Positions 1 to 64,000 of a stretch of 64,000 bases of DNA are shown piece after piece. The stretch spans positions 35,836,001 through 35,900,000 of the forward strand of contig OZ365109.1 of the NCBI GenBank assembly GCA_977030845.1. The letters are read 5' to 3'. The stretch is from Fimbriosthenelais zetlandica (Eukaryota). Both the position numbers and the translations under genes were made by a program. Every line of letters starts with the position of its first letter. Positions within the stretch are counted from its first letter, which is position 1. The notes under the pieces are model-generated. The model ran no database searches and was not told where the DNA came from. It saw only the letters and a list, made by a program, of their open reading frames with translations.

Positions 1-13397: not shown

Positions 13398-15268
13398 TTA
13401 GGGTTGGGGTGGGTGTAGCAAAGGAAAGGATATTGCATAATATTCAAGGTAGGCATACTGCTGAAGCGCTATAGGCAATAGTCCGGCAGTAGCCATGCTC
13501 TCGATCACACATTTTAGTCGGGCACCACGACCACTCAGCACTAGCGTCTATGGGTGCAGTATTTGCAGTATTTCAAATGTTACTGAGCCGATTTCTCAGT
13601 TTCTACTGGGAATAGAAATATTATTTAAAAAGCATTATTTTCCTGGATATCCCCTCTCATTATGTACCCAGGAATAATATGGGTTCGCCTTATTTAATTT
13701 TTTATGTACCCTCCCTATCAGAGCTGTCGACGCTCTATACCAGTATGAGTCTGCTTACCTCTGCAGACTACTCACACTCCTAGGTTAATGGACGAAAGTC
13801 GGGATCCCATTTTATAGAAATTAAAAAATTAAAAATATTTTCTTTAGAGCGCGACCGTTACGTGCATGGAATATATTGGCACAAGAGACGGTGGATATAT
13901 ATTATATCTAATTATAATAAATAGTAGGAAATAATATTTCAAGCCCGTCTTGACATGAAATAAATAGTTTTCCATCTCTCTTCTGAAGTCACAGTGTAAA
14001 AATCGGCCTGTACACAATAAATATGGAACAACGAATTTAGATGTACATGTAATATATTTTATTTGTCTTATTCTATTACAACGCTGACCACTTTTTGTTT
14101 GCATGGAAGTTGATCATTTACTGGTGTACATTTTCAATTATACAATGCGTTACATTATCCTATGACAGAAAGTGAATGGAATAGTTCTATTTCTCCAATT
14201 AATATATAGAGAAATTATGTTAAGAGGAAGAGTTACAATGATTTAAATGGTTTCGACTCTTTATTAAATGAAGAGAAATTACAATTTTACTAAATAACAA
14301 TATAAAATGTAGCATAACTTAAGTTTGTAGACATAACAAGGAGAATATTCAGCGAGGACAAGTATTGAACCCGTTTACAGGGATTCTTGATTCTCTGTCA
14401 AATAATCTCTTAATCTAATGTTGAGCTAAATCTACTCACGATTTTATTTTATACGTCTCCATCTTTCACAGCTGTGGTGAAAAGCAATTTGTACACTTTA
14501 ATGTACCCAATGAATAAAAGTAATGTATTTTTTATCAAAAACCATATCAGCAAGGATGCATATCAGCAAAACAAAATCTTCACAATCTATGTGTCAAGAG
14601 CCTTTTCTGAGTGGTTATATACAATGTAATTATCTCAAGACATGATTTCTGGCATATTAAATTCTGGTTTTTAAAAGAAGCCAAGTTTATAAAATCAAAG
14701 TTCCCTGAATTAAAAAAAGGCGCCAATCAATGAACAGCCTGAGAAATTACATCCCTGATATCAAATAAATAAATCGAGTTAACGGTTTCTCACAGTCTCA
14801 ACCTCCATACTTAAATTGAACACTTTTGGAACCATTCTATAACCAACTGGGATGTATAATGTAAAGATTTTTAGAGGCCTATCCAAGAGAAGAATGACTA
14901 ATAGCATGATTTGAGGATATCCTATAAAATTGTAATAATGGGAGAAATGGTCTATTTTCCTTCTGTCTAGAGTAACTGGCCGTCAGGTTTTTATCACAAC
15001 AATACTGGACTAAAGATACACTCAGATAATACATAATATTATTTGTACTACCGACTCCTAACAAAATATGAATAGATATATCTTAAGTCTCCCATTTAAC
15101 AAACCCTCAACCAGATTTTCCCTAATGTTTTTAAAACTTTTTTTTAAATGAGTATTCAATCCTAAGCTCACAAGTTAGGCAAATAATATACAGCGTCACT
15201 TAGAATGGAATTACAGCAGGAAAAGTTGGTTCATTTAAATGTATTTAGCACCAATATTTTGTTCACAT

Positions 15269-17208
15269 TTAAAAAATCCTTTCACAGTGTTGGTCTGGCA
15301 ATGCTGCTGGTCGGGCTTGCTGTGGTGGGGGGTGGACAGCCCCTCTCCGTCGAGGTGGAGCCAAATACTCAAACATGGAAGTGGTGTGTTGGGACAACAT
15401 TCGAGAGAGATCCTGGGGCATGGGCGCCGTCCAGAAGAAATCATGATTGAGCGCTTCGTCGCTGTCGGTCCTCTGTTTAGGATCAAGCGACAGAAGTTTG
15501 TCTAATAAATCTAGGGCGTACTGATCGCGCACATAGACCTTCAATCGGTCTTTCACTTTGCGCTTTTGACCTTTGGGAAGTTCCATTTTTGTGAAGAGTT
15601 CCAGGTTGTCCACTCCTGGCCACACCTCTGGGGTGATGGAGCCACAAAGTTGGCTGATGAGTGTGAGTTGGTGTTGTTCTGTGCTGCCTTGCATGATAGG
15701 ACTTCGTGTCCACATTTCAGCCATAATGCAACCAGCCCCCCAGAGATCAATGGCAGGGCCATAGTTCCTCTCGCCCAGCAAGAGTTCAGGAGGTCGGTAC
15801 CAGAGTGTCACTACCCTGTTGGTGTAGCGATTTGGTGCTTGGTTCTTACTCATGCTGAAGGCTCTGGCCAGACCAAAATCGGCCAGTTTCAGCACGCCGT
15901 TTTTGGTGATGAGTATGTTTGCAGCTTTCATGTCGCGATGCAGGATTTTGTTGCGGTGGATGAAGTAGAGACCGTTTAGAAGTTGCTGCATGACGCTCTT
16001 GATTTCTCCTAAAGAAAACTTGACGTTTGCATTGCTGAGGAGACCGGCCAAATCATGCTCGCAGAATTCGAAGACCAGGTAGAATGTGCTCTTAAAACGG
16101 TTGTACGGGGTCGCTGGAATGAAACGGAAGGATGAAGTTCAGTATAAGTTGACAAAAATCTGGGAAAATACACAAACATTTATTTAAATATCTATTCAAA
16201 AATATATAATGATTATTATAGTATTAGTTAGAGTGTTTAGGAACCATCAACTATGGTATAGGATTATGTCCGAGAGGCTATCAATATTGTACTCACTCAA
16301 CTTTATTTAGCCTATTTTAGGGGGGCAAAAATGTGTGTGGCTAAATTCTAGGCAGCCACTGAGGTATTATCCCGTAAATATTTCATATTCCGTGAGGGTC
16401 CTGAGGTAAAGAAATTTAAAAAGTAAATCAATTCATAAGGGGAATAAATAATTATTAATCACCTTTTGTTCGGCATATCTCCAAGAGACTCACTACATTC
16501 TCGTGCTTGAGTAGCTGCAGAATCTTGATTTCCCTCAGTGCCGTTATCGGAAACTGAAAAAAAACCATTAAAAATTGATTAATTATGGTGATAATCAGTA
16601 AATCACTAGACTCTATAAAGAGTTCAATTTTTGTGATAATCATTTATGAATTTGAAAATAATTGGAATGGAAGAAGAAAAAAATACACTCACCCCTTCTT
16701 TCTCATTTTCCATAAGCACTTTTTTCAATGCAACCAGTCTTTTTGTTTTCTTATCTCTTGCCTTGAAAACTTCACTGAAATAGAAATTGCACAACCATAA
16801 GCAACGCGGGGAATCAGAGGAAAATGGATTCATGTCATTCGTGATTTGGTCTTTTTGGACATTTTTACCGGTACCGGTACCGGCATGTTATTATGTTTGA
16901 TTCATTTCAAGGGGCTGACATATTATTTCTTTAATATTCTCCATTTTAGACAAATCAATCTGGGGCCTACTCAGTGATTCATTCATTCATTCGTGGAAAA
17001 ACAAGACAGCCAGAGAGTGAGTCAGTGACTGACGGCTTGGCCTTGGGTTGGACCAAAACATACGCCGTTTAGATGCAAAATTCTTGTCTATTCTAGTCAA
17101 AACTTACCCAAAAGTTCCCTGACCAATTTTGCCCAACTTCTCGTACACCGCTGTGGCATCGCGACAATAAGGAAAGTCCAAATCTTCCACTTTACTAGCA
17201 CTACTCAT
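15269..17208 (-). CDS. CDK9: Cyclin-dependent kinase 9 (P-TEFb kinase), 372 aa
   Basis: Exons 17208-17108, 16774-16693, 16553-16463, 16113-15269 (1119 nt). Motifs KIGQGTFGEVFKA, VALKKV, PITALRE, HRDMKAAN, DFGLARAF, T-loop NRYTNRVVTLWYRPPELLLG, C-terminal ERIF. Confidence 0.98.
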
Positions 17209-17386
17209 TGTGATATTATCCAAAAGTCAACACGTTGTGAAAACCGGAAATATCCCCCTGCCCACGCATTGATGACGTAGAACACAGTCAGCTGAATTGA
17301 TGACGTAGTACGCTGACCTGGTTTGGAAAGGCCCCGTTAGTGAACGTTTTGCCGAAGAAAAGTGTACTTTTTGATAATATTCCATC
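17209..17386. promoter_or_regulatory. Bidirectional promoter shared by CDK9 and STEEP1
   Basis: 178 bp between divergent ATGs; ETS-like ACCGGAAAT and two direct copies of ATTGATGACGTAG (CRE/ATF-like). Confidence 0.8.
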
Positions 17387-19172
17387 ATGCCGAAGGTTGT
17401 GTCACGCAGTGTTGTATGTACTGATACAAAAGATCAAGAAGAATACCAAGGCGAGAAGCCATTATATGTCTATTACTGTATGTGTGGGCAGATGTCTTTG
17501 ATTCTGGGTATGTTTTAACCTATTATCGCTCATCCATGTTATTGTCTCGTTTTCAAGTCTACCAATGTTACCGTTTCAAAACCATTTATAAAGGGCTCAA
17601 TTCTCCAGTTTGGGCAGTATTTCCAACTCGTTCACCCCCATCCCTGAATTTTTGTTATATTGTTTATAAGACAATTAAATAGTAGAATAAGTACGGTAAA
17701 TATAAATTATAAAATTATTTTGCAGACTGCCCAATCGACAAACTTCCCATGCGCAGAAAAGATAATGCTCGGGTTATCGATTCAGCGAAACACGCACACA
17801 AATTAACATGTGAAGCAGATGAAACTGTACATATTCGCAGGTAAAATACCATAAAATATATTTATATAATAATCTAAATCATTGGCAATTTATTTTCCTT
17901 TATGGACCCAACTAACCCTGCAAATAATCTTTCAGAACTGAGGGAATAGAGAGGCAGTACAGACAAAAATGCAAAAGGTAAATATTTCAATATTTAGATC
18001 TTTTTCCACCGATCTTGTTGAAAAATAATGGTTAATGTGATAATGAATTTTAATCTGATAATCTGGTAAAAAAAAAAATAGAGATAACCACCATAATACA
18101 TACCGTAGATGTTGTAGCTACTTGTAAGAAATCTTAAGAAATTTTGGTCATAAATTTAATGCTTTGATATTTCATATTCTTCCCAGATGCAACCTCCTAT
18201 TGTATTACCGTCATCGGGATGACAACCAGATAACATTTATAGTGGACGGGGCTCTTAAACAGTCAGGGGATGCCCCATTGACAACAGAAAAATATGCTCT
18301 ACCCAAACCCAAAAAGGTAATTAATTATATATTTCTTAATTATAGATTCCAATGTTAAATCTATCTAATTTTAAAACTATTGATTTAACACTGAACTGGA
18401 TAAATGACACAAAGAACGCGCCTCTTCTCATTTGGTCCTTATTAACGACATATGTTAGTACGGTATGTACAGTATATTCAAGACTAGCACAAGGGAGAGT
18501 TACTCTTAAATAATGTGTTGAAAAACAAGTAGGCCTAATGCATGGACAGAACTCCTGTAACACATTGTTGTTTTATTTTCTCATCCAGGTCATGGTCACA
18601 AAACACACGAAAAACATGGGTAAATTTAGTTCAGTTACTGTTTCAACGGTGGATGAGGAGGAAGAAGAATTAGAAGCTGTAAGTTATTTTCGTATGTCTC
18701 TTATGAAATGTATTACATATAGTTTTAACATGGTAACCTTCAATTTTTTAATCTTTACATTTTAATAGAAACCTGCTAAATAAATCATATTTCTTTAAAA
18801 TTAATCTGAATATTTTGTTTGGTTTTCAGAAAGAAATTGCTGATTCATACGCTGCCAATGCTAAAGTCATCGAGAAACAATTGTTAAGGAAGGGAATCAA
18901 CAAAAGGAAAATGATAGAAATGGTATGTGTCATAATATACCGGTATGATAATAATATAATGTGAGGGCTGAAAATGCCTTCTCCATTAGAAGTATAAGGA
19001 AGTTGTTTTTACTTACATGTAAAGTATATTTTGGAATATAGATATCTTCTAATGTCTAATTCTTTCTTAGCCTGGACGATTGCTATAAATCTTTCCATGT
19101 TTTTTATAGGCCGAAGAAGAAGCTAAGAAGATGCGACCCAAAGGAACTCTTATTGATAATCTTCATAAATAG
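17387..19172 (+). CDS. STEEP1: STING ER exit protein 1 (CXorf56/UPF0428 family), 217 aa
   Basis: Exons 17387-17507, 17726-17840, 17936-17977, 18187-18316, 18589-18678, 18830-18922, 19110-19172. [87 protein letters not shown] match the family. Confidence 0.96.
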
Positions 19173-19409
19173 ATAAGCGTGCGGATTAAATAATACAAAT
19201 GGAATTGATCTTTTATGTACACGTGGATGAATAAAATTGAATTTATATGTACGGTAATCTATTTTTTATTTATGATTTGATAAGCAATACAATAAGTTTT
19301 AATATAAGCCAGATTTTAGGAAGAAATAGATAACACAAAGTTATTAGGGAAACCCTCATTCTAATAAGGCGCCAGCCCTGGCCAAAGTAGGAATAAAGCC
19401 AAAGGCCCT

Positions 19410-20960
19410 ATCGCGCAGAAAACGTTGCTTCCACTGTCTCGCCATTTACTGCTTTATAGACAGTGTAGGATTTTAGTTTTGGCTCATTTGGGTGCTTTCT
19501 AAGATCCACTACCGCCGTCAGAACATTCCAAGTGACGCCCCAACCTTGACGATTAGTTCCCAGTTCTGCCGGTGGTGGGGTAGTCGCATTGGGCCGGAAG
19601 TGAGCTAATCTTAGTTCCTTCGTTTGCCTTATGGTCGCGCGAGGGCGCCACCGGACGGTCAACTCGTTCCAACCATCGGCAAAACCCCTATTTTCGGTCA
19701 CAACAAACAAACTGCTTCCAGTCTCCCGCTGTTTACAGGTTTTCAGGGAGCATACTTTTGTTCTTTTACATGCGATGAATTCTTCATGTAAATTTACCGA
19801 TCGATTTCAATTTTAGTTCATGTGGGTGCTTTCATAAATCTACAATCATCGTCTGAAAATTCCTAGCGACACCCGCATTAACCGGCAGCCGGCTTTGGCG
19901 CTCAGCTGATGGTGGCGATAAGAAACAGTGCTGGCACATGGTGGTTTACCGCTGAAGTAAAGGCGCAGAGGAGGTTAGTTCACTCGCGACCAAAGCCCCT
20001 ATTATCGCTCACAACAACTCTGGCTTCGTTCTCTCAATGTTTACAGCCATAGCAGCTTTTTTCTTTTGGATGCGATAGATTCTTCATAGAAATGTACCTA
20101 TGCATTTCAATTTTGGTTGATTTGGGTGCTTTCATAGACAGGGTGACCACTCAAATTTCATTTTGAAATTCCCTGTGTTTTCCCTGTGTTTTCCCTGTGC
20201 CATTATCGATTTTCCCTGTGATACTTTCCGCGATAAAGTAATGATTTGTACTTTGTTTCAGAGTAACTTTTCATGTAATAACCTAAAAGATTTTCCCTGT
20301 GTTTTCCCTGTACCAGTTTTAAAAAATTCCCTGTGTTTTCCCTGTGTTTTGGCCATTTTACCAAATTCCCTGTGTTTTCCCTGCAGGGAATTTTTTTTTT
20401 TCATTTTCCCTGTTTTCCCTGTGGCGTGGACACCCTGTAGATGTACAAATGCTGTCTAAAAATTTCTAGCGACGCTTAGCATTGAGCGTTAGTTCCCTGT
20501 TTTACCGGTGGTGGGGTAGTCGCACGGGAGCAGAATATGACCTTATCTTAGTTCATTCGTTTGCTGTAGCCTATAGGTCTCGAGGTCGCCACTGGACAAT
20601 CACCTCGTTCCGACCATCCGGAAGTGGCCTTTAAATCTTCTATTATCGCTCATGACAATACACGTGCCGTTTACAGGTTTACAGCCAGATTAGCTTTGCT
20701 CTTTTGGATGAGATAATTTCTTCATAGAAATCTACCGAGGGATTTCGATTTGGGTTGATTTGGGTGCTTTCAGAGATCTACAAACGCTGTCTGAATATTC
20801 CGAGCGACGCTCCATTGACTTAGCATTGAGCGTTAGTTCTCCCTGTTGCCGGTGGTGGGGTATTTGTATTGGAGAGAAAGTGAGCTTAGTGCCTTCATTT
20901 GCCGCATAGGTCACGAGGACGCCATCGAACGGTGGTGGGGTAGTCGCACGGGGCAGAAAT
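19410..20960. repeat. Degenerate tandem array, ~300-335-bp unit, ~4.5 copies
   Basis: Marker GGGTGCTTTC at 19490, 19824, 20124, 20762 (spacing 334, 300, and 335 after removing the nested MITE); CCGGTGGTGGGGTA at 19569, 20505, 20849. Confidence 0.8.
20139..20437. mobile_element. 299-bp MITE nested in the array; TIR CAGGGTG(A/T)CCAC, 4-bp TSD TAGA
   Basis: TAGA|CAGGGTGACCAC...GTGGACACCCTG|TAGA; interior made of TTCCCTGTGTTT repeats. Removing it restores the array unit (TTCATAGATGTAC). Confidence 0.85.
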
Positions 20961-21059
20961 AGTCTATTGTCCATTTAAAAGAATAAGATTGACGGTACCG
21001 TATTTATATAATCATCCCTATTAAAACTTACATCAGGGATTGTTTAGATGTCCTACATT

Positions 21060-21610
21060 TTCTTAAATGGCATCCTTCCTCTCTCCCTACCCTCCTAGCT
21101 CCCTTTCTTCCTTCATACCTTCTTTTGCTTCATTCCTTTTCTCTTCCATCTTTCATTTCTTTTCCATTATTCTATCGTCATAATATTCCCCACATATCAG
21201 TCTATATCTCATGCTCTTCAATCTGACGAACGATTTCATTACTTTCCTTCCATCTCTTCTTGCATATATATTCCTACCTCCCTTTGATTTTGATTCCTCT
21301 TGTCCTTCCTTCTCTGCCTTTTCAGATCTATATCTCATGCTCTCCTATCTGACGAACGATTTCATTACTTTCATTCCTTCTCTGCCTTTTCCCTCTCTCC
21401 CTTAGCATTCCTTTCCCTCTCCCTACCCTCCTCCCTCCCTTTCTTCCTTCCTCCCTACCTTCATACCTTCTTCTGCTTCATTCATTTTCTCTTTCCTTTA
21501 CCATCTTTCATTTCCTTTCCATCTATCGTCATAATATTCTATTCTATCGTCATAATATTCCCCACATATCAGCTCATATCTCATGCTCTCCTATCTGACT
21601 CTCCCCCTTC
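21060..21610. repeat. Pyrimidine-rich low-complexity region with local duplications
   Basis: CT-rich tracts; repeated CTATATCTCATGCTCT(C)..TCTGACGAACGATTTCATTACTTTC and TATCGTCATAATATTC blocks. Confidence 0.75.
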
Positions 21611-21726
21611 ACCAGCCACGACAGACATTCTAATAATGGCATTCCTGGCACAGAAATGTCTTATTACACTAAAACACGAGGTGCATGCTCTTATCGCTAC
21701 CAGCCTAGACTGGGGTCATACAGCAC

Positions 21727-22018
21727 CTTAGCGGGCTACCATTAGAATACCAGGGTCGACGGGGTGCTGGAATTTTTTGTTGGAAAAATATAATTCGGGG
21801 GAATATGGGTGAAATAGGACTAAACAGATTGACGCAAGTATAGGTAGAAATAAATATTTTATCCTCATAGATGGGTGGTATAAATAATATGCCTGGTAGG
21901 GAATAAATATTTCGAGCCCCTCTTGCCATGAAATAGGCCTCCATGTCTATTTTGAAGTTTAAAAAATGACCAGACAAAAAATCCAGCCCCCGGTATGCTA
22001 ATGGTCCTCCCCTTTAAG
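21727..22018. mobile_element. Degenerate MITE with ACCATTAG(A/C)ATACC TIRs (possibly Kolobok-like, TTAA-type flank)
   Basis: 13/14 inverted match between the ends; interior shares AATATTTC(G/A)AGCCC(C/G)TCTTG(C/A)CATGAAATA with ~13930-13975. Confidence 0.5.
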
Positions 22019-23239
22019 GCCTTATGTTATTGTATATTGGATGTCGGGCGGGCTTATTGCCCAACCTGTCCGGGCATGAACCACCGGGAGGAAATCTCTA
22101 GGGGGGCCAATGGCTCCAGAGCTGGTTTCATTACAAACGCGTTGAATGTGGGCCTAGTCATCGCTGCAGGTCTCATGTTCCACCATCATTTTTCTGTATC
22201 TGGATATTATACCAAAGAGGTTCCCTCCTCCCCCTGCCTTTCTACTGATCCTCACAAACCCTGGTAAGTGAACGCATTTCCCTGACATTTCTCCCTTTTT
22301 GTCTCATTTGTTGTGAAGGCATGAATGGTGGTAGCTCTATGGGGGGTAACGTTTACATGTACACAGTTCAAGCTATGTGAAGGACTGGACTGAGCTTGAC
22401 TTGAGTCTTGAACGCTTACCCATGAATTGGTAAAGCCTACTGTTAACATCCATGCTATAATTTAATTCCATTAATTAAATAATTATATTATTAATTATTC
22501 AGTTTTTAAATAACCATCCGATTTTTAATCTGTTGGATTTTACTAGAACATAGTGCCATATGTTCTTAATATATTATTGAACATTTGGGTGGTCTGTACC
22601 ATAATGAAGCTAATGAACAAATGATTGCTTATTTGTATTTGTTCGCGGTATGTAATCAATTGAGCCATGGATCAATGACGCAGATGATTATATGCACTTA
22701 TGACTTACAAAGAGAAGGTCATGCAGTTACCTTTTCTGATTTTATTATTCCCATAGACCTATATTGATTCTAATTAGACATGAACGTCTATTGCATTTAA
22801 TACGATGTCACCCCTGATGGCGAACGTTAGTCCTGTTGTAGTGAAACAATTGAAATGCATTTTTATTTGCAGATACCTATTATTTTTTTTACATAATTAT
22901 TTCAAGCCATGTTTTCATACCATGAATTAAGAAGGTTATATGTTATATTTCTGTTACATTTTTATTTACGCAGCTCTATACATATACATATTAACACCTA
23001 TTTGAGAAGTAAACCTCCGGGTTTGTTGATTTTCCTGTATTCCTTCACGAAAGATTTAATCCTATTAAATTTAATTAAAGGACAATTACAGGGTAGGGAT
23101 ACATAGGTATGCACGTGAAATAACTGAATGATTACACCATTCGTCAATAAAAGTTTTTTCATCATATCTTTGGGGAAGGAGAAATCCGTGTTGAAAGTGT
23201 CAAACTATGCATAGTTCTGTATGTACAACGATTCCCGAT

Positions 23240-23295
23240 GATTCCCGCCATTTCTGATTATGCGCATGCGCACTGTAGGGCTGTGACGTACAGTG
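23240..23295. promoter_or_regulatory. Orphan promoter-like motif cluster (YY1-like, NRF1, CRE-like)
   Basis: CCGCCATTTC at ~23245, perfect TGCGCATGCGCA at 23261-23272, TGTGACGTAC at ~23282. Confidence 0.45.
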
Positions 23296-25369
23296 ACCCA
23301 AACCTTAGAGTAAAATGAAGCCCAAACAGAGCATGGGATTATGGGATAGCCGACATGTCAACAACTGACATTTTTACAAAGCTGTACGAAACTGGGTGTT
23401 TACCGCATTTGAAGATGAGGGGAAATCTGTGAGGGGCATCTAGAAAAAAGGAAGGGATTCAAAGGTGCCTCTAAAGTGAAACTCAGGTGTTGCCATTGCA
23501 GTGTTGTGGGAAAGGGTGCAGAAATAGGCTGGATGGTAGGCCTACTTAGGCTACTAGCCCGGTGTCGGAGCCCGCTTTTGAGGGACCAATGAGAGTGGTG
23601 TTTACCGGACAGCATTTGGGTCAACTGCACTGACCAGGGTTTTATATTTCTCCTCCCTCCCACTACTACTAAGGCCTGCAGCTGATCTTTGTTTGTGTGG
23701 CCTGGGTGGGTTATCCTACGTCACACATAGCCTAGGGGGATTTCCAGATATGGCGCTCTCCATCAGACGATGATTAAACTTGAATTAACTTGATATTTAT
23801 TTTCTTCATAATCCATACATTTTATGATAAAGGATTCAAGCTTTTATGTCGGTCAAACCCTAGATGATACTAGTCTTTTTTGCCCCTTTAAGGACGGAAA
23901 TTGTTCTATAGGTGCCACTGGTCCGTCACACTTCACTGATTTCTTCTTAATGGTCGTCGCCAAGAGGTGTGACTAATACCCTTACGGCCATTAAAATGAT
24001 ATTAATTCTTCTATTATATTATTTCAACAAGTGTTTAGATCCTTCATTACTGCCTGCGGTGAGCATATAAATTAAAACAAGAGCAACATTCAAAGTTTGA
24101 TTATGGACAAAAACAAATAACATATATGGTGATCGAAAATTCATTACCAGTACTTATGGCTCATTATGGAAGGATTGAGTGGATGTGCCCCACCCCCCCC
24201 CCCCTCCCCCGCCCCCAAATGAGAATAGGGGCGGGGGCATCTTAATTACGAAAGTGTCATTTTCCCATAATATCATTCTTTTGCCTGGATTTTTGTCATA
24301 GATATGCGGAGATGCACTAAAATGAACCGATTGCAAGCTACATAAGGTTCTTTGTGTTCGTGAGAAAATATGCCCAGTTCTTCAACATATTGTCCGTGAA
24401 GCTTGAGGAATCTTGCTCTTCCAGGCAAGGTGTGAAATTCAGAAAAGTGGGTAAAAGGGTAATGAATTTAAATGCATTCCACTACGGCAGTCCCCGAGAA
24501 CACCCCATGTGAAACAGAGCAAAATGTACATATGTATATATGCATATGCATGCATATAGGTGAGCAGAGAGTTAGTGGATTTTAAAATTAGTTTATAAAT
24601 GCATATTGGCCCGTTCCACTACAAAATTTGCCCTTCTATGTTACACTAGCCTATAATTCTATACTCAATCCCCAATACAATGGCGAATATAAAACAATCT
24701 TTGCTTTGAAAAGGACCCCATGTCCATAAACAAGTGTCTTATTACAGGGAGACTAGGCAGATGTGTAAAAGTTTGCACGGGATCGGAGCATCTTTGTAAT
24801 TTGATGTCCGGTTGGGAGAAGCCTTCTTAACCTGACCTGAGGCTTGCATGCTTATCCCTCTTAGTAGGCAGATTTTGGATGCAATTTCCTTCCCCACAGC
24901 TGCCCCTCTCTTCATCTCTTCCATTTGATTTTCATCACAAACTTTGTGGTCTCTTCCAGTCGCCAATTTTCTCAGAGGACATGCTCTGCCCACTAGTTTG
25001 TCAGACTCTGCGTGATTATGCCATGGAATTTCACGATTTTTAAATTGCATGTCGCAAGAAATCGGCGACATAATTACCCTGGTCTGCAACGACCATGCCG
25101 ATGTAATTGGAACTGCACCTCTGAGAATGGCTAGCACTCATCATTTCTGCTTTACATTTCTCTGCTATGAGCCATGATTATTGTTAATCTGCCTTGCAAT
25201 GCCATATAGATCTGCTTAATTGTAAGTGACGGGGAGGGGTGGGGGTGTTTACCTTTTCTAAAACCATCACTGCAACGCCCCCATGCAGTCGAAAAGAAAA
25301 GAAATTATTGAATGTTTATCAACCTCACCTCGATCGATCTCTGTTCAATATACTTTATATTTTTCTTCC

Positions 25370-25490
25370 TCTTCTCTTCTCATCTCTTCTCTCTCTCACT
25401 CCCCTCCCCTCTGGTTCTCTCTCCCCCTCTCTCTCCCTCCCTCTCCTCTTTCTCTCTCTCCCACCTCTCTCTCACTCTCTCTCAGTTTCT
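25370..25490. repeat. (CT)n-rich simple repeat
   Basis: Imperfect CT/CCCT tract. Confidence 0.85.
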
Positions 25491-28282
25491 GCTCTCATTA
25501 GTTTCTCTAATTGCTGGTTCATCCAGCGCCCCACCAGTCTACTATCAGTTGGAAGCAACGTTGGAGAAGGATTATAATTACCCTCTTGTCAAAAACACTT
25601 GCTTCGTGAAGCTACTCCTGGATGGAGTCATCAGTAATCAATGTTCCATTCCAATCTCCTAATTCTTTTTCATTCCAGCGAGTTGGCACCATCATCATTA
25701 AGTTTAGCTAGGAGGTATCAAAACATTGGGATCTTATAGATTAATACCATAAACATTACGTAAAGAGTCTAGGTCATTATAGCAGGTGAATTCTTATTGA
25801 ATCGTAATTCAATAACTAAGTTGTAAAGTATTCGATTTGATTTTTTTTTGCAACAAGGCGCACGTTTCATATTGACCCGTGAAAGGTTGGCACAAGAGAT
25901 ATTGGAATTTTTATTCCATATAATATAGAACCTGTATATACTATATTAATATGGAACATTATTTCCATTCACATTACATTGTACCTAATGACAGACATTC
26001 ATTAATTTAATCATGTCCATATAGGTAGTTGAAATATCTTATTGAATAGAAAACCATGCGCCGTCTGCGCCAATGCATTATACGGTCCCCTAAAGAAACA
26101 GGTGGATTTTGTGGAACATTGGTTGATTTTGAGCTCTGGGAGTCCATTCCTGATTTAGCATCTCGATTCATTAGCCGCTAATGAACATGTTGATTACGGG
26201 CCTGGACTACCCACTCCTCCGTGCACTCACGGCTAGGCCTGCTAAACAATCCTTTAATTACAGCTTTTAAGTTTCCACACCATAGAGGGGGGAATGCTGG
26301 AGGATTTTCTTAGCTTTACCAGTTAAGCCTAAGAGCAGAATATACCCGCAGAAGAAAAAGCTTCCATAGTTATGCAAGCTTGTTCTATGCGTTGAGATTG
26401 TTGGCTTATATGGAGATGTTTAATGTTACTTGGCCTTGAACGACCTGAGGAATTAACTTTGGTAATGAGAGATCTGGCTCTTCCGGTTGGTGAGTGTTTA
26501 CACAAATTTGTTCTCTCCTATTTCGACCCCTTCGATATGACATTCAAGGCAGTCCAATACCATTATTAATATTAATATTTCAGAGTTTCAATGTATATGC
26601 AATTGGAATGTAATTTTACATTATTTTTATTGATTGCAACCCGAATTGTTTCATCCTATTCATCCACCCAATCATTAATTTAAATTTCTTTGATTCCCTC
26701 GGGGTAAACCTAATACCCTTTGTTAGTGGAACAAACTCCCATGCTCTCCTGAAATTCCATTGTGCATGTACCTCCGTATAGACACGTCCCAACGGCCGAT
26801 GGTGTCAATTTTACTAGAGGAGAGTTTATATAATGGAATTTGCTTAACCAATAATATGATTTTGCATGGGTACAATGAAAATATAAAGTGAAATGCAACC
26901 AGCAAAAAAACAGTACATGTATATAGATATACATTATTCTCTTTCAATTTCAATTTTAATTTCAACCAATTTTTGATCAATTATCATTGTATGCTTGATT
27001 TTAAAATAATGTTTAGGACATTTTGAAAAGGTTCATGGATTCCATTACAGGTTCATTTCTTTATGAAATACAGTATTCAACAACCCATTAACCTAATTTC
27101 ATTGATCGCAGAGTATTCATGGCACAAGGATGTAAAACCAAGTACTGTACTTCAAACTGGCCTAAAGACTGAAAGGTTGAAAGGTCGATGTGTTCTTTAG
27201 CACACATGACTTTGGCCTTTAGTGTTGACAGATTCTTTAGCATGATTGACATTCTTTCACCTCCTCTGACCAGGATATTTTTAAAGCTTCTCTGAGAAAA
27301 TATATTACATTAGTTAGCCTCTGACTTTGTTTTCTCTAGTATTTAACTTTGGCATTCTGCACAGAATAAAACCTCAGACCAGTTTTTGTTAAATTGGAAC
27401 ACTCATTTTAAAGAGATTCTCGGATGCTTTTGGTTTATAAATAATAATTTAGGGAATTTTACGGGTTAGATATTTTAAACTGGTTATAAGATTAATATCA
27501 TAGGCTACTCTATTTTCTCTCGTGTAATAATTAGCTATCTTCACTATTGCAATCATGGAGTCCCTTTTTAAGCGAGAAACAATATAATTTATATTTAGTG
27601 TATATATGCATAGTCCCACACTTGGGCAAAAATCGACAGACTCCAAATCCCATTCTCAAGGGAATGGAATAAAGCCACCTGTCAATAACTCTATGAACCA
27701 ACTATCTGTCATATATTGAAGAATACATGTGAATGAACTATCAGGAGCACAGATGGCTTCATTATTATTGTACCCATGTTCAGCAGTTACATTATTTCTG
27801 GAGTTTCCCAGTGAGGAATTGGCGTATATTATATAATACCTGGGCAAGCGCGAACGTTCTTTTTTCCTTAGCGAAAGGACTCAAAATATGTTTAGCCACA
27901 TTGAGTTTCTTTTAGCCACAGAAAATTATCATACTTAGCGCTAGCCCAGAATACTTATAATCTGGCTAACATGCAAGAGATTTCATGTTGTAGCCTATAG
28001 CCTGATGTAGCCTGTTTCCGTTGTCCACTTTTGGTGTATAACTAGGCCTATATAAACAAAGTCTGGCTATAGATTCAGACCATGAGGACGATGATACCCT
28101 AGGGATGTGAGAGCAGCATAACCGGGGAAGATGAATGATGGGAGGTTATTTAGTGGGCTGTGTACAGTATAGGACCCCGTTCATTGCAACCGACAGAGAC
28201 CACAGTGGTGTTGAATGATTAAAACACATCGTCAGGAGATCACCAATAGAACATATTGTAACCAGTCTGACTTCTACATGTA

Positions 28283-28503
28283 TTATTGATTGATTGAATG
28301 GGGTTTAACGTCACTTTCAACAATTTTTCAGTTATATCATGACGGTGCCTACTTGTGACAGTGAGCCCAATGCTCTTTTATAGTGCTGCCTCACTGAGGT
28401 ATCATGTCGCAGGCACATGACATGATATCTCACCCAGTCACATTATACTGACACCGGGTTGACCAGGTAGCACTGTCCTCTTTTTGCTGAGTGCCAAGCG
28501 AGG
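28283..28503 (-). mobile_element. SINE 3' fragment with (ATTG)n tail, resembling invertebrate Meta-type SINE bodies
   Basis: Minus strand reads CTTGGCACTCAGC...GGTGTCAGTATAATGTGACTGGGTG...CAGTGAGGCAGCACTATAAA...GACGTTAAACCCC(AATC)n. Family name is from recollection, not a search. Confidence 0.6.
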
Positions 28504-30754
28504 GACCTCTAGATGTATTAAATCATCTTGATAATAATCACGATTTCATTACATTTTTAAAATACGTTTAATCTACTACCTTTTATATTATTTAAAAAAA
28601 AATATATTATAAATAATATTTCTAAATAAATATGCTTTATAGTTTAATTCTCTAACTGTAAACTCAATTGGCTTGGAGATTCATTTTATGGTCAATATGA
28701 GTTAATGATCGTCATGGTCAATATTAATAATCCTATTGTAACTATAACAGCAGAACTGTGCAATAAAAACCCCTTTAATTCGAATTTAATGTGATCAATG
28801 GTTTTACCATTGATCACATTTAGAATATCTTTTGTGCACATTTTATGGTAGCCTATGAAAATAATTGATTTCATTGATCGATAGAATTGATTCCATTTCT
28901 TGATCAAATTAATGTTCAAAATGTTTTAATTAATTAAACAATATTTATAAATTTATTATCAAATTACATGACCTTAATGTATATATTGCCATTAGGTTAA
29001 TATTTTCCAATATATCTAAATAAGCAAAACAGGAAAGAAATCGAAACGTCAGCGAGCAGTGGGATGTTCAGCTAAGATAAGATGTCCTTCCCAGCAATTG
29101 CCCAGGAGAGGTCTTACAGACAATAATCATGTTTCATCCAAATGTCTTTTCTGTGTCGTTGCAGTCCGGGCCAGGGGAGCAAAAAGCGTTGGTATTTGAG
29201 GAAATATCTGCTCATCCATTTCCCCACCAATATTTGCCTCGTCGCTGCGCCATGGCCGGGATCCACTCTTCCTCTCACTTCTCTACTTCTGCTTAAAACC
29301 AAAGTCAATCGTTGACTTCCTCCATTCACCTGATGATCAGTATTCACCCTGCTGCTTGTCATTCACCACGCCACGTCTTATCGACCAAACCAGCCTCCAT
29401 TCCCACAACTTAAAACACCGTATAAATTATAGGGAGGCTTTCTTTACAGCTCTTTGATTCTTGATTCTATAAGAAACCACCTTTTCATATAGAGACGCTG
29501 CATATAGAGAGTCGTGCCCTTTCTTCTATACTTCCAATTCACTCCCAGCTCTCTACAAGTCATAAAAAGGCGTTGGATGGAAAGACGGTTACATTGGACA
29601 GGAATTAATACCCCGTGCCCCTAAAAGAAATCCTCATCTAAGAGAGCCTTAATTCGAAGGTCAAGTTTCCCCTCTGGCCCGACTCAATGCGGTCACTGAT
29701 TGAAGCGCTCTATGGATTTTTTCCAGCTCAGTAATGGACGTTGGTGACGTCTTTCTAGACGTTGTCTGACGTGAGAGCCTAAGACGATCCTCTTGGGATT
29801 AGGAACAAATTCTCATCAATGCTAGGCAATTATTTTTTTCCGCCTCTGTCGTGGCAGAAGGCTCTACCCATCAACCTTATGTTCCCCCAGTCGTGAGCGG
29901 TGGAAACATTCGCATCGTCGTTACATTTCCTGTCGGGCAGAAGACTAATGTAGCGGACAGAGCAATATGATGTTTCTCAAGCCAGCCGGAATTGGCAGTC
30001 CCGTCGATGGCAATATTCTAAAGGGTTAGACACCAGACATTCCCGGTGGTTTTTCGTCCTGCCAACATTCAAAAGTATTATTTGCATTTCTCTTCATAAT
30101 CCTGGATTGTGCTGGCTCAAGCAAGGATTTCGTAGCTAGTCCAGAGTAAAAGCCTTCCGGTGATATCACTCCCATAAGGTTAAAGCAGTATATTTAGTCA
30201 GATTATAGTATATTGTATAAGTCACTGGCACGAACCAGTGGTCAAATGATGAAGCAGGAGTCTGTGCAGGCTGGTCTACATTTCCGGGACTGGTCAATCC
30301 TGTAGGCTTTACATGCCATACCAAGCACTATTACCAGTCACTTAGTGATACAGTACATCAAGTTCACTATATATGTTCAGGATTCAGACCCTGCTTAGAG
30401 TCGCCCACAGAATAGCATTTAGAAGTACGTTGGAGTGATTCCCATAGAAGAGAGTGGAGATATTTTGATGAATATGAATAGGATAAAAGAAGACCCACAA
30501 CAATAGGCTTGTATGTGATTCACTGCTGTTTTACAAACCATGACGTAGGCCTAAACTAGGCCTAAACAAGATTCATACAAGGTGTCTTCTGTGATAAGAT
30601 TTTAGGTAACAAGGACAGCAGTTACTTTATTATTGTTGACAGTAGTAGGCCTATAGCAGCTCAGATGGCTACATATATCTCCCGTTCCCATTTTATTTAA
30701 TCAGACCATTAAAAACACCGTTAGTGAAGAACGTTTATCACCATATCATCAGCT

Positions 30755-32656
30755 ATGACGTCCACCACACCCAGAGCCGGAAGTGTTGACCGCCTACGCA
30801 GGCCACGTGACAAGCGGCCGGTAGGGTCACGTGCCGCACCACGCCGGAAGTCAACACCTCTTGACAGGAGGAGCATGTTCCTTATGGAAGCAAATGAGAT
30901 CAGTCAATGTCTTCAGAAGCACTATGTAAGTAAACAAGTCACTATTATTAACTCAGTGTATGCCATGGGAGAAAAGCACAATGTATATGGAAAAAATATT
31001 GGCATTAAATAAGCATGCATCTATACCCATCTTCCTAATATAATTTACGGGTATACTTTAAAATCAATATTTAATGAACATTTTTTATATTTATAATTTA
31101 TAACAAATTTCTATATAAATAATATTTATTAAATATTAAAATTGATTTTGTATGAGGGTGGAATAATATTCTTACAATATAATGTATGTATACAGGTAAT
31201 CCCCAAAATGTGTTTCCTTCACTTTTAATTTATTTTTTCTTTATGATCCACTTTTTGTTTCTATTATCAACCCATAATCAATCTTTTCAAAGATAAAATT
31301 CATTCTAAGCCTGGGCTCATTTTAGTAATTGCTGAATACAGCAACCTTAAATACATCAAATAGCTTTCTGTAATGGGCAAATTCCAAGAGAAACCATAAA
31401 ACCTACAGCACATCATGACATATATATATAGAGGTTAAAACAGGTTAACCCTTTAATGCCGACCAGTGCATATATGCACTACCGCAAACGTACGAGGAGT
31501 GCATAAATGCACTCAAACCTGAATTTAGCCAAAGTAGAGCGAGGAATTTGCTTCAATTTGGTGAAAAAATCTTTCGAAAATTCCAATTAGAAGTGAAGAT
31601 GAGCCTTTCAAAGTTAGCCAGATCAAAATTTTAGCTACAAGACCGATTTCCCAGGAGCCGGGATTTTGAACCAGAAAAATGAAAGAAACTAGAAAATGAA
31701 GTTTTTCATAAAAATAGTAATGGGAATGTTATTATTCATTATTTTTCTATTTCCTATCCGATTTTAATCATGTAAACTTTATTCAGAAGCTGAGAATCAG
31801 AACTGGGTCAGAATTATTTAAATTTAATATTTCGAGTGTTTCTGTTGCCATGGCAACGGCAGAATTGTGGCTTATTCCATTTTTGCCCCCAAATCGGTTA
31901 CCATGGAAACCAAAATGGCCACTTACAAAATTATTGTTTTTCTGAAAAAAGTAGTTCACTGAATTTAGTGCAAAAAATGCTGTAGGGGGCAATTTTATGT
32001 TTTTTAAATTTATTTTTTTATTTTTTCTCATTTTTTGCCCTAAATAATTAAATAAAATGGATCTTTTTTAATGCGATTTTCTGAAATTCTCCTATATTCA
32101 AATCATTGTAACTTTTTCCATAATTGGGCCACTGATATAATGGTTACATGTTTGGAATCAGAAGAACATGCTGAGAATTCTTGTATAAGAAGTATAAAGC
32201 AAAGAATAAATTAAAATATTCTTCTGAAGTGTCAAAAAATGGTCAATTGGCTCTTTTGAGGGCTATTTCAGGGTCCCCGTATTGAGGGAACAGTAACTTT
32301 TATAGGGCTCGGCATTAAAGGGTTAAGTAGACACAAAAAGAAAACGACAAGCTTCAGAGTGACATTTTGATGCACTCCCTTCACAATGTACCTGCTCTTA
32401 GAGAACAATGTATACTGTCTTAAATACCTAAAAAATGAACACTAAATGATTGACTAGGCTACATATGCTTTTGCACAAGGGCGATTTATATAATTCATGC
32501 CTATGCAGTGGACAATATGATATAGGTGGCTACTTTGTTTGGTGTATAGAAGCTCTCTTGGCGGAAAAAAAAATCAAGTAAAAAGAGAAGGAAGGAGATA
32601 AAGAAGAGTACATAAACAAAATAATGTCATCTTCAGTCCATGGTCAGAGGACAGAG

Positions 32657-32692
<36 letters not shown>

Positions 32693-35600
32693 GGGGGGGG
32701 GGGGGGGGCGAGGGGGGTCGGTATCCATTTATTAATGTTTCAGTAGTGCAGTGAGAGGTGGGACACTCCAGAGTGGCCCTGGTCCATGTTTATGACCCCA
32801 TTCCACATAAAGACGTAGACTTACAGACCTCCTCGGGATCAAGTTTAATCATGGCACCTCGATCCTCCACGACTCACATCTTGTCCCATGAGAAAACAGA
32901 GATTCAGTGGACAGAGATACATACCACTGGTATTAAAAGGGTTAACTAAATGAACCATATATGATGTGTTTTCACGAAATGAGTCTAAAGTCGCACCGGA
33001 TTTTCTCTCTGCAGTCACTACCTTTATTTTTTGAAATTGTTTTTAAAATATCAATATTTTTCACATCTCCTTTTACTATATATCATTGAAAAGCTTATAA
33101 TCTGCACTATACGGATCTGTACCTAACTCCAAATCTCATTTTAGCGACTTTAGACTCATTTCATGAAAACACGTCACATATGTTCCCTCTCGATCAACAA
33201 TGTACACTTTTTAAGCTTTGAATAATAACGTAACAAGAAAAAATCATGTCAACTTAAATACAATCTTTCTGTACCGGTAAAGTAGATCCTATAGCTACTG
33301 GGAGAGACTAGATCTCCCATAGACATTGTTATTTTTCCAAAGTCATGTTTTTTTAAATGTAAGTCAAGGAAAAAGAGCTTGTACCATTGTATGAACTCAT
33401 TATCAGAGCATACAATGAGAAAAAAAACCATATCATTATCATCCAGGGTCTTCACACCGAGTAGTGAAACGAAACACCAGTCGCAGCGTGAAAACAAGTT
33501 ACACTTTGTTAAACAATATTGAAACTCTAGACTAGAATGAGTTTTTATTATACTGCACATTTCTTTTTGAAACGGGCCCCAGTCATATTTTAAAATGAGC
33601 CTCATACATTGTCGTAACCTCTTATAGAGGTCTTCTTAGTGTGCGCTCTCTATCATAATGCTGTTTTACTTTTGGCTATGGGACAATTGCATTGATGCCA
33701 ACCTATTAAGATTCAAATCACTGTCTCTTGTTTGTTACTATGATGATCTCATATAACTTTCATATCACCATTGTTGATCTTCCTCCAGACCTTCGTCAAG
33801 GCAGGTGATGCGGATGGGGATGACCCAGATGCTATGGTCAAGGTCATTAACAAAAAACTGTCGGTCAGTTGTCTGTGGCCCGTCTCTAAACTTAAAGAAA
33901 GGCTCATACGAATGCGGAAATTGGTCTATCAGGTAGGTGGAAGATACAAATTGATACAAAAATGTTCATTAATATATAAATTGAATATTTTGTCCAAGGA
34001 ATCATGTGTCATGTAAACATCTTGCTTTTGAAACATGATATTTAGTATACTATAATAATGACAAATCCATTAATAAGTCAGATTTATATATATTTTCATA
34101 TGTGATTTCACTGCATATATTATCAGCATTATACATATTATGTCAGATATCATGTTAAGTCAATATTTGTCAGTAATAATGTTTTAAGAGCTGGGAGGTT
34201 ATTTGCATTGCTATCCAGGAATTCGGTATGCATTGTTAATTCAGTAGACCTGTTTTTACACTTCTGGTATGCAAACTTTATGGTACTTTTCAATTTTACT
34301 TTGAAAAACTTAAATTGAAATAGCTGGAGTAATTGGAGCATATAATGGCTCACTTCACACTCTATTATTGTCTCGGCTGTTGAGATAATTCATTTCTACC
34401 AGGGGCGCTTAGAGATATTCTTGTAATTAAACCAGTTATTTCTAGCACAATGTGCAACAGATAAAATCACTTGCTGCAAATTATTTGGAATCTGATTTAA
34501 TAAAACTCACACGTTGGAATCATGCATGGGCTTAAATGTTTCATGACATCATTATATATGACGCCAGACTTTTGTTACGAAACAGGCGCTTGGGAAACGT
34601 ATCCGGGCAAATTTAAGATAGAATAATTCAAGTAATATTCTGTATTATAATGAATATCATAATAATTTCCTTATTTCATACAATATACATGTACATCTAT
34701 TGGATTTAGGCCTATAGTACACTAAAGTAGATCCTATAGCTACTGGGAGAGACTATAGATCCTCCATCTAGGCCTATAACATGACTAGTTAAAGAAGTAC
34801 CTGTGGGGTCCTCAGCTAAAATGTCACGCTCTTTTTTGCGGGCTTTATGCCCCGAACGTATCCAAATTCTTCGAGACCTAAAATGACATTTTTATTTGTT
34901 TCTCCCCGATCTCCCTCTGTCTGTAGTCTGACACAGAGACCTCCAGCTTGTCAGCCGATGCTGTGTTCTTCGACCCGGCGGACACCTGGGTGAAGGAAAG
35001 CTGTGATTGGGAGGTGGAGCTGAGGTATGGAGGTAAACCAAACGCTGCTACCACCTCCACCTCCACACCACGCAGCCACACTGCCTCCCCATCCTCCTCC
35101 TCCACTTCAGCTTCTCCTGTGCCTGGACTAGGTCGCTCCGGCAACCGAGAGTCAGAACAACTACCAAGGTGCGTGAACACTATACTATAGTTTATTATAC
35201 CCCTGATACTGATCTCCCATAGCCTTAACATAGGAGTCTGATATTGGCATCAGAGTGCCATAATTTGTCCTGTATTGCACTCTGTGACGTCACAGACATT
35301 GTTTCTGTATATAGATATAATATTAGTACTCATATTACCTTGTGTGAGTGTGTAGGGTATAAGTATATGTATAGGATGACACATCCATATGAAATATTGC
35401 TATGTCTATGTTTAATTGACACCTGTTTGAACACGTGGCCTTTATCTCTAAAGTGTCTCTCGGATTTTACTATAGTGTTTTTCAGTTTTTGTGTACATAC
35501 CAGTATAGCATAACCAATACCCTCAGTTAGTTATGTGTGCGGAATTCCCCCGCAGAACCACAGGTGGGCGATTGGTGTATCCTCTCCTTTTCCTCTGTCG

Positions 35601-38600
35601 TGCCAAACTTGGAATTTTTACAAACCGATTCACTGGAGTCCATGTTCACGTGTGGCCGCCTCGAGGCAGTTGAGTTTAAAAGGGGGAAGGATACTCACTG
35701 GTGAGAGTAAGGTGAAATCTGTCTTGGAGATTGACTTCTTGTGGATTTATAAGTGACATAAAATACTGGGATGTCCGTCTCCCATGGATACACATGCATG
35801 GAGGATCTGTTGATAATAATTACCCGACTATCAATCGTTCACTTACTCAATGGCAGACCAACACTGGTCCTGACATAAATGGCCCTCAGCTAAGGACATA
35901 GAGAGCCTATCAAATGAGCCGGCTATCACTATGCACACCCCAATCTTAATCCCCCTCTGAGAGATTTTGCACTTTCAATTTGATAAACGCTTTTGGGGGT
36001 GACAAGCACGAGAAATATGTCATCTAATAAGATCCCAAGTACGTGGTTAGGCACAAAGAGTTTATTCGACATGCTTGAAAAGACACAAGTCAGTCTGTTC
36101 ACAGCGAATGAAGCACTTCACTGTAGAGTGGAACTTCCACTATAATGACGCCTCTGATTTGAGAAACACCTCCAAATCTAAATTTAGTCAATAGTTGTTC
36201 ATATTTCCAACTTCTTGAGGTGTTTATAATGGCTCTACTGATTAGGGAATGCCTCCATTTTAATGAACACTCTTTCGGACTAGAGTGGTTCGCTATAGAG
36301 AGGTTTCCCTGTATTTATAGGTTCTAGCTATAGACTAAGCTGCATGCCTGTGTCACACGACCATTCACTGGTCTTTTATCATTATAGCTTAGCTTGGATC
36401 AACATTGCAAAGGCTAATAACTGCACGCTTGATACCAGTGAAATTCCGATCTGTCATGCACGCCTATACGTCCCTCGAGATCCAAACATTTGATGGAAAT
36501 TACATTTCGCAGCCAACTAAACCACATGGCTCTATAATTTATATGGGGGCATATACTTTGGGGAATTTTTCATGTAAACGTGTATTAATGTGCACACATG
36601 TGATCTCAGCATTTTAACCTGAGCCCATGTCCGTGGAACAAACCCGCATAGGCCATTCAATAATATTGGTCAGTTATATGTAGGCCTAATATGCATGCCT
36701 AATAGGTGGACGAGTGGAAATAACTTGTGTGACTCAATTGGACAACATACTCAACATGGATTATACTTTCTATACACATCAATATAATATGACAAGGTTT
36801 GCTATTATTTTGTTATTATAATTTTTCTTGACTATAATTCTACATTGTACCATAGGCATAGTGTATGGGCTAATGTAGCGTATCGTTCCTGAGTCACAGG
36901 CCTCTACATGCATAATGTTTGTTATGTATACTGTTAGGAATGTATCTTGTTGGCATAATACCATACATTGATATACATATAGAAAATCCTGGTTGATATT
37001 ATTGCCACTACTTGGCCTGTTTTTGAACTAAATTGCACTGTATTAACTTGGTGTGAGGCAGCATGTATAAACGTACCATTGCTGATACTGTTAGCTTTGT
37101 GTCAACAGCTTGTTTCCTCTCGTCCTGGGTGGATGTTAATCAATATACAAAAACCCTGTTATGAAAGAGCCCCCCATTACCATTGTATGGAAGCTATTAT
37201 ATGAGAACTATTTGAGATGAAAGATAGCCTATTTTATCCCATAGTATAATGCGATCTTTTCGATTATGATTTTCTAGTATTTATCTTAGCAAAGACAGGT
37301 GTACATTCGGATATCGCATGTGTGTTAAAAGCTGTATACATGCCGTATCAGATCTGAGAGTCCATAGTTTACGTGTGTCATATTCATGTCAGCAAGATGA
37401 CTAATAATGAACGACTATAACCCAATATTTGAATACATTTGTACCTGTTTTCTTTCACCTGGGTTGCAACTCATTGAGAATGTCGATAAGTAGGGATTTA
37501 TTGTCATTATTCTTGGGACTGCATCTACATTTACCACAAGAAAAATGCGCTCATCCAATTTCCGGTGTATAACATAATTGGCTAATTCTTCTGAATCGGT
37601 TCCCATGCAGGTAATCTCGATTATACAACGCGAGAGTGGTCAGTATCGGATCTAAACCTTGCACATAATAGCGGTACCTATTTAAAAATTCATAGAACGA
37701 TGTGATAAAGGCCCCCTATAATTTATAAACTGACAGTCTTAATAGCATTTATAATACTATAGACCTATAGCTTTGTTTATATTAGCAATATTTCAACTTT
37801 CACCAACATTCCCGTTCCAACTATATGGCTGTGTCGGTGAAGGGAGAAGCAAATAAAACTCTAGCACATATATACAGCAATATAAAGATACCATAGACAC
37901 GCGCCTAAGGCTATAGTGGGAGAAAATCCATCACTTACATTTAGAGGTGAATACCCTTGGGTATATTACAGGCAGTTGGAACCAGAAGCCTACAAATTGC
38001 CGTAACGTGTGTTTTCTCAGAGATTAACGTGAAGAAGTGTAGATATGGGATTTTAGGAGTAAAGCCCGACATCCACCAGCCCGATTTTTATCCCGATTTT
38101 GCGATCTTAAGCAATCACAGGCGATCGGGACCACCAAAAAAGATCCGTTCTGATGATCGGGCTAGTGGATGCCAAAATCTTGCATGGGATCGGCGCCGAT
38201 TTTTCAATAGCAAATCAATAGAGAAATGATCCGTAACGACTTTATTTTGATCTTTGCCGATCACAAAAATCGGTGCCCTCAAAGATCGTACAGTGGATGT
38301 CGGGCTTAACTGCGGTACCAGTGGGCAAGGGGAGAGAGATGTGGGGATAAAGAGAGATCGAGAGAGATGGGGAGGGGGAGGATGGGGTATAGAGAGAGAG
38401 GGAGAGAGCTTGAAGCGTTGTAACTTTTATGAATTAATTACATACATGTAATTAATGGGTGGTGACGAGACCTTATTAACCATCACTGAAAAATTAATTC
38501 TGGGATTAAAACCACTCCCGCCCCTGCCTCCGGAAATTAGAGCCCTGGAGACCATGCAACTGCCATATGGCCACAGATAACTACTTATCAGGAACATTTC

Positions 38601-41600
38601 AGATACATAATGATAGGATTTACACATGTGTAGGTGGTACCGGTGTCCTTGGTTTGCCTTATAATGATCACCCAATTTCGGGATGCTTTAAAGTTTGTAT
38701 GAAATTTGTATGATTATTACTNNNNNNNNNNNNNNNNNNNNNNNNNNNNNNNNNNNNNNNNNNNNNNNNNNNNNNNNNNNNNNNNNNNNNNNNNNNNNNN
38801 NNNNNNNNNNNNNNNNNNNNNNNNNNNNNNNNNNNNNNNNNNNNNNNNNNNNNNNNNNNNNNNNNNNNNNNNNNNNNNNNNNNNNNNNNNNNNNNNNNNN
38901 NNNNNNNNTACTGTCCCCATGCATGCAAGCAATTGTTCCATTCAAGCAAATTCATGTGCATGGCAAAGATCTGATCTTTTTTTCTTAATCATGTAGGCCT
39001 ACATATACTAGGTTATCTGGGGCTTTTTAATATCAAATTTTTACTTTCTTTACAGACCGTTTGATGATTGTCCTGGTAAGAAGGAGGAGCCTGAGCGCGA
39101 TCCTTGCGGCGCAGCTAGCCCTCGTGTAGGCCTTCATCTGCGTCGCTCCAAATCAGAGCTTCCATCGGAAAGCCATTATCTTCCCGGTGAAAAGTCACCT
39201 ACAGTAGATACACCCGTCCTCTCTGAGAAATACCTCACCGGAAGTGCCCACGAGCAAAACGGAAGCAGCGGTGCCCCGACTAACATGGCGCATGCGCAGG
39301 ATGGAAGGCGCGTCCGTGGCGCCACGCTTCGTAGGGGGCGCACTATTAAGCAGGACTCGAGAGAGGGGACAGCCAATGTGAGACAGTCACTGAAAATGGT
39401 TAACGGACACGGGAGGGACGCCGAACCTGACGTCAATGGCGGACTAAGTGATAAAGAGAGCCAGAAAATGAAGGCGGCTTTGGTAGGGTCGACTGTTGGA
39501 TCTCAGACTATTCTACCGCCTACAACCCCCGCACTTACAACGTGTCGCCATATGGTGGAGGCTATACGCGATAGACTGCAAAGTAAGTAATGCAATATTT
39601 ATTTTGTTAACATGTAACACTTCTGTAAACTTTCTTTTTGCCGATCAATCTTGCGATTGACCTTGGCAGCATGTAACAGTAGTATAGGACAATAGGCTTT
39701 TCAGCAGGATTATTTCATGTTGTTAGATGTTTTGGCACGTTCTAAAACGTGCTCCGCAAGTGAAAGGAAGTAAAGTCATTAAGTTTTTAAAGGAATGCAA
39801 TTATATATTATATATAAGTCTATAGTTGTTGGGTTTTATGCATGATAACCCAACGCTCTATTCAGATTAGATTCCGCCTTCAAGGCATATTTTGTTTTGC
39901 TTTCATATATGTTTTTTTTCACTTAAATTGGAACTACCATCAATGCATCCATCAATCCATCATACATTATTTCAAATCCGGACTTGTAAACTTTAATAGT
40001 TTCAGTTTGAGCTAGACTGAATAATAGAATAAATGCATACTTTCAAGATTTAAGATTTTGGAAATACTCGATCACAAATATATGGAGACCGAATAAAACG
40101 TAGATTTGCTGCGCCATTTTGGAGAATATAAATGTAAGCCTACGTTAGTGAGACGGTCATATGGCCATGGCTTGAGGCACTGTACACAGAAAGGTAGTGT
40201 TTCCTGGGCTAGGATTACTTACAGCCCTGTATAATCATCCCTTCTGTTAGAACTCATGTCACAACCTCCCCCTTTTTTTTTTTTTACAGATGGTCCGGAC
40301 AGAGAGACATTATTGGAAAAGGTGCTATACAACTGTGAGTGTATTAAAGAAGCTGTCATTAATATACTTGAGCTGCATGCTCAAGGTCAGGACTCCCACC
40401 ATGGTGTTTGTAAGTATATTCTCATATTCATATACTTTAAAAACAATAACACATAGATTGACATTTCTGCTTGACATTTGTACACATGTATATTAGGGGC
40501 AGATCTGGGTTTAGTCCCCTCTCCGCCACAGACTATGATGTCAAGTATAAATCGCTCTGCTATTTTTTCCGTCAGATTTCTGGCGAGGACTGGGCCGCAT
40601 TTTACTAAGCCCACGAGACCCAACGACCCCATCTTTGAAAATGCTTATTGTTGACAGCTAAGATTGTCAACGATGGTACAATGGAAATGCTTCTACGAGG
40701 GGTCGTTGGGTCTCGTTGGTTTAGTACAATGGGCCCCAGATCTGGGTTTAGTCCCCTCTCCGCCACAGACTGGAGTTCTTTGGAATAATGTAATTTACCT
40801 GACTAGCAAAGCTTCTGGTTCAAGGTGTACAAACAGACTATGAACTGAAGTACCATATTATAGTAGTTAATGTTACAGTACCTCTAGTAGTTAATGTTAC
40901 AGTACCATATTATAGTAGTTAATGTTACAGTACCATATTATAGTAGTTAATGTTACAGTACCATATTATAGTAGTTAATGTTACAGTACCATATTATAGT
41001 AGTTAATGTTACAGTACCTTTGTGTTCTTCCATTATGACAGTTGGGTGGTCAGACACGGATGTCATGCGTTCCTCGTCTCTACACTTGGTGGCAGCACTT
41101 GATAACCTGACGTCACATCTCACGTGTTGGATTGCCGCATTACCAGAATCAGTCCTTGCTGAGACTTTCGTGAAAAAAGATGATGAAAATTCAAGATTTT
41201 CAAGCAGGTTCGTTGACTTCGTAGGCCAAGGAAAAAGTGATGTAATTTAGGGTGGATTTAGATTAATCAACATTAAATTTCATTGGCCTACACCTAGGCC
41301 TTTTCCTTACCTCCAATCTCTCTCCTTCTCTCATTGAGTCTCATTCTTCACTATCGTATCCCTGTTCCCCATGCCGGTGTGGCCCCATTTTCTGTAGGAA
41401 TTAAATCTATGGTACTAATTAAATGGATTCTAAAATGTAAAAGAAGATTCTGTCCCCAATATTTAGTTCTCTACACTCAAACAAATGATTTCCACGTTAG
41501 TAGAAATGGCTCTGGAAATATTTCACGGATTTACGGTAATGTAGGCTGATCCAGCAGCGCTGATTATGGCAATAAACATTGACACGCCACTAACACCTTC

Positions 41601-44600
41601 CATAAAAAGCCTTCAACCAGCATTTAGTTAGCCTCTATACATCATCGGCGGGCTCTCATTGGCATGATGTATCGGCAGTAGTGAGAGCTGATTCTGATTG
41701 CCCGTCATTATTGTCGGAGCTGAGCTGCTCACAAAAAACAGTCCTAGTATTTTACTGCTTTATATCGTGTTTCTCTTGAGATCACTGTCTATTCTGCTGC
41801 TCTTCTATTTAATGGCAACTAATCGTACATTGTGGTGCAGATTATTGATAGGTGGTGTTCTCTGTTTAAATACCGTATAAATTTTGCCGGAGTATAAACC
41901 GAAAAATAGGAACCGATTTTTATGTGGATTTCTACTCAAACCAGTGCCCTCAAACCGCTCCCCGCTCCCCGCTCCCCGCTCCCCGCTCCCCGCTCCCTGC
42001 TGCCCGCTCCCCTCTCCCCTCTCCCCTCTCCCCTCTCCCCCTTGAATCTCCGTTTCGTCAATCCAGGACTCACCCATGTTGTAGGCTATCTATAATGGTA
42101 ATATTTAGTTAATGTATTACAATTATGTTATCATATTTCAGGATTGCAGGTGACGAGTATATCTCGGTTAAGGAAGGTTTGAGCGAGGAAGAACCTGCTA
42201 AAGAAGACCCTGTAAAGAACGCTCAGTGCTGCATGACAGCAATGTTAGAGAAACTTGCTTCCGACCTATCAATACTGCTCCAGGTGGGTCAGTTCTTATA
42301 ATTATTGCATAGGAAACTGCGCCGTCAATTTGACCTACTATAAAATCATGATTTCCTGAAAGGTTACTTAAAATTATCAGTGCTAGATTTATTAATAACA
42401 CCCGCAAAAAGCCTGGACAATAGGCCTGCTTGTATTGAAGTTTACAGTTAAAGTTCAATTTCATGAGAAAAAAAATTGTTCAGTCCCCAATGCACCAACC
42501 TCAGGAATCTATATTATTGATCTATGTTCCACATGTAATAATGTTTATTTGGCTATTACTGTATTAGAGGTCATTGATATTATCCCATTTTGAAAAACGA
42601 AGTAACATAGAATACTGCCTTGCAGTTTGCAGAACAAGATGACGATTCAGAAGTAAACGATACAGCTTCGCGGATATTTGACCACATCTACGACATCTGT
42701 CGGAAATGTGGTGAACTATGTATCTCTGTTGACGAGAAGCCTCAGGTACTGTGGACGACGGAGAGGCAAAGTCTGGAGGAATTGATGACATTCGAGACGA
42801 AAAATAAAAACGATCCATTCAGACCTAGGGTACGCCATTTCATGTTTAGCTTTCTGCTTTCTGTAAGCCCAGTCGAATATACGAGGCACAAGGGTTTGGA
42901 AATCTGAACTTTCTCAGATCCTTTCCCGTTTCTCTTAAACTCCATCAGCATAATTATATAGTGGTGTATTGCAATAACTTCTCTAAATTCGTTCTATAGA
43001 TGCTGTAAAAAATGCATGAGGCTTTTTGACGATATTAATCATCCCAATCATTTTCCAGCCCGGAAGTGACATCAAGCAGGCGTTCCTGAACGGAAGTGAC
43101 GTTCTTGTTGAGCGAGCATTGGTGGATACGTTTCAAACGGCCGCCGACTGTGAGGAACAAATCAGGGCACTCTCAAACCATAAAGAAGCGGACGAGGTTA
43201 GTACTGAAAATGCTGAAATACAATGCAATATGATCAAATCCAAGTTTAAATAATAATCGTTAATTATACTCATACTAACAACCTCAATCTTTCTACTAAC
43301 CCACTCTACACACCTCACAAATCGCTGTGTAAACATCCTAAATAACAAAAATACACAGTGTTCCCTCTCAGTCCCATTCACCATGCACCCTTATAGGGAA
43401 GTTTCATTGGCTCGTTATTGTTAGAAATAGATACCTTCTAAGATTTAAAGCATTTCATTCACTTATAATTTATAATTTCAGTCATCTGAGGACATTCTCA
43501 AACATATGTATGTGGTTGTAGCAACGACCAAGGTGCTGATACGACGGGCCAAACAAGTTCAGGTAAAATGATTTTGTCATTGAAAATGTATCCAAAACTC
43601 ATTGAAAATGGGTTTACGTTTCTTTCTGGCGTAAAAAAGTGTATGTTGCAACAGGTTTAAATCAGTTACAGAACAATTAAAGCCGGGACTCCACTGCTGC
43701 GATTTGATTGCGACACGTCTGCGATGCTTGTGTTTCAATGATAAATTTACCATTGGAGGACTGCCTTAGACACTTGAATCACTTGAATTTATAAATTTTA
43801 TTCTTACACAACTTGCAGCAGTGGAGTCCCGGCTTAAGGTTATAAATCGACGTGCATAAAACCTTGTAATTGATTCTCAGACGTTTTGGATTTCTATTTT
43901 TCAGTCAGATTTGAGTAAAGTTGCACGCGATGACCCAGACCAGCCTGATCATCATTATGATTCGCACTTCAGCAGAAACAGTGCTGTGTTGACGCATGCC
44001 TCACAACTCTCTGATGCTTTAACTCTCCTAGGTCAAGCTGCCTCCACCATGGTCATAGGTATGTACATTTACACCCATTGCTAGCGCTCCTAATTTTCAA
44101 ACCCCCTCATTTTGAAGCCCATTCTTAAAAATTTAGAAAATTTACGATAGCACCATACTACATGTAAGCCTACTGATAAGGATGCAGTGACTGAAATCTA
44201 ATAGCTCACTGACTTAATCTTCGACAGATACAGATTCAATGCATAATCCCCATCATGTAAATTAATGTGAATTGCTATAACCTATATATGGAAAATGCAA
44301 CACTACAGGCTTCCTCTACAAGAATTAATCCATTTCCTACATGCCCTCGAACTTCTAAAAGTCCCTCAACATGGCTTTTCTCTCACCACCTACATAGCCT
44401 ATCAATTGAACCAAGAACCCTTTTGTATCCCGCTTCTATATTTTTCTTTCATTTCCTTTTACAGACGGTGAACCGAGTGACATGCGGAAGGTGGGCCGTT
44501 GTGGCGAGATTGTCCTCAAATCGTGCTGCCGCCTAGCAGCTGTCCCTGGCATTACAGGCGAGAGTTTGGAAACTGGGGGCAGGCCGCGTTCTACCACCCC

Positions 44601-44952
44601 GTCCTCCAATCTCAACGGCCTTCTGAGTCCCCGAGTCAAAGGCAAACTCTGTGTCAGTCTCTCCATTGATGCCAAATCAGACAATCCCATTGTGGCCGCC
44701 CTATTGACTAAGTCACAAACAGAGGGCCTGGAGAGAGCGGTTATTGACGTCAATACAGCGCTCACTTCCCTTATCAATGCCATACACTGCCACCTACCGG
44801 CAGACCTCAGTAACAGTCGCACCCGCCGTATGCTTCCGGTCGTACCGCAGCGACCTCTGGGAAGGTCGAACTCAGCTAAACAAGCACCCTCCAAACGGCG
44901 CTTAAGTCGTGACTTAACCAGCATGCACTTAAGACGAAGTCAAGAAGTCTGA
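30755..44952 (+). CDS. Uncharacterised 12-exon protein (835 aa from ATG 30755, or 795 aa from ATG 30875); disordered Ser/Pro-rich N-half, amphipathic-helix-rich C-half
   Basis: Phase-consistent exons 30755/30875-30925, 33789-33863, 34927-35168, 39056-39582, 40290-40409, 41042-41207, 42142-42283, 42626-42829, 43059-43196, 43482-43562, 43905-44058, 44465-44952 (TGA). All junctions are GT-AG and there are no internal stops. Exon 7 and 8 donors have in-phase alternatives (42211, ~42745), and the gap at 38722-38908 could hide an exon. Confidence 0.8.
31449..32322. mobile_element. Non-autonomous piggyBac-like element, 874 bp
   Basis: TTAA|CCCTTTAATGCCGA ... TCGGCATTAAAGGG|TTAA: 14-bp perfect TIR, CCC termini, TTAA TSD; no transposase ORF. 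Confidence 0.88.
32660..32718. repeat. (GA)n microsatellite followed by poly-G
   Basis: Direct reading. Confidence 0.9.
32952..33188. mobile_element. Degenerate MITE with ~40-bp imperfect TIRs
   Basis: CATATATGATGTGTTTTCACGAAATGAGTCTAAAGTCGC is inverted relative to GCGACTTTAGACTCATTTCATGAAAACACGTCACATATG. Confidence 0.65.
38063..38305. mobile_element. PIF/Harbinger (Tourist-like) MITE, 243 bp
   Basis: TAA|AGCCCGACATCCAC...GTGGATGTCGGGCT|TAA: 14-bp TIR, 3-bp TAA TSD; GATC-rich interior. Confidence 0.8.
38722..38908. other. Assembly gap (187 N)
   Basis: Run of N inside intron 3 of the uncharacterised gene. Confidence 1.
40593..40736. mobile_element. Hairpin MITE family A, copy 2 (left arm partly deleted)
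   Basis: Same TIRs as copy 1; flanks CTG/CAG; associated with a 35-bp direct repeat. Confidence 0.85.
40850..41018. repeat. 28-bp minisatellite (AGTACCATATTATAGTAGTTAATGTTAC), ~6 copies
   Basis: Direct reading; ends ~25 bp before the exon 6 acceptor at 41040-41041. Confidence 0.9.
41955..42041. repeat. (CCCCGCT)n/(CCCCTCT)n heptamer microsatellite
   Basis: Direct reading. Confidence 0.9.
43681..43834. mobile_element. PIF/Harbinger (Tourist-like) MITE, 154 bp
   Basis: TAA|AGCCGGGACTCCACTGCTGC...GCAGCAGTGGAGTCCCGGCT|TAA: perfect 20-bp TIR, TAA TSD. Confidence 0.88.
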
Positions 44953-47900
44953 GCGACAATTGTTAATACAGTTGGAAGGAAAAGTATTCAACGTCTATTA
45001 TGATTAGATTCATTGGGAAAATGTCGAAGTTATCAAATCTTCGCAAGAACCAGTCGAACCGGAGGGAGCTTGTTTTCCCCGTATAGATTCGTCTCTGATC
45101 ATTCCACAGGCATTATTGAGATAGATTCAATATTTAATATTTGATCTTGTTCATGTGTTATCAATGCCATATAGCTGATAACTTTGACATTTCATGGAAA
45201 CCTTATTTGAGGCAGAAATGGACGTTAATTAAGACACAAATGGACGTGAATGTCATTTAAAGCTACCTCTGCTCCAGATGGAATATTTATATCTAGTCCC
45301 TATGGAGGATCCCTATATATAGTTGATCCACCTAGTTTGTATCTGTGTTACCTGGTAATAGTATTTATTATATCAGTTTCGCTATACCTGATTCAAGATC
45401 AGGGCCTGCCGTCTCTGGAGAACAATTTGGCTCATTAGTCTGTAGCCTATTAGTGTTACGAAACACACCCAGAAGTTATTGTGATAAATATACCTACACT
45501 ACAACCTCAAAATATTAAAAGAGTCGTCTAGCATATTATAATATTTTGGTAGCGATTATTTTGTCCTGAAACATTATATTAAATAGTATTAACAGAAATT
45601 ATATACTTTACATGTGCGCATGGGTATCTATTAGTAACAGCTACATAGTGGTGCACACTGTAGAGCAGAAAACTTTGGTATATAAAAGTTGGTAAGTATA
45701 TACATGTATACATACAATATACGTGTACAAAAAAGGAAAATGTGGTGCCTCCTCGGCTATCGTAGTTCAACGCTACCCCAATTGAACCAACCTAGGCGGC
45801 TTTCGTACCGTACCTACTTCCTGTCTGCGACAGTTGGAATTTCAAAGCTCACTTACATGATGAATCATTTATCTTATATTCAGTGACTTCTTCGTGTAAT
45901 ACAATATTATTAAGATTTCTTCTATGACTTATAAATTCTGCCAAAACATTGCCAAAAATATTTGAAATATTTCATATTATTCCTTTGAATGGACCCGTTG
46001 TTGCTATATGAATTGGAAAAATTGCCCCCTGGAAAGGAGACAATGAAAAATTACTAGAACCACTGCAGTTTTGCTATAATATTATGAGTAGAACTATCAT
46101 TATACTAGGTTTAATTTGTATTGTTCTGTAAAGATCTACCCTTCCGTAAAGCGATATTATAGGCCTACCTCTTGGAAATTTGAAAAGGACAAATTGGTAA
46201 AAATGTTGGGTACTATGAGCGTAACATACATTCAAGTATGGTCCATTAAGTTTATATTAAGTGGTTACGAGCAGCGGTATTAATGTTGAATAGAAAAATT
46301 CCCCGAGATATTTGAAATTTTGCCATTGGAACAGTTCCATCAGACATCAAAAGCACATCCATATCTTATGTATACATGTATACGCTGGTCTGATTATGCC
46401 ATTCCCATTTATTGAAATTCACATTTCCAATGAAGAACCATATACATTCCTATGACGTGAACTGCTGGTTATATTAGAAGGGAAATGTTGATTGTGTCAG
46501 TCTAATATAATGTTCGTGATAGATCATTATTGTACTGTTTTGTGGCCAGTAAACATTGATAATTCGTCCATCTTATTAATGTTCCTTTTAAAACCAAACC
46601 AAAACAAATAATGTATGGCTCTCAAGAATTTTAAGTAAAATAAATATGTTCCTCATAATGACATGTTTTGTGTCTGCTTATAAATGTGATTATAATCTCT
46701 TGGTAATTCCAATGTTTTATTCTAAGATTTGGCGAAAAATAGGTACATGTACATAGAAACTGACTTTAGAGTGATGGTGGTAATCTTATCATTGGCATGC
46801 AGTGCAGTGGCCAATCCCCACATGCAATTATACCAACATTTTACAAGTAAAGTTTCCATACGCACATCCTCTCTATACATATAGGGAGAATATTACTTCC
46901 TTGATGTTACTTTTTTATGAAATAGTACCTTGAGTGGTTAATTACCGGATATACTCTGGGGGACAAAATGTAACGAAGGGAGAATTTCGAAGTACAATAA
47001 GAAATTATTAGGTATTTCATTCTTTTTTTTTCTCACACAATACAGGGACATAATATTCTGGGAACAAATAGTAGGATTATTTTACGTTTTGACCAGCATT
47101 TTCTTCAGTGTCAACTCTATTGCAAATCTATTGCAAATCTAGCTGTCAGTGACAGGTCCCCAAAGAAAACATAATTTGATTATGTAATTATGGAAGTACA
47201 TAATAAATATGCGTTTCATTTTCAGTTACTTAAAGGGACAGAAAACACTAGTATAATGTAGAGTTCTAACAATATATAAACATGAATGATATTTTTCAGC
47301 CAAATGTATTTCAGGATAAATTTGTTTTTAGAATCCAACATTGGAGGCCACTACTGTTTTCTGCCCCGTTAATAGAGCTTTGAAGAGTTCTATATCAATT
47401 GATCAATAATGAAATTGATATTATGACTTATTAAAAATGTGGAGAGTGGACCATGTTTGCTTAAGACAAGGATGAATCACCATCAGAAATCTCGTAGGCG
47501 GTCGGAGAAACTCCATTCCAAAACTTTTTTTGGCTCAAGGTGTCTGTCCAATCTGTAAAATGTTAAGGATCTGCCCATGCAGATATATTTACTCATCGAT
47601 CGATACTATCGATAAGAGAATATACTAAAAACAGCCTGTTTATTAAGTTTTGGCGGCTTTTTATGTTTTACAAATGTCACGTAGCCTACCAACCGGTACA
47701 AATTTCTTGCCCCATGAACCGGTACAAATTTCTTGCTCCATAAAATAAATCAATATGTTACAGGTTTATATAGACAGGTATTGTAGACATTCTGCATAGT
47801 TGGATGTCCACATCATTATAATAAAATTGCATGGTCCGACTCCAATATTGCGATTCTCCTACCAATGGGGGGTGCAACCCTTCCTCTGGATCAGCCAGTC

Positions 47901-49230
47901 AATCAGCTCTTCAAATGGGGATTTTGCATAACCTGAGTACATTTGAGCCAACATTCATTTAATAATATATTCATAAATAGGTAGTCATCACGTTGATTTT
48001 CATTAATAACTCATTAACAAAAACTTAATTATCGATTTATGCATCTGTTTTGGGATCCAAATTAATATGGTAACTGATAGACATAAATCTGTTCGACTAC
48101 AGGCTACATTAGATTCATAGACAGTCGGCATATCTGGCACTGACAGTTCAAGTGTTCACTTAAACAAATATGGGCTGATTTCTCTCTGTTTGCTCCCATC
48201 TTAGGTTATCATTGATGTCTTTCAGTGTTCACAAAGATAGGGTACTCACAGAAGATACTATTTCAAGTACACATATCATAAATACATTCTAATACCTGTC
48301 TTTGCACGTCAGTGGAGAAATTTATGACGAAAAGAGTATAGTTTCAAACGCAACGGTTTTTTTTTAACTAAATAGAATAATAAAAATATACTTTGAGTCT
48401 TAATTAAGATTTATTCGGTCACCAGTATTTTTCTTTTCTTGTATGATTTTCTATATTCATCAGGTATATCTTTAAATAACATTAGGGCCCACACTATGCT
48501 CTTTTTTTTTCTTCCTTTTTTTTTTTTTTACCAAATATAGGCTTTCAAATGTGTTAGATCTTGATGCTATATATTGTAGTCTAGAATATTTTAACCATAT
48601 ACATTAAGAATAAAGTAGATAAAATTAAAGAAAATCGATCTGAAGAGCGTACAGAACCATGCATACTAAGGTACCAAACAAGATACTTCTTAAACGCCAG
48701 AAATCTACTTGAGTAGTTTTCATTATCTCAAGGTGGTGATCTTTCCCTATGTAGATGATTGATCACAATGCTCTAGAATGAATCACTCGTATAGACAGAA
48801 TACAATTATTTGCGTCAAATATCTTTTGATAAAGAAGTGTATGAATGTAATCGGACATTTATTTTCACAGAGCTGCCAAGTGATCCTTGACATTATAAAG
48901 ACAAAAAATATCGGACTCTTATAGGCCCTACAGTATCGATTCGCACATCTTCAGTACGTTGTCTGCATAATACTTTTAATCTGAACATTTATTCTTAGAT
49001 CTTATTAAGTCAACAACACTGAGATGAAAACAAAAAATAATACGATGAAACGTCCCCGACATAAATCTGACTGACTTTATCTTTGAATTCACTGTTCACA
49101 TTAAAAGAAAGTTTGATGTATTTGACCATTTTATGGCTAGATTTCGATTTCTCATTTAATTACTATATATTCATTTTTCAATTATTCAATATAAAAGGTT
49201 ATTCTATATCTGGGTCACGTCCATAACCTG

Positions 49231-49399
49231 GGGCCCCATTGTACTAAGCCAACGAGACCCAACGACCCCTCGTAGAAGCATTTCCATTGTACCATCATTG
49301 AAAATGCTTATTGTTGACAGCTAAGATTGTCAACGATGGTACAATGGAAATGTTTCTACGAGGGGTCGTTGGGTCTCGTTGGCTTAGTACAATGGGCCC
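49231..49399. mobile_element. Hairpin MITE family A, copy 3
   Basis: CTG|GGGCCCCATTG...CAATGGGCCC|CTG; matched CWG TSD. Confidence 0.9.
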
Positions 49400-49834
49400 C
49401 TGCATTAGGTCTAATTTCCCGAAGGTAAGTCTATTCTACCTAATCATGATCAGATTAATTTTGTATTCTGTTATAGGCTACACTAGGCTTTATCACTACA
49501 GTTCTCTAACATTAAATATACCGGCACGTATTTAGCATAGAATAATACAGTCAGGTATTCTCTATGAATAGCACTGTCGTTAGTAAACTGTATTCAATTA
49601 TACAGTATATTTTAGCGTTTCACTACCTCGTATAGCTATAGGCCTACCATCAACAGAAGGTCGCCAGTCATTCAAATTATAACACATTGGATGTGGGATA
49701 GGGAGGGAGAGCCATGAACATGAATCTTTTAGAACCATAGTTTCATATTCATAATTTGTATAATTCTAACCGACCCCCACCCCCTCTCCCCCGGCCCTTA
49801 ATCTTTACCTGAAAGGTTCCTTTAACTTTACCTG

Positions 49835-50002
49835 GGGCCCATTGTACTAAGCCAACGAGACCCAACGACCACTCGTAGAAGCATTTCCATTGTACCATCG
49901 TTGAAAATGCTTATTGTTGACAGCTAAGATTGTCAACGATGGTACAATGGAAATGCTTCTACGAGGGGTCGTTGGGTGTCGTTGGTTTAGTACAATGGGC
50001 CC
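49835..50002. mobile_element. Hairpin MITE family A, copy 4
   Basis: Full-length palindrome with flanks CTG/CAG; 27 bp downstream of the stop codon of the Mab-21-like gene. Confidence 0.9.
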
Positions 50003-50029
50003 CAGGTATAAACAGAAGGATCCTTATTT

Positions 50030-53000
50030 CTATATACGTGTCGGTTCCTTCTTTTTGGTTTTGTAGTCCGCGGTGATGCCGGATTGTTCTCCACCATATT
50101 TCTTCTGATTGGATTTGGTTCGCACAAGTTCATGGAGCTGTTTTCTCAATGCATCAATCTTCTTTTGATCAACCTGAGTCAGCATATTAATCCGTGGCAT
50201 TAGGAAATATGAACAGAATCTTTGTTTGAGACAATCATGCATGATGAGCAACAATGACATTAGCCAGTCCATTAATGACCTGTTTTTCATCGAGGTCCTG
50301 AATATTGTCCACAATTTAAGCGAAGTCGTCAAGGATGGCGGAAACACCGTCCAATCCTCACCTAAATCATCCGCTATCGTATCAAAAAGCTCAAAAGCCT
50401 CCTTGGCTTTCTCAAAGAACTCTCTTTTCAGACACAATTCTAGGAGTCTTCTTTCCAGAGGTTCAAAACTGACCACCCATGACTTCAGGTGGTTTTCCTG
50501 CGGCAATGGGTGGGCAAGTTCTTGTTCTCTTTCCTCTTTCTTTCTCTTGGTTCGTTTTGTTACAACCCCTTGTAAGAACCCGGGAACAGTCGGTTTCTTT
50601 TTCTCTTCCACATGTCTTCCTTCCAATTTCCAGAAGAGGGACCAGTCCCTCATTTCCTCCTCGAATTCACGCATCACTTCGAGACCGACGCGAGAGTAGG
50701 GCAGGACATGGGGCGTGGGCATGCGCACTTGAAAACCGGAAATGCGAGGCCTGCCTGCAGCTATGATGATGGGGACTATATTGAGAGTGAAGGAAGAGGT
50801 GGTGCTCTCAGCTGTGGTATCCATGTTGATGAAGCTCACCACCAAAGTAACCTCAGGGGGTTTAGACGACATTATTATACCGTATAAATCGCGACCGATG
50901 GTTATTTTGTCCAGAGACACGATAGCTTTCTGCAGAGCTGAAAGAGTGTAAGTGCAATCTAAATTGGATCATCTCGTTTCCATATTTTGAGTTTGACTAA
51001 AGTTTCACATCTCTGCTATAAATAGTCTACTATAACACATCTGAAATATAATATGGGCTGGCTTATATTTTGTTTTGGCTTTATATTTCAGAATATTATC
51101 ATTGTAATGAAAGAGCATTAATTCGTATCTAACAATATTGCAATAAAAGTAGGCCTAGTAGGCCTAATGAATTGATAATGTAATTAATAGTTTGTGACAT
51201 GAATGCCAATAGTATATTTACTAACTCTACATAGGATCAATCGCTATAGCCTAAAATAAAGGAAGTCCCAAATCTTGTATTGCTTCAAAGACCGCCGCGC
51301 CATGGGCCTATTAGTTATGGGTGGAATCAGGATGGATGAGTGTGAGTCATTTTCATCATTTTTATGTATGACTGTGTAAAAAGAAACTTACCATCTTCAA
51401 TACATTTGTGGGCTAGGGAAGGTGTGAGGTATTCATCACCAAGGAGCAGCGGGCCCCATGTTCTTTTAACTTTTAATTTTTCAGCGGGCGTCAGTGAGGG
51501 GTTTAACCTTGCCACAGCATACCCTGGAGGGACGTCCCGCGGCAGGGTGGATACAATCTACAATGACATTAGAGATTACAGATAGCAATTATAGTTTCCC
51601 CAATTAACACCAGTCATTTCATATCATTTCAACCATACCAATATTGTATGTGTATGAACATACGAAAGAAACAATGTACCACTTCAAAGCACTCACTCTT
51701 TTCTATGTTTCCTCCTCTCCACTCTCAACTGTTCTTTCTCTTTTAGACTAACTTATCTCTCCAATTCTAACCGCTAACACTCTTACTTCTATCTCATTTT
51801 CTACCTCTCAATCTTTTCCACTTTATAATGATTTAAATGATAAATTGCCTGTGTTTTTATTAAGCTGTAGCGACGAAAACCTACTACAATTGTAGAGAAC
51901 TCCAGCATAATCCAAATAAAAAAAAAATTCAGTGGCGCTTCACCTATATTTCCGCTTCCTGTTTATTACCAGTCAAAGTGTAAGCCACGGGCCTCATAGG
52001 AATGGTACCCAAGGACAATGATGTAAATAACATGGCTGATTTAAAGGACTTTCCTGTGCAATTAATGTGAGACGAACTGAATGTAAAAGGCATGTCATCC
52101 ACTGAAAAGTGGAAAGGGGACATTATACACCTTGAGGAAAGGTTTTTTTTGTGAACCGTTTGTGAACCGTATTCCCCGCTCCCAACCTAGGACAATACAC
52201 ATAAACCGGAAGTGGCCATGTTTTCATCTGAAGTTCAATTAGAGGTTTTTCGTCATACACTAGGTGGCAGGGCAATCGATTTGGGCTATTTGTAATTGCC
52301 TCTATTAAACCCACAGTTGGGAGCAACATGGATGAAACAGGTATAGTTAATTAAATATATCAGATGTTGACATGCAAGTTTCAAATCCCTAAAACTGTAG
52401 TCTACTAAGAAAATGGATCGTTTTTTCTTTAAATATTCAAGAGGAATATAGAGTATACGAAATGGCCCCTCGTTGGAGAAAACTTCAGGGTCTGCCGGCC
52501 ATTTCCTGACTTAATAACATGCGAGGATGTCAGACCAGGAGAGTAATAGGTCGATTAGTCCCCTAATGAAAATGTATGAATTTAGCTCAGTTCACTCCAA
52601 TATAACAGATGAGTCTAATTAGTGTGAAAACCTAATCAGTGTTCCGACTACTAACACGAATGCATCTGTACTTGTCTCAAATAATAATTAACAGGAGGGG
52701 GTCCAGGATTTGGGAAAATGGGGGCGGCAATTTCTGAACAGGGGTAGTGGAGGGGGGTTCAGCCTTAATAATTGTGCCCAAAAAATCTTTTAGCGACAAG
52801 TTGGTTCTTAGTTCCTGGTTTCGAACTAGGAACCACCTAGTTCCGTTTAAGAAAAATCACCGTGTATGACTACAGGGGCCCATTGTACTAAACCAACGAG
52901 ACCCAACCACCCCTCGTAGAAGCATTTCCATTGTACCATCGTTGGCAACGCTTGTTGTTGACAGCTAAGATTGCCAACGATGGTACAATGGAAATGCTTC

Positions 53001-55125
53001 TATACGAGGGGTCATTGAGTCTCCTTGTCTTAGTAAAATGCGGCCCAGACCTAAGTGGGCAAACTTACGTCAAAAGCCTCTGCTGGGATGGGCGGCCTCA
53101 AGACCAAGGTTATGTCAAAGATGTCACTGGTTCCTAATCTTTGTCTGATCTCTTCACCTTTCTGTGGGGAATCGTGCATTCCAAAGATGAAACACAGGGG
53201 GAAGCGTTTATGTATCCTGGCTGCCTCAGTGAAGAGTATCTGAAAATTGAGATCAAATAAATTGATCTACATCTACATTTATGCCAATTTAATTCAACGT
53301 TTGATATTGAAAATAAAATTAGCCTTGTATCGATTAGGCTGAGAATTGTTCATTGAATCATGAACCAGTTGTGGGATTTGAACCTGGCCATTTCGAACAT
53401 AAAATATAGTTACACAGTGAACCAACCTTTGTCACCAGTTTGGCTCTCTTCAGGTAATCATGTCCTTTTGGTAGTTGTTGCGTTGGTGAAGCATATCCCT
53501 CTGAATCTATGGGTGATATAGTACCAGTTCTGTAACCAGACATTCCAGGCACCTGGAAATCAAATAGAAGTTATGGAATAATTATCGAATTAATGTTTTT
53601 TCCTTGTCCTATCCATTTCGCCGGATGTCGGCTGAGCCTGTTTTATAGCACACGTATATATATACATGTAGTCATGTAGTATAGTGCTAAGGCAATTGGG
53701 AATGTTCTTCTGAAATTAAGTTTCTTAAGTGCTCCGAACTCGACAGGTTATAATATAGGTCCAAGGAAACCCCCACCTTTTCGAGTATGACCTTTTGTCC
53801 CTCAAATAGTAACTTTGGGGCCACAATATACTGGACAATGCCCTCCTCCCAACCCTTCTTTCCTTTTATTATTCGGAAGATTTTACCCCCATCAAACACG
53901 CCTGGATCCGCTCCAGTTGAATTTCAACCCCCACTTGGTGAAACCTTTAAGTTTTAAACCATTTTTTGGCTTAAAAATACCTATTTTTGTCTCACCTGTC
54001 CCCATGGGATGCCAGGCAGTGGCATGGAGCGTGGACTTGTCACCCGGGAGTTAAAGCCCATTGTACTGCTCTCCTGAGCTCCTCCACGAGGTACTGTATT
54101 CCAGCTGACTGTTCTCCTAACGCCCGCATTGAATGTTCTCGCCCGGTACAGGTGCTGGTCGCCTGATCTTTGGAGGTTCTCTTGAGAGTAAGACCTCATG
54201 TATCTGAAGAAAATAATAACCGTTTCAATCCAGAATTTCCATGCGTCACCTCTGGGGTTTGTTGTATACCAATAATATTTATCATAATTATTAAAGGGAT
54301 GCCAAACACTTGGGACCCGTTGTACTAAGCCAACGAGACCCAACGACCCCTCGTAGAAGCATTTCCATTGTACCATCGATGCTTATTGTTGACAGCTAAG
54401 ATTGTCAACGATGGTACAATGGAAATGCTTCTATGAGGGGTCCTTGGGTCTCGTTGGCTTAGTACAATGGGCCCCTGGTATAAAGTTATTTTTCTAGGTA
54501 GTTCTGATCTTAGATGGTTGATTTCAGTATAAATTATAGCAGGCTGATGTCTCAGTAGAGAGAAATCAATTCCTAAACATGAGAATTCGCCCCAGATTGA
54601 GGTATTCATGCCATCTTTAGCAAGTATGACGTCATGGGATGTCACATGGTGTTGGTTAGCCAATCAAGATGAGGAAGGGGTTGGACATTGCTATTGTTAT
54701 ACACACAGGGGGCGCGACTGAAGTCAGACTGGACTGTTAGATGGCGCCTGTGTAGAAAAATTACAATGCACCAACCCCTTCCTTATTCTGATTGGCTAAC
54801 CAACAACATATGATATCCTGTGACATCATACTTAGTCTTGCTAAAAAATGGCTGCCCTGTCACTGGGGTGAATTATCAAATTTAAGCTTTGATTTATCTC
54901 TACTGAGATATCAGCCAGCTATGGAATAAACTTCTTAAGTTGAGTTATAGCATACTATAGGTGTTTCCAAAAATTCAAAGTTAAACATGGGGGAAATGAT
55001 TACCTCGAAGCAAACATGGGGTCGATGCCATATCCTCTCTTGGACTCGGCCAGGAGTTGTCTGGTCCTGGGGCTGTGGTGGGAGGAACTGTAACCACTGG
55101 AGATGGAGGCGTTCATAGTAGACAT
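50030..55125 (-). CDS. Mab-21/cGAS-like (cGLR-fold) nucleotidyltransferase-superfamily protein, 509 aa, degenerate active site
   Basis: Exons 55125-55004, 54203-53996, 53552-53427, 51557-51392, 50937-50030 (TAG); phases 2,0,0,1 are consistent. Family-like motifs: PPGYAVARL, EYLTPS...ALQKAI, FTLNIVPII (cf. DLVPAI), WVVSFEPLERRLL (cf. WRLSFS..EK.LL), and C-terminal LMSLLLIMHDCLKQRFCSYFLMPRINML (cf. LL..L..CL...CPHYFIP..NL). Confidence 0.72.
52876..53045. mobile_element. Hairpin MITE family A, copy 5
   Basis: CAG|GGGCCCATTG...AATGCGGCC|CAG; matched TSD. Confidence 0.88.
54312..54474. mobile_element. Hairpin MITE family A, copy 6
   Basis: Left end mutated (GGGACCCGTTG); right end CAATGGGCCC|CTG. 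Confidence 0.85.
54528..54932. mobile_element. ~400-bp imperfect palindrome (old foldback element or MITE) in an intron of the Mab-21-like gene
   Basis: ATAGCAGGCTGATGTCTCAGTAGAGAGAAATCAA is inverted relative to TTGATTTATCTCTACTGAGATATCAGCCAGCTAT; inner arms GTTGGTTAGCCAATCA/TGATTGGCTAACCAAC; centre ~54725. Confidence 0.7.
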
Positions 55126-56336
55126 TGCTGATGATGATGATGATGATGATGCCCCAAGGTACCGCGTTTACAAGTATATTAGAGACTGGAGTGAGTCATC
55201 CTGGCATCTAGAGCAGACAAGAAATGATAAAACATATATTGTCAATTCATTTAATCAATTAAAGATATGATTTCAAGGCATTGATATATGATAGGCATAT
55301 ATCGTTACACAGGGGTCAAGAGAAATTGCAATAACTTAAAGTACAATTCTTTTGCAAAGACTTGAACATGAACTTTGAAATAGGCATGTGCTTATATCCC
55401 GAATTAAGTACGCCATTGTTGTTCATTACATAAACTTGGGATATGCACGTGAAAATCAGCCTGGGAAGTTAAATTGTAATGTTGTATTGATCCGAGCCCT
55501 GTACTGTAGTTGCTTAAGCCTTTACTTACAATATGAGGAGTTAGTACAATAGATTTTCAACTCAATAGTAAACTTGATAATGTACGATTTTTTCGTCAAC
55601 ATTTGTACTCATAATTAATTACTCCATGTTCCAATTTTATTTTTGTCACATTTACTTATCCAATTTCCTATTTTTTCCTTTATGATCTGGTCCATATTTA
55701 TCATTAGGCTACGTGAGTGATTATTTAGATCCATAGAGAGTAAATAAACAGATAAAACATCTCATTAACTTCCCAACAAATACTTAAGTTCTATAAAATC
55801 CACTTACTCAGGCCTAATCTTGACCCGTGCATTTATGTCCTATTTTTCATGGCATCCAAATTGTGATATTTAATGCATTTAAGGCATTCTGAATAATGTC
55901 TGTCTTGTGACTCCTGTTTGGTATCAATAACATAATATCATAGAGCTCAGAGTTGTGACGAAGTTAGAATTAAATCCTAATTGTGCAGCTCCTGTGTTAT
56001 AACTGTGCAGCTGCTCCTGTGCTGGCATTTTAGCACGGTGGTTCTATTGTAACTTCTAAGGGCGGATCCAGGATTTTGGAAACGTACGGGGGGGGGGGGC
56101 GGGCTGCGGGGGGGGGGGCTAAGGTCTGTGAAAGTTCTGGGTGGGGCGGGGTTAGCATTGGGGACCAAAAGATATGAGTAACGAAAATAAAATCATCTCT
56201 GAAAGGGGAGGGTTCTGACCCCCTTGAGCCCAACCCCGACCCCCGTTTTGCCAGATTGAAGTCATTGGATATGTGTACTATGATTGTGTATATATTATAA
56301 CGTTTGGATACTTTATGCATTTGATCTGCATGGCCC

Positions 56337-56406
56337 GGGGACCTGTTTCAAAAGGAATATTAGCAATGCTAAGTCTATGGCTAATATTCGTTTTGAAACA
56401 GGCTCC
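56337..56406. mobile_element. Mini-MITE family B
   Basis: GGGGACCTGTTTCAAAA-GAATATTAGC...GCTAATATTC-GTTTTGAAACAGGCTCC; a second degenerate copy lies at ~57345-57412. Confidence 0.65.
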
Positions 56407-58833
56407 AGGTCATTTACGTACATTATGTACTCTGTAATTCAATGAATGGGAAGTGCGCCATGTTGTTTAAGAATGACGTCATACTAAATGACTGCGCTTC
56501 ATTGAACAAGGTATGTTACAAGAGAGGCCTATATGCCTTGTACTTAGGGCAAACACTATAACATTTCCTTAACAATACCAAACTTATTTTACTGGTATTT
56601 TGTCATATAATTATTGCATGTATAGATCTACTAAATTAGATATTTTTCTTTAACTGTTATTTTTAAGTATCTATTACTACTATATAGGCTAAAGGGGAAA
56701 ATGAATCAGCACTTTTTAATTTTCTACGAAGCTCCTAAACTGTTTCTATTAGGATAGGGACCAATACATGTTAGAAGAATATACATTTGGAATGTATATT
56801 CTCCGACAGAAATATCGAATAATCAAAGCTTCATTGTAGCCTATAAACTGACTTGAAATTAGGCCTACTATTAATATCAAAAGAGTCCAAAGTGAGAGGT
56901 TCAATGTATACTTGAAAAGCCTACCTACGTAACATAAAATTCCCATTTGAATTTCCAAGTTGCAGGCAATCGGCAAATATCCTTTTCGTTGCCGTACATT
57001 TCGTTGATAAATAAATGTTTTCCATCATCTGTTTAAACAAGGAAATCTGTGTTTTCCATGATGGGATCGAAGAGAATTATTGAAAGAAAAGTCTCTGATT
57101 ACTTGTAATGTGTGATTAGTTCCAATTGGTTGAGTTAGTGGTGGCGCTTCTGATCCACATGTGGTCACCATGGCGGAGTCAGTCATGTGGAACCAGACAC
57201 TGGTGAGAAATCTTCTTCCTTCAGTCAGTTTATTGTGAAGACTTCTCCATTGTGAATTAAAAGCTTCACATTATTGTCGGCCGATTTGGAATGTGCAAAG
57301 GCATTGTTTTTTATACAATGACAATGTATCTACAATTAATACTTCTTGGAATTTCAAAAGAAAAATTAGCAATGCTAAGTCTATGGCTAATTTTTGTTTT
57401 GAAATAGGCTCCTGAACTTGGAAACTCTTTTCCTGGGTCTGTTTCAAACAACGATTAGTAGTGTAAAGTCTATGGGATTTCTTTGCGCTGAAACTGGCCC
57501 ATGAACCTTCTATTAAGTCAATTGCATTGCGGAAAGATGCCATATATCCCAGAGATATCGGATATTGGTACGGAAGAAAATACCTGCCGTACTTCAGTAG
57601 GAGTTCCTCTAAGAAAATATAATGCACATGATTGTACATGACTCTCCGCAGACAAATTAATACAACGGCCTGGCTTATTTTTTTCCGACAACTAGGCCTA
57701 TTGGAGTGGAAACATGTATGTTCCCGTTGCATCTTGTTTTGAATGTGTGAATGAATACAAATACCCCCACCCCTAATGTACTTATCCACAAGACATTAAT
57801 TCCCATTAAATCCAATTAAAATATTTGCTTAAATAGCATTCATAAAATATTATCCTCGGCCTAATCCTACATCATTGATTGGGTTCTTTCTACTATGGCC
57901 AGTTGCATAAGAAAGATGCAGTATACTGTACTTATATGTTATAACTTCGCTGGTCTTTTTATTGCAAATGTCCCTTAATAAATTGAAAAATTGTCAAGGC
58001 ATCTTTTTCAAACACTGAAAATGCCCATGCAAGTGGGTGGCGGAGGAAGGGGATTTGTCAGTCGATTTGTCATGTTAAAACAGGTAGTTGTTTAACTTGT
58101 CTAAACATGAGATAAAGGTGGCGAGATGTCTGGCCAAAGTATTGCCATCCTGACACCTTTTACACTATTGATTAAATCACTATTGGAACTACATGTGTCA
58201 TTTAAATATAGACGGATAAGATATAGGCCTAAAAGGTGTGGTTTTCTTGGTATACAAAAACTGTGAAGTCAAAAAAAGGAAATAACGGGAACCAACTGAT
58301 AAATCAAGTTCAATCGCCATTTTTTGCCTTGCCTCACCCCATCTGCTGGCTCATGAAAACTGGTCATGCATTGTGCCAAGCAATTTAGTTAAAATCAGTT
58401 ATGTTAAAACCAGATTGGTGCTTATAACCCTGAAAAAATTTACCACCTATACTGTTGAGGAATCACACACGAACAGAGCTTGTGCCCATCGTTTGAAATT
58501 TGACCCCTGAGTAATAAATTGTGAGGCACTTCCTCAATTTATTATTAATGGATTTAAAACTTTTTAAAACTTTTTAAAACTCTCTTGACTTTTTGACCTT
58601 TTAATCGATGCAATCTCGTTACGTTGATGTTATAGACGCATGACTTATCACCATTGTCATAATAAAATCAAAAATCAATAGTATCTTTGATCTTGGAATG
58701 GCTATCATTAAGTGTATATTTTTTCATATCACCGTAGAAGTTCTGCCGGCGATGTCTTGTGAATAAAATGAGATAACGAGCGTTGCTGAGGAGTTCTCCT
58801 TCCACTCGACCTCGAACTTTGATAAGAGTTCCC

Positions 58834-58843
58834 TTATATAAAG
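58834..58843 (+). promoter_or_regulatory. Candidate TATA box of the lysozyme-like/VWA gene
   Basis: CTTATATAAAGG about 100 bp upstream of ATG 58944. Confidence 0.45.
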
Positions 58844-58943
58844 GCACAGGGGCGCGGTCCTTCTTGATTGGGGCCCAGCCGCAGCTGCAGACCGTCGCAT
58901 CCCACCGGCACCCGTTCACCTCAATCTCTTATAAACTTTTAAA

Positions 58944-61900
58944 ATGATCAAACTGGGTATTTTCCTCGCCCTCGCGGCAGTCGGGGCGCTTGGCACAAGC
59001 CATGACGCGACCATGACGGAGGGTTCTAAAGGCGCCGACGTGGTGGAGCGCGTTTGTGACCGCATGCACTCCGCCTGCCTTTTTGATGACGACAAACTTT
59101 TCATGCGTCGTACTGCCTTCGTGGAGACGGCTGACGGAGAGGCTGGTGATACGTTTAAGCAAGGATACCACGGAGGCATTTGGAAGGTAGGCTTTTAAGT
59201 TAAATTTGTATTCAGCAAGATTTGTTAAGATTTGCGCTATTCACAAATTATTATGTTACATGGGAGGCGGTGGCGATTATGTCAGACCCCAAATGGTAAT
59301 AAATTGGTGATATTGTTACAGGGGCCCATTGTACTAAGCCAACGAGACCCAACGACCCCTCGTAGAAGCATTTCCATTGTACCATCGTTGTACAATCTTA
59401 GCTGTCAACAATAAGCATTGACAACGATGGTACAATGGAAATGCTTCTACGAGGGGTCGTTGGGTCTCGTGGGCTTGGTACAATGCGGCCCAGGAGGTGT
59501 CAGGTTGGGAGCAAAAATACGTAATATTTCTAAGGCCCCATGATGTAAATTACTCTTGCCAAACAGGATGAAATTATGGTTGAATGTACGGTGCGCTTTT
59601 CGAGCCACTTTAAGCTTTTCTTGAGATGCGCCCAGAACACGCAAGCAGCTATAGACCGCAACCGCATAACTGCCTAAGTATGTTGAAGCCATTACCAGAG
59701 TCTAAAAGCCCATATTCCTGCGCATGTTTGAAATCTCTTATTGTTCAATTGTTCCCCTGGACTCTAGAAAAATTCATCGGACTTTTAAAACTCAGGGTTA
59801 AAACAAAATTTTCGACGCCTGTTTTCAGTGATCTCGAATATGAAAGGAATAAATTACTAAATTTGGCAACTAATATTTAAAATATAAAATTTGAGTCTTT
59901 GTAAATTTCTAAGATTTTTAGAGTATCTACTTATAGTTCTTTGTACACTTATACTTGTAAGTATAAGTAATACATATAGGCCTATATTGCATACAACATC
60001 GAATTGTGTCTCGGTAAATAAGTGTGATTCTTGTAGAGCTTGCTTAAATTGTATTGACCAAATAGAAGTTGAGGTCCACATTTGTCAAACTGTATAAACA
60101 CTCTTTGACATGTGTTGATATGATGATATATACCACAGTTGTTCAGTTTGACATGAAAGTGTTATCAGGTTCCTGTCGTTGACATTTTGTGCCTGATAAA
60201 CGAGTACTTGGATCCAGGACTTGGATACCTGTCTTTTAAGCAACCAAGAAATGTTTGATGAATAGATTTCAATCTAAAATGTAGCATGTTTTTATCATGG
60301 GCGGAGCTAGAGTATTTTGGAAGGTGGACGGGCGTCTGAAATGGGGTATCCAAAATCTGACGTCTGAAATGGGGTATATCCAAAAATGTACTAATTTATT
60401 TTAGCGAAAAAAAAAATCATTCCCAAAATTGAGGAGTGACCCCCACAGATCGCTCAGTATTCCCAATCTAGGGGCCCAGGGGAGGATCTACCGTGAAAAT
60501 GTCAATTTTCAAACCCACCCACCCACTTTCTTTTTAGTTTTCTGTCTTTTTTCGAAGGCGGTAGTGGTCCTCGACTCTGGATCCGCTACTGATATATGTA
60601 AATAAATAAATAAATAAACAGAAGTTGTTCTTTTATTGACAACTAGGTGGACGAGGACATGTTTGCCACAACCCAGGAAGCTGCTGCCCAGGTGGCTCTC
60701 TCTGTCTACCTGGCCGACATCAAGACAGCGTTCGGTATCGACTGGAGCAAGACAACCTGGAATGAGTGCAGGAAACCTCTAGTGTCTGCTTTGGCCGCTA
60801 GGCTCTACATCCAGGTAGCCAATTACCTTACTATTATTTAAAGGGATATGAAACACTTACATTAAGTGGGTCTTTTGTTTTTGTCGCCTGGCATGAGAAC
60901 GGTATACTCTCTTAACATTTTGGTCCCCATATATAATAATTGTGCATCATTATAATGAAATATGCTAAGACAAATATAAAAAATTCGCTAACCACTGCCA
61001 TAAACTCTAATGTGATGGCTAAATTATATTTAAAGGAATTATCAATGGCAAATACTTTTATTTTATATAAAGGCCTGTATTTTGTGTACATCCTTGCGTC
61101 CGTTAATAATTTTAAGTAAATATTTCTTCTATTCTGTAATTAGCGGCAGATAGAAGGCACAAAGAACACCTTCCCTCGGGATATTCCTGGTCAGGCCACA
61201 TTCTGGGAGAAATACTACAGGACCGGTGGTGACAAGGATCAGTATGAGGAGGGAGCCAATAAACTTAACACACGTAAGATTTTTCTCCTATACAATGCAG
61301 TTTACTTTAGAAAAAAAGGGGGATTTACAGTTGGCAACAATGTTCATTATTATTCCCCTATCACAATTTTTGCTTAGGGCCTAAACACTGTACCGACACA
61401 TGCAGCCGTAACTGCAGTTACACACATACAAGATGGCGGGAGGCAGGTTTTGCCGATTTTTATTTTCCTCGATTGTTGCCAAACAAACCATTTTCTTAAA
61501 AATGTGAATCGACAGATCTCTTTTGTTTTGTAATATCAATGGATGGGGGTGACTAGATTGGTAAGTTTAGGTCCTATAATTGTGTAATCTACTTGAAAAG
61601 AAATCGGCTGTATGTAGGTAACTGGGTTCGTGTAAACATGAGGTACCACCCTAACTTTGTCTGCGTACCACCATAACTGTAACGGTTTTCTATCAATATA
61701 AACACGTTTCTAGACAATAACTAAATATATGAATGTGTCAGATAAGTTAATAATGTGCTTCTGGAGGGTATATGGTGATATGAGCTGGAGGTTATATCTG
61801 ATAACTTTATTACAATGATGTCAGGGGACATGGGGTGACTTTTCAGTGTGTTATAAACAGTACCACCATAACTGGCTTTTTCTTTGGAAGTTTCGAAGCG

Positions 61901-63702
61901 AGTGTTGTGGGCCTTTCCAATAAAATCATAATTTTGTGGAATTTTATTTAGAGACTTGGGCAAAATAAAATATTAGCAGCACATTCATTTCAGTAGGATT
62001 AATTTAATGGATCGAGTGAAAAATATCTGGCCTACTCTAAGTAGGCCTACCTGTAAAAATAATCTTCCCAGCTCAGCGCCTTTTAATAGGCCTAATTCTA
62101 GATATTTTTGCAGCAGAATCATTATTTGCAGAAGAGCCAGCAGTAGTGTTCCAGTGCAGTGAAGAGGTCATGAGAAGACGAAAAGTTGGAAACTGTAGAT
62201 ACCATAAAGTGTGGCTACTTTGGCTCATCAAACAGACATTTTACCTTTTTTTATAATATCCAAGACTATCCCTACTGAGGATTTATCTAGGCCTATATTT
62301 GTGATGTATCTCAAGGGTGACAACCTAAATTTAGGCCCAATTTACGTTTAAAATTAACGCTTTTTTTCGTCGTTTCCTTTAAATTTTAACAAGTTTATAT
62401 TTATGTCATATTTTTTGTATCCAGCAAATGTTATAGACTCCTGACCAGATTGCCCTGAAGAAACTATTTTCCCTTATACAGCACCCTTTTATATTTTTGT
62501 ATATTTTTGAAGTTTTTGACTTCGAAAATGCGTTTAATTATTATAAATTTCTCTTACATAGATTAGATAGATAATCTGAGCCAAAGTAGCCCCATTTTTC
62601 AATCAAAATTGGGGCCAAATTATCACTTTTCATGCTTGTTTCTGACTGTCACCTCACGATAGCTAGGTATCTTGGACATTATGTAATGTTTTATCATTTT
62701 GTTACAAAATTTCAACACTCTTTTTCAACAACAAATTGTGAAAAAACAATTCCAATATGGCCGGCGCATTTCTTCACCCAAAATAGAATACAAATACATT
62801 TGTATAATTAAGTATAAACCTTACAGTTGGGGAGTCTCCTTCTATTGAGGCATAATCACAGACAAATGAGTTACAGTGGTACCTATTTGGCTTCAGTTAT
62901 GGTTGTATCTTTGAAATCTAATGGTGCAGTTAGGGTGGTATCAGCAGTTCAGTTATGGTGGTACCTCACGATATTTATTTTCCGTATTACAAGAAATTGA
63001 CAACCTTACAAGTGAAGTTGAACCTACCCATCCCTTGGTACGACAAAAAAGAAGAGATCTGTCGATTCACATTTTTAAGAAAATGATTTGTTAGGCAACA
63101 ATCGTGGAAAATAAAAATCGGCAAAACTTGCCTCCCGCCATCTTGTATGTGTGTAACTGCAGTTACGGCTGCATGTGTCGGTACAGTGCTAAAGGGAAAA
63201 TGTGCCATGCTGCATGCAGCTGTCTATACAATAAATTAGAAAAAGCCCTATTAAAATATACCTATAATTTGATCTATATAAATTGTGATTTTGTTTGGTT
63301 ATCGTGAAGAATTGTAATACTTTGCAAGTAAGCCTCAAATGGTCATTGGAGTTGTATAATTTTGCTGCCAATGGTAGATTAATGGGCTTACGTACAGTGT
63401 AAACCGGATGTGACGATATCTTTTAGTTTTAGACTGTGTTGATTAGGAGAACCAAAATTTGTGTCTGTTTTTGTGGGAATTAACGATTGACGTTTTCTTT
63501 CCTTAATAGAGTGTAAGCAGATCTACGGTGCTGACCTGCTGTTTTTGTTGGATGGCTCTGGCTCCGTCAAAAAAACACACTTCAACACGATGAAGAAGTT
63601 TGTTGTGGATGTCATTGACACGTTTGACATTGCTGCCGATGCAACCCGAGTTGCTGTAGGCACCTTCGCTGCCAGTTACCGTACAGACTTCTACCTCAAC
63701 AC
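58944..63702 (+). CDS. Secreted protein: signal peptide, lysozyme/lytic-transglycosylase-like domain, VWA domain (continues past the window)
   Basis: Exons 58944-59186, 60647-60814, 61144-61273, 63510-63702 (phases 0,0,1). Signal peptide MIKLGIFLALAAVGALG; then LFMRRTAFVETADG...GYHGGIWKVD...FGIDW...RKPLVSALAARLY...QATFWEKYY; VWA start ADLLFLLDGSGSV (MIDAS DxSxS), TRVAVGTF. Confidence 0.88.
59322..59490. mobile_element. Hairpin MITE family A, copy 7
   Basis: CAG|GGGCCCATTG...CAATGCGGCC|CAG; matched TSD. Confidence 0.9.
60476..60591. mobile_element. CAGGGG(C/A)GGATC...GGATCCGC(C/T)ACTG-type MITE, possibly hAT-like
   Basis: CAGGGGAGGATCT...GGATCCGCTACTG; partial relatives at ~52692 and ~56060. 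Confidence 0.55.
61386..63188. mobile_element. 1803-bp non-autonomous DNA transposon with Transib/RAG-like end structure
   Basis: CTAAA|CACTGTACC...GGTACAGTG|CTAAA: 5-bp TSD and CAC termini. TIR is perfect for 60 bp and runs 137 bp with 4 mismatches; subterminal GTACCACC(A/C)TAACT repeats at both ends; no transposase ORF. Confidence 0.85.
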
Positions 63703-63719
63703 GTATGTATACATCGACT

Positions 63720-63790
63720 CAGCTCAGTTGGTTAGACCAATGATCGAAGGGTCGGCGGTTCAATCCCCCGAGCTCAGCTGTCCAAGGCAC
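63720..63790 (+). mobile_element. tRNA-derived SINE head or tRNA pseudogene
   Basis: AGCTCAGTTGG (A box) and GGTTCAATCC (B box) without an intact anticodon arm or acceptor stem. Confidence 0.55.
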
Positions 63791-64000
63791 TTGCAATGCC
63801 TCCCTACTCAGGGTGTTTGTGTGTTGTACCTATATGTTCTAGAGCACATGCACCTAGAAATATACATTGCACAGATGGCAATGTAGTAATGCACATAGAA
63901 AGAGCCCCCAGCTGAGAAACAGGCTCTATAAAAATTCTAACTAAAACAAATAACGTTACTGCCTGAGTGATGCTTTTGCCGCTTCTTGAATTTTGCTAAT

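What the first reader, a model, noticed from the sequence alone, without database searches (positions are those of the whole stretch)
61381..63193. Intact-ended Transib/RAG-like non-autonomous transposon (CAC termini, 5-bp TSD, 137-bp TIRs) in an intron of the lysozyme-like/VWA gene
Seen: the 1803-bp element is bounded by identical CTAAA pentamers, and no other duplication length (2, 3 or 4 bp) fits. It starts CACTGTA, a 5/7 match to both the RSS heptamer CACAGTG and the ProtoRAG end CACTATG. The TIRs are perfect for 60 bp, and the element makes up 1803 of the 2236 bp of intron 3. Known: CAC ends with 5-bp TSDs define the Transib/RAG transposase lineage, whereas CACTA/EnSpm and Chapaev elements give 2-4-bp TSDs. 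Inference: this is a young non-autonomous element mobilised in trans, so an active or recently active Transib or RAG1L(-RAG2L) transposase may exist in this genome. Against this: the TSD is AT-rich, the TIRs are long, and I see no RSS-like nonamer at 12- or 23-bp spacing.
Basis: partly seen in the sequence, partly recalled or inferred. Interest (0 to 1): 0.72.

Follow-up and report, generated by a model that had tools for sequence, protein, structure and literature searches.

The report
Young CAC-ended non-autonomous DNA transposon
A 1.8-kb cut-and-paste jumping gene with no gene of its own sits in an intron of an animal VWA-domain gene; its ends and 5-base target duplication fit the Transib family best, but it is an ordinary kind of element and no link to RAG-like transposons could be shown.

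Summary
An 1803-bp element (61386-63188) has 162-nt inverted ends, 94% alike and perfect for the outer 60 nt. It starts CACTGTA and is flanked by identical CTAAA pentamers. It has no ORF over 80 aa and no Pfam or Rfam match. It lies in a 2236-bp intron just upstream of the first VWA exon.

It is a real, probably recent, non-autonomous TIR transposon. CAC ends plus a 5-bp duplication fit Transib best (about 0.55), but that rests on one copy. There is no Transib-style A-rich nonamer, and the end fails the protostome RAG-like TIR consensus beyond CACT. hAT5 elements also make 5-bp duplications. Earlier notes on this genome report autonomous CACTA elements but no Transib or RAG1-like transposase.

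One new detail: each end carries, only there in the 64-kb window, the exact 9-mer of the ProtoRAG TR5/YY1 site. It is inverted and 36 nt from the heptamer, not 27/31.

No other copy, parent element or empty site could be reached. The scan has already noted six similar CAC-ended, 5-bp-duplication elements on other DNA of this genome, and the three that were followed up got the same verdict.

The parts
61381..61385 (.). Left target-site duplication, CTAAA
   Evidence: Identical to 63189-63193. The base before it (C at 61380) differs from the element's last base (G at 63188), so the repeat is exactly 5 nt.
61386..63188 (.). Whole non-autonomous element, 1803 bp, 36% GC
   Evidence: No ORF over 80 aa, no Pfam hit for 10 internal ORFs, no Rfam hit, and no second copy in the window.
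61386..61547 (+). Left terminal inverted repeat (162 nt). The outer 60 nt (61386-61445) are perfect. Starts CACTGTA.
   Evidence: Mismatches to the other arm are at positions 61, 84, 96, 103, 138, 140, 147, 148, 151 and 155.
63027..63188 (-). Right terminal inverted repeat (162 nt). The outer 60 nt (63129-63188) are perfect.
63189..63193 (.). Right target-site duplication, CTAAA
61429..61439 (-). YY1-type site CCGCCATCTTG, which contains the ProtoRAG TR5 9-mer GCCATCTTG. It occupies TIR positions 44-54 and reads towards the end.
   Evidence: The 9-mer occurs only in the two arms of this element in 64 kb (0.44 expected per window). Motif identity is from PMC8289069 and PMC7481187.
63135..63145 (+). 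The same YY1/TR5-type site in the right arm
61408..61421 (.). 14-nt palindrome GTAACTGCAGTTAC inside the left TIR (positions 23-36). Its twin is at 63153-63166.
   Evidence: family D7. A possible dimer-binding site; this is inference only.
61643..61874 (+). Left subterminal block with three copies of the 15-nt motif GTACCACCATAACTG (61643-61657, 61665-61679, 61860-61874)
   Evidence: All 6 matches with at most 2 mismatches in the window lie inside the element (0.17 expected).
62869..62964 (-). Right subterminal block with the same motif in inverted orientation (62894-62908, 62927-62941, 62950-62964, plus a weaker copy at 62869-62884)
   Evidence: Beyond position 162 the two arms share only these motif copies.
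61274..63509 (+). Host intron (2236 bp, GT...AG, phase 1) that contains the element
   Evidence: Read. The upstream exon 61144-61273 is open in frame. The downstream exon from 63510 starts the VWA domain.

Best explanation
This is a non-autonomous class II (cut-and-paste) transposon that inserted fairly recently into an intron of a VWA-domain gene.

Shown directly: it has long, almost perfect terminal inverted repeats that begin with CAC. It has arrays of a 15-nt subterminal motif in mirror orientation at both ends. It has no coding capacity. It is flanked by an exact 5-bp target-site duplication.

Inferred: a DDE transposase encoded elsewhere in the genome binds the ends and probably the subterminal motifs. 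It cuts exactly at the CAC and joins the ends to target DNA with a 5-nt stagger, whose repair gives the CTAAA duplication.

CAC ends plus a 5-bp stagger best fit the Transib superfamily, within the CACTA-Mirage-Chapaev-Transib clade. That would imply nick-and-hairpin cleavage as in Transib and RAG.

The YY1-type site inside each perfect outer TIR may recruit a host factor or act as an end-borne promoter in the parent element, as shown for ProtoRAG. That is a parallel, not a demonstrated function here.
For: - TIR: 162 nt, 94% alike, perfect for the outer 60 nt. The 30-nt end is unique to the two termini.
- TSD: exactly 5 nt and the only length compatible with fully complementary ends. Chance is about 0.0013.
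- Subterminal motif: found only inside the element, mirrored at both ends, 6 copies against 0.17 expected.
- No coding capacity: no ORF over 80 aa, no Pfam or Rfam match.
- Literature: Transib and RAGL elements have invariant CAC ends and 5-bp TSDs (PMC1131882, PMC7204232). The CMCT clade shares CA..TG ends and 2-5 bp TSDs (PMC12730594).
- TIR mismatches: all 10 lie beyond position 60 (P about 0.01 if they were spread uniformly). This suggests the outer 60 nt are the functionally constrained part.
- Same genome: earlier notes report six other CAC-ended, 5-bp-TSD elements. These are leads, not tested here.
Against: - Only one copy is available, so the TSD length rests on n=1.
- There is no A-rich nonamer 12 or 23 nt after the heptamer. 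TIR positions 20-28 and 30-39 are GCCGTAACT and CAGTTACACA, against the Transib consensus AAAAAAATC (PMC1131882).
- The TSD is 20% GC, whereas Transib, RAG and ProtoRAG favour GC-rich targets (PMC1131882, PMC8289069).
- TIRs of 162 nt with subterminal repeat arrays are more typical of CACTA, hAT or P elements than of described Transibs.
- The scan's notes list autonomous CACTA/EnSpm, MULE, ISL2EU, Zisupton, pogo and Tc1 elements in this genome but no Transib or RAG1-like transposase. Those notes cover only part of the genome.
Confidence: 0.55

Rival explanations
1. It is a non-autonomous member of another branch of the CACTA/Mirage/Chapaev (CMC) group, mobilised by one of the CMC transposases already noted in this genome. 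Either that lineage makes 5-bp duplications or this was an atypical insertion.
For: - The ends begin CACTG, close to CACTA.
- Arrays of subterminal repeats are the classic CACTA architecture.
- Earlier notes report many CACTA/EnSpm elements in this genome, including complete two-gene copies (not tested here).
- The CMCT clade as a whole spans 2-5 bp TSDs (PMC12730594).
Against: With the ends fixed by the TIR, duplications of 2, 3 and 4 nt do not match: AAA vs CTA, TAAA vs CTAA. Described CACTA elements make 3-bp TSDs and Chapaev 4-bp. CACTA TIRs are usually short.
Confidence: 0.12
2. It is a non-autonomous hAT element of the hAT5 group, which makes 5-bp instead of 8-bp duplications.
For: - hAT5 is a described animal hAT group with 5-bp TSDs (PMC12730594, citing Repbase Reports 2007).
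- hAT elements use subterminal repeats.
- hAT elements tend to insert in AT-rich DNA (PMC1131882), which fits CTAAA.
Against: In 22 hAT families the third terminal nucleotide is always G (PMC1131882, Figure S7 legend); here it is C. hAT TIRs are typically much shorter than 162 nt. No hAT5 end sequences could be consulted.
Confidence: 0.1
3. It is specifically a derivative of a RAG-like (RAG1L-RAG2L) transposon rather than of a plain Transib.
For: - It has CAC ends and a 5-bp TSD.
- The terminal heptamer shares CACT with ProtoRAG and protostome RAGL ends.
- Each perfect outer TIR carries the exact ProtoRAG TR5/YY1 9-mer GCCATCTTG, found nowhere else in the window (PMC8289069, PMC7481187).
- Oyster and nemertean RAGL TIRs printed in the supplement of PMC7204232 also contain GCCATNTT 25-36 nt after the heptamer.
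Against: - The end fails the protostome RAGL consensus after CACT. In particular the conserved AAA at positions 8-10 is CCG here.
- The TR5-like motif is inverted relative to the end and sits 36 nt from the heptamer rather than 27/31.
- YY1 sites are common in promoters and other transposons.
- No RAG1L or RAG2L gene was found. RAGL elements are reported from molluscs, nemerteans, cnidarians and deuterostomes, not from the group this genome is thought to belong to.
Confidence: 0.07
4. It is a PIF/Harbinger-type (Tourist-like) element with the usual 3-bp TAA duplication. Its true ends would lie 1 nt further out (61385-63189).
For: Shifting both ends outward by 1 nt gives a TAA duplication with 9/10 terminal complementarity. 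TWA is the PIF/Harbinger hallmark, and such MITEs are common in invertebrates.
Against: This reading needs a non-complementary terminal base pair (A...C). It also needs two extra coincidental flank identities (about 0.07). PIF/Harbinger ends do not normally start with CAC one base in.
Confidence: 0.05

Closest known systems
Non-autonomous Transib elements (Transib-N families of insects, sea urchin, hydra; Kapitonov & Jurka 2005, PMC1131882)
   Same: CAC termini, a heptamer-like end (5/7 to CACAGTG and 4/7 to CACAATG), an exact 5-bp target-site duplication, no coding capacity, and mobilisation in trans.
   Different: No A-rich nonamer after a 12- or 23-nt spacer. The TIRs are 162 nt rather than about 40. 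There are arrays of a 15-nt subterminal motif. The TSD is AT-rich. The transposase partner is unknown.
ProtoRAG / RAG-like (RAGL) transposon ends (PMC8289069, PMC7481187, PMC7204232)
   Same: CACT at the tip, a 5-bp TSD, and a YY1-type element identical to the 9-bp TR5 (GCCATCTTG) within the terminal 60 nt.
   Different: TR5 is inverted and 36 nt from the heptamer, not 27/31. The conserved A-rich block at positions 8-10 is missing. The two ends are symmetric rather than asymmetric 5'/3' TIRs. There are no RAG1L/RAG2L genes.
CACTA/EnSpm elements (abundant in this genome according to earlier notes)
   Same: A CACTR tip, mirrored subterminal repeat arrays, and frequent non-autonomous derivatives in introns.
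   Different: A 3-bp TSD is excluded for this copy, and the TIR is far longer than usual.
hAT5 group of hAT transposons
   Same: A 5-bp target-site duplication, subterminal repeats and an AT-rich target.
   Different: The third terminal base is C, not the G that is invariant in hAT ends, and the TIR is very long.

Membership tests
Transib superfamily | Termini begin 5'-CAC and end GTG-3' | tested here: met
   CACTGTA at 61386 and TACAGTG ending at 63188.
Transib superfamily | 5-bp target-site duplication | tested here: met
   CTAAA on both sides. It is the only length compatible with fully complementary ends. One copy only.
Transib superfamily | Bipartite RSS-like end: heptamer, spacer of about 23 (or 12) nt, A-rich nonamer (consensus AAAAAAATC) | tested here: not met
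   TIR positions 20-28 and 30-39 read GCCGTAACT and CAGTTACACA, against the consensus in PMC1131882.
Transib superfamily | [quoted passage not shown] | tested here: inconclusive
   The TSD is 20% GC, the 15-bp site 53%, the 35-bp site 40%, and the window 39%. One site cannot show a preference.
Transib superfamily | Autonomous partner encoding a Transib/RAG1-core DDE transposase with the same ends | not testable with these tools
   The genome is not in any searchable collection. The scan's notes record no such gene.
RAG-like (RAGL/ProtoRAG) transposons | TIR tip matching CACTWMCAAACKTYKBB with conserved AAA at positions 8-10 | tested here: not met
   CACTGTACCGACACATG matches only CACT plus three degenerate positions (7/17). 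Positions 8-10 are CCG.
RAG-like (RAGL/ProtoRAG) transposons | Second conserved block (TR5, GCCATCTTG) 27/31 nt after the heptamer, reading inward | tested here: inconclusive
   The exact 9-mer is present in both arms and nowhere else in the window. It lies on the opposite strand and 36 nt after the heptamer.
RAG-like (RAGL/ProtoRAG) transposons | Convergent RAG1L-RAG2L gene pair in the parent element | not testable with these tools
   No access to the rest of the genome. None was noted by the scan.
CACTA/EnSpm | 3-bp target-site duplication | tested here: not met
   The 3 nt flanking the ends are AAA on the left and CTA on the right.
CACTA/EnSpm | CACTA/CACTG tip with subterminal repeat arrays | tested here: met
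   CACTG tip, with the 15-nt motif three times on the left and three to four times inverted on the right.
hAT (hAT5 group) | hAT-type terminus with G as the third nucleotide | tested here: not met
   The third nucleotide is C. The rule comes from PMC1131882, Figure S7 legend.
PIF/Harbinger | TWA 3-bp duplication directly flanking complementary termini | tested here: not met
   A TAA reading is possible only with the ends shifted 1 nt outward and a mismatched terminal base pair.

The most novel reading that the evidence does not exclude
The element is a deletion derivative of a still-undiscovered RAG-like (RAG1L-RAG2L) transposon in a phylum where none has been reported. Its ends would keep the host-factor (YY1/TR5) site that ProtoRAG uses for end recognition, but in a rearranged, symmetric layout. 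Together with the six similar elements noted elsewhere in this genome, that would point to a recently active RAG-lineage transposase in a new branch of protostomes.
Probability: 0.07. Interest if true: 0.7.

Novelty: new member of a known kind. Interest (0 to 1): 0.25.

Why it matters
As it stands, this is one more young non-autonomous DNA transposon in an intron. It is useful for annotation, and it shows that some transposase making 5-bp staggered cuts at CAC ends has been active recently in this genome.

It would matter more if the parent proved to be a Transib or, especially, a RAG-like transposon. That would extend the known range of the lineage that gave rise to V(D)J recombination.

The end-borne YY1/TR5-type site would also become a second, independent example of host YY1 being wired into transposon-end recognition.

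The 162-nt arms also mean that the host pre-mRNA can form a long double-stranded hairpin. This is a possible substrate for RNA editing or small-RNA pathways; I did not test it.

Tried and rejected
**Searches for other copies, all blank**
- 30-nt end in the window, with up to 3 mismatches.
- blastn of the whole element against the window.
- Word search of the protein collection with the 66-aa frame that is open across the TIR.
- Exact look-up of 10 ATG-started ORFs from the element, its flanks and elsewhere in the window. None is in the collection, so this genome's ORFs are not indexed.
- Exact 22-nt end against metagenome contigs.
- The scan's own findings, searched by sequence.
- The end in five loci fetched from relatives.

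**Reads and empty-site alleles**

**Orthologous empty site**
- The nearest relatives reachable have a TRIM-NHL gene 85%, 72% and 53% identical in protein: Logan ERR14368248/ERR14368245, ENA ERZ25767047 and NCBI GCA_029980185.1.
- They are only about 76% identical in coding DNA at best.
- Their non-coding DNA does not align outside short patches, so intron comparison is impossible.

**Coding remnants and RNA genes**
Ten internal ORFs had no Pfam match (one hit at E 0.11 is noise). There was no Rfam match.

**Other checks**
- Organism name: the cluster look-up gave no names.
- Chance explanation for the TSD and the inverted repeat: rejected.
- A CA..TG-ended TIR scan of the whole window found no second CAC-ended element with a 5-bp duplication.
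- The host gene was scanned exon by exon by reference.
- I left the third word search and the large representative search unused. The genome is absent from those collections and no transposase seed sequence was available by reference.
Full report
**1. The observation**

- The sequence shows an element from 61386 to 63188. Its two ends are inverted repeats of 162 nt at 94% complementarity (arms 61386-61547 and 63027-63188).
- In a direct alignment the first 60 nt from each tip are identical. The ten mismatches all lie at positions 61-155.
- The element starts CACTGTA and ends TACAGTG.
- Immediately outside lie CTAAA (61381-61385) and CTAAA (63189-63193).
- I moved each end by -3 to +3 nt and tested direct repeats of 2-12 nt. 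Only the 5-nt repeat at the stated ends keeps the termini fully complementary (10/10).
- The single other symmetric solution is TAA with both ends one base further out. It costs a mismatched terminal base pair.
- A 5/5 identity at a fixed junction has probability about 0.0013 from base composition and 0.0014 empirically.
- The 30-nt end occurs nowhere else in the window, even with three mismatches.
The donor is at 61274 and the acceptor ends at 63509, giving 2236 bp. The next exon begins exactly at position 1 of the VWA profile (PF00092, E 3.8e-15).

**2. Anatomy**

- The longest ORF touching the element is 80 aa.
- Ten internal ORFs have no Pfam match. There is no Rfam family on either strand. 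The element is therefore non-autonomous.
- Beyond position 162 the arms no longer align. Both still carry a 15-nt motif, GTACCACCATAACTG. There are three copies on the left on the + strand. There are three on the right on the - strand, plus a weaker fourth.
- All six window matches to this motif lie inside the element, against 0.17 expected. Mirrored subterminal repeats of this kind are the usual extra binding sites for a transposase.
- Each TIR also holds a 14-nt palindrome at positions 23-36.
- All ten arm-to-arm differences avoid the outer 60 nt (P about 0.01 under uniformity). They were therefore probably inherited from an imperfect parent, and arm divergence cannot date the insertion.
- What does speak for a recent insertion is about 130 nt of TSD plus outer TIR without a single change.

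**3. Family assignment**

- Kapitonov and Jurka (PMC1131882) define Transib ends by four features: an invariant CAC, a CACAATG-like heptamer, an A-rich nonamer after about 23 nt, and 5-bp duplications in GC-rich targets.
- Martin et al. (PMC7204232) give the protostome RAG-like end as CACTWMCAAACKTYKBB. It has a strongly conserved AAA at positions 8-10 and invariably 5-bp duplications.
- This element meets the CAC and 5-bp criteria.
- It has no A-rich block at either spacing.
- It matches the RAGL consensus only at CACT and three degenerate positions. Positions 8-10 are CCG.
- Its duplicated pentamer is AT-rich.
The animal hAT5 group also makes 5-bp duplications (PMC12730594). However, hAT ends carry G, not C, as their third base (PMC1131882, Figure S7 legend).
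- The same paper describes the CACTA-Mirage-Chapaev-Transib clade as sharing CA..TG ends with 2-5 bp duplications. The safest statement is therefore "CMCT-clade element with the Transib-type 5-bp stagger".

**4. Genome context from earlier notes**

These are leads that I did not test.
- Six other CAC-ended, 5-bp-duplication elements have been noted on other DNA of this genome. Three were followed up, with the same verdict as mine.
- The notes list autonomous CACTA/EnSpm, MULE, ISL2EU, Zisupton-type, pogo and Tc1-type elements. They list no Transib or RAG1-like transposase.
- This raises the weight of a CMC rival somewhat. Even so, 3- and 4-nt duplications are excluded for this copy.

**5. A new detail**

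- ProtoRAG ends have a second conserved block, TR5 = GCCATCTTG, located 27 or 31 nt after the heptamer (PMC8289069).
- TR5 is a YY1 site. Lancelet YY1 binds it, represses RAGL transcription and helps the transposase recognise the correct ends (PMC7481187).
- The perfect outer part of each TIR here contains CCGCCATCTTG at TIR positions 44-54 (61429-61439 and 63135-63145).
- The 9-mer occurs only there in 64 kb. With 0.44 expected per window, that is about 0.001 per arm. Allowing for the handful of motifs I compared, the chance is still only a few in a thousand.
- In the supplement of PMC7204232, an oyster RAGL end shows GCCATGTTT 25 nt after the heptamer. A nemertean end shows GCCATATT at positions 44-51. 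I looked only for this pattern, so that is a biased sample.
- Here the site is on the opposite strand relative to the tip and 36 nt from the heptamer.
- Read inward it is ACAAGATGGCGG, a Kozak-like ATG in the orientation typical of YY1 sites just downstream of transcription starts. An end-borne promoter or first exon of the parent element is therefore a plausible inference, but an untested one.
- YY1 sites are common in promoters and other transposons. I treat this as a functional parallel, and it raises the RAGL-specific reading only slightly.

**6. What could not be done**

- This genome's ORFs are not in the protein collection. The end is absent from metagenome contigs and from the scan's sequence index.
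- The nearest reachable relatives share a TRIM-NHL gene at 85%, 72% and 53% protein identity. Their non-coding DNA does not align and they lack the end.
- The organism could not be named.
- The host gene was examined exon by exon by reference.

**7. Verdict**

- This is a real, probably recent, non-autonomous TIR transposon.
- The mechanism is ordinary cut-and-paste with a 5-nt staggered target cut.
- My estimates for the family are below. The remaining 0.11 is for something else.

| Reading | Estimate |
|---|---|
| Transib-type | 0.55 |
| Other CMC lineage | 0.12 |
| hAT5 | 0.10 |
| RAGL specifically | 0.07 |
| PIF/Harbinger | 0.05 |

- It is a new member of a known kind, and the scan has met the same kind repeatedly in this genome.
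- Interest is low. There is a small upside if a whole-genome search finds a RAG-lineage parent.

Noticed in passing
window 1991-2161, 40592-40739, 49231-49400, 49830-50007, 52873-53046, 54309-54479, 59319-59491: A palindromic MITE-like repeat of about 170 bp, with ends GGGGCCCCATTGTACTAAGCC..., occurs seven times in 64 kb at 78-97% identity. One copy lies in an upstream intron of the same host gene. Family and TSD were not determined.
   Followed up: partly
window 2715-2731 and 3411-3427: A perfect 17-nt inverted repeat starting CACAG lies 679 nt apart with no flanking duplication. The left arm appears to lie in coding-looking sequence. It could be an old CAC-ended element or exon-intron complementarity.
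   Followed up: partly
supplement of PMC7204232 (oyster and nemertean RAGL TIRs), compared with window 61429-61439: Published protostome RAGL ends contain GCCATNTT (the YY1 core, like ProtoRAG TR5) 25-36 nt after the heptamer. The main text of that paper discusses only the first 13-17 nt. A systematic check across RAGL and Transib ends might show a conserved host-factor site.
   Followed up: partly
window 61386-61547 with 63027-63188: The element is intronic, so the host pre-mRNA can fold its two arms into a double-stranded stem of about 160 bp with a 1.5-kb loop. This is a possible trigger for RNA editing or small RNAs. Not tested.
   Followed up: no
window 8506-10290 (- strand): A 594-codon open frame encodes a B-box/coiled-coil/NHL (TRIM-NHL) protein. 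Its closest database relatives are unnamed sequences at 85% and 72% identity. All named hits are cnidarian TRIM71-like proteins at about 25%.
   Followed up: partly
window 38722-38908: A single run of 187 N (assembly gap or mask), left untouched.
   Followed up: no
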